This document shows, piece by piece, positions 1 to 64,000 of a DNA stretch of 64,000 bases (the first letter of the stretch is position 1; every line of letters begins with the position of its first letter). The notes below the pieces were generated by a model, which had not been told where the DNA came from, did no database searches, and saw only the letters and a list, made by a program, of their open reading frames with translations. The DNA is from Fistulifera solaris (lineage: Eukaryota), in assembly GCA_030295235.1 (NCBI GenBank), contig AP026162.1, forward strand, positions 682,001 through 746,000. Reading direction: 5' to 3'. A program made the translations under genes and the position numbers.

Positions 1-865
1 GAACATTGATACAATCGCTTTTCTTCCAGACGGGAAATTTTTTGCTATACGAAGTCAAACTTTCTCTCAGGAGCTTATGACAGAACATTTTGTGATAGAG
101 ACGTTTGCTGCATTCCTTGAGGTGCTAGAGGATTGGGGTTTCACAAGAGTGAAAAAAGATGAACAGTGTCTCGGAATTGAAGTGTTTCATCATCCTTTGT
201 TTTTGAAAGGTGATTGGATAAGATGTTCTCAGATTGAACACGGAAAATCACCCACCGAAGTAAGAATCTCAGCGCTTCCTGAGAGAGCTCGCTTAGAGTT
301 TTCGTATTCACCCCCAGATGATAGCGAGAAATCCATCGGAGTTCACTCAAAACGAAGGCTTTCACCAGATTGTGCTTTAAACCGCGAAGCTGATACGTCT
401 CTATCATGGCAGAAGAAGAGGGCTGATAATGTCACGAGCTATCTTCAAAACAACAGTAGCCGGCGGAGCAGCATGACTTCAGTGGCATCCGATTTACATC
501 CTGATGCGTCCTTCACTGGCGTGAACCGCACTGACGATCTCAGAAGCATTGCGCTCTCGATAACAGCAGATAAACTTCGAATCAGATGCGGTGATTTACA
601 ATCAAAGACATCCCAGCCGTTGATAGACTGCGCAGTCCAATCTGCAACTCATAATATTGTCACTGACGCTATTGAAACATTGCTCAGGGACGAGACTCAT
701 ACACAAGAGACCTATCGGAGGCACGAACGCGAGCTTTCGAAGTCATCACTTCCAGGCTTAGTTCCGATCAGTAAACAGCTATTTTCGCATGTCAGTGAAG
801 ACTTAGGCAACCATAGCACGGACGTTAAACCATCAGAGGGAGAAGACGAGCGTCAAAGTGATTGA
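1..865 (+). CDS. HSF-type DNA-binding domain protein (5' end outside window)
   Basis: Frame is open from position 2: NIDTIAFLPDGKFFAI...FLEVLEDWGFTRV...EVFHHPLFLKGD, a divergent HSF DNA-binding domain pattern. Confidence 0.7.
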   Translation, partial: NIDTIAFLPDGKFFAIRSQTFSQELMTEHFVIETFAAFLEVLEDWGFTRVKKDEQCLGIEVFHHPLFLKGDWIRCSQIEHGKSPTEVRISALPERARLEFSYSPPDDSEKSIGVHSKRRLSPDCALNREADTSLSWQKKRADNVTSYLQNNSSRRSSMTSVASDLHPDASFTGVNRTDDLRSIALSITADKLRIRCGDLQSKTSQPLIDCAVQSATHNIVTDAIETLLRDETHTQETYRRHERELSKSSLPGLVPISKQLFSHVSEDLGNHSTDVKPSEGEDERQSD

Positions 866-1070
866 GCGAACTATGTATTGCTGAGAAGTTTCTTTGCTGT
901 CGACTATCGATTGTGCAATTTGAAGGTATGATGCTACAATACAAGAATGCGCATTTCAATTCGAAAAGCTAGACCAGTGGTATGAGATCATCTAAGAAGC
1001 GTCTTTAACGTAGTATCACTTACTGTAAGTTCGTTTTTAACAACACCTATCTTAATATCTCCGCACAAAT

Positions 1071-4000
1071 CTACTGGAGCCATAAAAAAGGCTTTCCAGG
1101 AGTCGAATTTTCGGCCAGATTATTGGGGGCATCGGTAGCTTCATCAGTCCCTAGTTTGACGACGTTTAATTCTGAAACGTTTACTTGCTTCATGATATAT
1201 TCCTTGACCTCATCCAATAAAGCCTTTTGATCGAAGGGCATTTGAACATCCATAGCGGACGCCCCAACATCTTGAACTTCACTTTTCACGAAGGATGCGT
1301 ATTGCATCGTGTTCTTCAATAGCTTTTTGTCCGAAACATTTTTCGCAGCCCAATCTTTAAGGTCTTTTCCGAAGGTAGAAGAGAAGCCCGTGTCCGGTTG
1401 ATACTGCTCTTGCATCCAAACCATAACGCTGACCTTCCAGTCAGGGAATGTATCAGACACAAGAATTGTTGCCTTGCTGTAGCTTTTCTTATGTTTTCCT
1501 GCGGTAGCACGGAAATCTCTCAAGCTGGAACTCAAAAATTTTATTTGCCTAGTTAGAATCTTGTCTTCTTCATTCGCTTCCGGCCATGGAGCATGCACGG
1601 CCAAACCAGCTTCCCCGATTTCCTTCCAGAGACTTTCTGACCTAAATTGGTGTAAGAAGTACAATCGATTAGCCTAATGAGGTATACGAACGTATGCTTA
1701 TTGACCACGGCATCACTTACCAGTGCGGGCAAATTGGACAAATCATTATGATGACACTTCGTGCCCACTTTCGAATCACATCGGCATGCATTGCTACGTT
1801 ACTATCTTTGCACCAAGAGCGGTAAAAGTCACGAGCAATCAACATTTCGAACCAACCCTGTTTCAAGCCCTCTTTAAATTGCATCGTCGAGAAAGCTTTC
1901 GCCGTGGCTTCGATGTGTCGGTTCGTTTCATTAATTAAAATCTTGTCCATTGTATTCATTTCACCTGAGCGGAGATCCGAAGAGGACAACGTTTCTTTGA
2001 TCCAACCTTCTTCAGTCACCAAAGTAAGAATCGCAGCGTTCGCTGTATCTCGTTCGAAGTTTGCATCATCAAGCGAATCTCCAGCGTCGGCACACGCAAA
2101 ACGAGTTGCATCGGCCCCGTATTCATCGATAGTCTCATTCAAAATCAAAAAGTTACCTTTACTTTTGCTCATCTTTTCAGCGTCAACAAGGACGTGACCG
2201 TTGCAGTAGTAACTTTTGGGCCACATATTTGGTTCATCCTCCCAAATCGCGGCGTGGTTGAAGAGAGCCATTGTTAAATGGTTCGGAATCAAGTCCTTTG
2301 CACTCACGCGTAAGTTCATCGGATACCAGTATCGAAATTCGGAGCGCATTCTGTCAAGCACATCCTGAGATATACTTGTAGACGGCATGGGACCATTTCG
2401 ATAGATATAGTCGAACACTTCTTTTGTCAAGTCCTCAGGTTTAATCTTACCAGGTGACAAATACTGGTCACCGTTCAAATTATTCTCTCCTTGAAGATAA
2501 TGCGCAATTGTGTAATAAGCCATGTAAATGGTACTATCCGACAAACTCTCAATGACCCATTGCTTGTCCCACGGAAGAAAGGTCCCTAGTCCAAACTGTC
2601 GGGTGCATGCCCATTCTTTTAGCCAGCCTACTGTATATTCGTAACGGCTTAAAGCGCTGGGGTCATAAGCGTCAAACGCGTCCGGATTCAAAACGTGCTT
2701 CCTCACAGCTTCACTCCACGTCTCTTCGCCGTAAGCGAGATACCACTGATCCGTAGCAGCAACGACGCACTCATCGTTTGTCCTCGAAACAACCTTAGAC
2801 TCCGGTTCAAAATACAAGCAAGCAAGACCGTCTTTGATCATTTCCTCCTTAATGATGGGTTTCGCCTCACTGACCTTCTTCCCGCTGTGAGGACCGAAGG
2901 TCATCACTCCCATGGTGAAACCTTTCAAGTACGTCTCGTCTTTGGCCTGCGTCAGTTTCGCCTTGTCATTAATTGAAACGATTTTTAGCTTTTCACACAT
3001 GTAAACAGCAGATGTATTTCCGTATCCTTCGATAGAGATGATGGGTACAACGTTGTAAGGCATGACCATATCGTCTGTAATGTCGAATTTCGCACGGAAA
3101 TCCGGTTTATCCTGCAACACCTTCAACGAAATGTAATCGTCTGGGGCATCGCTGGGAACTGAAGTAACGATGCCAGTTCCTTTTCCCATGCTGATCGTCA
3201 AAAGCGGCAATGTGTATACTTTCTCGTAGGTTGCCAACGGTGCTTTCAACGGCAGACCAAGAAGCTCATCGCCGGTAAAGTTTTCCAAGCACGTGATTTG
3301 ACCAAACTCCTTCGTGAAATACTCATTGCCTTGGTATGCCTGGCAGGACAGACCACGAGCCGCACGAGCGCTCATGATGAAAATCTCATCCGTTGCGTCA
3401 ATTTGATAGGCACCATATTCACCAGTAGGAAGAACAAAGCAGTTTGTTTGTCCGTACATGGTTTCAGGACGAAGGGTAGCAGGAACAAGATAGACTGGTT
3501 TCGTTCCCGCTTTTTCGAGCAGCGCCTCCATTTTTGCATGACGTGCTTGACCGTGATCCGGTGGGAGGACTTTCAACTTAATTAGAACGTATTCCTGGGG
3601 ACCGACACCTTCGCCCTCGGAACGATCATGATCGGCGCAAACTTGACCATCCACCAAGCTGTAAACGTTATTCCTTTTTCCGAACAAGATCTTGCCTTTT
3701 TCGCGAAGCACTTCAAATTGCCAGCGAATGAAAGCATCGTAGTATGGGTTCACGAAAGTGGTGATGAAGGATCGTCTCCAATCAATGCAGGAGCCGAACT
3801 TTTTCAAGTGATCCACTCCTAGGGGCGGAAAATAGGAAAGCCAGTGAAGGGCATCCTGAAAGGCCGGAATTTCGTCTTCACTCTGAACCATTTTCGAAAG
3901 AATTTTCCATTGGCGAACAATCCCTCCACCTGTTTTTTTGCACGAGCTTAGTCTTCTGACCTTTTGCTTTGTTTTCAGGCTGCTGGGCGGCCGCCTTTTC

Positions 4001-4511
4001 AGCCTCTTCCTTTTCTTTTAACATCTGAGCCAGAACTTCAGGATCATCCTCGGGGAACTTGGGTGGGCAACCGAACTCCTCAATCTCGGCCTTGAGTTTG
4101 TTCGCAGCCTATGGAAAGGAGGCAGTGATAAGAAATTTAAAGTTCAGAATATCACGTCAGCCGCAAAGCTGCTCTTACCGCTTGAATAGGCATTCCAGTG
4201 CAATGAAAGGCAAAGGGGAAAAGCACATTCTTTCCCTGATGGCGCTCAAATTGTGCCCGAAACAAAGCTTTCGTCAAGCTAAAGCCGTGGCCAATGTGCA
4301 AATGACCGTTCGAGTACGGATACGGAAACGTGACAAGAAACGACTCCTTGGTTTCGTCCGGATCCGCGTTGAATGCGCGGTTTTCTTCCCACATTTGCTG
4401 CACGGCGATCTCATTTGCACGAAGACTATCGCGTTTCCCCGTTCCTTTGTTGGCATTATCTTTGATCGATAGGTCTGCCATTTGCGAGGTAGCTTCTGCT
4501 GTTTGCGTCAT
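1071..4511 (-). CDS. LARS1: Cytosolic leucyl-tRNA synthetase
   Basis: [14 protein letters not shown] (HIGH), [24 protein letters not shown] editing motif. Introns 4109-4178 and 1642-1720. Apparent frameshift near 3900-3960. Confidence 0.97.
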
Positions 4512-5175
4512 AATCTAGCTGCGATCCTTTCTTATAGTCGAAGGAATTGTAAATATTACAGTCCACAATCAACTTCGACAAAAGGTTGCAGCCAAGTGTT
4601 TGAGTGTGTTGTTGCATTTTTGAACGCGAGAAAAAGAGAGGGAGGGGAGCTCATTGTTCTGCCGCCGTCCGTCAAGACCTTGGTCTCGTTTCCGCGTGTC
4701 CAAGGAAATCGGGACTGGGAATACTCTAAGCGGTTTATGTAGGACAAATCCGACACCGGCACTCAAAAGGTTATGATGATTAATGTAGGCTACTAAAAGC
4801 TTCAGTATGTGAAGTTCAATGTTCAAGGCCATTTCCTCTCATAGTCTCATAGTATGCAGTACCGCCCCTTTCCAGCGAGGAGAAGTGTCGTCGTTTACTC
4901 GATGTGATGCAGCAGTCGCACCCCGTTGCATCGCGCGCGAGCACAAAAAGCAAGTAAATTGCCGCCCCTTGATGAGTCAATAAGAAACTGTTCAAAGCTT
5001 TTCATTTATCTACAAGGTCTGGAAGAGTCTTTACTTACGACAGCAATTAGCGCATTCGCATCCCCTTTGATTGGTATCGTCGATTCGCCGGTACAGTAAA
5101 GGTTGTTACGTGCGGGTCTATCAAAACTTCATTATTTGTTATCACGTCAACCGAGACTTCTAAAAAACGACAAAA

Positions 5176-5632
5176 ATGGCGTCTGCAGAGGACGTTATCA
5201 ATTGGGACGAGGCCATGCAGCAATGTGGCGAAGACGAGGAATTTCTACACGAACTGCTGAACGATTTTCGTGGCGAACTCGAGACTCAGCTAGCGAGTAT
5301 TGCGGAGACAATTCAGGTGCGTAGCCATTTTCGCGGTGTTACATCAACCGACACCCCTTCTCACAGTTGCATTACCTTATTAGAATCCTGGGGAAGCCCC
5401 TTATCATCTTATTATGCGCGCGGCTCACGTTGTCAAAGGAGCTGCGGCTAATTTAATGTGCGGCCAGCTACGAACAGCAGCGATGAATCTAGAACAAACC
5501 TCAAAGCAAGTTCATGAAGCAGGAGGGACCGCGGCACCTCAAGACATCCAAGCTCAGGTGCAACTTCGATATTCAGAGCTGCAGGTAGCTGTTCAGAACT
5601 ACATGGAGCTCTTAAAAACGCTTAACATTTAA
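5176..5632 (+). CDS. Stand-alone histidine phosphotransfer (Hpt) protein
   Basis: RAAHVVKGAAANL Hpt motif and CGEDEEFLHELL N-terminal helix. GT-AG intron about 5317-5382. Confidence 0.85.
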
Positions 5633-5877
5633 ACAGAGTAGAAATGTTTGACTTTGTGTTTTTAAGATGCTACTCCTTATGCGTGTAGAACGGAGACTCT
5701 GCTCACTTTTAATCAGCAGCTGAGAATCGAGCCAGTATCATAAAGCAATAAATAAGAGAAAGGACATACAGCATGAAGGAAAAAATGATTTTATGTTTGA
5801 CGTTTGGTCGGGTTATTGTTAACACACTTCCCCGATAACCTTAGATATCTCCATAGTATTACATCAATAAATCTCGT

Positions 5878-6979
5878 TTAATCAGAAGACAAGAAGTATG
5901 CAACCAAATCTCGAGCACTGACAACACCGATCAGCCTTTCCTGTTGATCGACGACGTACAATCGATTAAATCGCACCTGAGCAAAGGTTTCAAAGATTGC
6001 CTGCAATGTGTAAGACTGGCTGCATGTCCGTAACGCATCGGGTGTTGTCACGTCTTGTCGACTTTGTGACAGGATCTCCGACAAAGGAAGTTCGAGATTC
6101 TTTACAGCATGTTCTGCGTCTGTCGCCTTTGTTAAAAACGTAATATCGGATCTGCTGTAAACGCCTATAATCTTGCTTGTGCTTGGGTCCACCACAGGCA
6201 ACGCCGATAGACTGTGTTGATGCATCAGCGCTAAAGCATCAGACAAACTTTGATTCGGATGTGCCACAACTAATGCATTTCCGTAGGTTCCAATACCCAG
6301 CTCCGAAATGGAATCATCAAACAGCCTTCTTTGCTCCCTGAAGTGCAAAACCAAGTGCTCTAAAACATTTGTGTACGTGATGCACGCCAGGACACGCATG
6401 TCCTCGGTAAATACAATCGGCAGGAAATCATGCGAGTTCCTATGAAGCTGTTCGCAGGCTTGCTTTAAAGTGCAAGCCGAATCCGCCCTAACGAACGGCC
6501 GGATGCAGAAAGGATGATGGCCGCTTTTTCGGCTATCTTCGGCAGCTTCTCGCAGGATTTCGGCAATACCGCGAGTTGCAAGAGCAGAAACATCTTTACC
6601 TGTAGCCTTGTAGTATCTGAGTATATCAATAAAGTCGGTCACAGTCAACATCCCTACAAACTGACACTTGACAGGGTCCCACAGGGGAGCAGCCAACATA
6701 TCTGCGCGCAACCATCGATCGTTAGAAATATTTATTCAAAAAGATATCTTGTAGAAAAGACTTACCATGCTCAACTAGTGCATAGAAAGCAAGCTGGATA
6801 GGAATGCGTGTGTCGAATACCACAACTTTACCGCTCGCTCTCAACACAGAAAAACAGGCGTGTTGTTCTAGAAACTGTAGAATTGCTTGACGACCCGCTT
6901 GACGCACTACTTGTCGTTCATTCTGCATCACGGTTGTCGAAGACACCCCTTGATTAATTCCAAGAGTCTCAGATTCCAT
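5878..6979 (-). CDS. CBS-domain protein, AMPK/SNF1 gamma subunit-like
   Basis: KVVVFDTRIPIQLAFYALVEH|DMLAAPLWD...FVGMLTVTDFIDIL plus further CBS repeats. Intron 6702-6765. Confidence 0.88.
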
Positions 6980-7684
6980 TGTAATTTTGAATTATGGCTT
7001 GACAAAGCGCAGATTGAAGTCAATAGAGCGTTATGACCGATAAACAAAGTATACGCGATAGAAAGGATACTCGACAGCGAAACCAGACAGAGATTCTAGC
7101 TTCTTATCGACCTATTGCAACAAGCGAAGGGTTTCTCAGTTCAGCGCTAGTATCTTCTGGCTTGACGCTACAATACAACAAACAGAGTGGCACTTGACTT
7201 GACAACCATCGCGACGCAGAATGCTTCAAGGGGCACAACGGTGACAGCAAAATATTGCATGGTGCCGGTCGTACAGAATGGCTGACGAAAGGATTTGATA
7301 ATTATTGATAAAAAATGTCGGTCGCTGATTTCCGGGACTGAAAGATTTGTTTGGCTAGCGCCTAATCTATGAGGGCGGAAAAGTGATACGCCGAGTATCA
7401 CTTAATTAATTTATTTATTACTTTTATAAAAATTCAACAACAGCAAAGGAAAGTTGATGGAAGAACGAATTGTAACCTTAGTTGGTACTGTATTCAGCAT
7501 TGGCGCGGTCAAACAATATTGATTGATGACTGAAAAGCAGTCGTGGATAATTGAGTTTACTCTAGGGATACCTCTTGCTAGGGACGATAGTAAAACGGTT
7601 TCCCTTATTCGAGATAGACGGAAATTCTGTTTTATTGTGTTGTTTGCATTTGACGACGCCCTCTTTTTCTTTACACACTAAAGC

Positions 7685-7720
7685 TTAGCCGCCTTCGGCG
7701 TTTAGCTCTTACGGGAAGCT
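7685..7720 (-). mobile_element. Helitron-like 3' terminus fragment
   Basis: Reverse complement reads gagctaaacgccgaaggcggctaa, nearly identical to the 3' end (gggctagacgccgaaggcggctag) of the element at 9748-9929. Confidence 0.55.
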
Positions 7721-7788
7721 TGATCATGATTTAAAGTTATTGATTAAGTCGTTATGTAAGTGATGGCTCGAAATAAGTGCTTCGAGTT

Positions 7789-8382
7789 TTATGCAGCAGT
7801 CGCTGATTTCTTCTGAGCAGTCGTTGCGACTCCGTTTGCTTTGCTCTCCCCAACAATCATTTTGTCAATCTTGACATTAGTAACGCTAGTTTTTTTCTTC
7901 AAGCCGTCAGCAAACGCGTGAGCACAGAAATCGCTAAAATCGTTACCGGTCACATCTACGCATGTGACAGTGGAGGCTTTGGCCAAGGCATCTACCATCT
8001 TCATCGCATCCTCGTCTACTAGTCCGCATCGAGCTAGCTCGATGCTTTCAAGTGCCGAAGCATAGGAAACGGAACCAATCACTGATTTGGCCCCGAAGCA
8101 CATTCCTTTGACTTGCAAGTGCTTGAATTGAGAAGCCGTTACAAGGATAGTTGATACGATAAGACCCAGATCGACTTCGCTATCTGTGGCAACGACGTTT
8201 CGAAATGTCGCAGACTCGAGAGGCTTGCCCCGGAAATGCTTGGCAACCGCAATCATATCTTCTTCATCGCCATCAATTGTCACACTGTTTAAAACAAACT
8301 TACTGAACTTGCCCGCCGCCTCAAGCTTGGACCTGATCTCTGCGAAACTAGTATGAGTGTTGGAAATTTCGAGTGTTGTCAT
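7789..8382 (-). CDS. RNI-like leucine-rich-repeat protein
   Basis: LESIELARCGLVDEDA...VTCVDVTGNDFSD LRR periodicity. Likely start MTTLEISN. Confidence 0.6.
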   Translation of the reverse strand: MTTLEISNTHTSFAEIRSKLEAAGKFSKFVLNSVTIDGDEEDMIAVAKHFRGKPLESATFRNVVATDSEVDLGLIVSTILVTASQFKHLQVKGMCFGAKSVIGSVSYASALESIELARCGLVDEDAMKMVDALAKASTVTCVDVTGNDFSDFCAHAFADGLKKKTSVTNVKIDKMIVGESKANGVATTAQKKSATAA

Positions 8383-8849
8383 GATCACAAAATGGAGTAC
8401 GTCTTTGTTGTTTGTTTCGCTCTCAAGGGTCAGAAAGTGTGTTTTATGAGAAAGGAAAAAGATGAGGAGCGAAACGCTGGCCAACGAGCGTTCTTTCGCA
8501 TGGCTCAGATGCGAATCTTCAAAGTCGGTTCAAAGAATAAGTGGTCGTTCGCATTTGACATGTACTCCTATCGACTATCATCAAGAAGGCATGACGCTCA
8601 TAACTCATAACGGTTCTCATTCTGTCCAAAAACTTTCATGTACAGTGTGACTCCTCCTCGATGCTCGAGCCTTGCTTCAAGAGAGAGACGACTTCATCTT
8701 CGGCAAGTTACCATCTCATGCGTGCCAGTCACAAGGGCAAACCTTTTGTTCTTCGCCCTTCGGGTTTTTGGGTGCGAGGTGCAAAAGTGCGCGAAAGAAC
8801 GAAGATAGATTTGAGTCACGTTTCTCTCAAGACTGAAGGAATTCTAGAC

Positions 8850-9950
8850 CATTGTCGTTGTTCTGGACCAGTTTTTTCGATCCTACCGAAATGCGGTGCG
8901 CTTTCCGGAAAATTCCAGAAATTGTGTTTGGATACTAACGGAATGCTGTGCGCTTTCAAGAAATTCTGGTATTTGTGTTTTAGATCATAACCAAAGAAAA
9001 TGCAAATCCAGAAAGTTCGGAAGATCCTACCGAAATGCTGTACACGCTCCAGAAATTTTGCAATCAGTGTTTTAGATCATAACGAAAGAAAATGCAAATT
9101 CCAGAAAATCTGGAAAGGATAAAGGATATTTCCGAACATACAGAAATTCTGTGGTGCTCCAGAAATTCTGGATAAAAAATTGGTCGAATGAATCCTACCG
9201 AAATGCTGTGCAAATTATACAAACTCTGGACACGGTGTTGTGGATCACAACGAAATACAGTGCACGTTCCCGAAATTCTGGAAATTGTGTTTGGATCATA
9301 TCATAACCAAAGAAAGTGCACGTTCCAGAAATTCTGGAAATGAAATGCCTGATCATCTGATCATACAGAAATTCTGTTCTGTTCCAGAAAATCTGGACCA
9401 GTTTTTTCGAGCCTACCGAAATGCTGTTCGAATTCCAGAAATTCTGGAAATTGTGTTTTGGATCCTACCGGAATGCTTTGCACGTTCCAGAAATTCTGTA
9501 ATCTGTGTTTTAGATCATAACGAAACAAAATGCAAATTCCAGAAAATCTGGATTTCCGACCATACAGAAATTCTGTTATGCTCCAGAAAATCTGGACCAG
9601 TTTCTTCGATCCTACCGAAATGCTGTGCGCCTTCCAGAAATTTTGGAATTTATGTTTTGGATCCTACCGGAATGCTGTGCGCGTGAAATTGTGTTTGGAT
9701 CCTACCGGATAGCTTTGCGCGTTCCAGAAATTCTGGAGATTTTGTTATCTATCTATTTATAATCTATTTATAATAGCGCGCTGTGTCCGTGTGTGTGTCA
9801 CGTAACGTAACGCTGGTCCCGGGTGTCCGAATCACGGGTGTGACGCTATCCCCGGGGATCGAGCCCCCGCTTGCGGGAAGGGCGAGAACGAAAAAAGCCC
9901 TGCAGGGGCTAGACGCCGAAGGCGGCTAGTAAATCATAATGAAAGAAAGC
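8850..9950. repeat. Degenerate ~52-bp tandem satellite with higher-order structure
   Basis: Monomer similar to gatcctaccgaaatgctgtgcgcgttccagaaattctggaaattgtgtttt (atcctacc at 9609 and 9661). Three monomer variants recur, and the ctggaccagttt block recurs about 200 bp apart. Confidence 0.92.
9748..9929 (+). mobile_element. Non-autonomous Helitron (182 bp)
   Basis: Sits between A9747 and T9930. 5' TC, 3' CTAG, subterminal hairpins cgccgaaggcg and agccctgcaggggct, no TSD. Removing it restores a satellite monomer. Confidence 0.85.
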
Positions 9951-10290
9951 GAAACTCTTATTTGAAAAGCTGGGTACCCGGTACGGGTAACCTTACAAGT
10001 ACTGTACGTTGACACACCGTTTTTGTTCAATCGAAGATACATCTAACAGAATTTCCGTGTGTCTATACCTGTGAATAGAACCAGTAAGACTCAATTACTT
10101 TTCCGCCAACATTCGATCAGGTACGAGCGGCGGTCAGGCGCACCTTCGTAACGAGCAAAATAAAGGCAAACGCAAACGCAACCGAAAACGCAACAGCAAC
10201 GCAAAGCACATGCCAAGAATAACGAAGTTTTAAAAGTATAACCATGGACTTCAACACATATAAAGTACTTGCACTTCTTTAAACTACTCA

Positions 10291-11241
10291 ATGGAAGGGG
10301 AACTTGATCAGAGAAGCTCATCGACGGTAGGCAAAACGGCATGTACAGCGACGTTATTAGATGTAGAATGCCTCGACCAAACTTTGTTTCGATTGATTGA
10401 AGGGGCTCTCTTGCCTCTATTCCGTGAGGCACCGCCATCGTCGAAGGCTTATGCGAAGCTCCTTGCATTTCCGCTTATACAATTTGCTACTATTTTCGCC
10501 ACGAGAGGACAAACGCCCGCAACACAAATTCTAAAATTGGAGCTTTCTCCAGGAGCGTCGAACGCCCGTTCCTTTTCATCACGCTTAATATGTTTCGCTC
10601 TACTCAGCTCTTTGATACCGGCAATAAGTGATCCTCTTTTGAAGTGGCTTGAAGCAAGAATACAGTACAGACTGGAAGAACACCCGATAGAGGAGTCGGA
10701 TATATCCAAAAGAGCACGTAAAAGACAGCGACTCGTGTTCGCTTTTATGCAAAAGACCATGTCTCGGCTATTTCCGGTGGCGCGACTGTGTTGCTTGCTA
10801 GCCTGCTGGTCGGGTATAAGCAGGACTCCCAGTTTAGCTATGCTCGTTTCCGGTCTCGGCTTTCAGCCCAAAGGTCCTGAAATGCCACGGCTACACGTAG
10901 ACTATGCACATCGACGATGGCTTCAGCAGGAAGCCACATCAACAGCAAAGATTTTTCTAGCGGGCTTATGGATGTTATCGAGTTGGAAACCCGTCGTCGA
11001 TGCTTTCCTGTTGAAAACTTTTGCTATTTTGGCTCCAAAACCCATTGCGCCGCAAACCGCAGCACCTACAACTTGCCCTATCTGCAAAGGTAAAATGAAT
11101 GTTCCGGTATTATTATCTTGTAGGCATAGACACTGTTACACTTGTTTCTACGCAGACTTGGACAGTTCCAAAAGAGCTAGTTGTCGAATTTGTCGAAAGT
11201 TGACTCAAGAATCTCAGGCAGTGCTAGTTGCAACCTGGTAA
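10291..11241 (+). CDS. PEX2: RING peroxin, Pex2-like
   Basis: LLDVECLDQTL N-terminal Pex2/Pex12-type motif and C-terminal C3HC4 RING CPIC...CRHRHCYTC...CRIC. Confidence 0.7.
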   Translation: MEGELDQRSSSTVGKTACTATLLDVECLDQTLFRLIEGALLPLFREAPPSSKAYAKLLAFPLIQFATIFATRGQTPATQILKLELSPGASNARSFSSRLICFALLSSLIPAISDPLLKWLEARIQYRLEEHPIEESDISKRARKRQRLVFAFMQKTMSRLFPVARLCCLLACWSGISRTPSLAMLVSGLGFQPKGPEMPRLHVDYAHRRWLQQEATSTAKIFLAGLWMLSSWKPVVDAFLLKTFAILAPKPIAPQTAAPTTCPICKGKMNVPVLLSCRHRHCYTCFYADLDSSKRASCRICRKLTQESQAVLVATW

Positions 11242-11279
11242 ATGCTGTTTGAAGTTTCTCTACACTGCACACTTCGCAA

Positions 11280-12490
11280 TTATTCGCAGAAAGTGATAGA
11301 CAGTGCGAATGGATCACGTAGCCATCCCAAATCTGCGGTTTTATCGCAATCCCCCACCATGGCCTGACGCAAAAGCTTTAAAAGCGCTGTTGTGATCGGT
11401 CCTCCCGGTAACGTTTGACCGTATGGAAACACGACTTCAAAGCTGTCTTCGTCGTCACCGGTAGATAATCTTGCAATGGGGACGAGTTCCGCTGCCGTTC
11501 CGGTGCAAAACGCTTCTGTGGCGTTCTTGAACTCTCCTAGAGAGACATCTCGGCTACTTGCTGTAGCATCACGTTGCCCAGTGCTTTCTTCCATTGCATC
11601 AGAGAGCTCTTGTGCGTGGAGGGTAATGAGTTGTAAAACAGTCTCGCGAGTCACCCCGGGCAGAATCGTACCCCGATTTAAGGCAGGAGTGACGATTTCG
11701 CCAGTCTTCAAAACTAAAAACACGTTAGCTGCAGATAATTCTTGGACCTTGGCTTGTTCTAGCTCCCCATCTTTGTAAGTCTCCATTTCAAGGAAAAGGT
11801 TGTCCATGAATCCTTGTTTCTTACAATCCACAAGAGGCTTCATCGTAATGGCATAATTGGAACTGCACTTGATCGCGCCTAGACCACCACGAGCCGCACG
11901 AGCTCTTCGTGTCTCTACGTGCAAGTTCAACCCAGCGCTAGCTCCTTTGAAATAGTTACCAGTAGGACTAACGTACACCAAAAGGTCGTTTCAGGAGAAG
12001 GATACAAGCCTAATTGCTGACCCGTCCCTAGCAACATCGGACGGACATACAGTTTCATTCCTTCTCCCATCGGAGGTATCAAAGCTTTGTTTGCCTGGAC
12101 AACAAGTTGAATTGCTCGCATGAACGTTGCTTTGTCAGGCATCGGTAAACACATTTCCTCGGCGCCCTTCTTCATCCTTTCATAGTTTCGATCGGCACGA
12201 AAGACCACAGCTTGATCGTCGGACCGGCGGTAACATTTGAGACCTTCCCACACCGTAGTACCATAATTAAGTGACGTCGTCGCTGGATGGAAGTCAAGAG
12301 GGTGTTTTTCGTAAGAATAAATAGATGTCAGTAACGATCCGGAATCTGTTTCGAGCTCATAGTGCTCCGTAGTCCAGACATTCGTGGTCTTGATGAGAAC
12401 GTAGTAATTGTTGGAAGGAAGATTCAGATTCCAAGGTAGCGAGCTAAAGTCGACATGTTCTAGAGGAGGCGGAACCGAAGATGTTGACAT
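11280..12490 (-). CDS. ilvE: Branched-chain amino acid aminotransferase (class IV PLP)
   Basis: LNYGTTVWEGLKCYR, LYVRPML, IKCSSNY (PLP Lys), ILPGVTR, EAFCTGTAA. Frameshift near 11980. Confidence 0.93.
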
Positions 12491-12841
12491 GGTCGTGCTT
12501 TGAAGAATGCGAGAAAGCTTTAGAAGAACAAAAAAAAAAGTGAGTGTGGCGTTCGAGTTTTTGTGTTTCGCGAAAAATGGTTGACATCTCCCCTTCTGTG
12601 ACTGTGACCTTGTCTTCGACTCCGCCCGTGGGAGTACGGAATTCTTTTCCGTTGAAAGATGGTGTTGCATAGAGTGAGTGTCGCACAGGATTCCGTTGAA
12701 AACGTGAGTGGTGAGTCACACACGGAAGCGAGTGTTGATGCGCGATCTTGCACTTTCCCATTGCACCTCTATTTCATGACAAGGCGCACCATTTAAACGT
12801 GAAGTTCATCTATTTACAACTCGTCCAGCCTCCCATTTATC

Positions 12842-13815
12842 ATGTTTGTGTCTACTGTCAACGCTGTTTTTACTCTCCTCGCGTGTGCCTCCATGGGTAT
12901 GGCTTTTACGCCAAAGCCGATGCTGCAACGGACCCACGTCAGTACAACATCCCTCGAGATCGGGGGCTTGTTTCAAAGTTTCTTCGGAAAACAGATGCCG
13001 AAATTACGGACACTGTATTTTTTGACGTCAGTATTGGTGGGCAGCCGGCGGGTCGTATCGAAATGGGACTCTACGGCAACGTTGTGCCCAAGACGACAGA
13101 GAACTTCAAGCAACTTTGCAGCGGCAAGCCAGGATTTGGCTACGAGGGCTCTATCTTTCATCGTATTATCCCGGGTACGAGCCTATGAAACACAGTATCG
13201 TTGGAAGAAGCTATGATAACTCACACAACTTTTCGTTGCTTTTAGGTTTCATGTGCCAGTAAGGAACATTTTGTTGGTTCATACGGTTTCGATCCGCGTC
13301 AACTCACACACCTTGTTAATTGCATCTTATTCTCATCGCTTACTAAAATTTTTAGAGGGTAGGTCGACTGTGTAACCATTTTCGCTTTTGATAGCTGTCT
13401 GACGAAAACTCCCCGCAGAGGCGACTTCACGAACTTCAACGGAACGGGTGGTAAATCGATTTACGGAAAAACATTCGCTGACGAGAACTTCGATATTGCT
13501 CACGGAGGACCCGGTACTTTAAGTATGGCGAATGCCGGACCCAACACAAATGGAAGTCAGTTCTTCATCACGACAGGTAAGTTTAACCTTTTAGTCTAGT
13601 CCAACGACTCGGGGAAAGTCTTCTCGTCGACTCTGTACTCAGATTGAATGGCTGCTTTCCTTCATCCAGGCGCTACACCATGGTTGAACGGCAAGCATAC
13701 AGTTTTCGGAAAAGTCACAAAAGGCATGGAGATTGTTCGAAAGATCGAGGCCAAAGGCTCTGAACTCGGCAGACCGTCAGCTGAAGTCAAGATTACAAAA
13801 AGTGGTGCTCTGTAA
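12842..13815 (+). CDS. Plastid-targeted cyclophilin PPIase (5 exons, including 13-nt and 3-nt microexons)
   Basis: Signal peptide ending GMA|F. Exons ..13174, 13246-13258, 13356-13358, 13419-13576 and 13670-13815 splice to [28 protein letters not shown]...[33 protein letters not shown]. Homopolymer frameshift near 12990. Confidence 0.95.
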
Positions 13816-14123
13816 ACGCTGCGCGTCAAACGAGTACTTTTATCAAAATGATAATCTAGATGATTGAGTTACCTGGTAAAAACGACTATTCTTTGTCGAG
13901 GGTTTAATAACTAATTAGTCTTCAACGTGGATTGTGTATACAATGATATTTTCGTGAAAAGCGGCGCGTTGATTTTTCATGTCGTGATACTTCCTCAGAA
14001 TCCGACCTCATAAGCTCCACTTTTCAACTTGATGAATACAAAAGCCTAACTAACCGGCCTTGTCGCCTAATTGAAATGAAGCATTGGCATGCCTTCAGTG
14101 AAATAAAGGTATGAGTTGGCCCT

Positions 14124-14723
14124 TCATTTGTCCTCCTTAGATTTCTTCTCTTTTTTACTCTTTTTCTTCTTCTTTCTCTCTCTCTTATCTTGGTCTGAAG
14201 ATTGGGCAGAGCTTTCCTCTTTGTTCGTGTCTCCGTCCCGAACCGATTCTTCCACACTCGCGCTGGCACCACTCTCACTGCGTCTCCATTTGGCTAGCTT
14301 TTGCGAAGGCGCCGCGCGCATGCCAAACCGTGCTCCACCTGTGGCTTCGAACAGCTCTTCATCGGTATACTCGCGTTTGCGTTTGCTCGACTTTTTCTTT
14401 TTCTGTTTGCTCCCAAGCCTGGCTAGCGTATCGCCGAGACTATCTTTCCACCATTGCTCTCCGGCAGCACGCTTTTCTGTGGCAACTTTCTCAATACCAA
14501 GCCCCGCCTTCTCCTCTCTCTTCTTCACCTTCACATGAGTTGTGATTCCATCCCGTTTCTTACCGAGACCGGTCCCTTCTGTCCACCCCATTTTCTCGAG
14601 TTGCTTTCTCGCGAAGGCTGACGTCGGCGCCGATAAATGTTCTTGCAAAGAACTTCCATGCTTCTTGCGAAGCTTTGATCCGGCCAAATCAACCATTACA
14701 TCTGCGTTTGCCATCGTATTCAC
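14124..14723 (-). CDS. G-patch domain protein (PinX1/GPATCH4-like)
   Basis: FARKQLEKMGWTEGTGLGKKRDGI G-patch motif and KE-rich tail. Confidence 0.88.
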   Translation of the reverse strand: MNTMANADVMVDLAGSKLRKKHGSSLQEHLSAPTSAFARKQLEKMGWTEGTGLGKKRDGITTHVKVKKREEKAGLGIEKVATEKRAAGEQWWKDSLGDTLARLGSKQKKKKSSKRKREYTDEELFEATGGARFGMRAAPSQKLAKWRRSESGASASVEESVRDGDTNKEESSAQSSDQDKRERKKKKKSKKEKKSKEDK

Positions 14724-15157
14724 TCTTTGAAGGTCAAGAACACTGCGGGTTATTAAACGTGACGCAAAAGCAATGTCAACGTTCTCATACGTCGACCGAA
14801 AATGAACACGAAAGAAATAATAATGGTGGAAAACAAAAAGGAACGCTCCGCGCGTCCGGACAGATGGACAAACCGAACTATACCGACGTCATATTCGTGA
14901 CTCTGACTCTATGGAGCCAGTCATGGGTGAATATTTGTGTAAACGAAAAATTGTGAATGTGAAACACCTATGTCCACCTGGCTTGTTCAGAAAGGAATAG
15001 CGAAGTAATCCGGAAGACAAAAATAGGTTTTCGCTATTGTTACAAACTTATTGAGGAACGAGTGAAGGTATGTTTGCGATTCGCAATTGTACTGCTGTGT
15101 GTTCTGAGAGATGTCTGCGAAAAAATAGCAAATGAAAACACCTCACCTAGACTTCCA

Positions 15158-16154
15158 TCAAACAGTTTCCGATTGAATGGACGAATGCAAGTGATTTCTT
15201 TCTGCTTCGTCGCTGTCTGACAGTGCAACCTTCACGTCGTCTTGAATGCCCCCGAATAAAGGATCAAAACCATTCGCTGAACTTGTAATCGACGGTGCTT
15301 TCTTTTGTGATGATAAGCCGTCTTTACTTGGTATCGCCTCTACACCTTTGAACATTCCCTGCTGCATTTGCATCATTTGCATATGCTGCATCTGCATTAG
15401 CTGCATTTGTTGCCACATGACTGGGTTATGCTGCATTGCCATCTGGGGACCCAGCATCGGCATTGCAGGATATCCAAAGCTTCCCATTGTACCTTGCATG
15501 TTCGCGAAAGGCTGCGGATGTGATGGTGCAGCTTGTACTTTGGTTCCAGAGTTGTTCGACATTTGTGTACAAAGTTCGGGGTTGTCCCGAGAAAACAATT
15601 TATGATAATACGAACCCGTTTCTGGACCGCGTGAGATTCGGCTGAAGCCCCAGCGATTCAATTTTCTTGTAAAAGAGGCAAATCGACTCCCTCTAAAGTA
15701 CAATGGAAGGATTTCCGACTCAAAAATTTTCTTTTTATGAATCATGAATGCATTTCCGTGATCGCACCAAGAAACGACATGTGAATGAGACCCATCCGAC
15801 AGTATATCCATGAGCTGGTTTGTGGCAAAGTATCAGGAAGACGAGTGTTTGTAAAAGATGTAAGGCTTTCGATCTGGTAAACGTTATAAAACGGTGTGGT
15901 GAAAGAGTCGGAGGTCTTTCGATCAGCTACGAGCTATGACCGTCGGAAGAAGTGGCTGTCACAAATGATTCTCGGAGAGGAAATTGTACAAACAATGACA
16001 ATGTAAATGCATCACTTACTTTCTGCGGAAAAGTGCGCGTAGAGTCATCCGCGAAACCTTTCGTTTCGTTATATTGATCCATCGTCATTGCAAAAGCAGC
16101 ATATTCATTCTCTCCTCTGCCGACAAACCCAACGGAACTTGCTTCGTCTGCCAT
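15158..16154 (-). CDS. Heat shock transcription factor
   Basis: TFPQK|LMDIL...VVSWCDHGNAFMI...FASFTRKLNRWGF...YYHKLFSR. Intron 15815-16019. Q/M-rich region. Confidence 0.92.
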
Positions 16155-16838
16155 ACTATTCTATTTTACTTGTCACTCTGTTCCATTCAATGAGAGACTA
16201 TAGAACGGATTCAAGTCGGTTGTAGAGTTACAAGTACTGTACCTGGAAATAAATTGTTTTCCTCGATCAAGTGTGTCTTCATGGTCAAGGGAAAAAAGAT
16301 CCTCGAATGAATATACTCTATCACACCGGTACCGCATGTTGAGCACGAGCTATCGTATAAAGTGTAGTCTTGACGACGTTCTTTGCGTGAAACTTCAGTC
16401 CCGAAAAATGTAATTGACATTCATACCTTTGCTCTTGTTTAGTCACTGAGCAAATGACTTTGCTTTCACAATCAACTTTATATAGTGTTCAAAGGCTTGA
16501 ACTTTAAGTGAATCGACAACATCAACGGATTACTGTGTACAATAGAGGGGCAACCCTATGTCGGTGCGAGCACTTTTTCAAGCAATCAACTCTGCCCCCG
16601 ACACTCAACAAATGTTGGTCTTAGTCGCTGTGGCCATTTCTAATGGAATCACTGTCCGTTGTAAAGCTGACATTGTCCTTCCAGTCATGCCGATATTTTC
16701 CGTTTGACACTTGACAAGACTAACATTACGTGTTCACCACCTAATCCGTAGTCTGTATCGTTTTAAAAAGTTAGTCTACATAGATTAGTGACCGAAAAAG
16801 ACGGCACTGCCTTCTTCTCAGCCGTTTGGTTCTCGAGT

Positions 16839-18331
16839 CTACTTGTTTTCGCCATTGATTTTCTTCAGCAAGAAAATGCTACTCAACGAATCCTGAACTG
16901 CTTTGTCAGGGGTCGATGCCCCCGAAGTAACACCCATGACAACGTCCTTACTAAGGTCTTCAATAAATTTCTCCGTGACGATTTCTCCTGTGACCGTGCG
17001 GTGCGTAATGGTGTTATCAGCCCCAATGCACTCCGCGCGGTCGATGTGGAAAGATCGGATACCAGCGTGGTGCGGAATCTCCAAAGGTGAGCTGTGTTGG
17101 ATGAATCCCATCCTCCAACAACCAAAATAAAGTCGAGACCATCAGCCTTGGCAATATCAACGAGCTCGACCACGGCGTCTTGTCGTTCCTGAGCAAGCAT
17201 GTTAAAGTGAGATTAACGTCGAAGTACAAAAAAAAAAACCTCATCGCTTACCTGTGTAGCATCACAAATGGTATCAAACTCCATGTAATGGTTTTTGATT
17301 TCTGCAGGACCAAATTTCTTCATCATTGTTTTCTGCAAGAGCTGGCCAATCGCTCGTGTCTCCTTCTTGTACATAGTGGTCTGATTGGCCAATCCGATCT
17401 TCTTGAGCATTACGTCAGGGTCGAATCCTTTGCTCACACCTTTTTCAAAATGCTTCATGAAAGCCTCTTTATCACCACCGTTGAGAATGTAGTTCGAAAG
17501 CATTTCGGCTTCTTTCATATCTTTGACACAAATGTAGTCTTCGCAGAACGAGGTTGTTGCTACAGTCTCCTCATGTGCGTATTTCCCATGAATCACACTA
17601 GTCATGCCCGCTTTTTGGTGCTTATCAACAGAGTTCCAAACTTTTGAAACCCAGGGACAAGTCGTATCGACCACTTCAACGTTCTGCGAACCAACGCTGA
17701 GTCTATGCCATCGAGCGGGGATCAACAACTCTTGACGAACCAGGGAGACTTACCATCTTATCAAAACGGTCCATTTCCTCGAAAGAAGCTCCAAACGCCG
17801 GTAAAATCACAACATCTCCTTCCTTTACAGTGTCGAAATTCTTTTTTCCGTCATCGAGCTTCTCAATGAACTGCACATTCATGTCTTCGAGCTTTTCGTT
17901 CACCTCAGGGTTGTGGATCAGTTCGTTCGTGATGTGCACCGTCTTGCCAGGATAATGCTCCACAGCTTCGTACGCGAGGGCAATACTACGCTCAACACCC
18001 CAACAAAATCCAAAATCCTTGGCGAGGTATACTTTTACACCATCGCGTTCCATGATATAGTTGCTCTCTCGCAATTGCTGGACGATTTCACCTTTGAACT
18101 GTTCCTCCATGCTTTTCTCGACTCCTTCCCGGACTTCTTTGAATCCTTGTCGATAGAATTGCGGAGATTTCATCATGCGCAAGCGTTCTTCCTTTTGGAT
18201 AAAGCACGCTCTTCGGTAGAGGACGATTGCTGGAGAACTGTTGCCGCGCGACGAGGACTTGCCGACAGAGGCCGGAATGCATCGGCACTCGTCGCCGCAA
18301 AAAGAGCCAAGCAAACAGAGGAGAATTTCAT
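16839..18331 (-). CDS. ispH: 4-hydroxy-3-methylbut-2-enyl diphosphate reductase (LytB/HDR), plastid-targeted
   Basis: MKFSSVCLALFAATSADA|F presequence, FGFCWGVERS, DTTCPWV, DTICDATQERQ, GVTSGASTPD. Two introns plus frameshifts. Confidence 0.96.
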
Positions 18332-18858
18332 TGTATCGTTTCGAATATTACTTTGCAACAAGCGGAAAGTCACCTAAACTTTGTTTCGAATTAAAAAGAC
18401 AGAACAATACTGGATTGAAAGCACATGCATGTCTGCAACTAACAGCAACAAGGAAAAAACGTGCACATGGATCTGCGTGAAAATGGCGTTCAACATTCGG
18501 GTTCACGATGACGTGTATGTTGCCCTGTATGATATAAAAGTAGCCTGGTGATGATTCATTCGTGAATGAATCATCGCCCGTCATCTTCGATTTCGTTGAC
18601 GTGACACGTACAGACCTCTACCTTAAACCCTAACAATGAAGCAAGAGAATGCCTCCGTCGCACATCGCACAACGAAAAAAGACAAAAAAAAAGAGATGCA
18701 TGCGCGAACATAAAAATCGAGCAAAAGGGCATTCGGATCGATTATTATCAAAATAGCCCTGTATCGTTTACAAGTAAGAGAGCTTGATCCTCGCTCGTGC
18801 TCTCTACCAGCTGAAGTGTTGAATAAGGCGTGTTGAGAATACAGTTGACGCAAAAAAA

Positions 18859-19733
18859 ATGAGCAATATCCACGGTCTTTTTTAGCGGGAGAAACGACGA
18901 CGATGACAGCGACGATGAGAACAATCGATTCGTCGGAGGAATCGGTGAACGCGGTGGTGGAAGGTAAGAATAGGGAAGCATATGTCTCGTGTGTTTTCTT
19001 TGCCTCATACAGAGTTTGCTTACTTCCATCGTATCTAATTTTTCGCGCAGCGGCTTAGCGGTTCGACCAAATCCAGAATCGATCTTCTCGCGAGCTGAAG
19101 ACGCCACAGCAGATGATGAAGGTCAAGTGCAACGCACTATTACTATGGTAAGTTTCAAAACGTCAGAGTGCTTCTTTACACAAAACACTTCTAATCTTGT
19201 TGTATTTGCGTCAACAGTATCGAGACGGTTTTGTTGTAGATGACGGCCCTTATCGCCGATTAGATGATCCCAGCAATGGAGACTTCCTTCGCTCGCTTGC
19301 CATGGGACGAACACCGGCGGAGCTAGCGGGCGATGGCGATGTCGTGGTAGGATTAATTGACAAACGCCACGAAGAGTACGTTGAAAAATTCCAATCCTTT
19401 TCGGGTGAAGGGAACAGCCTCGGTGGCACCGCGAGCGCCAGTACCGACGGCGCATTCGATCCAGCATCGCTTCCAGAGAGTCCTCCTCCCGTGGACGATC
19501 ACAAACCCGTGACTTCCATTCAAATACGCCTCCCGGACGGAAGCCGTCGTGTGGTGCGCATCAACTTGTCCATGACCGTCGGCGATCTCGCGGCGCATTT
19601 GCGTTCTGATGCGGGCTCCGAACCCTTTCGCCTTGTCGCAGGATTTCCTCCCAAACCATTGACGGATGCCAGTGCCACTGTGGAGGGAGCGGGATTGAAA
19701 GGCGCGCAAGTGTCATTGCAGAAAGTAAACTAA
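18859..19733 (+). CDS. NSFL1C: p47/Shp1-type p97 cofactor (SEP + SHP + UBX)
   Basis: MSNIHG..., RTITM|YRDGFVVDDGPYR (SEP), FSGEGNSLG (SHP box), IQIRLPDG...AGFPPKPL (UBX). Introns about 18964-19050 and 19149-19217. Confidence 0.88.
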
Positions 19734-20364
19734 GATTTTATCGCACGCGGAACTTTCACCGGAGTTCTTGTTGCTAGAATCCATTCTTTTTTTAAAAAAA
19801 TCTCATACTTATACTGAGTGAACTGGTCGCCGAAATTGTCTTCAAGGCTATTTGATCTTAATGTAGTTAAGGTTGGCGTCCTTCGTCCCTCTAGCTTGGA
19901 GGGAACTTTTTCGAGCGCCTTCTTGTACTCAATGACATAGAGTAAATGAAACGCGGGCGGGGGCAAAAATTCCAGTAGTAGCGCTACGTAGTACAGTTTG
20001 GTTCGGTCTCGATCATTTCGCCAACGATCCGCGCCAGAACTACCCTCTACTGTTTCTATCATAGTAGGAACGCCACCCGCTCCGGTGCAATTTTGAGCCC
20101 ATTTTGCGTGTGGTGTTCGCGGCGACGAGAGAGTGCTCATTGACACAGTTGACCGCGGATAGTTTTGACTTTGTTGAAAGCAATTGACAACCAGCAAACT
20201 ATTTGACCGTTTGCTCATTAAACAGATCATCCTCATTATCACAGCCTCTCTCGACATTCAGTTGACACTGCGGAGTAGCCAGCAACTTTACTGACGGTTT
20301 CACAGCACGACCGTCATTTTCTCGTCCCTGAGTCTTTTCTTGCGCTCTGTAATTAGGTCCGAAG

Positions 20365-22469
20365 ATGTTTTATTCACAAATCATTCTCGCAAAGAAAGGC
20401 CCCCTGGGTAAAATCTGGCTGGCAGCGCATTGGGGTGATAAGAAGCTCGCCCGTCCCGCCATCTTCTCGACCGACATTTCGGCTTCTGTCGATAGCATTG
20501 TGCACCCACAAATCCCGTTGGCGTTGCGTGTATCGGGACACTTGTTGCTCGGTGTCGTCCGAATTTACTCCCGAAAGGTCAAATACTTAATGCACGACTG
20601 TCATGAAGCCATGGTCAAGATGAAGACGGCCTTCCGGTCCGCTCAGGATAAAGCAAATAACGCGAATGGAAATATTACAATTACCACCCACGCGGCTGGT
20701 CGTGGCAGCAACTTGAATGTCGCAAACTTTGGGGAAGCACAGGATGCTGTTGCTACTCTTATTGTAGATGAAGCTTTTACGTCCCTTTTGACATCAATGA
20801 CGATGCTATTGCGGAAGATTGGATTCCGGCTGACGTGAACGACACGCTGGACGCCAGTCGGAACGAGTCAACTGTGCGCGGCGGAACGTCGCCGGGAGCT
20901 GCTCATGATACTTCCTCACTCTTCAATGTGACCGGCAATCTGCGGAACTCGGACGAGAACGAGTGGACTGCATTCGATCCTGATGAAGACAACGTTCCCG
21001 GCGCAGAAGAGTCAACTGTTTCGGATATTGAAATTCGACGAGCAGCGGATGAATCATTACAGTCAGGCTCTCTGGTAAGTGATACAAGCATAGTTGCTTA
21101 TCTACGATTAACGAATTTAACATGTCCTTAACCTTGTTTCTTCCTCTTTCTCAGAATGCACGGGTTTCGCTGCAAGGCGTCGAGAAACGGATCGCTTCAC
21201 CCGGCGATGACGACGACATGAATGTGCCTTTTCCCGATGACGACGAAGAGGATCTCCCACCGGTGAACTTTGATAATGACGACGCAGCTGGATTCGGTGA
21301 GAGTCATGCAAGCATGAACCTATCTCTTTCTCGAGACGATTCGACCGCAGAGAAATCCACCACTGGCAATGCCATCAACATTGGAGGGCTCGACGACAGT
21401 TCGAACGAAGGCGACGAAACAAACCGAAAACGCAAGCGTCGGACTTCCAAGACAACTCGCAAGCGTCGCCGTATTCATATTGACGAACGAACGGAGTTAC
21501 GAGGCACGGAGGTCAAAGCCTCTCTTGAGGATACGAGTGATATCACGAATACGTTCTTTGTTCATCCAGCAACGTGGGTTGAAGGTGTTCCCCAGCAGGG
21601 CAAGGAGAAGAACGATCGAGATCTACTTCGGTCGTACTTGTCGTTTACGAAACAGTTCACTCGACCGGCTATCGCAGAGGACGGACAACTTGCGCCAGTG
21701 TTGCTGGAGCTTTGGGCCCGCAACGCTGCCCCTGTACTAGGGAAACCCTTTCCTTACGATGAAGACCAACCTGCGGAAAATGAAGTTGAATTACCTCGGC
21801 GGGGAAACGGAGACGAGGAGATGAGTCAGAGAGAGATGGACGACAATGAAATGCGTCCCAACCTTGACGATGACGACGCATTTGTACCACCACCCGATGA
21901 TGACGAAGATATGCCTCCTGTCAATTTCAACGACGACGATGACGCGCATAACCAAAACGAGTTTGGACTCGAGGCTACGTTTGAAGAGAAGAGTAAGTTA
22001 GCCGCGCATGGCGAACACTTTGTATTTACCTCATTTTGTCTGACTATTGGTTTTGCTAAGGTCCGGGTGATAGCCGGTATTCCGATCTTGGTATCTCGCT
22101 TGGTATGGTCAACGATCTGAATGAAGATCTTATTGGTGAGGATGAGGACGATGATCCGCGTCAATCTATTGGCGATGAGCTAGTTTCCAGTAATTCGAAG
22201 TGGCACAAACACACCATCACTGTTTACAATTTTTTGAAACGAAAGATGGCCGACCCGAATAGCAAAGACGATGAGAATGAAGACAAACCGAGCGTCATTC
22301 TGTTTGACGATTTGAGCAGGATTGCTCTCGTCGCAGTGCCGCAGGTGTTTTTTTCGAGTTGCTTCAGCTGAAAACCTGGGACTACGTCGAGCTTGGTCAA
22401 GAAGAGAGCTACGGAACAATCAAAATCGCTCCTGGAGCCAAGTTTTCGGAAGGGGCCCCATCCCTCTAA
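20365..22469 (+). CDS. RAD21: Cohesin kleisin Rad21/Scc1
   Basis: [23 protein letters not shown]...[20 protein letters not shown]-terminus and [25 protein letters not shown]-terminal winged helix. Two introns plus frameshifts. Confidence 0.93.
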
Positions 22470-24203
22470 TTGAAAGCCATCACCTCTATTCGTAATTTCC
22501 GGTAGCGATTGTGGCGTCGACGCGAGCGACATGGCTATCCGAATACTGATACGGCAATAGCGCTTCTTTGTGTTGATAGACTCTAATGATTTGTAGCCAT
22601 ATTTCCTTTACTTTTCTTTGCTACTTCATAAAGCAAATCACTTTGCAATTCTATGGAAAAGCTGCAGCGCTTCGTTTTTAAACGCCGCACGAAATCGGGC
22701 TACACCCCCATTTCTGTTATCCAAAAGAGAATTCGCTCAGTCTTTTTTTCATGATTCACCGCTCTCGCGTCGTTATATATTGACGATGCTGATGACTTCA
22801 ACGTCGAGAAATGTAGATCCGGTTAGGATAACAGTCTCTTCATCTGTACGTTCCATTGATTCTAAAGGTCTTTGACACGCGCGTACTGCGAAACTGCCAT
22901 GTAGGTGAAACAGGAATATAATATTCTACGGAGTATGCATTTTCCAAGGACGTCCTTTCTACTTTGCCTTTTCGCTTGTTCGTGGTGTCCTACAAAGAGA
23001 CTAATCAGCCTAATCAGCTGCATTCTGCGGTCTCACGTTCAACAACGAGTCGATCGGAAACTAGATTATGCACCCAATGCCAATGGTTGTAGAAGAAAAA
23101 AAAAGAAGCAACTTGGCGAATAAGTTGTGGTCTCACCATTCATACATGAAGCATCACGTTAGAAGATGACTCGACTCGATGAGATTGTAAACTTTTCATC
23201 GCAGCTCGACAAGCAAAACAATCATCACATCGTTGAAAACATAGTCTGCTTGATTGTTCCCGGAGCTGGCCCCGTACAAGTTGCATGCACCGCACGAGTC
23301 ATGTCGCTATCGTAGATCAAAATGCATTTGTAATGATTTGTGAACCAAGAAAGTTGAAGCTGATTATTGATGAAGGATGACAACAGAGGTCTTTAAAAGG
23401 ATTGCCTGCGACGTCAACTTTACTGTTTTTCGCTTCAGTCCGCAGTTCCGACCATCCAGCAGAAAAACATGAAATAAAGCAGCGACGAGGATGCTTCAGG
23501 AGAAGCACGTCGTGGTCATATGACTGTCGCCTGCTAGACTAGTTCAATACAAACAACTCTCCGTTTTCCGTGCAAAATTAATTTCGTGTCCATATCGAAA
23601 CCGCAAGAAGATTCGAAAATTTCAAGCATATCAAAGCAGCGTCACAACTCTCTTTAAAAGAAGCAAATAAACAACCATGCATATGTGTGACCATGCATGA
23701 GCATAAAAGAGTGACCTTCGGTATCATGGAGTAGTTTACCGATATTCCACTCAGCCCGACGCTACCGATGGGCGACTTCTCGCGAGCTCTTTCCGCTTTT
23801 CCGAGGAACTCTTTTCGACCGACTCTCTCTTCAAACCATTGAATTTTAATTTGGCCCATCGTGAGGTGGTTTGTATGAACACAGCGATAAATTCTAGAGC
23901 AAGAGAATTCATTCGGACTTTAGGAAATTAGGAATAAATATAATAGCCCAACAACATACCATGGTTGTCTAACAAACACAAGGTAAAAAAAAGCGTGGAA
24001 ATTTCACGTAAAGTTGACGGATTTCTATTAATGATGTAAAACCGTTTCGACGCGTCTAACTACTTGTCTGGCCGTCCCCGGTTACCCGTCGAGGAGATTT
24101 TTTTGCTGTTGCGTTTTTGTCGGCACAATGGCGCGCATTCTGTTTGTCTACAAGACAACGTTGCGGGCTCTTTATTCATTCTTAATATTCGTAACAATAA
24201 GAA

Positions 24204-24969
24204 ATGTCTTGGAAAGCGGGATTGTCACGGTACTTGCCGAGCTTGCGATTTTTCGCTTGCCCGAATAGTCCTTCATCGCGAGGTGTCATGTAAGACTTTT
24301 TCTCAATTTGCGCTGCTGCTCGATCAACGTAAGCCTTGCCCACGTCTCACATAGTGATTCTCGTCAAACGAAAGGCAATACTATGTAAAGAATTACGATG
24401 AACTGAAATTGCTGAACCCTAATTTCCCATTAATGATGCGCACGGTGGAGAACGCGATGCCGGCGGTTACCACCGAGCTCGAATGGACGATGGATGATCT
24501 TCTTCGCTTCATGATTCAGACCGGCCGTTTCCGTGATAACAATGGAACCATTTCGGAGGCACGTGTGGAAGCTGCGAAGGCATATTTAAGCACTGACTGG
24601 AAGAAAATGGCAGTCGAACGTTGGAAGTCTCCCGGATTCGATCCTGAAAGACCTTACCTGGATGACGATGAGCCGGAATGGAAGGATAACGCTCAAATTA
24701 AAAGTGATCTTGCTACATACTTTAGCATGAAGGACGCTATGAAGGAGCAGCTTGATATTATCAAGAGTGGTCCTAACGACGAATTCACCCGCGCAGAGAA
24801 TGCTCTTCTCATGTGCCAACGAGTTGACCTGTGGTGTGCTGGACCCAAAGAAGTCGAACGAGCAGTACAACATCTTTACAAGCTTGGTCGTAAATTGAAT
24901 GAGCGCGAAGTGGATTACCCTGCTTTCATCGCCGAGTTCTACCCTGGAGTCGATGACATGGCAGCTTAA
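24204..24969 (+). CDS. Complex I B8/NDUFA2-like (L51/S25/CI-B8 domain) protein with C-terminal extension
   Basis: Spliced over intron 24290-24374: MSWKAGLSRYLPSLRFFACPNSPSSRGVMQYYVKNYDELKLLNPNFPLMMR. Confidence 0.75.
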
Positions 24970-25129
24970 ATTGAATAGTTTTAATTTATTTATCAATCCC
25001 CTCTTTGTCGTTCATAAGGAGGCTGAAAAGGAAGTAGGTGATAAACGTTTAGTCAATCTATAGAAATAAAAGGGAAATACTCAGTAACAAATCAAAGATA
25101 GAACCTTTCACGGATCGGCATAGATCTAT

Positions 25130-25944
25130 TTATCCAGATCGAATACCCCCGATAAAGCCAGCCGCGAAACCCGAACCTGATGGCAAATTGTACGTTAACA
25201 CTTCCATCAACTTGTCGTACGCCAACTGTCCATCGCCGCGATCAATCTTTCCGTCCTTATTCATATCAAAAAATCCTTCTACTTCTTCTCGCAGTTTCCC
25301 ATGATTGACTGTGATGTATCCTTGATTCGCTAGTGTTTGTAAGCCTATAAATCCAAGTCCTTTGTTGCAAACGCAGACCATTCGACAATGAGCATTCTCA
25401 ATTTAGGACACATGGAAATCGTTGCGATGAACACAACAAGTGTCAAACGTACCAAAAATAAGCCCCGCAGCTTTTCCGACCTTTTTCATTGCAAATCCAG
25501 AGCAATAACCGGAAATGAACCCGTACGAGACTTCCGTGGGGAGTCCTGTGTCAATGGCGCTTTGCACCTAGCAATCGTATTTCAAAGCGAACGATTCAAA
25601 CAGCGCGAATAGATGACATGTAAGTAATCATCGTCCAGACTATTCTTTTCAAAGTCATCGATTCCGCGTACCTTTTGTCCTGCAGTGACTGCCAAATCGT
25701 CCCAGAATGATCCAGTCGGAAATTGCGCGATTTTGTTGAAGTCGAGTGATACTTGTTCCTCTTTCTTTTCCTCCTTGGGGATGACTTTATTATTTCTCGA
25801 AAACCATCCACCGAAGATTCCCCTACTTTCCTGACAAAGAGTGTTGGATTCTTTGTTGGTATAATAGCCAATCATCGTGGCCCCAGTCATCCAGACCATT
25901 TGTCTTTGCAAGTGCATTTGATTGAAAGCGAAACGAGAAAGCAT
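25130..25944 (-). CDS. FUN14-domain mitochondrial membrane protein with EF-hand-like loop
   Basis: Middle exon EVSYGFISGYCSGFAMKKVGKAAG and last exon LGFIGLQTLANQGYITVNH...DMNKDGKID...GFAAGFIGG. Two introns. Confidence 0.82.
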
Positions 25945-26665
25945 TTTGGAAGACGATTGTTGAGTTGCCGCGAGCTGCTCTGAAAGCGTTCAAGATATAG
26001 GGCGATAGAATGAAGTCAGATATCGTTACCGATATGCTTTAACTATGATAAGCTTCCTTTCGAAACAAGAACCTTTTGTTTCACCTTCGTGTTGAAGCTC
26101 TTTCGCTCATCGCATTGCCGACGATTGCCGCACAAAAGAATTACGGAGTATTACGGAGTATTGTTTTGTGACACGTCGCGTGTCATTGCATACGTATTAC
26201 ACGTGACCGAATCCAGTCTTGAGAAAAAAATGTAAAACACACTTTGGACCATAGTACACGTCATGCGAATGAGCCGGGAAGCTTTGACGTTAAAAATTGA
26301 CCCATTCGTTGAAAATGTTGTCTTAACAAACTACTTACCACTTGCAGCATAAGATTGCAAAAGAAATGATTACCTCGAGGATGAGAGAATAGCCGAAGCG
26401 GACAACAATACGGTGTACGCAATAGGCTTCGTGACTGAAATTCAGTCTTGGACTTGACTGAATGTTTGTGAATGTGTTTAACCATGACCTTACCGTAAAA
26501 TATAACCACGATGTCGATATTTTGCCGACGCAACGATCTTTCATTATTTTTCATTTTGATGAAAATGCAGTGCGTCGTACGTACGCTCTCTCGCTTTTAT
26601 CTGCGATAGTCAAACTAGCTTGTTATAGCATAAAGGACATCTTGCACGTTCTGTTATCAATCAAC

Positions 26666-27600
26666 ATGTTTGCTCTTTCTCGCGCATCTGTTCGCAGCGT
26701 CTCTCGCTCGGCTCTCCGAAGGTGAGACATCATACTCGTTTGACATCCGTTGTTTCTCTTTTTTTTCGTCCACTCACTCTGTCGTCCGTCGCTTTTCCCC
26801 CCTAAAAACAGTTTCGGAGCAGTCCAAACGGCCGATAAACACACCTTGATCTTGGTTCGTCACGGAGAATCCACGTGGAACTTGGAAAACAAATTCACCG
26901 GTTGGTATGACTGTCCCTTGAGCGATAAAGGACACGAAGAGGTGAAGGAGGCGGGTCGTTTGATCAAGGCGGAAGGATTGACGGCGGATGTCGCCTTCAC
27001 ATCGCTTTTGCAACGTGCCATTCGAACTCTTTGGCATGTTCTAGAACAAACTGGACTTATGTGGATTCCTGTTCACAAAGCGTGGGAGTTGAATGAACGT
27101 CATTATGGTGCTTTGCAAGGACTGGATAAGCAGGAGACGGTCAACAAGTACGGCAAAGATCAGGTTCTCGTATGGAGACGTAGCTACGATATTCCGCCCC
27201 CGACGGTGGATAAAAGCAGTCCCCATCATCCTTCCAATGATCCTCGTTACGCTGGTTTGACTTTCCCGAGGAATTCACGGAATCCCTCGCCACAACCCTC
27301 GACCGCGTTGTTCCCTTCTGGAATAAAACCATTGTGCCCGAAATCAAGAGTGGTAAGACTGTGATGATTGCTGCTCACGGAAACTCTCTCCGTGCCTTGG
27401 TGAAACACTTGGATGGCATCGACGAGGCGACTATTGCTGAGCTCAATATTCCCACTGGTACTCCTTTGATCTACGAGCTGGATGATAACTTGAAGCCCAT
27501 TCCGCAAGCTGGAGCTATTGCTCCTTTGCAAGGGCGTTATTTGGGTGACCAAGATGCCATTCGCGCTCGAATTGAGGGTGTTAAGAATCAAACCAAGTAA
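26666..27600 (+). CDS. gpmA: Cofactor-dependent phosphoglycerate mutase with mitochondrial-type presequence
   Basis: [31 protein letters not shown]. Exon 1 [18 protein letters not shown]. Intron 26722-26811. Frameshift near 27270. Confidence 0.95.
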
Positions 27601-30035
27601 AGAATTTGTTTCATGGAAAATTTTACGGAGTATGATCTAGCTCGTTGTTTCCTAATGTACGGATCAAATTGTGGTTGTTTTATCTAGAACGCAATAAAGC
27701 GGCTGAAATGCAATCGTGGAATCATCGTAGATATGACACTTTATAAATAAGAGAGCTATAGGTGAAAGACCGAAAACGTAAAGACTCGGGCGTGTATTTG
27801 CAATGTCTGAAGGTGTCATTTGTTAGATAAGACAAACATAGCTTTCGATGCTAACGGAACGAATAGAGTTGGGAAGCATTCGGGCTATCGAAAGGAAATT
27901 TACATGGCTCATCCTTGGTACAAAAGGGGAAAATTTCTACATACGCATTTTTCTACGCTTTTTTCTACTGGGTAAATATAACTATAATAAAATAAGTAGA
28001 AGAGTTTGCGCCTGCTTCTTCCCCCCAATTTTTTGTCGTTGACGATGAACATCAAAAAGTGCTACGCAGCATTATTTCTTATCTATCTTTACGTTCATTC
28101 ACAAAGTACGACGCAGAAATCTTCTATAAAAGTAGGAAGAGCGATTGGTGATGCGCGGGGCGCGATTTCGTCAGCTACAGTTAACTTTTTTCGTGCATTT
28201 TATTTGTCGTGAAGGACTCACGGCATCTCGTTCTGGCGTTTTGCTGCTCCAGTAAGGGATGTAGGGAACGTCTGACAACAATTAGTAGTATTAAAGGCAA
28301 TAGACCTGCTATTGGTCGGTCGCAATCAGCGAAAATGCAACAATCAACCGGTATTCTTCGTTCATAAGAAAGTCGACCTCGATGACGGCGCTCGGAAAGA
28401 CTGCCATATTCGAATCAAATATTGCTAGCCACTACTTGTGGTTGCACCTCTTTGCTCATTTTTACAAGCGGAAACGATATATCGAAGTGTAGAACTATTT
28501 AATTCGAGTTATAAGTTCGGTTTTTCAGTTTAAACGCTATTCTTTCCTCTCTATGAGCAATGAGAATGTAGATAACGTCGTCATATTCTGCCAACTCTTA
28601 CTATGATGTTACAGATGTGTGATCCTGATCGACAACGATTGAAAGAATGATTTTATTCCCGAGAGAAAGTCGAAGATGGCTGCATCATGGTGCCAATGAT
28701 GGCACATTTTGGACGAAAATGACGTCGCATCCAAGAGGTCGTACAGCTGGCGATGCCATGGAAACTATACTCGCGCCCCAGCAGAATGCCTTTTCATGAT
28801 ATCTTTCTATCTATTTTTCGAAACCGCGAGTATAAAGATTAAAAACTTGGTAAGATATTGTCTATCGATTACAGCACTTTTTTTACACGGTAATGTGCGT
28901 GCTTTTTCTGTCCCGCAGGTCGAAAAAATTCGGAAACGAGTGTTTTGGAGCATTTTTACGGTCGGCGGACAGGGAAAGCCTCACGTAGAAAGTAGAAAAT
29001 GAGCCATGTAAAATTGGCTCGTGACTGAGATGCAGTCGTGGTTAAGGATAAACTAACACTGTGGGGTTATAGTAAATTTTGAAGACTAGGATTTTCAAGG
29101 CTTTCAAACGTAAAGCGTCAAGTCTGTATTTTCTAATGCTACTGGAGGCGATCGCAAATTAGTTTTCCGTGCAAGCTGAAGCAATTGAGGTTGAGTAGCA
29201 TACTGGCTTCAAGGAATATTGACTCGTGATTGAATTGTAATTTTTTATGGGATCGTCAACTTACTCTGGAAGGCTGTAGTAAAATATTCCAGAAATTTTG
29301 GACAGAATACTGTAATCTGTAATGTTTTAAAAGACCCATGACCACGAAAAACCAGCACCAAATAGTGTCGCATCCTACGTCACCATATTTAGCGCTTTCT
29401 GTCGCACAAATATAAATAACATATCAATGAAAAGCGCTTAAAGAGACGAATTGATCTATAAAATTAGATTTATCATATCTCTTCTAGAAAAAAGATAATT
29501 TACATTTTAAGCTATGTCAAAAATCGGTTGACGGACAGTATCAGTACCGCTCACAAATTATTAACAGTACAAAGGAGTACCGGTCAGCCGCATCGGCGAT
29601 CATCGCTCTTCGCTAAATCGCTTTTTTTAGTTTGTTGCTCTATAATCTCTAATTTGTTGAGAAAAGTAAACATATCGCCCAATTCCTTGTGATAAAATGA
29701 ATTTAAACTGAAGAAAATTGTGTGATTTATTTTTAAACCGCAACAATTTGGTTTTCAAGAACACGTTTTGGGCACTCGTGAGGCCTATTTTTGTAGGGTT
29801 TTTCGTCGTAAAAAAATGCTTACAAAAATTCTGTATATCTTCCAGAAATTCTGGATTTTTAACTGGGTAGAAAATAAGCTCATTGAAGAATAAGAAACAC
29901 AAAGATGACGAGAGACTTGATTATGCGAACTCTTTCTAGCTAGTTTATGCTTCCTATTCACACACAATTACCACTGTTTATTGTTCCGAATTAATAAACA
30001 ATTATACTTGAGCTGTTTGAGCGGCTATACGCAAC

Positions 30036-30909
30036 ATGGCGGCTTGCTCTCGATCGGTTTACCCTCCAGCGGTCGTCAAGGCCGTGCAGCGCCAAATGAA
30101 GAAACGTCAGGTGGGGCCGACATCGATTCCCAAGTCTTTGGAACTGAAAGAATGTATGGAAAAGACGAATCTGAAAGATGTAGTGGTGAGTTGACACTCC
30201 TGCCTTTGCTAATGAATTGAGCGAGTAATAATCTCATCGCTCTTCGAACAGTTAATTGAAGTCAAAACCGAAAAGGCGACGAAGCATGTAGATGAAGTAG
30301 ACGTGCTTCGGGGACAGGAGGTCATTAAACGTCACACAGGGAAGAATGGGTCTTTTTGTTTCGTCGTTCGGCGACCAGGTAAGAAAACTAGTGTCTTATT
30401 GCTTTAGAAGACTCGGCGCTCACAACATTGTATCTACCATTTACAAAGGATGATTTTACTGCCGCGAGCAGGCACTCACACTGTCTGTTCTCGCGGCTAT
30501 TTATCCGGAAGTCTTTGAGGGTTTTCAGATCTTTGGGATTATCAAGGAGACGGGGGTAGATGATGAAGGTTTGGTAGAGTTTGTTGACAAATACTTTGAC
30601 TTTCCTCTTTACTGCGACAAAACGTTTTCATTTTACCGAGCTCTGGGTGATCGAAAAATCGGAATCAAAGATATTCTCAATCCGCTCTCTCTTATCGGGA
30701 TATTATGTGATTCGATTAAACGAGTGGTAGAAAAGTCGGTCGACGGGAATTTTTACGGCGAAGGAATTGTTCAAGGGGGATATGTTATTTTCAATAAAGA
30801 TGGAAAACCACAGTGCATGTACCAGGAACAAACTGGTGTAGATATTCGTGTGACGGAACTCGTTGCAGCACTTGATGCTGTTCGCGGTAACACGGCTACA
30901 AAGTTATAG
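30036..30909 (+). CDS. Selenoprotein U / PRXL2A-like thioredoxin-fold protein with in-frame UGA (Sec)
   Basis: Introns 30187-30251 and 30379-30448 give FCFVVRRPG-U(TGA 30451-30453)-FYCREQA, in frame with GNFYGEGIVQGGYVIF. Confidence 0.88.
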
Positions 30910-30928
30910 ATGAGTTGAAACAAGAGCG

Positions 30929-30992
30929 GCGTGAATGACGGTGAAGTCGGTTGTAAGCAGTTTCGCAATCGGCTTTCCTGAACAAGTGACGC
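30929..30992 (+). promoter_or_regulatory. Putative SECIS element
   Basis: ATGA (30935), stem ggtgaagtcggttgt/gcaatcggctttcc, apical AA, 3' TGA (30979) and outer gcgt/acgc pairing. Lies 20 nt after the stop of the UGA-containing gene. Confidence 0.7.
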
Positions 30993-31141
30993 AAAACCAT
31001 TTCATCTTGACCAGAAACTGGGTATAGACACAGCTAGAGAAAATTTTGAGAAAGAATGGAAAGCATTCTACCTAGCCTACTAAACTTATTTTATAATCTA
31101 CTCGCACACAAGCGGTGCGTTATTTGTATCTACGAAAGGTA

Positions 31142-32410
31142 TTACACGGTTCGCTGTACTTTGCGTTTCCAATGATGCTCTTCCTCTTTTTGTTGGTTGG
31201 CGAGAATTTCGTATTTCATTTGGAATTGGTCTCGAGTGTTCATTGCCCGGGCGCGTTCCGCCAAATAAGGATACTCTTCCTCTAACTTACGTAATAGTTT
31301 CCACGCCATGCGCTTTCGTCCCGATCGAGTCTCAATCCAAACGCGATCAAAGTTTCGAGGAGAGCAAAAGTTTTGTGTGACGCCCACAGTATCTGTCAAG
31401 TTCAGAACAGCACTATCGAAAGATCAGGATGAAGCATGAGAATCAATAAGGAACGACATGAAATGACACAATTTCGTGTTCGAACACTTACTGCCACCAT
31501 CCGCTGGGAATAAAGACGGTTTCTCCGGAATTCTGTGTGAATTCGTAGCAAGCAAAACCTCGGTACTCGTCCATATGCTGACATGCCGCCGCTTTCTGCT
31601 TGATTCGATCGAGAATGAAGGTAAAATAGTGAACGGCTTCATCATCTTCATTGGACGCAATCAAGCCTTTTCCTTTCACGATACGTTTAGGAACATGAGG
31701 AGGGAAAAGTACCCACCTCTTTGACCATGAATTAAAGTGTTCCATGCGCTGGTTCCCAAGGGATCGATATGAACGGTCGTACCCGAACGCTTGGGTCCAA
31801 CGAGAAACCAGCGATACGGCGGACGTCGGGACTCAGAGACGAACCGAAATAGATCATCACGAAAGTACGAAGGGACCTGATAATCGGTTAAAATGCGCTT
31901 GGCGTACTTGTCTTCGTCAAAATTGGAATCGAATATATAGAGTGGCGAATCGTCGTTATTGTTTCGAAGATACTCCAGAAAATATTTCAATCTGACTTTG
32001 ACTTTATGACCATCATCATCCTCCCCGCACTTGAGTCGGCGGTTTCGCAACTCTTCATCTTTGGTTAATGCTTCCAAGTCCCAGCTGGTCACCGCTGGCC
32101 ATGGCTCCGTTTTCTCCGCTGAATCGTAACCCTCCGGAATACTTTTGATGACACAAGGAATTTCCTTGGCTTCATAATGTTCAAAGAAATCTTCCTTCGT
32201 CAATGTCCGGGCATCGAGAATAGCGGGAATGTCGACTGGGGCGTTTTCGTCGGACGGAATAAAGTGCTCGTAGTGTCGGCGTTCCTCGGTGACCGACTCG
32301 AGATAGCGAGGAAACTTTTCGACCATGCCATCCACTTCCCAGTTTCGAAGACTCGGTCGGTGGAGTCGTTTGGCCTCATCAATTGATTTATTCCAGTTTT
32401 CTGTTGTCAT
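31142..32410 (-). CDS. JMJD6: JmjC protein, JMJD6-like
   Basis: DDSPLYIFD, RRPPYRWFLVGPKRSGTTVHIDPLGTSAWNTL, GETVFIPSGWW, VGVTQNF. One intron and a frameshift near 31720. Confidence 0.93.
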
Positions 32411-32978
32411 GAAAGGATATCTTGTTGTACAGGTTCTTTTTTTGAAGTTGTGGGCGGCGCGTCGGCGGAGGTACAGTCCGTCAAAGACAAACTGAGAAAA
32501 ATGCGATAGCAAAGCGCCTTGTCAAGGTACGGCTCTAGCGAATGTGATATATTGACACTCTGAAGTCTCTCAAGTGCAGGAAATCTTGAATGATGATTAT
32601 TTCCTAAGCGAAAGTGGCGATTGAATGGCAGCAATGAAAATGACTTCGGACTTCGGATTTCGTCGTTCCTGGCCATTGTCGTCAAAGGATCGGGCTATAC
32701 TACACTGGACTACGTAGTACCTTCAGAACTCAGAAACGTCATTCATCGTGAGTACGAAAGGCTACCTATGCGACAAGTTATCGAAAGGCTCATTGCTGGT
32801 TGATGGTTGGGCCTTGGGCCTTTTTACGTCGTACCAAGTACAGACGACGGGCCTGAAAGGCGGGGGAGATTTTTTCGGAAATCTTTCATGACGACGATGA
32901 TTGCTGCATATTCCCCATCAACTTGTGTACGAAAGCTATTATAGCATCAATTAAACCGACGAGTTGCCTTCCTTGAAC

Positions 32979-33966
32979 ATGGTATTAGCACTCATCGGCA
33001 CGGGAGTGGTATGTAAAGGGAAATCGTTTCGAATTGACTCGCTTCTATCACTCGCTCATTCGTTTCTTCCGTCCATCTTTATAGGCACTCGGAATCGTTC
33101 ATGTCTTGACAGGCCCCGATCATCTCTCGGCACTCGCGACACTGAGCGCGAATAATGACAGTCGTACCGCTTTCTTTCTGGGTGTGCGATGGGGAATCGG
33201 TCACTCCACCGGTCTTCTGACAGTCGGAATTGTCTTTATTCTATTGTCACTTTCGTCGAATCAAGAAACCATCGAGATTCCCGAGGGCGTTTCACACTTT
33301 TTCGAATCCATCGTAGGAATATTCATGATCTTATTGGGCATTTATGGAATTCGACGTGCGCATCATCGTAAAAATATGGAACTATTGTCGGATCGAGATG
33401 GGTTAACTCGTGTCACGATGCGGGAGGACTTGGATGCCTCCATAATTCAATCGCGTGCCGGCGACGAGGCTGTAGATGACGATGAAGAAATCAATCGAGT
33501 CGAAAACGAACAAAAAGAAAATTACGAAACATTTCCAACGACAGGAACGTATGCTCACTCCTATCATGCGCACGCCCGTCATTCCACATTTTTCAGTGTC
33601 GACGAAGACACAATGGAAACAAGCCGTTGCCACAGGTGCACATCCAAGCTCAGTACAGGTATGATGGCGCTTGTGGCAGGTATTATTCATGGATTGGCGG
33701 GTCCGGGCGGTGTACTGGGTGTCATTCCAGCCGTACAGATGCATAATGCCCGATTGGCTGCTGTCTACTTGGGGAGCTTTTGTGTCGCATCGACCTTGAC
33801 CATGGGCTTCTTTGCTGTGCTCTACGGAACCTCCACAGTCAAATTGGGGAGACGTTGGAAGAGTGAATTTCTGGTGGAAATGGTTTCCGCGTCGTTTAGT
33901 ATTTTTGTTGGAGTTTTGTGGATTGTGCTTTTGTCGGTGGGCAAGCTTGATGACATCTTTCCTTAA
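32979..33966 (+). CDS. UreH/NiCoT-like nickel/cobalt transporter
   Basis: GIVHVLTGPDHLSAL, WGIGHS, His-rich loop HSYHAHARH, GIIHGLAG, several TM segments. Intron 33009-33084. Confidence 0.8.
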
Positions 33967-34121
33967 GAAAAATAAGTCTATGAAAATGAATTGCACAATT
34001 TTAACGGATTGTTTGTACATGTGGTAGTAGTCTATAATATCATGACTTCAACAATTAAGGAGGTAACAATGTTTTTATCACAATTATGAACAGAAACATT
34101 TTTAGTCTATTCCAATGAATC

Positions 34122-35162
34122 TTAAGTTGGAGGTTGTTTTCTTCTCGACCCAAAATTCAGCATTCCTTTCATCCGGCGACCAACATTCTGTATAGCCTCT
34201 TCCACCTTTTCGCTCCCTAAATTAGCAACCGTTTGCATTCGTAGTGATTGCAGCTTTTTGACATGACGTATTCCGGCGACAATTTGTACATCTTGGTATC
34301 CAACATTCCTCAGAATATTCTCTCGTCTCTTCCGACTGAGAACTAAACTTTTTCCTGTGCGACGACTTCGTCTGACAGTCTCAAACGCTTCAACGTCCAA
34401 GTATGGCAGTTCGTTGTATTCCCAATCGATCGTAAGCGGTGGTCCATCTGAGACAGCAGGGTTATCTCCCATCATGATTGGATATTCTCTCACTGTGATA
34501 GTGCTGAACTGGACCGTAAACCCCAACATGACTCCGGCATCCTTCTCAACCTTTGTTTCCTCTACTTTCGACTCTTCTTGCACCTTGGGTGGCTGTGTCT
34601 TTTGCGTTCTTTCCGCACCCGGTTCGGGGAAGTAGGATGTGATATCGGATACCACAGAGATATCGTCGTCAATATCATCATCACCCATAGCGGAAATAGT
34701 GATGGCAGAATCTTTGGAATGAGTCGATAGTGCGCCGAGAACACTTCCCTCATCTTCGAGATCCAAAAGTTCGGCACACCAAAAGTCCGGATGAAAGACT
34801 GCTTCAGACGCCTTGGTTGATGATCCTCCTGAACATCGAGAGCTCGATTCGCTCATATCGCATCGTCGGTGATTGTTCACCAAAGATTCGGCGATTTGTT
34901 GAATGTCGAGATGAGAATCGACCGACTTGTTAGAGCCCGCACAGGACGATCCGTCATCATTCTTATATGATTTTACCAATTCAGAGGCTACTTCCTTGGT
35001 AACCTTTTCAATGAAACCATCGTAGTCTGAAGTGTTTTTGCTTAGCTCTGTTAACTCGCTTTCTTCGGTAGTAGTCGTCGAAATGGAACTCCGTTTTAGG
35101 ATAGGTTTACCTGATTTGGTGCCGCTAGACCTCCTTCCGGTAGGAATATCAATGAAGTGCAT
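34122..35162 (-). CDS. Uncharacterised protein with a C-terminal motif common in diatoms
   Basis: 346-aa ORF with Ser-rich N-terminus and VQFSTITVREY...GDNPAVSDGPPLTIDWEY motif. Confidence 0.7.
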   Translation of the reverse strand: MHFIDIPTGRRSSGTKSGKPILKRSSISTTTTEESELTELSKNTSDYDGFIEKVTKEVASELVKSYKNDDGSSCAGSNKSVDSHLDIQQIAESLVNNHRRCDMSESSSRCSGGSSTKASEAVFHPDFWCAELLDLEDEGSVLGALSTHSKDSAITISAMGDDDIDDDISVVSDITSYFPEPGAERTQKTQPPKVQEESKVEETKVEKDAGVMLGFTVQFSTITVREYPIMMGDNPAVSDGPPLTIDWEYNELPYLDVEAFETVRRSRRTGKSLVLSRKRRENILRNVGYQDVQIVAGIRHVKKLQSLRMQTVANLGSEKVEEAIQNVGRRMKGMLNFGSRRKQPPT

Positions 35163-35946
35163 GGTGAAAGATGAGCGTGCCGAGGTCGGTGGTCAAATAA
35201 TTATGAAAAAATGGATCGGTGGATCGGAGGCCGACGAGTTCTCATAAAAATGGAGATGCTTTCCCTCCACCCAAATAATTACTGTAACCTTATCATGACG
35301 CCTTGCGCCTTCCGCGGAGGAAGACCGACTTTCGCTCGCCAGACTCTTTGGACTGCCCAACTTCCGCTTTTTTTTGGCGGAGTTTCCAGGAATTTCCCTC
35401 GAGACGTGATGGGAAATAAAGATATCTTGGATGCAATTACTTCCCTACAGAACAATCCTTACTCCTTGACCCTTGACGCTTACGGCATCGGAAAACGCCC
35501 TTTGCCATTTCAAGTTTCCTATGTCAGTGATGCACTAAATTCAAATTCAAAATTCGAAAGTCGGACTATGAAGAATACAGTCGGTCTATAAGATGAAATA
35601 ATTAGAATTTATAAGACCTCAAATTAAGTACGAAAATTCTTAATACTTAATAGCTAATATAGTTTCTTGGGCCTCATGACTCAAGATATCCTTTAACGCC
35701 GATGACGCCAATGACTGTCGGACAAGTTAGAGCTAAATGTGCGACGAGCGACGAGCGACGATTACCCTTACTGGTACACGTTTCCCACGGAGAAAGGATC
35801 CAAGATCCCAAGATTCTGTTCAGGCCCAACCAGTTGCATCGAAACACGAAGATCTGATACAGAACAGAGTGTCATTATACACTCTAATCGTGCAATAAAA
35901 CTTAATGGTAGATTGATGATTGACTGGTAACAATGAGTCACGCTCA

Positions 35947-36245
35947 GGCCAATGCTAACCGGGGCGAATAAATCAATATTTCGGAGAAACTCAAAGTCGT
36001 CCGGTACTCATTTCAATTTATTTCGAATAAATTGAATTGCTAACCGGTACAAAAAATGATAAATCGAGTACTTCAATCTATTGGCCCGAATAAATTCGAG
36101 CCCGAACGCACAAATTTTCGCTCATTTATTCGACAACAAATCGAAATCACAAATCGAATGCGGTATTCATTACTTAGAGGTGTCAAGTACCGGATGAACC
36201 CCTCGATTTTTACTTTTTCGCCCCGGTTACCTGGTAGCATTGGCC
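35947..36245. mobile_element. PIF/Harbinger-like MITE (299 bp)
   Basis: TIR ggccaatgcta...accggggcgaa paired with ttcgccccggt...tagcattggcc. 3-bp TSD TCA on both sides. Confidence 0.82.
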
Positions 36246-36802
36246 TCACGTGTCACGTTCGCACTATGGAGAGATCAGAGAGAGCAAGCAGGGAGCGAGA
36301 AGCGAGAGGAAAGGAAAGCTCTTCATGGAAAACAGAAAAACCTTCTCACTTCTCATTCAGACTTTTCACTTTGCATACAGGTAGTCTACAAAGAGCTCTT
36401 TGGTAGTCTAGAGAGTCAACTCCAGGAGACGCCATACACCGACCACTGATCACTGATCACGACCATTACCAGCTTCTGGCTTCCTAGCTAGTAGCATGAA
36501 AATGCAATTGCACCGTTTCTTTGCTTCTCAAAGAAAAGAAGGAAGCAACGAAACTTCAGATGTCTTCAAAGCGATGGTATTTCGGATATCTTTTTTTGCT
36601 CTTTGTCCTTCCCAACTGTCCTTGGAATCGGAAAAAATCTGAGGCTATAAAAATGTCGAGTTCTAAGAACACGTGACTAAAAATGGTAGTCACTCACGAA
36701 CTCTTTGTTGCAATAAGCGCACCGCCGCAAATGTTTCATCTTTCATCACTATGGACCAGCATGGCTAGTCTATATATCAACTTAACACGGTGAAACTCAA
36801 TA

Positions 36803-37224
36803 ATGGATTCGTTAGACATTGAAGAAAAAGGCGATGAATACGCCAAATTTTTGAGAACCGTGTTGCAGCCCAATCTAGATGCAGCTCTTCAAAAGAGCGG
36901 GAGGTTCAACAGGAGATCCAAGACTACGAAGAATTGATCGGCAACCTCCGAGCTGGAATTCCGTCGCACCTTTCTGTGGATCTAGGATACAAGAAGATTC
37001 ACTGCAACGCTACGGTCGAGGCAAATCAGCATGTCTTTGTGAATGTGGGCATGGGCTTTCATGTTGAGTTTGAGGTGGGCGAAGCTATTGAGTTCTGCGA
37101 GCAGCGCGTCCGTTTCTTTCGTAGTCAAGTACTTCCCAAAAGAACGAAAGATTCGGACACAATACGACAACATATTAGGGAGTCAGAAATGATTTTAGAC
37201 GCAATTGCATCAGGAATAAAATAA
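36803..37224 (+). CDS. UXT: Prefoldin alpha-like / UXT
   Basis: VDLGYKKIHCNATV...VFVNVGMGFHVEFEVGEAIEF hairpin between coiled coils. Frameshift near 36900. Confidence 0.8.
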
Positions 37225-37269
37225 AGGTACAGTTCACTATTATTTTGAACTTGATTTCGTTTCGAAGCA

Positions 37270-39058
37270 TCACGTTGATTTTCGAGCAGGGAGTGTGGAC
37301 AAGAGACGAAGTAGAGACAGCCCTGATAACGAAATGATACAGCTCGATAGAAATCCATCGGGAAGCCAAAAGGCAAGAATCATTTGGAAAGACCATCCAA
37401 GCCATCCGACGGGCGATAGGAGAAAACCTGCACGAAGCATGGATAAGAAATATGCGAGAACAAGTCTTGATGATTTATCCAGAAGCATGACCATCAAATT
37501 CGGTTCTCTGAATCCCTCTAGAATCAGTGCGAGAGGGAGATAACAACGAAAGGCATTCAGAATAAGGATGGAAGCTTCATCTGAGACTCGACTGGAATTT
37601 GTCCAGGACGGCTGGCTGGGAAAGCGACAGAGAAAATAATAGAGGCACATCGTGGAAATGACATGGGGTAAGAAGTGAGGAAGGCTGAAAAGCGCCATCA
37701 TTCTGTCGCAAATCATCGGAAGTGTGTAAAGGAGTAGATAGCATGCCAGAGTGTCGTCGTTGAGAGATACTTCCCAGCTAGCGTAAATGAGAACGTTCCT
37801 TCCCCCAACTGCGATTAACTGGGCCAAATTCCACAGGAAGAGTGTAACGTAGTTTAGAAACACCATCAGTTTGTTCAGCGATGGAGCGAGAAGAGTGATA
37901 ATTTCGTCCTTCTTGCTTTGAGCGTTTGTCTTCATCGAATTTGAGGGCTCGGAAAAGATACAGTTGTCGTATCTTGCACCTTTTGTCAATCTGAACTTGT
38001 TCTTTGTCGAGAGATGATGCGTGATGGGCATCAAAGACTGGAAGAGACAAGTCTACTGTATTACTTTCCGTCGCAGCTTTCCTACTTGGTTCCGATGTAG
38101 TCGAGATGTCGACATCGTGCGGTACATGGACTAGAGACTTGCTTGGCGACTCATCACTTATCTCGTGCGTGTCATCGTCTGAATCAAATAGCAGATTAGG
38201 AAGCATGGAATTGGGACGGGGTTGTGTCGCCAGAATCTTTTCATTAGAACTCGGTTGCGCCCCAGCGCGCCCGACAGAGCCCCGGTCTACGTCGTTCCAT
38301 TCCGTCATAGGCTGCGCCGGTTTATCAACATGTCTTGATACTTTCTTTGTCCGCACTTTTGGAAATGTAAATGTAGATTGGTTGGCGCGGTTTGCTAGTG
38401 GACTTGATGATCTCGCCCGTGGTACTGGTTTTCCTGTTGTATACGACTTTCCACCGTCTTCCATAGTTAGCGTATGACCTGGATGTCTTTGCTGTTTGCG
38501 CTCTGGTGTATCGAATGTAAAAGATGGAGAAGAGCGAATGACATCCGCAAACGAAATAGATCGGCTTGTTTTGACTTGCCAAACCGAACTGGCAGCGTTT
38601 CCAGTTACAGTATCCTCGGTTAAAGGAAATCGAGTATTTCCCGACCCTTCGTGCTCTGAAGTAGAACGGAGGAATTCAGGGGGATGAACTAATGTATCAG
38701 CAGGGAGTGCGTTCGCACTGAGGGAACCTCTCAATGGATAGTTTTGTTGTCTTGGTGAAGTACTATCAGATTGTAGCGTTTCAAGCAAACGGCTTTGTAA
38801 ATGTGGAGCGTGATCGATTATCCAGTGAGCTTCGGTATCGGCTTGCGTTGTATGTAAAGTATTCCATGGATTTAGAGATACAGGAGAAGCGACAGAATGA
38901 AGTGAAAATGTATGAGCATCTTCAGGGGATACACTGCTTTTGAATCCTACATCGACATCATCTTCTGGATCAAGAATACCTCCGGGAAGAAAAAACGCGT
39001 CGATAAGGGCTGCATCATCCTCCCCTTCGTCATCGCTTGTGCCGAGTTGGTTTGCCAT
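37270..39058 (-). CDS. Unknown protein with disordered N-terminus and multi-TM C-terminus
   Basis: Two overlapping long ORFs (426 and 254 aa) joined by a probable single-base frameshift near 38000. Confidence 0.55.
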
Positions 39059-39540
39059 CTTTTGCTTATCGGCCGTCGCTTCGTCCCCCTATTTCACGTC
39101 GAACAAAATACTCTTGGGATGAGGTAACACTCACGATTGTTTCAAAGCTATAGACACCCTCGGCTTTTCATAGTATATTGTTCATTTGTTATTCATTTCG
39201 TCCCCGTCATCATCGATACATTACTGCATAATAGTGATTTAGCTTATCTTCGCAATCGCAATAATCCGCCGCTCTCATCTCTCATTCATATCTTGGAAAA
39301 TTGATCACGTCGTAGCACCACTAAAATGTACGTAAAACTACACCTTAGCCAATAGATGCTTCTCGTCCACGTTTTGATATTAAATTAGCTTAGTACCAGT
39401 CTCATTTGAACGGTCCTTGACGTAAGAGCATGCGATAGGTGCAAGTTTTGTGCGCCACCCATTCTTTTTTCGTTCGTTGGCCTCTTGGGTCTTGGTGTCA
39501 TTCATACTCTCCAGGTCTTCCAACTTCTTATCATTGCATC

Positions 39541-40121
39541 ATGTCAGGACTAGGAAGACGGACCCATTATCGAAAGCACTTAACTGACAAGGTGCTGAAT
39601 GATTTCCCAGTTCCGGCGGAAGATGAAAGCATAGCCAAGGTCGTCGCCACGCGTGGAGGCAACCAGTTCGACATTATTCTTCCCGGTGGATCGGAGGAGC
39701 AACAATTAGCTATTCTGCCAACGAAATTCAGAAAATTAGTGTGGCTGAAACGGAATGATTTTGTCATCGTACAGAGAGCAAAAGATGATTTGACGGGCGA
39801 TACGGAAGACAATCAAGATGCTGTCAAGAATGTGGAAACGGGAAGCATCCGTTTCATGATTAGTCATATTCTATACAAAGATCAAGTCAAACATTTGAAA
39901 TCGGAAGGATATTGGCCGGAAGATGACCCTAGATTCAACGATGCTTCTGCTGATCATGAAGCGGGACAACCCGTCGCTGCTGCCGAGGATGGTATCGTTT
40001 ACGAAGCCGAGATTGATTCCAGCGATGAAGACGTAGATAGAGATCTTTTGTGAACACAAACCGCATCGCAACATTGGCTGTTGACGATTCTTCTTCCGAG
40101 AGTGATGAGGACGGTGACTAA
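39541..40121 (+). CDS. EIF1AD: EIF1AD (eIF1A-like OB-fold RNA-binding protein)
   Basis: IAKVVATRGGNQF...LPTKFRKLVWLKRNDFVIV...GYWP. LFVNTNR tail is recovered by adding one T near 40047. Confidence 0.88.
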
Positions 40122-40425
40122 GTACAGAAACGCCTATACGCGTTTTCCGCAGTGAGCTGCCTGCATTTTCGCCCCGCTATGACATCCTTAGTCCCGCAAT
40201 CTTTTGAACTGCTAGATGGTTCATTGTGCGATCGAGCTTTTCTGTCACCCTGTCTAGGTTGCTTCTGCTTGGGGTATCACTCGAAAGATGCGTGTTGCAA
40301 ACCGTCCCCTAGCAACGAAAAACTAAGTTGAATACAACTACTCGATATAATCTTATACTTAGGCTACAAATAATCGCCGCTGGTTATATGGTCTCTGGTG
40401 ATTATAGCAACACTGTTTCCGGAAC

Positions 40426-40926
40426 CATGAGTAAATGGTAAACCCTGGGGTGAAGAGAAGTCCGTCTTCGCCCGTATCCTTTTGACTTTTGACCCCTGTT
40501 TTTCGACGTTTGACCGTCGTCAGACCCTTTCGCGCTGCTCAAAAAAATTGCAGCGAAACTTCACCGTGTAACATCACGGCATAATGCCGATCTTAGTTTC
40601 TTTACCATAATATGAAAGTATGATCCGACTCGGCGCCAACATTAAAAAATGATCTTTTATTATTTATTAAATCGTTTCCGTTTTCGGGGCCTAGTCGGAT
40701 CATAATTTGAAAAACGGTGTTGACATGCAAAGTTCGATCATTTTGTCGTGTTAATTACACGGTGAAAATTTTTCACAGGTCGAATTTCGACGAATGTCGC
40801 ACCTGACAAAATTCAAAATGGGGGACACCAATGCTGACATGCGCACAAGTCACAAGCGCGGTGTATCACGTAAAAAGCGGTCGAGAACAGACACATCTTC
40901 ACCCCAAGGTTTACCATTTACTCATG
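40426..40926. mobile_element. P-element-like MITE (501 bp)
   Basis: About 31-bp TIR CATGAGTAAATGGTAAACCYTGGGGTGAAGA with 1 mismatch. 7-bp TSD CCGGAAC at 40419-40425 and 40927-40933. Confidence 0.9.
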
Positions 40927-41167
40927 CCGGAACTATTGACTATTAGATGCCTGCACAATCGTGATTGAATCGGAGTCTTAGTCTTGCGTCACCTAGAGAT
41001 CTTGAGAAGGTTCCAGAAACTCTGAAACCAGTGTTTTGGGGACAAACCGAAATTTTGTGTACACTCCGGAAAATCAGAAATCACTCTTTTCGGCGAGGCA
41101 GATGATGCGATGAATGCATGATCGACGATGCGATGAATGTAATGGGCAATCACACAAGGCCATGAAT

Positions 41168-41305
41168 ATTTTCTGGACACGTGAAAATATCACGTCCCCA
41201 CATTTTCTGGACACGTGAAATGCCACACTCCCACATTTTCTGGACAAGTGAAAATATCACGTCCCACATTTTCTGGAAAAGTGAAAGTATCACGTCCCCA
41301 CATTT
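41168..41305. repeat. 33-34 bp tandem repeat, left half
   Basis: About 4 units of cccacattttctggacacgtgaaaatatcacgt (ttctgg at 41171, 41205, 41238, 41271). Confidence 0.9.
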
Positions 41306-44300
41306 GTTGCTGCAAGTACTGAAACTTCCGGGTACCCCAGTACAATTGTTCATTCCCGACTTCGACGAGAATTCCTTTTGTGCTCTCCCCCACTAATTCG
41401 ACCCTCGCGGTTTCATTGGTGAAGCCCATTTTGATATTCATTTTGATTTCAACAAAGTGATGAGTCGGTCAAACGCCGATCCCCATGGTTCGTCCAGGGG
41501 ATTCAGCGAGCCCTGACCCGCCCGGCTTGCAGGAGGCAACGTCCGGTACTCGGATCCCTAATCAAGGTACAGCAGCTGCGCTTTGTACTTAGGACGCGCT
41601 CAGTCTTGAGACACCCCTACTGTGTCGCTATAGGTACAAACACCCCCACTGTTGACATCACAGAAGTCTCGTCGCCCAGGCCTCGACCTCCGGGCCCTTG
41701 TTGCAATTGTTCCAAAACCGCAACATGCAAAAACCGACGCTGCTTTTGTCGTAAAAACAATCTTCGATGCACCAATTGTTTTTGTCGTGCCTGCACCAAC
41801 AAAAACACAGCTAATCCTTCCGATGATTCCACACCCAATCCACCGGATAGCTTTCCACCCCACATCGAACAAATTCCAGAAGCCCACCGCACTGCACTTA
41901 CCTTTCAGGGTGCGAGCAGAGGCTTCTGAATCATCCAATCACCAATTCACGACGCCAAATTCGTCACCGGACGCAGTGAATATCGCCTCCTACTCCGGAT
42001 GTCGATGACTCCCTATTTGTTCCTCCTGTTCGCGCCTCGAACAGCACAAGCACTCACAACCGATGGCCCCTCCTTTCGACGACCTCGTGCAAGAAATTGC
42101 CAACGATCTCACAAGAGTCCTTGGCCCTCCGCTTCTCACACAGGTTGATGGTGCTGATCCGATTGGTTTTATTGCCAGTGAAGCCCATTTGCGTTTGAAA
42201 CAAGTCTTTGGAGACTGGATTCACGACAACGATGGGACTCAACTCCATGGCAGTCTTTCAGCTGAGGAGGATTACGAGTGGCAAAAACGCTATGAGGATC
42301 TGTGTTCTTCTTCCCCTAATTATTACATGTTGCCCCTCGGTGGAGACACGGGTATTAAATTCCTCAATCAACTTGTTGCGGAATTTCAGGCAGTCCGGCT
42401 CCATCGCACCGCTTAATTTTGAACGTGTGATTGTCTTCGTGCAGGTGGTGCTTGCAAGCAAGCGTGATATCTCCGACGCCAAAGCAATCCGACCGTATTA
42501 ATGATCGTCTTGAGCTCTGGGCTGGGAAGCAGTATCAATTGCTAGTTGATGATACTCTTCTCGAGCGTAAATTCGAATTCGTGGACCGGTCGTTCGCTCA
42601 GATCTGGAAATTGCAGAGCGTTTCAGAAACACAGTTGAGTTTGGACGAATCAAAAGGCGATGCAACAGCTAATGGAATCAACGCAAGAAGGTTCTTCTGT
42701 TTTAGACCCAGAATCAATTGATTTGAAATCAGGCAAACCTGTCCGTGATGTTCTTGACGCAAAGCATCCTCCACAACGAGTTCCCGACTTGGAAAACGAT
42801 GAAGACCATTCTGCGTTCGAAGTACGATACTACTCCCGATGCGGTCCCTCTCAGAATGACAGCACAAAGTATTGAAGAGGCTGCTCGTAATATCAATGGT
42901 AGTGGAGGTCCTAGCGGCATTGATGCCAAAATGCTTCAGAACTGGCTTATCTGCTTTGGTGATGCATCATTTGCACTCACGTCAAGAGTTAGCTGCCTGG
43001 ACCGAGTGGTTAACAAATGGCGACCCACCGTACGCATCAATTCGAGCTCTAATGCATTGCAGACTCGTAGCATTAGACAAGAAACCTGGTGTTCGCCCTA
43101 TTGCAATTGGTGATATCTTCCGACGCCTAATAGATCAAGCGGTTTTGAAAGCAACTGGTTATCACAGCACGGCTGAGGCTTCCAACTTCAACCTTTCTGT
43201 TGGTTTGCAAGCTGGTATTGAGGGGGCACTTCATGCCGTTCAAAAACGCTTACTTGATTCTTCGATTATTTAGGCTTCTGATAGTTCAAGCTTGATACTT
43301 GACTTCTGATTCTTCGTCGGTACTTTCACTACCGTACCCGGGTGTTGGCTATGTTCCGCCCTCTTTATCTCCTTCGGATTCTGACAACAGTTCCACGACA
43401 TCAATGCTAGATTCTCAGACCGACCACGAGGGCGGTGGTATTGGTGGATGCCCGTAACGCTTTCAACGAACTCAATCGCCTGGTTATGCTGTGGACTGTG
43501 CGGCATCTGTATCCAGCAGGGGCCCGACTTATCTTTCATTCTTATCGGCACACGCCTATTCTTTTTTCTCTGAAGAGGTGAGGGAAAACCGTGCATCAAA
43601 CTTCACAGCCGCTGAGGGAATTACGCAAGGAGATCCCATGAGTATGATTATATACGGTCTTACCCTGGTTCCCTTGGCAAAACGCATTCGTGAAGCCACT
43701 AAGGATGTTGTGCAGCCATGGTATGCGGATGACGTAGCTTTAGCGGGTCCTGCAAGTCAAATAGATATCGCGATGAAGCTGCTTATTAAGTATGGCCCTG
43801 ACCGTGGTTACTATCCCGAACCCGAGAAAAGCCAGCTTGTTTGCATTGACCCTGAGTCCCGTTTGGCTTGTAGTCGGTTGCTAGCTGAATACAAGTTTTC
43901 GTGTGTGCCGTCGCCAGATACCTTGGAGGATTTATTGGGGATCGGAGCTATCTTGGGGAGTGGCTGTGTCCCAAAATTGAAGCGTGGATATCCAAAGTTG
44001 AAGCGCTTTCCATGGTTGCTCGGACTGAACCACAAGCAGCGTATGCGGCCTTCACAATCTCGCTACAAAATGAATGGGCTTACATTCAGCGCGTAGTTCC
44101 AGGCTGTGAAGAGTTTCTCAAACCGCTGGAGGTTGCCTTACGCACTTCTTTACTTCCAGCGATTCTTGGGGAGGCGGAGTCCGACTGTCGGTGAACTTCG
44201 AGAAATTACCACTCTAGCAACTAAGGCAGCTGGAATCGCCATTTCACGACCCTAGTGTGACAGCTCCGGTTAACTATGAAATTTCGGTAATGGTGACTAA

Positions 44301-45382
44301 GCCCCTTACGGATAGTCTAATGCAGAATTGAACTTGATGTGGCGGCTTATCATAAGCATGCCAAAGCAACCCGTACACGCTGCTAAGGGCGCCCGTATAG
44401 ACAGAGATTTGAAGACCCTGCAGCGCATCTGTAAAACAGAACGCCCTGTAGAAGTCAGAGCGTCTCGAAAGGGCTAAGGAGACCGGGAATTGGTTGACTG
44501 TGCATCCGATCGCATCAACGGTACCACCTTGTCATGTGACGAATTTCGTGACAGCATCCGAATCCGCTTAGGCCTGCCCTTACTTGGACTAAACGAAACC
44601 TGTGATGGATGCGGTGACAAATTCTCGTTCTTGCATTCACAAGATTGTCCACATGGTGGACTAGTCTCTATCCGACATGATGACATGAAGAAGGAATTTC
44701 TATTTATTTGTCAGCAGGCTATGCCCGACGAAACATTCGCTGACGAACCTCCCATCTACCCTGGTCGCGGACGCACAGTTGAGACAATGCATGATATTGA
44801 TGAAACTAGAGGTGATATCTCCGTGTATGAATTTTGGAAAAGACGTCGTCTCACCATGTTTGATGTATCTATCGTTGACACTGAGGCTGATTCCTATGTT
44901 ACCACTGACCCTAAAATTCTTTTTAGCAAGACGAAAAGAGAAATTCGACAAACATGGCCCCAAATGTGAAGCCCAACGTATTGATTTCACCCCGTTGGTC
45001 TTTTCCGGCAGATGGATTGATTGGAAAGCAGGCTAATCTTGCGATCAAAAAGCTTGCTGGGAAATTAGCACTAAAATGGGACAAACAGTATTCTGTTGTA
45101 TGTGGCTATGTCCGCTCTCGATTGAGCATTTCCTTAGTCCGTTCCGTTTCTATGCTGTTGCGCAGCCCGCGTAGTGGTTTGCCCCTTAGCTCTCATCCGC
45201 TTTGGTTAGATGGTGCTGGTCTGTCTATCTACTAACCTTATCCTCAATGGTGCTCCTTCGCGATCTACCGTTTCCCTTCTGAGCGTACCAGATACGTCGT
45301 ACAACTGATCCTCGTGTTAGACAAGCATAGTAGAGAAAGTAATACTATAAAGGACAAGTTTCAAAAAAAAAAAAAAAAAAAA
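41306..45382 (+). mobile_element. CRE-type non-LTR retrotransposon (CXC - RT - CCHC - RLE), disrupted reading frame
   Basis: GSGGPSG, RLVALDKKPGVRPIAIGDIFRRL, VDARNAFNE, GITQGDP, WYADD; CDGC...H...C, RHD, RGDISV...FDVSI (RLE). A20 tail at 45363-45382. Probable TSD ACATTT. Confidence 0.92.
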
Positions 45383-45540
45383 CATTTTCTGGATAAGTAA
45401 GGTTAGTGAAATGCCATATTCCCACATTTTCTGGGGACGGGAAATTCCACGTTCCCACATTTCTGGGCAAGTGAATTTACCACGCCCCCTCATTTTGGAC
45501 ACGTGAATTTACCACCCTCCCACATTTTCTGGACACGTGA
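45383..45540. repeat. 33-bp tandem repeat, right half
   Basis: The same cccacattttctggacacgtgaa units resume immediately after the poly(A). Confidence 0.88.
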
Positions 45541-45720
45541 GTTCGTGCGTGCATGTGAACGACCCGCCTATTTTTAGAAAGCAATCTCGTCCGCGTTGAA
45601 TTCCTTTTGCCCTACAACCTTCATCGACTTGCAAAAGGCAGTCGTGTTGCTGGTGATATTCATGATTTAACATTACTTCTTGCTTCTTGATGGTAGACGG
45701 TAACGGAAATTAGAATCAAT

Positions 45721-47565
45721 ATGGGAAAAGAAGAGAAAGAGTTGTATAGTAATAATTCTCAGAAACGCCGTGATGAGGATGACGACCATAAGGATCGAAA
45801 AAAGCGACGAAAGTCGCGCGCTCGTGATGATAGTTCGGAGGAAGAAAGAAAGCCACGATCCAAGCATAAAAAGAAGAGATCACGAGAAGAAAGAAAAAAG
45901 TCGAAAATCAAAGAAACGGAAAAAGGATTATAGCTCTTCCAGCGATTCATCTTCTGATAGCTCTGATGAATCATCATCAAGTGGTAGAGGCAAGAGTGCA
46001 CGACCGAAAAAGGTTGTGAACGATCGACTTTTGGCCAAATTGCAAGCCAGGGGAGAGACGTTGGAAGAGAGAAATGCACGCCGTGCGGAAAAGCGAGCGG
46101 CTTTGATCAGTCAAAAATTTGGGTACACCGTAGACAACAATCCGTTCAACGATCCTAATCTGCACGAAAAGTTTACATGGAGAAAAAGGAAGCACACAAT
46201 GATAGTGAACAGGCTCCGAAAAAGAAAAGACGACACGTTTTTTGAGATCGAAAAAGTCAGGCAGCGAAGAACTGAGCGAGATCTGCAGCGAGAGGAAATG
46301 GAACGAATTAGAGCGGAAGAGAGCAGAATGAGAGAACTTGAGAACTACGACGAGTGGGCAAAGAAGGAGGAAGAGTTTCATTTACAGCAGCAGCGACAGC
46401 GTTCTGCTATCAGACTTGTTGAAGGCCGTGAAAAACCTGTAGATGTGCTGGCGAAAAACCTCCTCTTGTTCGGTTTATCTGACGAAGACAAAAGAATCGC
46501 GCCTCTATCAAATATCAGGAAAAGTATAATGCAATGGAGGCTATGAAAACTTTGGAAGTAGAACTTGAAGAACCATACGCGCTGCTAAAAATGATGAAGC
46601 TTGACGAACTCGAGGAGCTTCGCTTGGATATAGAGTCCTTTCGACAGCTAGAGCGACAAGCCCGTGTCTCAGATTTCGAGGTGTCTGGAAGCGATTTCGT
46701 CCTCCGTTATTGGGACGCACTTGCCATCGTAGTAGATGACGAAATAAAACTGCTGAAAAGTGGCGGTGAAAATGGAAGTCATGCGAAAATGGTAGGAGAT
46801 GTCCAGAAAATCTTCTTTGGTCAGTCGAATGCAGATCTCAAGAAGATGAAGACCGAGGTCGAGAACAGACTTAGTTCGAGTGTAAAGGCTGGCTCTGACC
46901 GTAATTATTGGCTTTCGGTTGCAGAGCAGCTTGATGTATTTCTTTGCAAAAGCTTTTTATCGGAAGAGCACTCTAAGATGCTGGTGCGACAGCTTGAGCG
47001 ACTGGAAAAGCGTCGAGAAGAACTTGCTCGAGTTTGCGATACTGGAGCCAGTGGAGGAGAAGAACAGCCTGAAGAAAGAGAAATTGTGGTGGCCGAAGAG
47101 TCTTTAGATCCATTTCAATTTCCACACGGCGATCTTGAGGAGGAACTCGGTCTTTCGGATGAATTTGATTTAGCGGGCAAATCTTATAGCTGGCAGGACA
47201 AGTATCGTCCTCGTAAGCCTCGCTACTTTAACCGAGTCAAAACCGGTTATGATTGGAATAAGTATAACCAGACTCACTACGATAAAGACAATCCGCCTCC
47301 AAAGATCGTTCAAGGCTACAAGTTCAATATCTTTTATACTGATCTAATCGACCCGACAAAGACTCCGACATTCACATTGGAACCTGCTGATTCGAAGGAG
47401 TTTTGCATAATTCGGTTCAAGGCAGGCGCTCCATATGAGGATATTGCTTTCAAAATCATCAACAGAGAGTGGAACAAGTCCCGAAAAAGAGGGTTTAAGT
47501 CGTCGTTCGAGCGGGGAGTACTATCCTTGTATTTCAACTTCACCACGCACTGGTATAGAAGATAA
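45721..47565 (+). CDS. CACTIN: Cactin (spliceosomal)
   Basis: GYTVDNNPFNDPNL, EEEFHLQQ...IRLVEGREKPVD, C-terminal KYRPRKPRYFNRVKTGYDWNKYNQTHYD...LYFNF...YRR. Frameshifts present. Confidence 0.95.
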
Positions 47566-47800
47566 GTAAGTTTCGGAAAAGTCGTTCGAGCGAAAAGTAT
47601 TTTCCATTCATTTCAATTTCTTCGCGCTGGTATAAAAGATAAGCATATACTAAGGTTCTGCTTTGAAAATTAGGTCACTTGCTTTTCGCTGAACAGTTTC
47701 CAAACGCTTTGTGCTCGGTACCCATGCGCAGGTTCTTCAAGACAATAATTAGACTATATAAGTAACAATGATTGCCAACTGCGAATGCATAACAGCACAC

Positions 47801-49743
47801 TTACTGAGCCCATGTTGCTTGAAATGAATCCCATGTCTCGTCGGGCGGGTCCACAATCCTAATTTCATCAGCATTTTCCAGTTCCACGTGATAATTGACC
47901 AAGGGAGCTAGCTTCTTTACCGATTTCTGCGTCATCAGTAGAGGAAGAAGGTCAGCAACAGAACCCGCTTCGAAATTCGGCGCTGGGCATAGCACTTACC
48001 GGTACTTCATCGATGGCAGCAAGTAAAAGCTCTTCGGGTACAATCCGACCTGTAGAATGCGCTCTTTTCTATGGTGTTGATGTTAGTTGCGGCAACTTAA
48101 CACTGAAGGCAAGCTCAGGTGTTGACTTACAGAAGCCCTAGCGAGGACCATCTCTCTGGGAGCCGATACATGTATGATTGCAAGTCTAACGTGAGGATAC
48201 GTGCCTCTCAGTTTTTCAAAGTATTCCTCATACCAAGGAGCATCCCTCAGGCTTCCATCAACCAACACGTTCTTTCCTTCTTGTAGCGCAGCCAGGGTCA
48301 GAATTTCGCTTATAAGTCCGGCTTCTTTCCTGAGTTTTGAAGAAACATCAGAACGCATTGCGACGTTGAATTGTATCATGTACAGCGGGGTCCACGCCTT
48401 ACCTAGTAAGAGTGCCAGCATCTTCGGGACTTTGTTGGATGTATAGATGAAACTCCGGTAGATACCGTCGCAACTCGTCCGGATCCACACGGACGAAAGC
48501 AAGAAGGGGGAACAGACCTCTGTTGACCAAGTGTCGCATGGTGTAACTTTTCCCCGATCCCATTGCACCAGCGGTAAAAACGACCCACGGCTCTGTCGGT
48601 GTTGTGCATTTGTCGCCATGCTTGTCCGTAAAATATGTTGCGTCAAGAAACTCGCTAATGATTGCGTCTTGGAGCATCTGCCTTTCGAAAGTATAGTTTC
48701 GATGATAGGAATAATCCAATGTCGCCCGAATGTGGGCGAAGCGGCCATAAAACAATCGGTCATCCGATTGATGATTTTCTTCGGAGGAACGAAGAACGGA
48801 AAATAGTCGGTGCCGCTTGGGACAAACAGTGTTGTCTCCCGACGCAAGACGTTGAATATTCGGCACTTCGACAGACCGCTGCTGCCCAAAGATTGTAGCA
48901 AATTGTTGTCTAATCTCTTCGGTCGGCTGTAACCCGTCAGAATCTTTAATTATAGAGCAATAGTAATCCACGTCGGACTTTGATTGCTCGACAAAATCCG
49001 TCGGCCCTTTTCGTACATCCGATGTTCGTTCCAAGTCGGTCAAAGTGCCATCTGCGACTATTGCTAAACTTGGTATAACATGAATAAGTCCAACTTTCAA
49101 GGAGAGCGAAGACGTCCGTAGGCAATGAATCTTCTGTTTGCATGATGAGATGTCAATGCGTCTGGTCATGAAAAGTACATTTCGTCCCGATTGCAAGGCT
49201 GCTAGCATCAGAGTCTCTGCAATGTAGTCGCATTCCTTTTCAGTCCGAGTGTCCGCCAAGTCGGGAGACTCTCGGAGAAAAAAAGGCATATTCCGGAAGA
49301 TATTGTCGAATCTCATCCGTGTCGATAGTGACCATCGATGGAAACGGAAGGTGGTTCTTTCTTAACAGCTCTGCCATCGAGGACATACTCTCTGTTCCAG
49401 GAGCACAAACAACTAGAATAGCCCAAGGTTCGCATTGTAATTCAGCTGGAGAGGCGCTGTTCAGGATATCATCCATGATCGAGTCATGGAGCCACTGTCG
49501 CTGTTTCTGATAATGCGAATGATACGAGTAGTCCATCTTCTCCCGAATATGACCATAGGCACCGTAAAAACGTTTCTCATCATCTCGACTCCGAAAATGC
49601 TCTTCGGTCGAATCTTCCAAGCCAAACGGTTTGAATGAACACGAAGATGACAACGCGGGCATTCGTTCGGATGGCGCCGTCTCGTCGGGGGAACTGTTGA
49701 TTGCTGTAATGTCGTCAGCATTTATTACATGTTCAGGTAACAT
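47801..49743 (-). CDS. Zeta-toxin-like P-loop kinase with tandem duplicated domain
   Basis: Second domain FTAGAMGSGKS, VDPDELRRYLPE, KEAGLISE, VLVDGSL. First domain is homologous but its P-loop is degenerate. Two introns and a frameshift near 49240. Confidence 0.8.
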
Positions 49744-52033
49744 GCTGGAAATAGAAATACGGAGTTCATAGAATTGAAAATGCAAAAATCATGATGTCAA
49801 TGCTCCGGGGTAATTTTTATTCTTGTCTCGTAAACCTTACAGCCTCCCGTACATTTATACCACTTCTACGTCTTTCTACGTCTCGCTATACCAATTTGGT
49901 ATGTTTTTCCAGAAATACTCGAAGTAGTTTCTGCGCTAATCTACTATTTTCCGGATAGTTCGGTGAGTATTTTTGGAAAAATATACCGCCAGGGTATAGC
50001 GGATGAAGAAATACCAGTGCCGTTTCGAAAAGTACCACTATGGCGTGAAATGTAGGAAATTCGTGGGAATTCTTCAATCACTAGTAATACGTCTGCCGCA
50101 TTTTCCTTGACGAGCACAAAAATGAGCCATCACCCATCACGAAGAAAGAAAACCATGAGAAAACCGACAAGTCGTCGCGGCAAGAACATCTACGCTAACA
50201 TAAAGTCGCCCTTCGTCGCGAAAGATCCCACTGCTTCGCACTATCGTGATTGTGATGCATCTATACGATCTGCAGTGAAGTGGCTTTCGTAGATTGTCGT
50301 AAGAATTCCGATCGCCGAACCTTTTGCTGAAAAAGATATTGAATGAGAAAAGGCTCCCCAAAAAGTTTTTGCTTCAGAGATATCACTTCCTAAAAATACG
50401 CAGCAAAGCAAAATGTTGTTAGTACAATGCGTTTAAGCAGTGTAAAACAGTTTCTACGTGACATGAGGCGTACTTTGATCGATCATCAGAACGAACGAAA
50501 CAATTAAAACAGATCTCACGCAGGCTCGTGGAACTTCAGAACCACAATTTTGTGTGCCTTCCAGTATTTAAACTCTTCTCGAGAAATCGTACGAAGGTGG
50601 CAGTCGGGCACTTTTCCTTACTCCAGACAGAGCTAAATGGTATTCTCGATAAAATCTTTTCAAAAGGAGGTGGTAACGTGTTTAGCATTCACTCACAGCG
50701 CTCTAGATGATCTTCTTTAGAATTTTTATTCTAGCTTAAGCATCTAACGACTGCCTTGTTTCAAGAATTTTCGGTGATGTAGTCGCTTTTCGTCATGACA
50801 TTTTATAAAAATTGGAGGTATAATTAAAGCGCACAAACGAGTTGAACGGTGGCCTTCAGACTTTAGATGTCGACATAGGCTTTGCCTTATCTTATGGAGT
50901 TACGATGCTATCGGCTTTTAGGGTCTAGCCTTTAAGAGAGCAGCCTAGACTAATGTTCATTCATCCTTATTATTTCTAGTGTGTAGGCATCGTTAGGGTT
51001 TCGGTTAAAAATCGTTTCGGTTGCAGTACAACAAAGTGCGTAGAAAATGCGTAGGAAATCCTATACCAACCGGCACTGCTTCTGGTATATTTTTCCTGCT
51101 CATTATACAGCCTCCCGTACATTTATACCACTTCTACGTCTTTCTACGTCTCGCTATACCAATTTGGTATGTTTTTCCAGAAATACTCGAAGTAGTTTCT
51201 GCGCTAATCTACTATTTTCCGGATAGTTCGGTATAGCGGATGAAGAAATACCAGTGCCGTTTCGAAAAGTACCACTATGGCGTGAAATGTAGGAAATTCG
51301 TGGGAATTCTTCAATCACTAGTAATACGTCTGCCGCATTTTCCTTGACGAGCACAAAAATGAGCCATCACCCATCACGAAGAAAGAAAACCATGAGAAAA
51401 CCGACAAGTCGTCGCGGCAAGAACATCTACGCTAACATAAAGTCGTCCTTCGTCGCGAAAGATCCCACTGCTTCGCACTATCGTGATTGTGATGCATCTA
51501 TACGATCTGCAGTGAAGTGGCTTTCGTGAGATTGTCGTAAGAATTCTGATCGCCGAACCTTTTGCTGAAAAAGATATTGAATGAGAAAAGGCTCCCCAAA
51601 AAGTTTTTGCTTCAGAGATATCACTTCCTAAAAATATCGCAGCAAAGCAAAATGTTGTTAGTACAATGCGTTTAAGCAGTGTAAAACAGTTTCTACGTGA
51701 CATGAAGTACTTTGATCGATCATCAGAACGAGCGAAACAATTAAAACAGATCTCGCGAGGCTCGTGGAACTTCAGAACCACAATTTTGTGTGCCTTCCAG
51801 TATTTAAACTCTTCTCGAGAAATCGTACGAAGGTGGCAGTCGGGCACTTTTCCTTACTCCAGACAGAGCTAAATGGTATTCTCGATAAAATCTTTTCAAA
51901 AGGAGGTGGTAACGTGTTTAGCATTCACTCACAGCTCTAGATGATCTTCTTTAGAATTTTTATTCTAGCTTAAGCATCTAACGACTGCCTTGTTTCAAGA
52001 ATTTTCGGTGATGTAGTCGCTTTTCGTCATGAC

Positions 52034-52789
52034 TGACAGAAATTCCGAGCGCACAGATAGCTCACGGAATTCGGAATGCGGAATAATCTCACGCAAAGAC
52101 GACAATCAACCAACTCAACACTCTTTGATGAGATGATCAACTGACAAACGAAAGCACTGATATCGCAAACACTCTTTGATTGCAATGATCAGCAAAGACA
52201 ACCACACAGTGCGCTTGTTGTTACTTACTCACTGTCTGCCTGCCTGGACTCAAAGGATGTAGATCGACTCGCAAGGTTTGTGACCTTGAGAATTTCACCA
52301 CAAAAAGAAGACTCAGTAAACTCGATAAATATGGGTTGATTTCTAATTCATTTTTATTTTGTGAGACCTATTCTAATAGAAAATGATTGCACACCTTTCT
52401 CCAATCTTCAGGAACTTGTGCTGAGGTGGCAAAGAAAACAAGTACTGGATTCCTGTAGAAAATGAACATAGCTCCGTAGGCTTCCGTAGGTTGGCTACGA
52501 CACGTAAGAAATGTACTGAAGGTCTACGTGACAGTCAGTCGTGGCAAGAGAAGAAACATGTCCACGTCTGCAAAATTGTCGACGTTGCACTCTCAACGGT
52601 ATCCAAACCTTGTAACTGCAACTTCAAATAACTCCCAATGGTATCCAAGTGACTCTATCTTCAAATAGACAGTCGAAGTCTAAATAGCAATACCGATGCG
52701 CCGTCTCTGTGTAGTATAAGTAGTAGACTACACAAATACTATGGAAAATCAGTCACTAACATGACTCAAACTTGCTAAGAAAATTGTCA
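52034..52789 (-). repeat. 3' LTR
   Basis: Nearly identical to 56623-57380 and adjacent to the polypurine tract. Confidence 0.95.
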
Positions 52790-52940
52790 CTCCCCGTCTT
52801 CTCGAAGGCACGGCGGCTGCAATAACTGACTCGCATTCTCGTTCGAAGGTCTTCCATTTTCTTCCTAAATCCTAATCACTAACACATGCATTTCTCTCTA
52901 AACAAATATCTCTCTAACCCAAAGTAGTACGTAGTACTCT

Positions 52941-53290
52941 TCAGTTCTTCAGTTCTGCGGTGTCTCCAGTCCAGAAAAGTATCGCCTTCAAACGATCCCA
53001 TATCTGCGAATAACCCCAATGTTTGCTGAGAATATCAGCTGGGTTCATCTCCCCGGGAATATGCAAGAATGCAACCATTCCTGACGCAATAGCCTCGCGT
53101 ACAGGTCTCTTGTGTAGCTTTAAGTGTACCATGGTAGCACTGTTGACGACAGACTCATTATCCCCAAACATGTAGGCCTTCTCGCGAATCGGTACCCCTA
53201 AATATCGCAGTGTATTGCGGAGATCGATGATCTGCTCAACGCACGTTCGCTGCAATAAATTCGGAACCATAAGTAACAGTCTGTACTTGA
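52941..53290 (-). pseudogene. Copia RNase H remnant
   Basis: TYGSEFIAA / CVEQIIDLRNTLRYLGVPI...GDNESVV...NPADILSKHW. Confidence 0.88.
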
Positions 53291-53759
53291 GGACTGACAG
53301 CGTCGGGAGGACTGATATCAGCAATAGCATCAGGATCCACTTCAAGGGCGGATGTACAAGATTGTACAACTGGAGTGGACAAATGCGAGCACTCCCCGTC
53401 AGTCAGAGCGGCGCGCAAAGTAGGGTCATCCGAGGGTGTAGGGAGGGACCTGGGAGCTGAAAAATTACTTGCTGAGGATCCGAAGTAAGTATTGCCCAGG
53501 ACAGGGTGGGGCAAACATGCTCAGAAATATTGACACTGTAACCCATGGCTTCCGTGGACTCAGAAGGAAAACCATAACTGCCACATATATAAGGTACTCT
53601 CTGAATATAGTAGACTTGGAGAAAGATACTGACATCATTGTTGATCCAGCCAAAATAAAGACGTAACCGCAAGAAATCGGGAAGTACATTTGGGCACAGT
53701 GCGTGAAGTGACCAAAAGAACAGGAGGAGGTTTGGCAGGAGGTAATTCAGTAGGAACAA

Positions 53760-55622
53760 TATCGGCGACAGTACCATTTTCGAGGCCGGTCATTTGATGG
53801 TTTTCAATGCCTTGAATGCCAATGTGACAATGCCAAAAAACCTTGTCAATGAACGTGACGTCATAACCGGCGACTCTTCCCTTTTCACCACGATCGACCA
53901 AAGAAGCAAGTGAGGATGACGTATGTCCAATTGAGACACAATACGTGATAAGCACGTTTGCACTCAGTGTCCGATTGGCACTAGTCAGCGGGAGCTTGCC
54001 GAAAGAATACGTCGAATATCGCGAGGGGTCAAGGTGCAAGTTGTTGGATTGTGCAGCATTGACCAAAAGTGTTGAATCGGCTTCTTGGGAAGGATCAATG
54101 TCTTGTGGTGCATCGTGGAACTCATCACTAGGGACCGTAGGTTCAGGATCAGGATCGGGCTCGGGAGGAAGAGACTCATGGAAGTGCACACTCGCGACTC
54201 GGCGAATGGGGACCATGATGACTGCCAGAACCAGTATAGTTGGGGTTAGACGACAGGCCCAAAATAATGGCTTTATCCTTATCAGAGATAGTGTCCCAAA
54301 TCGTACGTGCGTTGTCGCTCAGTTGCATCCAGCGTTCACGAGCCATACAGCGGTCCAGTAGTGCGTGTAGTCGAAGAAATACCGGGTGGACGATTGCGTG
54401 CAGGACGACGGGCAGCAGCGTTGATGTACAGCTCAGACACAGAAGAATCGATGTCGTACTCGTAACCAGCGTCGTCATCGTCATACGGGTCATCCTGAAC
54501 AACGTCATGGTACAGAACCTTACGGGCGTGGTCTCGCAGAAAACTGTGCATCGTGAACGGGAACTTTGGGGCGAGGGAGAAGAGTACAGTACTGCTCGAA
54601 GGTAGCGTCTTTTCCCGTTTTCGCGGTGTCAATGTCAATGGTACTCTTGACTTGTCGTAGATCAGAAATGCCGTTAACCGCGTTTTCAAGTAATGCACGT
54701 TTCTGTTTATCGGAAATGACTTCGCCGGAAATCTGTTCATAGCGTCGTACTTGATCTTGCCAGTTCAGGATGAACGCATTGGTAGTACCGTTCCATGTAC
54801 CGTCACCAAGTTTGGCCGAAGTGATGCAATAGAGTATGCTGGAAGATTCCATTTGCGCGTTAGTAGACTGTAGGTGATGGCGCTTCAACTCAGCATAAAC
54901 GCGTTGTGCATCGTAGGTAGACTTCGTACTTCGCGAACAATGGCCTTGCCTTGGTCAGTAAGGACAGTAGCTTCAAGGACTGCGTACATGTACTTCTGCT
55001 TTTCGTCGAAGAGTTCCTTCTCATCGTCAGTAGTAGGCACGTACTGATCATCAAGTACGTCACTGACACTTTGGTATGAAGCTTGAGTCACGAATGACCG
55101 ATGCCAAGAGTCATTGTAACTTTCATTCTTGAGTGTAGGAAAGAGTGAAAGATCGCTTGATGCCACGGCAGAAGGCATCTGCAGGGGACATAGGGGTTTT
55201 CGGACTGCCGGTATACACAGGAGGACGTGGTGTATGGGCAGGAGAGTATCCGCTCGTGAACCAATAATGTCTCCCCGTACACAGAAGGAATCGAACTCTT
55301 CAGCAGTAATCGGCGTCCAATCATCATTGATAGGGTTACCCTGATGATAACGGTCGGCAATGTACTTGAAAAACATCTTGAGCATGTCCCTATCAGCTTG
55401 CGGTACTGGAACTGTGACTGGAGTACTATCATCGGCACCGTCGGGTTTTTCGTCGTAGGTAAGGGAGTCGATAACAGCATAGTCGATACAGAGCAGTTTG
55501 GGAAGCGTAGTGTAGCCACGAGAAACAAGGGACAGTTTAAGGCCCGGAGAATTGGCACAGTCCAAAAGTACATCGAGGACGTGATCGAAGGCAATACGTC
55601 CTTGGGATCGTGGGAGAACCAT
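53760..55622 (-). pseudogene. Copia gag-protease remnants
   Basis: FPTLKNESYNDSWHRSF, LFDEKQKYMYAVL, WNGTTNAFILNWQDQVRRYE, SLVDRG. Frameshifted. Confidence 0.75.
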
Positions 55623-56603
55623 CTTAGAACTTGAAAGCTTGACCTTGAACCTTGAGTGTACTACTACTTAAAAGGGTCAGAGATGGCGGTGAACTGTATG
55701 ACACCGGAAAATCCAATCTCCTATCCAGGAGTAGCGACCCTGGCGTCGAGGGAAGACCTCCCGAACTTGAGCCGTAATCAGCGACAGTGAGGACCAAGTA
55801 CCCTTCCCTTTGCACTCGGTGTACTCCTCAACAGCCCCCTTATACCTTCAGCGGGTTGGTTCAGGCAAGGTAGGTGATCGCCTGCCAAGCACGTGTCCCG
55901 GTCGCCTTACAGCAGAGTGTTGGAATGCGGATGTACCAAGGAACAAAGGCCCCAGTAGATTAGATACCGCCCAACCAGAATCCGAACAACAGAAAGATAA
56001 GAGAACCTGCAATAGGAACCTTACTCCCTGTCTTCAAGCCCACTGTTAATTCTTAGCACTATGTGTACCCAGTACTGCGACCTCACAGAACGGAAAATCC
56101 AAATTACTAAGCCCCAAGCCGCCCATAGGCGCCCCTACACAGCGGGCCAATTGGAACGATCGCGCAAGCGCTGAGCCGGTATACAGGTACTCCCGAGCAG
56201 TAGCTTGGCTACTCGTTGAGCGGGTACAGTTTTTTTTTTTTAGTGCTTTGGTGAACAACAGAAGATTGATAGGACTTGTCGGACGCACCACTCCTGTAAA
56301 GCGGGTCACTGCTTGGACTGGAACCTCAAGGATTCCTAGCCGAACGGACAGGTAGTCGGCTGACAGACAGACAAACAGACGAGCGGACAGCCGGGCAGAC
56401 GGTAGGCTGACAGACAGGTCGGTAGGCAGACGGCAGACAGACAGCGAGCGACTCACGAGCGAGACAAGACTCACAAGTCGAACAACGACGGACGTCAAGC
56501 AGACACTGGCGACTCGCGAGTGAAACAAGACTCACAAGTCAAACAACCTCACGAGCTTCACAACAGCCCACGTGAAACAGCCAACGAGCCAAACACAATC
56601 CAG

Positions 56604-56622
56604 AGGCTTGCGACTGTTAATC
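56604..56622 (-). promoter_or_regulatory. Primer-binding site complementary to the tRNA-Asn anticodon arm
   Basis: Plus strand AGGCTTGCGACTGTTAATC abuts the 5' LTR and contains an anticodon loop CT-GTT-AA. No TGG-type PBS is present. Confidence 0.7.
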
Positions 56623-57380
56623 TGACAGAAATTCCGAGCGCACAGATAGCTCACGGAATTCGAATGCGGAATAATCTCACGCGCAAAGGCGACAATCAAC
56701 CAACTCAACACTCTTTGATGAGATGATCAACTGTCAAACGAAAGCACTGATATCGCAAACACTCTTTGATTGCAATGATCAGCAAAGACAACCACACAGT
56801 GCGCTTGTTGTTACTTACTCACTGTCTGCCTGCCTGGACTCCAAAGGATGTAGATCGACTCGCAAGGTTTGTGACCTTGAGAATTTCACCACAAAAAGAA
56901 GACTCAGTAAACTCGATAAATATGGGTTGATTTCTAATTCATTTTTATTTTGTGAGACCTATTCTAATAGAAAATGATTGCACACCTTTCTCCAATCTTC
57001 AGGAACTTGTGCTGAGGTGGCAAAGAAAACAAGTACTGGATTCCTGTAGAAAATGAACATAGCTCCGTAGGCTTCCGTAGGTTGGCTACGACACGTAAGA
57101 AATGTACTGAAGGTCTACGTGACAGTCAGTCGTGGCAAGAGAAGAAACATGTCCACGTCTGCAAAATTGTCGACGTTGCACTCTCAACGGTATCCAAACC
57201 TTGTAACTGCAACTTCAAATAACTCCCAATGGTATCCAAGTGACTCTATCTTCAAATAGACAGTCGAAGTCTAAATAGCAATACCGATGCGCCGTCTCTG
57301 TGTAGTATAAGTAGTAGACTACACAAATACTATGGAAAATCAGTCACTAACATGACTCAAACTTGCTAAGAAAATTGTCA
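56623..57380 (-). repeat. 5' LTR
   Basis: TGACAG...TTGTCA, nearly identical to 52034-52789. Confidence 0.95.
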
Positions 57381-57922
57381 ATGACATTTTATAAAAATTG
57401 GAGGTATAATTAAAGCGCACAAACGAGTTGAACGGTGGCCTTCAGACTTTAGATGTCGACATAGGCTTTGCCTTATCTTATGGAGTTACGATGCTATCGG
57501 CTTTTAGGGTCTAGCCTTTAAGAGACGACGCCTAGACTAATGTTCATTCATCCTTATTATTTCTAGTGTGTAGGCATCGTTAGGGTTTCGGTTAAAAATC
57601 GTTTCGGTTGCAGTACAACAAAGTGCGTAGAAAATGCGTAGGAAATCCTATACCAACCGGCACTGCTTCTGGTATATTTTTCCTGCTCATTATACAGTAC
57701 GTCCTTTGTCGAGGCATTCTCAAGTACAGTAGGTTATGGGCGATTTTTTAGACAAAAAAATCGACGCTTTTGAAAGAAAGAATCAAGAGGAAATAAAAAT
57801 ATATATTTCCTCTTCAAGAAGGGGAGAACACATCATGGAAGAAAATAAAGAGTATTCTATAAAGTTACTGTTTCTTCTCGCGCTTTCAATCAAACTCAGT
57901 GCTCTGGTACAATGGAGCTCTC

Positions 57923-58240
57923 TCAAAGCTCGAGCAGCGGGAGAAGAAGATTCGTTGGGATAGGTGACGGTAGATCATGACGAAACTCTCGAGTGGGACG
58001 GGGCGCTGGGGGGCACACGAGGACTTGCTTCTTATGTTAAATGGGAGTGCATGGTTCAAATTCTTTTCGCTCGCGTTTTCGGTAAGGGCGATGAACTTCG
58101 AGCCTCACTTTCGATTCATCGATAGGAATATCCGATTGGTTGCTTTTATTTAGTGGGACCAAGACATTGTAAAACTGAGATGATTCTTGAGGTCGCAAAC
58201 GCACGGGAGAATTGCGCGCGATGGCGGTTGCCTTGCACAT
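57923..58240 (-). pseudogene. Paralogue of the small protein at 61439, with a nonsense codon
   Basis: PCTPI*HKKQVLVCPPAPRPTREFRHDLPSPIPTNLLLPLLEL. TAA at 58037-58039 where the paralogue has CAA. Confidence 0.55.
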
Positions 58241-61200
58241 GATTGTATGACGACCGTGAAAAATTCTTCTCTTAAACATTTCCGGATCGTGTTGATGATG
58301 ATAGTAGATATTATGAACCAACTGTTGGTCGTGGATAGGACGCTTTTGACAAGCGACAGAGTTGTTCGCATTTTTCTGTTCGAGTTTGTGTTTTGTGACT
58401 TCAAAAGGATTCGAATGCCGGCATGCACGCGAAGCCGCCAAAATCGTACTTTAAATACCACAGTTTGTTAGACAGATGAGGACAGCCGACGGGCAATATT
58501 TCTTTAAAAAGAACAAGAAAATGAAAATTGAGCGTCATTGATCTCGTTGGTGCAGTCAGTGTGTAGCATTGCGGTTTTTAAGCCAGTTACTGGGCGCTGT
58601 CAGAAGCCGAAAGGCCGCCCTCGAAAGTCTGCAATAACCATTGCTGCCAACGCGGCCACGTCCTGCGGAAAAAGCTCGCTCTCTCAAGAGCGTTAGTTAA
58701 GATGATTGCGTGATGGGCGTCACGATAAACAAATCTGCTTGTTCAAACGATATCGAAGGAAAGGATGATGATGAAGATTGTCAATGGGGCCGTTGTGTCT
58801 GCAGTTTTGAAATGCATGCTGACGTCGACTATTGACGAAATAGTAGTAGAATTACGAGTCACGGTCTCGATTTTGGTCACGAGTCTGAAAGAGGGTGCAG
58901 TCTGTCCGTGCGTCCTGAGGGACATTTTCGATACACGCTCCGACATGTCACATTCGAGAAGTACCGCTCCGAGAACAAGGCTACTTAATAAACGTACACA
59001 TCCCTGACTTGTGCTTTCATGAGCTAGTGTGGCAAACCGTGAAATTTTGCTCCAAAATGCAAGGGGGTTGCCCATGATTTTCGCCCATTCTTTTGCACCG
59101 GCCCCTTCAATATCGATCGCAACAATCAATTTTGGGACGTAAATTCTATCATCTCATTATCATTTCTTTGACGACTAGTATCACTCTTGCTCATAAAAAC
59201 GATATGACGACGAAAGTGACGCGAAGAGCGTTCATTTACCGCTTTAATATTGCATAATTTGACACTCTTACTTTCAATTCGAGTCGACCGAGGCCTGCGA
59301 AAGTGATCAAGATTGCATAAAACAAAGTCGATATGCACCCCCAATCAACCTCCTCTGATTCTTGACTAATACACGAGTGATTTCCGTCATCGACGTCCAA
59401 GTTATTCTTTGATAGATAAATATCGTGAACGAAGAACTCGTCATTGTCGTTTGTTCGAAACATGAAGGTGTCAAACCGCTCCCCGGAATTCACTGCTAAA
59501 CGACGCAGACATCCTCTATTTCATTATTTCGATCTCTCATTGGTCCAGCCGTCACGGATTCTTGTTCACATTGGCGTCATCAGGGTGTTCTGGAGCGGCG
59601 AGGGCCTTCCCTTTCGCCAGCCTTTGTGACGAGTCCGCTTTTTTATATGATTTACACCCACGCGCTGGAAATACATGGTGCCCGACGAAACATGATACAG
59701 ACAACCTCATTCAAATCCATTACCATACTACTATCGGACGTGTTGAGTGCCTACTGTCACCACATTTCGACAAATGTATCGGGGTATTCCACTGGTCAAA
59801 TTCAATACAGCTCCTCTCTTCGTGTTTTGGGAAGCCTACGTCCAATTTTTGACGTCGCAAAATGGTCTTTCATGGCTTCAATATAAGATCCATCTCAGTC
59901 CGAACATCTTTTGGTCCCATTGCGGGTCTCACCACTTTGACCAGTGCCCTTTCGGGATTTCTTGTCACGCCCGTGTTGCAACAAGTGTTGGCTTGTCGGG
60001 AGCACTCATGGGTACGGCGGTCACTCTCATCATCAGTTTGCAACTTTCGTCACTGGCTTATGATGTGGCAAGAAAATACGGCTTCGAACTGAAAGATACG
60101 ATCGATACATCGCAACTTAAAGCAAAGGCACTGTCCAGTACTCACGAGTCAGGCCATGGCGACAACACTAAATTAACAGCTTCGTGGCCGCCCTGAGGAA
60201 TGACATGCCGCATAACACGAAGCGTGCTGAATAGGTTGGTGTGTTCTTTTTCGCAATCAACTTACTCCCGATGGTCATACAGTTCGGTGCGTTTCTATCT
60301 TTGATTCAATCAACTGATGCACGTGATCTCTGGCAAGCCATGCTCGTTCTGATGTCCTCGTTCACTTAGTTCCAAGTAACGCAGAAAAAGCTCTCTCTAG
60401 CGATTGTCAGTGTGCTTTTCTTAGGATGAAAGTGACAAAATATTCGGTACGAAGGTTGTTGGATGAAATGCTATCTGTCTCGCTGGTTGTTGAAGTCGGA
60501 TTTCTAGGCAAGGAACTGGTCGGCGTCTTTGGCTACCGATCCGGGAAACAGTCGAACATGATTCCGCCCCCACACTCATTGAAACAATATTACGTCGCTC
60601 ACTTCATGGTTTGACACGCATCATGCGGGATCCATTTCCGTTGGACACAACTTTTAAATCTATCATGAATAATGACCAACGCGGTGCAGCTTCCCTGTAG
60701 AAACAATTCTTGGTCGCATCATTCCACCATTGCCCTTCCTTTCCTCAATGAAAGTGTTGACATTTCGAATACACCGTGATCATCCTCAACTTTCACATGT
60801 TACACACTCATAGATCTTTGGCCGGCAAGCAAAGCGACAAACGCACACTTGTAAGCGTGGCACGGCAGAGTAAGATTTATACGCTATTTCAATATCCACG
60901 GTAAAAATTGTTATCAACTTTCACTGATTAATGATTTCATAAATCGAAATGAAGCTTAATTCAACTATAACTTGCACTATCAGCATAGAGTGATGACGAC
61001 CAGCGAGAGCGGAGAGGGTGGGGGGAAATAACAGTTGGCATTTCGCCATAAGTACCAATTGAATTTGTTCACAAGACGCGACTCAATTGGACGAGTAATC
61101 ATCACCTGCAGAACAATGTGTCAATCTTTTAGTCTTGGATCGTCTCCGAAAAAGCACGTAGCTCTCTACGTAGACAAGTCGCAGTTAAAAAAGAAAAAAG

Positions 61201-61438
61201 ATGGCACGTGACATTTTGTTGCTCTCATGTCCATGCAAACATAGTCAGTTTGCAGAGTAGCTATTGACAGCACTCTTTCGTCATGCTCGAAAGAAGGTTG
61301 TACTCGATAACGATTACACAGTAAGAGAAGGCGAGAACACATTATGGAAGAAAATGAAGAGTTTTCTATAGTTACTGTTTCTTCTCGCGCCTTCAATTAC
61401 AGTAATCAAACTCAGTGCTCTGGTACAATGGAGCTCTC

Positions 61439-61756
61439 TCAAAGCTCGAGCAGCGGGAGAAGAAGATTCGTTGGGATAGGTGACGGTAGATCATGACAAA
61501 ATTCTCGTGTGGGACGAGGCGCTGGTGGGCAGATGAGGACGCGTTTTTTATTTTGAATGGGAGTACATGGTTCAAAGTCTTTGCGCTCGCGTTTTCGGTA
61601 AGGACGATGAACTTCAAGCGTCACCTTCGTCTCCTCGACAGGAATTTCCAAATGATTGCTTTTATTTGGTGGGACCGAGACTTTGTGCAGCTGGGATAAT
61701 TCACGTGGTCGCAAACGCACGGGAGAGTTGCGCTCAATGTTGGTTGCCTTGCACAT
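61439..61756 (-). CDS. Small unknown protein (about 105 aa) with CTP and CPPAPRP motifs
   Basis: MCKATNIERNSPVRLRP...PCTPIQNKKRVLICPPAPRP...LLLPLLEL. Reading frame is conserved with the copy at about 58 kb. Confidence 0.55.
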   Translation of the reverse strand: MCKATNIERNSPVRLRPRELSQLHKVSVPPNKSNHLEIPVEETKVTLEVHRPYRKRERKDFEPCTPIQNKKRVLICPPAPRPTREFCHDLPSPIPTNLLLPLLEL

Positions 61757-62269
61757 GATTGTATGACGAACGTAGAAGACTGTCAAACACTTCCGGATCG
61801 GTAACAGACGGGAAGACGGAGTTAATTTTGTGTTAGTGATGATATTATGGACGAAATGTTGGCCGTGGAAAGGACGCTTTTTCGACGAGCGACAGGATTG
61901 TTCGCATTTTTCTGTTCGAGTTCGTGTTTTGTGACCAGAAAAAGGATTCGGATGCCGGCATGCGCGCAGAGCCGCCAAAATCGTACTCTAAAACTCTAAC
62001 TCTACCACATTTTGTTGGTCAAATGAGAACAGCCGGCGGGCGATTTATTTAACGGCTTCGTTTCTAGTATCGTATAACGTGTAGTCACTGAGTAGCGGAC
62101 AGCGGACGCACCTTCCGTTGTAATTCAAAATATAAATCCGGGTTTTTTACTTCATGTTCGATGGCCGCCTTTCATCTTCGTCAACATTCATAGATATTCA
62201 TTCTTCGCCACACTTGAGGTCGACATAAATGAATAAGATTAATCTCTATTGCTGTTAATAGTTCCCAGT

Positions 62270-63310
62270 ATGGACCCTAGTCAAGTCTGGATTTATCATG
62301 AACGTCAGCGTGCTTTACTGTGCGGTCAGCATGCACTGAATAATCTCGCTCAAAATAATGTGTTCTCAGCTGGCGAGCTCGCTGACATTGCTCACGACCT
62401 CGATAAATTAGAGATGGATGTTTGGGCTCAAAACAATGAGGGAGGAGTCAATTCAAAGGAATTTCAACAGCGGCTGATAGAAGGTAGCAGCAATGTCGAC
62501 GCTCAGGGAAATTTTAGTATCGAGGTTCTCAAAGAAGCAATGCACCAACGCTACGGAATCCGATTGCCTCACTTATCGGCGCAAGACTTGCTGTCGGGCA
62601 GGGATATTACTGATATGCAGGGATTTTTATGTCACAAATCAGATCATTGGTTCGCGATTCGTCTCATAGGTGACAGATTCTGGAATTTGAACAGTATGCT
62701 CGAAATACCTGTCGTTGTTAGTCACTTCAAGCTCGCGACCGAAATGAGCAAGTGGAAGGACGAAGGCTACACTATCTTTTGCGTCCCTTCGGGACTACCA
62801 ATTGCTGGTGTAAAGCTGGGAAGTGATGCGTCTTGGCATTGTATGGCTGATCTGTTGCAAGGTAGAGCCACAAGCGACGCGTCGCGAAAAAATGCTTGGG
62901 AGAATGTGGGGTCAGGGATGCGTCTTGATGGACAAGTAACAAGCAGATCCATCGAAGATTTAACAGAAGAAGAACAATTGCAGCTTGCGTTAGCAGATAG
63001 TTTGAATCCTACGATGCTGAATCCAGTCAGTAGGGAAACTCATTCGATTCCAGTCCCAGAGGAGCCTCCCGCAGGTACACCTGGAGCCGCGCGCATTCAG
63101 TTTCGGCTACCGGATGGAAAGCGCGTCGTACGGCGTTTCAATGCAACAGATTCGGTTGCCTGTATTTATGCGTTTGTAGAGCAGGAGTGCGGGGGAAGTG
63201 CCGTCGATTTGAAAGGTGGTTATCCTCTGAAGGATCTTGCTAGCTTGCTTACTTTAACCATCGCGGATGCCAAACTTGCTGGTGGAAATATTCAAGCATC
63301 GATAAAATAG
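62270..63310 (+). CDS. Ataxin-3-like Josephin deubiquitinase with UIM and C-terminal UBX
   Basis: IYHERQ..LCGQHALNN, DHWFAIR, FWNLNS; UIM LTEEEQLQLALADSL; UBX RIQFRLPDGKRVVRRF...GYP. Confidence 0.92.
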   Translation: MDPSQVWIYHERQRALLCGQHALNNLAQNNVFSAGELADIAHDLDKLEMDVWAQNNEGGVNSKEFQQRLIEGSSNVDAQGNFSIEVLKEAMHQRYGIRLPHLSAQDLLSGRDITDMQGFLCHKSDHWFAIRLIGDRFWNLNSMLEIPVVVSHFKLATEMSKWKDEGYTIFCVPSGLPIAGVKLGSDASWHCMADLLQGRATSDASRKNAWENVGSGMRLDGQVTSRSIEDLTEEEQLQLALADSLNPTMLNPVSRETHSIPVPEEPPAGTPGAARIQFRLPDGKRVVRRFNATDSVACIYAFVEQECGGSAVDLKGGYPLKDLASLLTLTIADAKLAGGNIQASIK

Positions 63311-63392
63311 TAAATATTACAATGCTGTGATATGTGAAACCGAGTATAAAAGTCATGATTTATAGTAAGCGAAGCGGGATCACGCCGATTAA

Positions 63393-64000
63393 CTAAACGT
63401 TTTGAACTTCTTGTGCTGCCCGCTCAGAGACACCGGAACCAAATGTGATTGATTCTTCCTCCCCGTCGTCTCGGCCATTGGTTGTGCGCATACGTGCCAT
63501 GGTACTCTTCCGAAATTGATTCATTCTTGCAAAAGTCTGCTGACCGGATGCCTGAGCTGTAGTTGTAGTGCCTTGTTGCTGGCCTCCAAAGCGAGCAAAC
63601 GGATTCCTCTTCAACACCGCTGGAACGCTCGGAGTAGCTTTAGTCTCAGTTTTTGTTCCTGGATTGCTGGGAGTAGAAGCCTTATTCACGGAGTTAATAC
63701 TCGTCTTGACGGAATTGTTAAGAGCTGCGCCCAAACCTTTGAAAGGGTTGGACCTTTGAACGTCCTTTGCTTCATTTGGAGCGACAGGTGCAGGAGAGTC
63801 CGACTCTTGTTGCTTTTTGGTAGGACTAGCAATGTCACCCTCCGATTTGGGTTTTTCTGTGGCCTCGTCGGAACGATTCGGTGCCTTTGTACGACCGGCG
63901 AATGGATTGAGGAAGGTTATACGATTTGCATCTTCCCCCTGTCCATCCGATTGGCGTTCTCTCGGACGGAAAAGTTGCGGCATACGAAAATTGCTTTCTT
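63393..64000 (-). CDS. C-terminal low-complexity part of an unknown protein with NPF repeats (5' end outside window)
   Basis: Long open frame with NPF three times (LNPF, SNPF, RNPF). Confidence 0.55.
   Translation of the reverse strand, partial: ESNFRMPQLFRPRERQSDGQGEDANRITFLNPFAGRTKAPNRSDEATEKPKSEGDIASPTKKQQESDSPAPVAPNEAKDVQRSNPFKGLGAALNNSVKTSINSVNKASTPSNPGTKTETKATPSVPAVLKRNPFARFGGQQQGTTTTAQASGQQTFARMNQFRKSTMARMRTTNGRDDGEEESITFGSGVSERAAQEVQNV

Follow-up and report, generated by a model that had tools for sequence, protein, structure and literature searches.

The cyclophilin locus and its exon-intron layout

The plus strand of the window, by which we mean the whole 64-kb stretch of DNA analyzed here, carries a gene whose product is, judged by profile matches, a cyclophilin-type prolyl isomerase with an N-terminal presequence and predicted enzymatic activity. 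The gene is built of five exons, counting one of 13 nt and one of 3 nt (Table 1). Its neighbors in the window are ordinary eukaryotic genes, encoding a class I tRNA synthetase and proteins with CBS, RING, aminotransferase IV, G-patch, HSF, cactin and Josephin/UBX domains; no second cyclophilin was found in the 64-kb window.

Table 1. Exons and introns of the cyclophilin gene in window coordinates (a slash marks a splice junction)
Feature	Positions	Strand	Length	Letters at or beside the splice sites	Content
Exon 1	12842-13174	+		...ATC CCG G at 13174 (phase 1, CCG G/), then GTACGA	ATG at 12842; N-terminal presequence and first third of the cyclophilin domain
Intron 1	13175-13245	+	71 nt	GTACGA...TTTTAG	
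Exon 2	13246-13258	+	13 nt	TTTTAG upstream, GTAAGG downstream	GTTTCATGTGCCA; finishes G codon, then F M C, then bases 1-2 of Q codon
Intron 2	13259-13355	+	97 nt	GTAAGG...TTACTAAAATTTTTAG	
3-nt exon	13356-13358	+	3 nt	AAATTTTTAG upstream, GTAGGT downstream	AGG; base 3 of Q codon and bases 1-2 of the first Gly codon of QGGDF
Intron 3	13359-13418	+	60 nt	GTAGGT...CTGACGAAAACTCCCCGCAG	
Exon 4	13419-13576	+	158 nt	CCCCGCAG upstream; CCGCAG/AGGCGAC	last base of first Gly codon, GDFTNFNG...FFITT, first base of a Gly codon
Intron 4	13577-13669	+	93 nt	GTAAGT...ATCCAG	
Exon 5	13670-13815	+			domain end; stop TAA at 13813-13815

The acceptor AG and the donor GT directly abut the three letters of the smallest exon (TTTTTAG/AGG/GTAGGT). 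An earlier note on this DNA had proposed this exon from a 13-nt exon, an AGG flanked by AG and GT, and the letters AGGCGAC downstream, and our re-reading of the sequence bears out all of these letters. Of the flanking intron lengths given there, 100 and 60 nt, the second is right and the first is wrong by three letters (Table 1). When the AGG is included, the codons read CAA GGA GGC GAC, or Q-G-G-D; when it is skipped, the frame is kept, one glycine is lost and the product remains open at 166 residues. A NAGNAG-type or shifted splice site was ruled out as the source of the three extra letters, as the letters beside 13258 and 13419 give other strings.

Counted over both strands, the 64-kb window contains the arrangement AG-RGG-GT (AGRGGGT) 7 times, where shuffles give an expectation of 7.6. 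This frequency, about 5.5e-5 per position, corresponds to about 0.008 expected occurrences across the 160 nt that separate the donor of exon 2 from the acceptor of exon 4. The predicted RNA fold of the segment 13240-13430 is not special, at -34.7 kcal/mol (z = +1.37), with 183 of 200 shuffles folding at least as well. Within intron 3, contigs of X1 and X4 have one extra C in the C-run at 13410, which is without coding effect and is the second homopolymer discrepancy of the window, after that of the A-run at 12988-12991 described below.

The encoded protein

Each of the three large exons matches the PF00160 profile, for which the cut-off is 21.7 bits: exon 1 (residues from 12994) at profile positions 2-47 with 40.7 bits, exon 4 at positions 55-111 with 41.9 bits, and exon 5 at positions 114-157 with 41.5 bits. 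The three matches are colinear, and the profile positions left uncovered between exons 1 and 4 are exactly G-F-M-C-Q-G-G. In having the domain match in all three large exons, the gene resembles the cyclophilin A/B/D-type isomerases (PF00160); it differs from them in a presequence of about 50 residues, in which the protein of the window and its diatom orthologues are alike. The stretches FHRIIP, FMCQ, MANAGPN and SQFF and one further 11-residue stretch are present, and the intact F-M-C/I-Q-G-G-D-F stretch is present only when the AGG is spliced in.

We take the active-site residues, in the numbering of human cyclophilin A, to be Arg55, Phe60, Gln63, Asn102, Phe113, Trp121 and His126. The alignment with solved chains covers exon 4 only: all 52 of its residues align with cyclophilin chains of the PDB (such as 1ak4_A and 7th7_A) at E ~1e-22, and the first of them pairs with residue 65 of the cyclophilin A chain 1ak4_A, which has 165 residues. 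The glycine completed by the AGG thus corresponds to Gly64 of human cyclophilin A, beside Gln63, which presumably has an active-site role.

The last residues of the presequence (12842-12990) are Ala-Phe, comparable to the ...ASAFAP found in the orthologues from Chaetoceros and Phaeodactylum. We take this ending to resemble a diatom plastid-targeting signal, and a plastid location of the cyclophilin is presumed. In the window as assembled, the frame from the ATG at 12842 fails to join the domain frame, the A-run at 12988-12991 being one A short. Contigs of X1 (27.7/27.7 depth) and of X2 (9.4/9.4) carry an extra A behind 12987, which joins both frames; the window thus has a homopolymer error, probably of the assembly, and not a broken gene.

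Frames overlap elsewhere in the window as well. The cactin gene at 45704-47565 (+) lies in two overlapping frames, with Cactin_mid positions 1-51 in one ORF and positions 54-193 plus the C-terminal domain in the next, an overlap that reflects either a very short intron or another assembly frameshift. More overlapping ORF pairs lie at 37270-39088 (-) and 48083-49361 (-). The ORF at 48402-49361 (-) has a partial match to the Pfam family Zeta_toxin (E 2.7e-9, profile positions 9-76 of 199), which in this eukaryotic context is probably a P-loop kinase-like domain.

Splice paths and homologues

All combinations of one to three GT/GC-AG introns of at least 30 nt between 13120 and 13470 were assembled as candidate splice paths. 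Of 31,247 paths, 3,080 were open and in frame, and among them the model that includes the AGG ranks first with 347.5 bits, followed by a path at 343.5 bits; skipping of the AGG scores 339.1 bits. The profile behind these scores was made from 46 full-length homologues chosen for Q-[GA]-G-D-[FI], and so favors two residues at this place by construction. Its alignment with the inclusion product is gapless over the full length (347.4 bits), and that with the skipping product needs one deletion (339.0 bits), a comparison to be read with that bias toward two residues in mind.

The form with one glycine is absent from all 242 homologues collected. Protein searches with exons 1, 4 and 5 yielded no close relative with a full-length protein model. 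The nearest matches (98%, 97% and 90% for exon 1, 94% for exon 4 and 81% for exon 5) are cut off, read through introns or come from other genera.

Two copies of the gene

Among named proteins, the nearest is FisN_1Lh305 (P0005, 116 aa), a hypothetical protein of Fistulifera solaris that is 97% identical to exon 1. Beside the version that matches the window exactly, runs X1 and X3 contain a second version of the gene that is about 93% alike. Its changes, namely R30Q, E39Q and L43M in a variant contig of X1 and an S-to-T exchange at 13121 in X3, are all residues of P0005. The accessible parts of two papers describe F. solaris as allodiploid or allopolyploid, with homoeologous gene pairs (PMC13276009, PMC5935921). 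In our reading, the window contains one copy and P0005 represents the sister copy, in F. solaris or a species very close to it. The copy-to-copy differences listed in the domain exons number 14, of which 13 are synonymous third positions and one is the S-to-T exchange. Judged by this pattern, purifying selection acts on each of the two, and this would make no sense if either failed to produce an intact domain.

The P0005 model ends in ...PGFMCQ. This end would follow from splicing of intron 1 and then reading TGC CAG TAA through the exon-2 donor, so that the sister copy, as far as its protein tells, would share at least intron 1, exon 2 and the intron-2 donor. The genomic DNA of the sister copy could contain an AGG that is joined to exon 4. 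The expectation that gene finders would miss an exon of this size is borne out by this public model of the sister gene, which stops at FMCQ.

RNA evidence for the 3-nt exon

The joint of intron 4 (GT..AG) is found in exact-match contigs of two runs (X2 record 10 and X3 record 13, the cut read three places to the right). An exact joint in letter-perfect contigs indicates that these runs are transcript-derived and that the window's own gene is expressed. At the small exons, the exact-match contigs of the window's copy stop at 13169 (X2) and 13172 (X3) and restart at 13537 and 13449, respectively, a gap that counts neither way.

The junction itself is covered by X3 record 12, a contig of 249 letters with 17 other letters in 235 aligned. 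It covers 13060-13176 and 13418-13535, with the 13 letters TTCATGTGCCAAG between these segments, and intron 1 is spliced out of it. The GT at 13175-13176 is identical to the first two letters of exon 2, and the G at 13418 to the last letter of the AGG. With the boundary letters shared in this way, the contig reads exon 1, exon 2, AGG and exon 4 with no other letter, and its translation across the joint is P-G-F-M-C-Q-G-G-D. The S-to-T exchange at 13121 marks the contig as one from the sister copy. The 15-letter inclusion string that the earlier note had proposed to seek in RNA was accordingly found, in this one sister-copy contig of one run.

The predicted junction in RNA of the sister copy, together with the first rank among all splice paths tried, supports the proposal of a genuine exon of 3 nt, and we consider it very probable that the AGG is one. 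Its inclusion is probably constitutive. Other splice paths, for example one with a 5-nt exon at 13358-13362 and an acceptor at 13420 or one with a GC donor at 13255, are open as well, at 343.5 and 340.7 bits. These paths depend on weak sites (GTCGAC, GCCAGT), alter the invariant motif and fail to give the string of the RNA contig, and we accord them a next to negligible probability.

Another reading holds that the AGG is a regulated cassette, included or skipped by condition, which would toggle between an active enzyme with two glycines and an impaired one with a single glycine; the earlier note had likewise suggested that skipping could act as an off switch. Such a cassette would be consistent with the kept frame and the open product of the skipped form, and the exon-2 donor and the exon-4 acceptor are usable as the ends of a 160-nt intron. 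Moreover, 3-nt exons that change function by one residue exist in animals, according to the accessible parts of reports on cytohesin-1 (PMC6314551) and Drosophila hth (PMC7392893). Against this reading, the sole junction-spanning contig, that of the sister copy, includes the AGG, and the one-glycine form occurs in 0 of the 242 homologues. Among the RNA-derived contigs, which drop rare forms and give no isoform ratios, none carries the skipping junction. The off switch thus gained no support, and we regard a regulated cassette as very unlikely.

The frame break at 12988-12991 and the fact that no window-type contig crosses the junction would also fit a decaying duplicate, in which the window's copy is transcribed and mis-spliced at the AGG and the sister alone makes a functional enzyme. 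Several observations speak against such decay: the missing A is present in reads of X1 and X2 and its loss is attributed to the assembly, each of the 13 third-position changes that separate the copies is synonymous, exon 2, the AGG and all splice sites are intact, and intron 4 is spliced in the exact-match contigs. We judge it extremely improbable that the window's copy is decaying.

Intron positions among relatives

To place the exon among related genes, 80 related metagenome loci were aligned with the Chaetoceros orthologue P0013. The motif is unbroken in 59 of these loci; in 36 of the 59 the whole domain lies in one piece, as in an intron-less gene or a cDNA, and the remaining 23 have introns elsewhere. 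A break between residues 100 and 126 was found in 17 of the 80 loci, and 4 are without cover of the motif. A 3-nt exon was found in none of the 80.

The position of intron 1 (phase 1, in the codon before F-M) is also interrupted in L064-66, L035/38, L055-61 and L067. The first of these, L064-L066, represent a related diatom gene from microbial-mat metagenomes (L064:680-905) that has, beside the intron at this position, an intron directly after the CAG of the glutamine. There a 14-nt exon GATTTATGTGTCAG is followed by a 31-nt exon starting GCC GGC GAT, and the motif reads Q-A-G-D-F, not Q-G-G-D-F. In L077 and L078 the junction is CAAG/GT, which corresponds to phase 1 of the first glycine codon.

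For the relatives available as protein only, intron positions were deduced from the residues of read-through ORFs. These place an intron after the glutamine in P0040, P0047, P0125 and P0128, in phase 1 of the first glycine codon in P0078 and P0100, in phase 2 of the same codon, the position of the window's intron 3, in P0036, P0041, P0123 and P0124, and in phase 1 of the aspartate codon in P0038, P0042, P0066, P0071 and P0073. In no relative examined was an intron seen where the window's intron 2 lies, in phase 2 of the glutamine codon. Counted over the diatom relatives, no fewer than five distinct intron positions thus lie within some 10 nt of the codons for QGGD, mostly deduced from read-through ORFs. 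The codons of the motif have the appearance of an intron hot spot in this group, and the 3-nt exon appears to be restricted to a narrow lineage.

An unspliced contig of 422 letters from X4, a freshwater metatranscriptome, is 97% alike to the window (13 other letters and 3 gaps) and keeps the AGG and its sites. We rejected this contig as evidence of conservation: with about 12 of 228 intronic letters changed, a given 16 letters would all stay unchanged by chance in about 40% of cases.

Likeness between introns and the origin of the 3-nt exon

The 14-mer AACTCACACAACTT of intron 1 (13218-13231, +) recurs in intron 2 at 13301-13314 with 13 of 14 letters alike, so that both introns contain the element AACTCACACA(A/C)CTT. 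Its 10-letter core AACTCACACA occurs exactly at these two intron sites and nowhere else in the 64-kb window. The shared segment extends to 23 nt (13218-13240 and 13301-13323; 19/23 alike, one gap), with a local alignment score between introns 1 and 2 that was reached by 0 of 500 shuffles; for the wider segments 13175-13300 and 13301-13418, the score was reached by 1 of 500. Other pairs of introns are no better than shuffles (introns 2 and 3, 395/500; introns 1 and 3, 163/500; introns 4 and 2, 391/500). This likeness hints that part of one intron was copied, by local duplication, in the origin of the arrangement, and does not prove the way in which the 3-nt exon arose.

In the read-through ORF of P0036 (residues ~130-167), the six residues YVPSVG occur twice, once following ...IIPG and once following ...FMCQG. 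This looks like a 15-nt exon flanked by two introns that share their first ~18 letters; P0041, a near relative, has the second of these introns only. This difference between the two proteins suggests intron copying in another diatom.

These threads could be drawn together into a more far-reaching proposal, in which intron gain at a hot spot produced the 3-nt exon recently and the allodiploid copies might differ in how far they skip the AGG, so that a presumed plastid cyclophilin would be toggled naturally by one glycine. We consider this combination unlikely.

A proposed mechanism for inclusion of the 3-nt exon

The reading we prefer is that of a diatom nuclear cyclophilin gene with a constitutive, lineage-restricted 3-nt exon between short introns that are recognized by intron definition, and taken as a whole we hold it with high confidence. 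The gene would belong to the nuclear genome of a raphid diatom, either Fistulifera solaris or a species very close to it, and in this gene three short spliceosomal introns cut the G-F-M-C-Q-G codons and would leave the 13-nt and the 3-nt exon between them. Each intron would be served by its own GT donor, CTNAY-like branch region and pyrimidine-rich AG acceptor. In intron 2, the donor GTAAGG is accompanied by CTCAC, CTTAC and TACTAA-like elements and by a T-rich tract before the AG; in intron 3, the donor is GTAGGT and a CTGAC lies about 20 nt before the CAG. Introns so short are likely to be recognized across the intron. Those of 97 and 60 nt would be removed one after the other, since U1 on AGG/GTAGGT and the 3' splice-site factors on TTTTTAG/A could not easily share an exon of 3 nt. 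Inclusion of the AGG would be needed for an active enzyme, the activity itself being predicted.

Relation to known tiny exons

In the long introns of Drosophila and vertebrates, juxtaposed AG/GT sites form recursive splice sites, or 'zero-length exons'. The diatom exon resembles them in that a 3' splice site stands nearly against a 5' splice site, which implies stepwise removal, and differs in that the introns here are short and three coding bases remain in the mRNA. We ruled out the AGG as a recursive splice site on this last point, as the three coding bases between AG and GT stay in the RNA.

Plants have coding microexons of 1-15 nt, with APC11 and VPS55 as genes that contain exons of 1 nt, as laid out in the accessible sections of PMC8831610. 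According to the same sections, these are, like the exon described here, tiny internal coding exons between ordinary introns that are mostly included and needed for an intact protein, and they too are missing from reference annotations, which leads to truncated or altered models (PMC8831610). Many of the plant microexons covered there are conserved, whereas the present exon belongs to a diatom cyclophilin, measures 3 nt and seemingly has a narrow distribution. Neither 'cyclophilin' nor 'peptidyl-prolyl' occurs in the accessible sections of PMC8831610.

Among animals, one parallel is the 3-nt microexon of cytohesin-1, which, in the accessible part of PMC6314551, yields diglycine and triglycine variants that both exist and differ in lipid binding. 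Both there and in the diatom gene, three bases contribute one glycine to a glycine run that belongs to a functional site. The two cases differ in that cytohesin-1 has two isoforms (PMC6314551), whereas here inclusion alone was seen and the shorter form would lack a residue kept in 242 of 242 homologues. Further 3-nt exons of animals are micro-Ex8 of Drosophila homothorax (PMC7392893) and a three-base exon of human MAP4K5 (PMC8632122); as far as the accessible parts of these papers go, both resemble the AGG in size and in canonical flanking splice sites, and differ from it in their long introns and regulated splicing, the diatom exon lying between introns of 97 and 60 nt. We found no paper on microexons in diatoms in the literature, and, judging by titles and the openings of abstracts, none that links microexons to cyclophilins. 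The 3-nt exon is a further case of a phenomenon known from the tiny exons of plants and animals, without a new mechanism.

Its interest is that of a clear-cut 3-nt coding exon from an organism that is neither animal nor plant, placed inside the codons of an invariant active-site motif. The exon also explains a failure of annotation, in which the public model of the sister gene was cut to 116 residues at FMCQ, and for diatom genomics it makes a case for microexon-aware annotation. Moreover, the clustered intron positions at the QGG codons form a small natural collection of cases for the study of intron gain or sliding.

Follow-up and report, generated by a model that had tools for sequence, protein, structure and literature searches.

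RLE LINEs such as R2 are a model for site-specific retrotransposition, in which N-terminal DNA-binding heads decide the landing site. The R2 and Utopia elements are described with zinc-finger (ZF) or ZF plus Myb heads, in agreement with the preliminary description of this locus, which gave C2H2 or Myb heads as usual for RLE elements. The HERO clade of RLE LINEs comprises many non-specific retrotransposons, and some of its families target microsatellites (PMC4640811). HERO elements resemble the element described here in their architecture (a single ORF with RT, CCHC and RLE), the clade itself being defined by RT phylogeny with Repbase references. No statement on HERO N-terminal domains was found in the literature searched.

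For the CXC superfamily, the consensus CX[C/H]X2-13CX4-7CXCX5-60CX2-4CX1-2CX2-15CXN has been published, with a signature C-terminal Asn; in proteins of the tesmin family, two CXC copies are the usual state (Zheng et al. 2012; PMC3447885). Here, we describe a CXC-type cysteine cluster in a decayed LINE of the diatom Fistulifera solaris. The window, i.e. the whole stretch of DNA that was analysed, has a length of 64,000 nucleotides (contig AP026162.1, positions 682,001 to 746,000).

The host element and its insertion site

The window contains one copy of this LINE (Table 1). The insertion is precise and lies within one 33-bp repeat unit, with a 5-bp target-site duplication (TSD): the satellite unit is interrupted behind CATTT, and it continues with CATTTTCTGG past the poly(A) tail. 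The left and right satellite flanks match each other at 78-83%. The satellite was also considered as the element's own terminal repeats. We rejected this and do not count the satellite as part of the element, on two grounds: the insertion has a TSD, and the repeats on the right are found past the poly(A) tail. The 20-A tail and the CATTT duplication are hallmarks of target-primed reverse transcription. Positions 40900-45700 had no match in Rfam (E up to 1), which leaves the 5' end without a detected HDV-like ribozyme. The 33-bp satellite has a marginal likeness to a 52-56 bp satellite at 9221-9684 (28 bp, E 0.01).

Table 1. Features of the LINE insertion and its flanks (positions in the window)
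Feature	Position	Strand	Basis or remark
Left flank, ~33-bp satellite, 4.1 copies, interrupted by the insertion	41168..41305		TRF; units in register
Target-site duplication CATTT, left copy	41301..41305	+	Sequence
Insert: a heavily decayed non-LTR retrotransposon (LINE) of 4,077 bp	41306..45382	+	Bounded by TSD and poly(A); relatives collinear
5' leader	41306..41446	+	Contains the repeat copy 41408-41431
Open frame holding the CXC cluster, 160 codons stop-to-stop, without Met	41447..41929	+	ORF listing, three-frame translation
CXC-type cysteine cluster, CC-x-C-x5-C-x4-C-x-C-x6-C-x2-C-x-C-x2-C-x-N	41699..41800	+	10 Cys and Asn
Spacer from the CXC cluster to the first ATG of the RT ORF	41801..42062	+	Three-frame translation
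RT-RLE reading frame, degraded: versus full-length relatives, 19-20 frameshifts and 1 in-frame stop	42063..45235	+	Alignments to P0002 and P0003
Reverse-transcriptase core fragment	43458..44096	+	Pfam RVT_1, E 1.9e-05, 24.9 bits, below the 29.6-bit cut-off
CCHC zinc knuckle (CDGCGDKFSFLHSQDC)	44601..44648	+	Aligned to family C917, C920, C932 (invariant) and H928 (nearly invariant)
Restriction-like endonuclease (RLE) region, RHDD ... GDIS ... FDVS	44670..44966	+	49% identity to P0003 residues 888-1036
Poly(A) tail, 20 A	45363..45382	+	Sequence
Right flank, satellite resuming; second CATTT copy at 45383-45387	45383..45540		TRF, sequence

We used frameshift-aware alignment to compare the element with its full-length relatives. 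It has 520 of 1003 positions identical to P0003 and 523 of 1011 to P0002; tblastn also aligned relatives. In addition, a partial protein (P0001) is 99% identical to the element's RT-RLE frame. The window LINE does not retain the intact single ORF of an active copy, with the frameshifts and the stop relative to P0002 and P0003 listed in Table 1. Its decay rate is about 6.5 lesions per kb, and the frame of the RLE region breaks near 44922. The element keeps CCHC, RHD, D and D, which align to family-invariant columns. For the Pfam RVT_1 family, the relatives reach up to 40.6 bits. The family profile matches R2 proteins in the PDB (9nl2, 9nl3 and 9dou; E 1e-06 to 4e-05), and its stretch 858-909 aligns with residues 934-989 of R2Bm 8gh6 (whole-sequence E 4.6e-04, no single stretch being significant alone). 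Phmmer of P0003 against the PDB returned 0 matches. A non-LTR RT is combined with a CCHC knuckle and then a PD-(D/E)xK-like RLE, both C-terminal to the RT. By these sequence features, the host element is classified as a decayed copy of an RLE-type (R2-superfamily) LINE, and the assignment made in the preliminary description is upheld by the RT, the knuckle, the PD-(D/E)xK-like tail and the profile matches to R2 in the PDB.

A CXC-type cysteine cluster in the 5' part of the element

Direct translation of the forward strand at 41702-41800 gives CNCSKTATCKNRRCFCRKNNLRCTNCFCRACTN, with the spacing C-x-C-x5-C-x4-C-x-C-x6-C-x2-C-x-C-x2-C-x-N. This is exactly the spacing reported in the preliminary description, and one more Cys is found directly ahead, at 41699; the peptide read from 41696-41800 on the same strand is PCCNCSKTATCKNRRCFCRKNNLRCTNCFCRACTN. 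Over the 36 amino acids encoded at 41699-41806 (the module and the next two residues, KN), the net charge is +9, with no acidic residue. Across the window's six frames, there is one occurrence of the strict MSL2-type pattern. We also scanned these six frames for the CXC-superfamily consensus of PMC3447885: it occurs at 41702-41800 only, and not at all when the window was shuffled 100 times by mononucleotide. Of the 34 residues of the motif stretch, 10 are Cys, for a maximum of 9 in 100 shuffles. The motif goes beyond chance. A TGC-type simple repeat near 15360-15413 is the sole other source of an equally Cys-dense translation in the window.

All nine Cys and the C-terminal Asn align with the CXC domain of MSL2 (PDB 2LUA, 4RKG, 4RKH), which is a single-copy domain. 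From Cys-3 to the Asn, the spacing is identical and free of gaps (C-x4-C-x-C-x6-C-x2-C-x-C-x2-C-x-N), and residues around the Cys are common to both (TC.N.RC.C.K). The only gaps of the alignment fall in the loop that joins Cys-2 to Cys-3, with 5 residues in the window and 11 in MSL2. Unlike MSL2, the window motif has an additional Cys ahead of Cys-1, and its context is a retrotransposon, whereas that of MSL2 is a RING E3 ligase. MSL2-CXC (PF16682) is the only Pfam family that was matched, with 15.9 bits (E 0.014) and 16.6 bits (E 0.0089) over profile positions 17-51 of 55; the best of these scores stays below the gathering cut-off of the family (26.7 bits). In a phmmer search of the PDB, MSL2 was retrieved at E 0.96, which is not significant alone, behind two FYVE chains, and the PDB search with the profile of alignment A1 gave 0 matches.

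The motif also shares one CXC-superfamily consensus and the invariant Asn with the CRC domains of tesmin, TSO1 and LIN54 (PMC3447885). According to the same paper, two copies are usual in proteins of the tesmin family, whereas a single one was found across the window's six frames. The Pfam TCR family (PF03638) showed no match to the window motif at E up to 10. Three clusters are among the language-model neighbours of the motif, taken as leads only: one named 'CRC domain' (0.87), one in which 13% of the members have TCR (0.84) and one of MSL2-CXC (0.75). The MSL2/tesmin-type identity proposed in the preliminary description is retained as regards the consensus, the MSL2 spacing from Cys-3 onwards and the sole Pfam family matched; the Pfam score below 26.7 bits and the lack of a TCR match go against it.

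AlphaFold2 models of the CXC peptide, which are zinc-free, are of low confidence (pLDDT 56.9 with alignment A1, 64.7 with the single sequence). In Foldseek searches of the PDB, one of these two models had 0 matches, and the other matched PARP1 zinc-finger chains only (E 7.3). Judged by its consensus and spacing, the 5' part of the LINE encodes a true CXC-superfamily cysteine cluster. By analogy with MSL2, three zinc ions are most likely bound by the nine Cys of this cluster. In the Zn3Cys9 fold that defines the superfamily (Zheng et al. 2012), six of the Cys are terminal and three are bridging. Like the C2H2/Myb head of R2 and the fingers of Utopia and NeSL, it is placed before the RT of an RLE LINE, with a proposed role in target-DNA binding. 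The fold class is unrelated: a multi-zinc cluster of Cys only is predicted for the window, versus CCHH fingers or a helical Myb in R2, Utopia and NeSL.

Reading frame and decay around the cluster

The 160-codon frame that holds the cluster ranks third in length among the open stretches of the element (ORF listing) and ends at the stop 41927-41929. It differs from the frame of the first ATG of the RT ORF (42063), and there are frame breaks between the two; upstream of this ATG, a further stop (42006-42008) interrupts the RT frame itself. The preliminary description had placed the cluster at the N-terminus of the retrotransposon ORF. The cluster does lie 5' of the RT frame and inside the insert, but the 160-codon frame has no Met and is not that of ATG 42063. 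At the decay rate given above, two or three breaks are expected in the 260 bp between the cluster and this ATG. From the cluster to the first block that can be aligned with relatives (42132), the distance is about 110 codons; in the related P0009-like family, linkers range from 36 to 216 amino acids.

A stretch of 23-26 nt at 41408-41431 recurs at 42164-42190, inside the start of the RT ORF, with a local alignment score of 32, where 200 shuffles reached at most 23. This short repeat on both sides of the CXC block is a hint of rearrangement. A larger diverged duplicate of the ORF start, covering 41330-41440, was considered and is solid only for the core of 23-26 nt, the protein score being reached by 20 of 1000 shuffles.

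The CXC block belongs to the element, as it is bracketed by the CATTT duplication and the 20-A tail, and as the stretch next to it on the upstream side is found again in P0011, a further predicted protein (40 amino acids). Residues 17-48 of the 160-codon frame are found in P0011 with 94% identity. P0011 is an ORF from another copy of the stretch upstream of the CXC cluster, and it differs from the window by frame-changing indels in this upstream part. With the 160-amino-acid ORF, phmmer against 1.84 billion representatives returned 2 matches, P0011 and one low-complexity repeat protein, neither of which is a CXC relative; the low-complexity match was taken as spurious. This missing host relative is weak evidence, because the Cys-rich bias depresses phmmer scores. 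A 27-nt CXC-coding stretch and an RLE fragment had no match in bacterial and archaeal genome contigs, as expected from a collection that holds only bacteria and archaea.

N-terminal heads among related elements

We then compared the N-terminal regions of related ORFs. The seven closest full-length relatives (P0002-P0008) are 46-58% identical to the query over the 41-46% of it that could be aligned. None of them has a Cys cluster, and four of the seven begin with Met. Among the 120 listed relatives of P0009, 43 carry the module CC-x-C-x5-C-x2-C-x-C-x6-C-x2-C-x7-C-x-N in frame with the RT. In 39 of these 43, the module starts within 14 residues of the N-terminus, and 10 further listed relatives begin inside the motif; the other 67 are without it. 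The RT cores of this P0009-like family are only about 30% identical to that of the window element. The family heads have a mean net charge of +6.3, and they are followed by an S/T/P-rich linker with a median of 82 amino acids.

The P0009 head is collinear with 41699-41917, ahead of the RT matches of P0009. The window motif and the P0009-like module both have a CC-x-C-x5-C start, a C-x-C-x6-C-x2-C middle and a C-x-N end; both are basic and are followed by a low-complexity linker and a common conserved core. They differ between Cys-3 and Cys-4 (x2 in the family, x4 in the window) and at Cys-8, which is missing from the family module (C-L-P-x5-C where the window has C-x-C-x2-C). When the window was aligned with 39 of the 43 family modules, nine Cys and the Asn were invariant, among them the CC doublet (K in MSL2). 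An HMM built from the 39 family modules scored the window peptide at 41.3 bits without composition correction, a score reached by none of 2000 shuffles of the same composition (mean 18.7, maximum 34.5). With the default composition correction of HMMER, the CXC ORF came fourth of the 2026 six-frame ORF pieces of the window (E 0.77, bias 30.7); this HMM thus separates the ORF only without the correction, against shuffles of the same composition. None of the 120 listed family N-termini displays the published CXC consensus, and Pfam MSL2-CXC matches none of the 39 family modules scanned. Metallothionein is matched by 9 of the 40 family members scanned, at E of 0.019 or more.

In two of the 120 listed relatives (P0088 and P0095), the head position is occupied by a SAND domain (E about 1e-14). 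The nine-Cys heads in 43 relatives and the SAND domain in two therefore indicate that this position holds exchangeable heads. A related cluster has PHD on 42% of its members, a lead only. The view that a CXC cluster had replaced the usual head, put forward in the preliminary description, gains from these in-frame modules (43 of 120) and SAND heads (2 of 120), and it loses from the closest relatives (0 of 7) and from the window copy, which is out of frame.

Origin and role of the CXC cluster

The explanation that we favour, at slightly better than even confidence, is that the CXC cluster is the N-terminal target-DNA-binding head of a now-dead R2-superfamily LINE and was fused in frame in the progenitor. 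An in-frame fusion of CXC and RT in the progenitor of the window family is most likely, and the cluster probably once chose the insertion site of the element. In such a progenitor, the cluster would have been the head of a single LINE protein, with a low-complexity linker to the RT, and would have taken the role of the C2H2 and Myb motifs of R2 by binding target DNA and positioning the endonuclease. The net charge of +9 without an acidic residue is indirect evidence for such DNA binding, and a preference for the 33-bp satellite, as raised in the preliminary description, is a conjecture from a single insertion. The LINE was inserted by target-primed reverse transcription into one satellite unit, duplicating CATTT, and later decay, by frameshifts and stops, would have separated the CXC frame from the RT frame.

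Alternatively, the CXC block could be part of the element without ever having been fused to the RT, as a passenger in the 5' leader: either a separate upstream ORF or a host CXC piece brought in by template switching or 5' rearrangement. We consider this possible and rather unlikely. Such a passenger would account for a CXC frame that has no ATG and is separated by stops from an RT frame of another phase, for the seven closest relatives without a Cys head, four of which begin with Met, for the frame-changing indels just upstream in P0011 and for the 23-26 nt repeat (41408-41431 and 42164-42190) that brackets the block. The canonical consensus of the window, which is displayed by none of the 120 listed LINE-family heads, is also the expected look of a host-derived CXC. 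However, the window has the CC doublet in common with all 43 family heads, and likewise the first five Cys spacings, while MSL2 has K at the doublet; the order of head, spacer of about 110 codons and conserved core is that of the family; and the breaks needed equal the number predicted by the decay rate of the element. The search of 1.84 billion representatives, which found no similar host protein, also goes against a passenger, weakly so with the Cys-rich bias that lowers scores. It appears extremely improbable that a non-coding frame gave rise to the motif by chance. The copy is heavily decayed and the frame has no start codon, but this frame is open for 160 codons, the nine ordered Cys and the Asn fit the published consensus once in six frames and in 0 of 100 shuffles, the 10 Cys in 34 residues exceed the shuffle maximum of 9, and the family-head HMM score is above all 2000 shuffles of the same composition. 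The tests of Cys density, consensus and HMM score effectively refute a chance origin.

The cluster might also be a real N-terminal domain of the LINE that does not choose the target, but binds RNA, tethers the protein to chromatin or another protein, or acts as a stabiliser, the satellite being incidental, for instance a tolerated landing place. This seems improbable to us. There is one insertion only to judge from, HERO RLE LINEs include many non-specific retrotransposons (PMC4640811), the family heads match no DNA-binding Pfam family and some match Metallothionein, and the AlphaFold2 models (pLDDT 56.9 and 64.7) do not give a confident fold. On the other hand, SAND, which replaces the head in 2 of the 120 listed relatives, is a DNA-binding domain. 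The module is strongly basic, without acidic residues, and the insertion is precise within the repeat unit, with its 5-bp TSD.

A broader reading extends the favoured one: a CXC Zn3Cys9 cluster would be the ancestral target-DNA head of a large undescribed group of RLE LINEs, would, in the family of the window element, direct site-specific integration into CATTT^T within the 33-bp satellite, and would survive in its canonical form in the diatom. We hold this as a doubtful proposal. Under it, the diatom element keeps both the LINE-specific leading Cys and Cys-8, in a widespread group with hundreds of related ORFs, and since it keeps the canonical form, it would link the deviant nine-Cys heads to the CXC of MSL2 and tesmin.

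Significance

No description of a CXC head on a LINE was found in the full-text literature; Repbase Reports and subscription journals lay outside the scope of this search, so that absence from print is unproven. The interpretation given in the preliminary description, a CXC head as the target-recognition module of the RLE LINE, is partly supported. If the CXC zinc cluster is indeed a head, it widens the known repertoire of LINE targeting modules, and the SAND and nine-Cys heads of related ORFs would likewise widen it. The CXC superfamily would then gain a new context beyond MSL2, tesmin/LIN54 and pre-SET. Moreover, if the head reads the 33-bp satellite, the two would form a compact and testable pair of a DNA-binding module and a defined target.

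Cysteine motif and its occurrence in the window

The peptide PCCNCSKTATCKNRRCFCRKNNLRCTNCFCRACTN is encoded at 41696-41800 on the + strand of the window, in a frame open from stop to stop over 41447-41929. Its translation confirmed the cysteine spacing reported in the preliminary description, and an extra Cys was found immediately ahead of that spacing. A strict MSL2-type regular expression has one match in the six frames. The CXC-superfamily consensus given by Zheng et al. (CX[C/H]X2-13CX4-7CXCX5-60CX2-4CX1-2CX2-15CXN; PMC3447885) matches the window only at 41702-41800, signature Asn included, and no match was obtained in 100 shuffles of the window. The motif contains 10 Cys in 34 residues, against a maximum of 9 in 100 shuffles. 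Only one other place, near 15360-15413, has at least 10 Cys per 34 residues: there, a simple repeat of the TGC/CAG type, with periods of 15 and 24, gives Cys-dense runs in two translated frames, a low-complexity artefact.

Host element and insertion site

The motif lies inside a 4,077-bp insert (41306-45382). We searched the PDB with a profile of 38 relatives, which matched the R2 retrotransposon proteins 9nl2 (1.1e-06), 9nl3 and 9dou; in R2Bm (8gh6), the match spans residues 934-989. From these matches, together with the RT, CCHC and RHD...D...D parts (see table), we assign the insert on sequence grounds to the R2-superfamily LINEs with a restriction-like endonuclease (RLE), its clade (e.g. 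HERO) being definable only against Repbase references. An Rfam scan of the element region gave no family match, HDV-like ribozymes included. Neither a 27-nt CXC-coding stretch nor the RLE fragment had a match in a collection of bacterial and archaeal contigs.

Features of the insert and its surroundings
Feature	Position	Remarks
Second satellite	9221-9684	period 52-56 bp, about 6-9 copies, contains GTGCACGTTCCAGAAATTCTGGAA
eIF-1A-domain protein gene	39439-40053	Pfam E 2e-11; looks intact
Inverted repeat, upstream of the ~33-bp satellite	40900-40926 / 40426-40452	27 bp, 96% identical
~33-bp satellite, both flanks of insert	41168-41305 and 45383-45540	unit CATTTTCTGGACAAGTGAAAATATCACGTCCCA
RT fragment of insert		Pfam RVT_1, E 1.9e-05, below cut-off
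CCHC knuckle of insert		keeps columns invariant among 38 aligned relatives
RHD...D...D region of insert		49% identity with C-terminus of full-length relative P0003; keeps columns invariant in 38-relative alignment
Poly(A), right end of insert	45363-45382	run of 20 A
Cactin gene	45704-47565	Cactin_mid and CactinC_cactus, E 1.7e-59; looks intact; two overlapping frames

One satellite unit is interrupted after CATTT, which is found again right after the poly(A), i.e. a 5-bp target-site duplication. The first unit to the right of the insert is 42 nt long, with a 9-nt insertion. Satellite and insert are intergenic, between the eIF-1A-domain and cactin genes; the split frame of the latter suggests an intron or a frame change near 46483-46546. 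The second satellite shows a marginal 28-bp similarity (E 0.01) with 41010-41037, just upstream of the ~33-bp satellite.

Relationship with N-terminal modules of related LINEs and with CXC domains

P0009, a more distant LINE relative, begins with MPSCCRCSGKGRCIACACAKRGTPCTNC and is 34% identical to P0001 (a partial protein 99% identical to the window element) over 44% of the P0001 query. With P0009 as query, 732 proteins were retrieved at E <=1e-10, of which 120 were listed. Among these 120, 43 carry CC-x-C-x5-C-x2-C-x-C-x6-C-x2-C-x7-C-x-N, which begins within the first 14 residues in 39 of the 43; 10 others start inside the motif and 67 lack it, many of these being shorter models. This nine-Cys module (P0009, P0016-P0127; first ~50 residues) is highly regular and is followed by a S/T/P-rich linker; no description of it was found in the searchable literature. 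The P0009 head and linker match 41699-41917 and are collinear with the RT matches of this protein downstream. By comparison, the seven closest full-length relatives of the element (P0002-P0008; 1099-1190 aa, 46-58% identical over the aligned 41-46% of the query) have low-complexity N-terminal extensions, none of which contains a Cys cluster; four of the seven start with Met.

An alignment was made of the window peptide and 39 family modules, four of the 43 being omitted as near-duplicates. In its 40 rows, the Asn and nine Cys never vary, and these Cys include the leading CC doublet. An HMM built from the 39 family modules did not single out the window ORF when run with the HMMER composition correction (E 0.77 with a bias of 30.7, ranked fourth among 2026 pieces). 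Without this correction, the window peptide scored 41.3 bits, above all 2000 shuffles of the same residues (mean 18.7, sd 3.7, maximum 34.5). The order of its residues, beyond their composition, therefore fits the family module.

The cluster had been described as a CXC domain of the MSL2/tesmin type. In agreement with this, a phmmer alignment to the MSL2 CXC (2lua/4rkg/4rkh) pairs the nine Cys and the Asn, gapless from Cys-3 on and with neighbouring residues common to both, and MSL2-CXC is the sole Pfam match of the peptide. The assignment is nevertheless supported only in part: this Pfam match reaches 16.6 bits for a cut-off of 26.7, the TCR profile does not match the peptide, and in the PDB search MSL2 has an E of 0.96, ranked after two FYVE chains. 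CRC, TCR and MSL2-CXC clusters are among the Atlas neighbours of the peptide, with low recognition. Two AlphaFold models of the peptide were poor and neither gave a Foldseek match. Cys-rich sequences do cross-match at this score level: 9 of the 40 aligned members scanned gave weak Metallothionein matches. Pfam has no family for the nine-Cys module. The consensus of Zheng et al. matched none of the 120 listed family heads, which differ from the canonical CXC by x2 instead of x4-7 after Cys-3, the absence of Cys-8 and an extra leading Cys. In the window peptide, this leading Cys occurs together with the Cys-8 that the family heads lack, so that the peptide may be a form between the canonical CXC and these heads.

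Decay of the window copy

When frameshifts are allowed for, the alignment to P0003 and P0002 runs from 42132 to 45232 (52% identity), with 19-20 frameshifts and one stop, i.e. ~6.5 lesions per kb. Single extra bases account for 15 of the 20 frameshifts relative to P0003 and 16 of the 19 relative to P0002. A stop at 42006-42008 interrupts the RT frame, whose first ATG is at 42063; P0001 (NCBI name: Fistulifera solaris hypothetical protein, partial) begins at the Met of this ATG. The gene model P0001 skips the breaks seen in the window copy; the other copy therefore probably shares these lesions, being, for example, a homeologous locus or the product of copying that followed decay.

The cluster had also been placed at the N-terminus of the retrotransposon ORF. 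It does lie upstream of the RT ATG and inside the insert, but in the window copy its frame differs from that of the RT, contains no Met and ends at 41927-41929. Joining the two needs two or three lesions in ~260 bp, matching the number predicted by the decay rate of the element; these frame breaks neither prove nor exclude an original CXC-RT fusion. Just upstream of the CXC, a stretch is 94% identical to P0011, a 40-aa predicted protein, with frame-changing differences; at least one further copy of this region therefore exists, and the region is poorly kept as a coding frame. In addition, the element has two occurrences of a 23-26 nt stretch (GGTTTYATTG..GTGAAGCCCATTT), at 41408-41431 in the 5' leader ahead of the CXC and at 42164-42190 inside the RT ORF start. 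This duplicate may be a sign that the CXC block came in by an old rearrangement or by template switching.

Putative role of the N-terminal head

CXC domains are described as DNA-binding (PMC3447885, PMC4248295, PMC4974476), and the N-terminal heads reported for RLE LINE proteins are ZF and Myb in R2 and zinc fingers in Utopia. The 36-aa stretch holding the window module (41699-41806) has a net charge of +9 and no acidic residue. Given these features, the CXC is proposed as a putative DNA-binding head of the LINE protein, which would position the endonuclease on its target. That it might read the satellite, as first suggested, is compatible with one insertion precisely within a satellite unit, a single case that cannot show targeting. 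Among papers searchable in full text, none was found that reports a LINE with a CXC head. At the position of the Cys module, a SAND domain (E ~1e-14, residues ~13-80) was found in 2 of the 120 listed P0009 relatives (of 732), P0088 and P0095, both full-length RT-CCHC-RLE ORFs, and a language-model search gave, as a lead only, a related cluster in which 42% of the members have PHD fingers. Together, these observations suggest that the N-terminal position in P0009-type LINEs holds exchangeable modules, i.e. that heads may be swapped within this group.

Follow-up and report, generated by a model that had tools for sequence, protein, structure and literature searches.

Half-tRNA primers in described Copia elements

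That Drosophila copia and Ty5 start reverse transcription from one half of a tRNA, in their case the initiator tRNA-Met (tRNAiMet), is established (PMC5371799, PMC10886601), as an earlier note on the DNA analyzed here had stated. According to the sections of these two papers that deal with them, both elements have a primer-binding site (PBS) flush with the 5' LTR, which matches the anticodon arm and not the CCA end of the tRNA and is served by a cleaved 5' fragment, and both belong to the copia superfamily with its 5-bp target-site duplications (TSDs). The element described in this study lies in a stretch of 64,000 nt (hereafter the window) and resembles them in each of these respects, the cleaved fragment being in its case a proposed one. 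On the other hand, copia and Ty5 use tRNAiMet, whereas the site of the window element corresponds to tRNA-Asn(GUU), lies in a probable diatom host and offers a 19-nt pairing that reaches into the D stem. Moreover, priming has been demonstrated experimentally for copia and Ty5, while for the window element we infer it.

Half-tRNA priming with tRNAs other than tRNAiMet is already in print for tRNA-Ile, tRNA-Arg, tRNA-Lys and tRNA-Tyr, and once, in fungi, for tRNA-Asn-GTT. Copia elements of rust fungi and the Helenus TRIMs carry PBSs matching anticodon loops, from which the tRNAs for Tyr, Ile and Asp as well as tRNAiMet were deduced as primers (Kojima 2024, PMC10886601); in the available text of that paper, tRNA-Asn-GTT is named once and Asp appears in another place. 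Like the window element, these are Copia elements and non-autonomous derivatives sharing the PBS of an autonomous Copia, with 5-bp TSDs, but their hosts are fungi and their PBSs are short (PMC10886601). Data on diatoms or stramenopiles have 0 occurrences in the same portion of text. Among plant Copia, the lineage Bianca is assigned one half of tRNA-Ile, and Osser, Bryco and Gymco-II one half of tRNA-Met, as judged from their PBSs (Neumann 2019, PMC6317226). There, too, entire lineages keep to one type of half-tRNA primer. The tRNAs and hosts of that survey differ from those considered here, and in its accessible part tRNA-Asn figures only as a full-length primer bound by its 3' end, in 2% of the elements. 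Other half-tRNA primers have been published for tRNA-Arg(UCU) (PMC4139406) and tRNA-Lys (PMC5445492), and as far as the available texts go, the PBSs of these Copia-group elements likewise match an internal region of a non-iMet tRNA, although tRNAs and hosts again differ.

The copia-like CoDi elements of diatoms (Maumus 2009, PMC2806351) probably belong to the same broad group as the window element, and an excerpt of PMC5445492 lists CoDi as the diatom copia of 'branch 1'. Neither 'primer binding' nor 'tRNA' nor 'polypurine' occurs in the main text of PMC2806351, and diatom PBS data are absent from the excerpt of PMC5445492. The papers returned by a full-text search on half-tRNA-Asn PBSs of retrotransposons do not describe such a primer, and a 14-mer of our site was absent as text from the literature searched.

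Anatomy and descent of the window element

The element has the architecture of a Ty1/copia retrotransposon (Table 1). Its two direct LTRs have TG..CA termini with short inverted ends and are framed on either side by the 5-bp duplication ATGAC; a PBS stands beside the 5' LTR and a polypurine tract beside the 3' LTR. Its orientation is minus because GAGAAGACGGGGAG precedes the other LTR and because the coding remnants lie on the minus strand. The insertion is a recent one and the element is young. Its LTRs are 99.2% alike over 760 alignment columns, and both of its flanks carry on a ~1.24-kb repeat in register. This repeat is a unit in tandem (49838-52033 and 57381-57697, 98.5-100% identity) whose second copy holds the element and which resumes after the insertion. 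Between the PBS and the gag-like ORFs, the leader (56350-56560, minus strand) consists of low-complexity short repeats of the GACAGAC/ACGAGC type.

Table 1. Features of the LTR retrotransposon, in window coordinates
Feature	Position	Strand	Remark
LTR retrotransposon, whole	52034-57380	-	5347 bp
Target-site duplication ATGAC, right copy	57381-57385	.	5 bases identical to 52029-52033
Target-site duplication ATGAC, left copy	52029-52033	.	
5' LTR, 758 bp	56623-57380	-	sense strand TGACAA...CTGTCA
3' LTR, 756 bp	52034-52789	-	
Primer-binding site, 19 nt, complement of tRNA-Asn(GUU) 22-40	56604-56622	-	18/19, mismatch at position 26
Polypurine tract GAGAAGACGGGGAG	52790-52803	-	directly before the 3' LTR
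Gag-like region, at least 3 broken reading frames	54520-55667	-	ORFs, weak colinear blastp matches
Putative remnant of pol, residues ~1-100	53734-53994	-	tblastn, weak evidence
Remnant of pol C-terminus (RNase H tail), with frameshift and short deletion	52944-53475	-	tblastn, tblastx

The interior of the element is largely eroded. Its gag-like region gave weak but colinear blastp matches (E 1e-6 to 2e-4) to the ORFs that follow the PBS in L031 and L059, two metagenomic loci with the same site that are described below, and the 11 internal ORFs of the element, this region included, had 0 matches in Pfam. Eight full-length relatives of 1421-1609 aa were used as tblastn queries against the window. 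With seven of the eight, residues ~1-100 aligned at the presumed start of pol (27-36% identity, E 5e-5 to 5e-3). The relatives' residues ~1220-1600 aligned at the pol tail with E-values of 1e-27 to 1e-36, reaching 49-61% identity in the terminal 100-112 aa while the upstream part aligned weakly. This tail also matched L031, L011 and L059 in tblastx. What remains of pol thus amounts to roughly the first 100 and the last ~170-380 residues. Protease, integrase and reverse transcriptase are deleted, and the Ty1/copia succession of protease, integrase, RVT_2 reverse transcriptase and RNase H is absent from this copy. Since these three functions have been lost, the copy must have been mobilised in trans.

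Copia ancestry is shown by the relatives. A 348-aa piece of pol from L031 retrieved 1156 protein matches, with PF07727 (RVT_2) present in all of the best 120, and the consensus of 16 aligned relatives has an integrase-like part upstream of a YVDD-type reverse transcriptase. Pfam gave no match for the pieces of pol and gag from L031 and L059 themselves, nor for the tail ORFs of the window. Judged by these comparisons, the element is a non-autonomous deletion derivative of a copia lineage and not an autonomous member of it. The name Copia given to it in the earlier note therefore holds by descent, through the RVT_2 of its relatives and the pol tail, but not for an intact element, protease, integrase and reverse transcriptase being gone.

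Other repeats and ORFs were seen outside the element. Two direct repeats of ~640-740 bp (57817-58455 and 61326-61992), 81-83% alike and ~3.5 kb apart, may represent either a segmental duplication or an LTR element of greater age. Of two further ORFs (43458-44096 on the plus strand and 48399-49361 on the minus strand), one has a weak RVT_1 match (E 2e-5) below the Pfam cut-off and the other a P-loop domain of the Zeta_toxin family (E 3e-9).

The tRNA-Asn match, its recurrence and the host

On the minus strand the site reads GATTAACAGTCGCAAGCCT (AGGCTTGCGACTGTTAATC on the plus strand of window 56604-56622) and begins at the first base past the 5' LTR, with zero spacer, so that the letters, coordinates and strand first noted for it were right. 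With as many as 3 mismatches tolerated, the window contains no second copy of the 19-mer, and a match arose in 0 of 100 shuffles. Metagenome contigs were then scanned with the pattern AGGCNTGCGACTGTTAATC, in which tRNA position 26 is left open, and this yielded 73 matches at 71 loci. At 57 of these loci (59 matches), most of them yeast-like in appearance, the open position is G and tRNA flanks are present on both sides, all matches reading AGGCGTGCGACTGTTAATC; ARAGORN placed a tRNA-Asn(gtt) over 51 of the 59 matches (50 of the 57 loci), the other eight being cut by contig ends. The yeast-type tRNA-Asn string that the earlier note had quoted is thereby confirmed on metagenomic DNA in 59 of 59 matches.

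In every tRNA-type match, the complement of the window site shares 18 of its 19 letters with positions 22-40 of these tRNA-Asn genes, which come from other organisms, and its sole difference is a T for G at position 26. As had been suggested, this complement corresponds to the D-stem to anticodon-arm region of tRNA-Asn(GUU) and not to a tRNA 3' end. Specifically, it covers the 3' strand of the D stem, position 26, the 5' strand of the anticodon stem, the loop CTGTTAA and two bases of the 3' strand, and within the 19-mer A31-T39 and G30-C40 are able to pair as an anticodon stem. Complementarity ends at C40, inside that stem, and the adjoining base already belongs to the LTR. Hemivirus-type elements are arranged in this way, with a PBS that stands flush with the LTR and is complementary to an inner part of a tRNA up to a point in the anticodon stem or loop. 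The element falls outside Hemivirus in the strict sense, which is defined by initiator tRNA-Met, the anticodon of the site being GTT (Asn) and not CAT. By our own arithmetic, the chance that a random 19-mer differs by at most one letter from some internal tRNA 19-mer would be ~1e-6.

The exact T-version of the 19-mer was found at 13 metagenomic loci, with a tRNA at none of them. At ten of the 13, the 19-mer runs straight into T[GA]..., which is an LTR terminus read backwards, again without a spacer. These ten loci represent ~7 families (L001/L008/L049; L013/L031; L011; L015; L021; L028; L059). The remaining three T-version loci (L016, L036 and L050, from soil) all lie in a single shared context that is not that of an LTR; they were discounted as chance matches, as was L043, which carries a C-version. 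In blastn, only 21-34 nt around the site align between the window element and the ten loci, and their LTRs and leaders are therefore unrelated in sequence. Because the loci were retrieved by the PBS pattern, the identity of their 19-mers is given by construction, and it is the position of the site together with the unrelated flanks that constitutes independent evidence. Read in this way, the expectation that related elements keep the PBS was borne out by an identical site at the LTR border in ~7 other families, at loci found by the site itself.

Three of these families can be tied to the window element through their proteins. L031, L011 and L059 share the order pol tail, ...GGGGAG, LTR of ~380-520 bp, site and an ORF in the position of gag; their pol tails are 45-67% identical to that of the window, and the motif ...GGGGAG/T before the LTR is common to all four elements. 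By these comparisons, the three families fall into the same copia (RVT_2) lineage as the window element. L028 is linked to the lineage by a weak gag match, and L001/L008/L049, L015 and L021 may be of copia ancestry. The primer type is thus common to ten loci in ~7 families, three of them belonging to the pol lineage. Viral contigs contained no relatives when queried with either the pol piece of L031 or the alignment of relatives.

The host is probably a diatom. Hints in line with a diatom-like host are a LytB gene and many genes of the HSF type in the window; two genes with HSF-type DNA-binding domains lie within 16 kb of each other (2-865, plus strand, and 15158-15832, minus strand) and adjoin LeuRS, CBS, LytB and other host genes. 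ARAGORN and Rfam detected no tRNA genes in the 64-kb window. Among public sequencing runs, the best match was X1, which contains 0.56 of the element's words and is the sole run with half or more; it may be the sample behind the assembly of the window. No RNA run among those listed matched the element.

Reads of X1 and of three further runs (X2, X10 and X11) were compared with a tRNA-Asn gene from a marine metagenome contig (L066:314-389). The first 725 bp of this contig hold six tRNA genes (Gln, Lys, Asn, Leu, Leu, Arg), a cluster that is probably of giant-virus type, and its tRNA-Asn has D and anticodon arms identical to those of yeast tRNA-Asn. X1 gave one contig on L066 339-371, the anticodon-arm/T-stem core, with 30 of 33 positions identical, and a tRNA with nearly such an arm therefore exists in X1. 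The ends of this contig comprise the acceptor strands GGACTAT/ATGGTCC, a CCGCC closing the T arm and a T-run past the 3' end, and its 5' side shows a D arm ending in GGTAGA/GC. Since the 3' strand of the D stem is GAGC and not AGGC in this tRNA, positions 22-23 would not pair with the PBS. One of its three differences from L066 can be placed in the T stem on account of the CCGCC, up to three further mismatches are possible within 24-40, and the tRNA may be nuclear or organellar. Neither X1 nor X2 gave a contig with a yeast-type D arm, a gap that proves nothing.

From X10 came a contig of low depth that corresponds to L066 320-357 with four differences and has D and anticodon arms of the yeast type. 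It is tRNA-Asn-like through position 42 and then reads GAGTACGATAATCC... in place of the variable loop and T arm, and it may represent a pseudogene, an element derived from a tRNA or a tRNA-Asn gene that contains an intron. Searches with the end strings of the X1 contig gave 0 matches in genome contigs. Two matches in viral contigs were rejected as chance occurrences that are not tRNAs. Two others are phage-type tRNA-Lys(ttt) genes that have only the acceptor and the D arm in common with it, and they proved uninformative.

Candidate primers and the base at position 26

The explanation that we consider best, and probable, is that the 19-mer is the PBS of a non-autonomous copia derivative primed by a cut cytoplasmic tRNA-Asn(GUU). 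Directly 3' of U5, the RNA of the element would pair with 19 nt (22-40) of this tRNA. Because the pairing stops at C40, within the anticodon stem's 3' strand, the primer would have to be a 5' tRNA fragment cut between 40 and 41, and the reverse transcriptase of an autonomous relative would extend the new 3'-OH into the last base of the LTR. The host would accordingly possess a tRNA-Asn with such an arm, cleave it at 40/41 and supply the fragment as primer. The earlier note had proposed precisely a half-tRNA mechanism with a different tRNA; the end of the site at position 40, within the anticodon stem, speaks for it, and the cleaved primer is the part that we infer.

A puzzling feature of the site is position 26, which is T in all eight LTR families (the window and seven metagenomic ones) and G in 59 of 59 tRNA-type matches from the metagenomes. 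Nor did the exact 19-mer turn up as a tRNA in the other collections: viral contigs gave 0 matches, and the single match among genome contigs of prokaryotes lay in a bacterial MAG, had no tRNA or LTR around it and was discarded as chance. A simple explanation would be that diatom tRNA-Asn has a plain U26 and was left unsampled by the scan. With ten element loci, only ~1-2 diatom tRNA-Asn loci would be expected, and finding none is therefore weak evidence.

A more tentative reading, and one that we hold to be doubtful, is that the invariant T26 is the genomic imprint of a tRNA modification. A G26 behind a D stem with G10-C25 and C11-G24 is the usual site of m2,2G, and the sampled tRNA-Asn matches have G26 behind just such a stem. 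This modification impairs normal pairing and causes misincorporation by reverse transcriptase, as stated in the available portion of PMC4697793. Two routes would lead from m2,2G26 to the observed base. On the one hand, the elements could have evolved an A opposite a base that is unable to pair with C. On the other hand, reverse transcriptase could have misread the modified primer, with the misincorporation fixed afterwards. If this were true, PBSs would record the modification state of the half-tRNA that primes them, and pairing or copying would extend through position 26 up to position 22.

The constant T26 has also to be weighed in favor of a primer other than the standard cytoplasmic tRNA-Asn, that is, an RNA that carries the exact 19-mer with U26. 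Candidates would be a tRNA encoded by a virus, a transcript resembling a tRNA, or a tRNA-Asn isodecoder that is minor or contains an intron and has a D arm of the yeast type. The sole Asn-like tRNA seen in X1, with its GAGC D stem, points in this direction, as do the X10 contig, in which yeast-type D and anticodon arms run into unrelated sequence, and the probable giant-virus tRNA cluster of L066, which carries such an arm. However, no gene with T26 was found in any of the collections, and a plain U26 in diatom tRNA-Asn explains the same facts more simply, so that we regard another primer RNA as unlikely.

It is less likely still that the 19-mer serves mainly as a structural cis element, forming a hairpin with downstream sequence, and that its likeness to tRNA-Asn is secondary. 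The PBS and the 50 nt downstream of it were folded for the window, L008, L011, L031, L015, L021, L028 and L059. With RNAfold, part of the site pairs with a segment 5-35 nt downstream in eight of eight families, and duplex energies compared with dinucleotide shuffles gave a Fisher-combined p = 0.008; taken singly, however, only one of the eight families reached p<0.05 against its shuffles, and L015 shows nothing. Fungal GalEa copia are described in the available text of PMC5445492 as having a hairpin instead of a PBS. Against this precedent, it is common for the PBS region of a retroelement to be folded as well as to serve for priming, and a hairpin leaves unexplained why the likeness to a tRNA, at 18/19 letters, stops precisely at the border of the LTR and within the anticodon stem. 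The predicted fold-back may thus be a possible accessory structure. The downstream segment that pairs with the PBS resembles a strand of the tRNA (e.g., ..GAGCTTGCA..).

Self-priming of the Tf1 type, in which the 5' end of the element RNA folds back on the site, is very improbable, as the PBS is not complementary to the element's own transcript start in the LTR (to the 25 nt past the LTR, no complement of at least 8 nt occurs in the 758-bp LTR and none of at least 9 nt in the element), and an identical site behind unrelated LTRs cannot be explained in this way. We give equally little credence to ordinary priming by the 3' CCA of a full-length tRNA at a TGG 21 nt past the LTR, with the 19-mer incidental, because although the window does read CTGGATTGTGTTTGG after the 19-mer, no T-arm-like complement follows the TGG, and a TGG stands at a comparable place in 0 of the 7 other families, all of which keep the 19-mer flush with the LTR.

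Priming by a cut tRNA-Asn(GUU), which remains the probable reading, would introduce no mechanism of a new kind. That copia priming is linked to the cleavage of a tRNA has been known since Drosophila copia, and other tRNAs have been reported; the only surprise is the T/G difference, which is constant at position 26. The reading would bring an asparagine tRNA, along with a host that is probably a diatom, into the set of copia lineages that are started from a cut tRNA, with the site kept intact even in a gutted, non-autonomous copy. For the biology of tRNA fragments in such algae, it predicts a 5' tRNA-Asn fragment that would end at C40.
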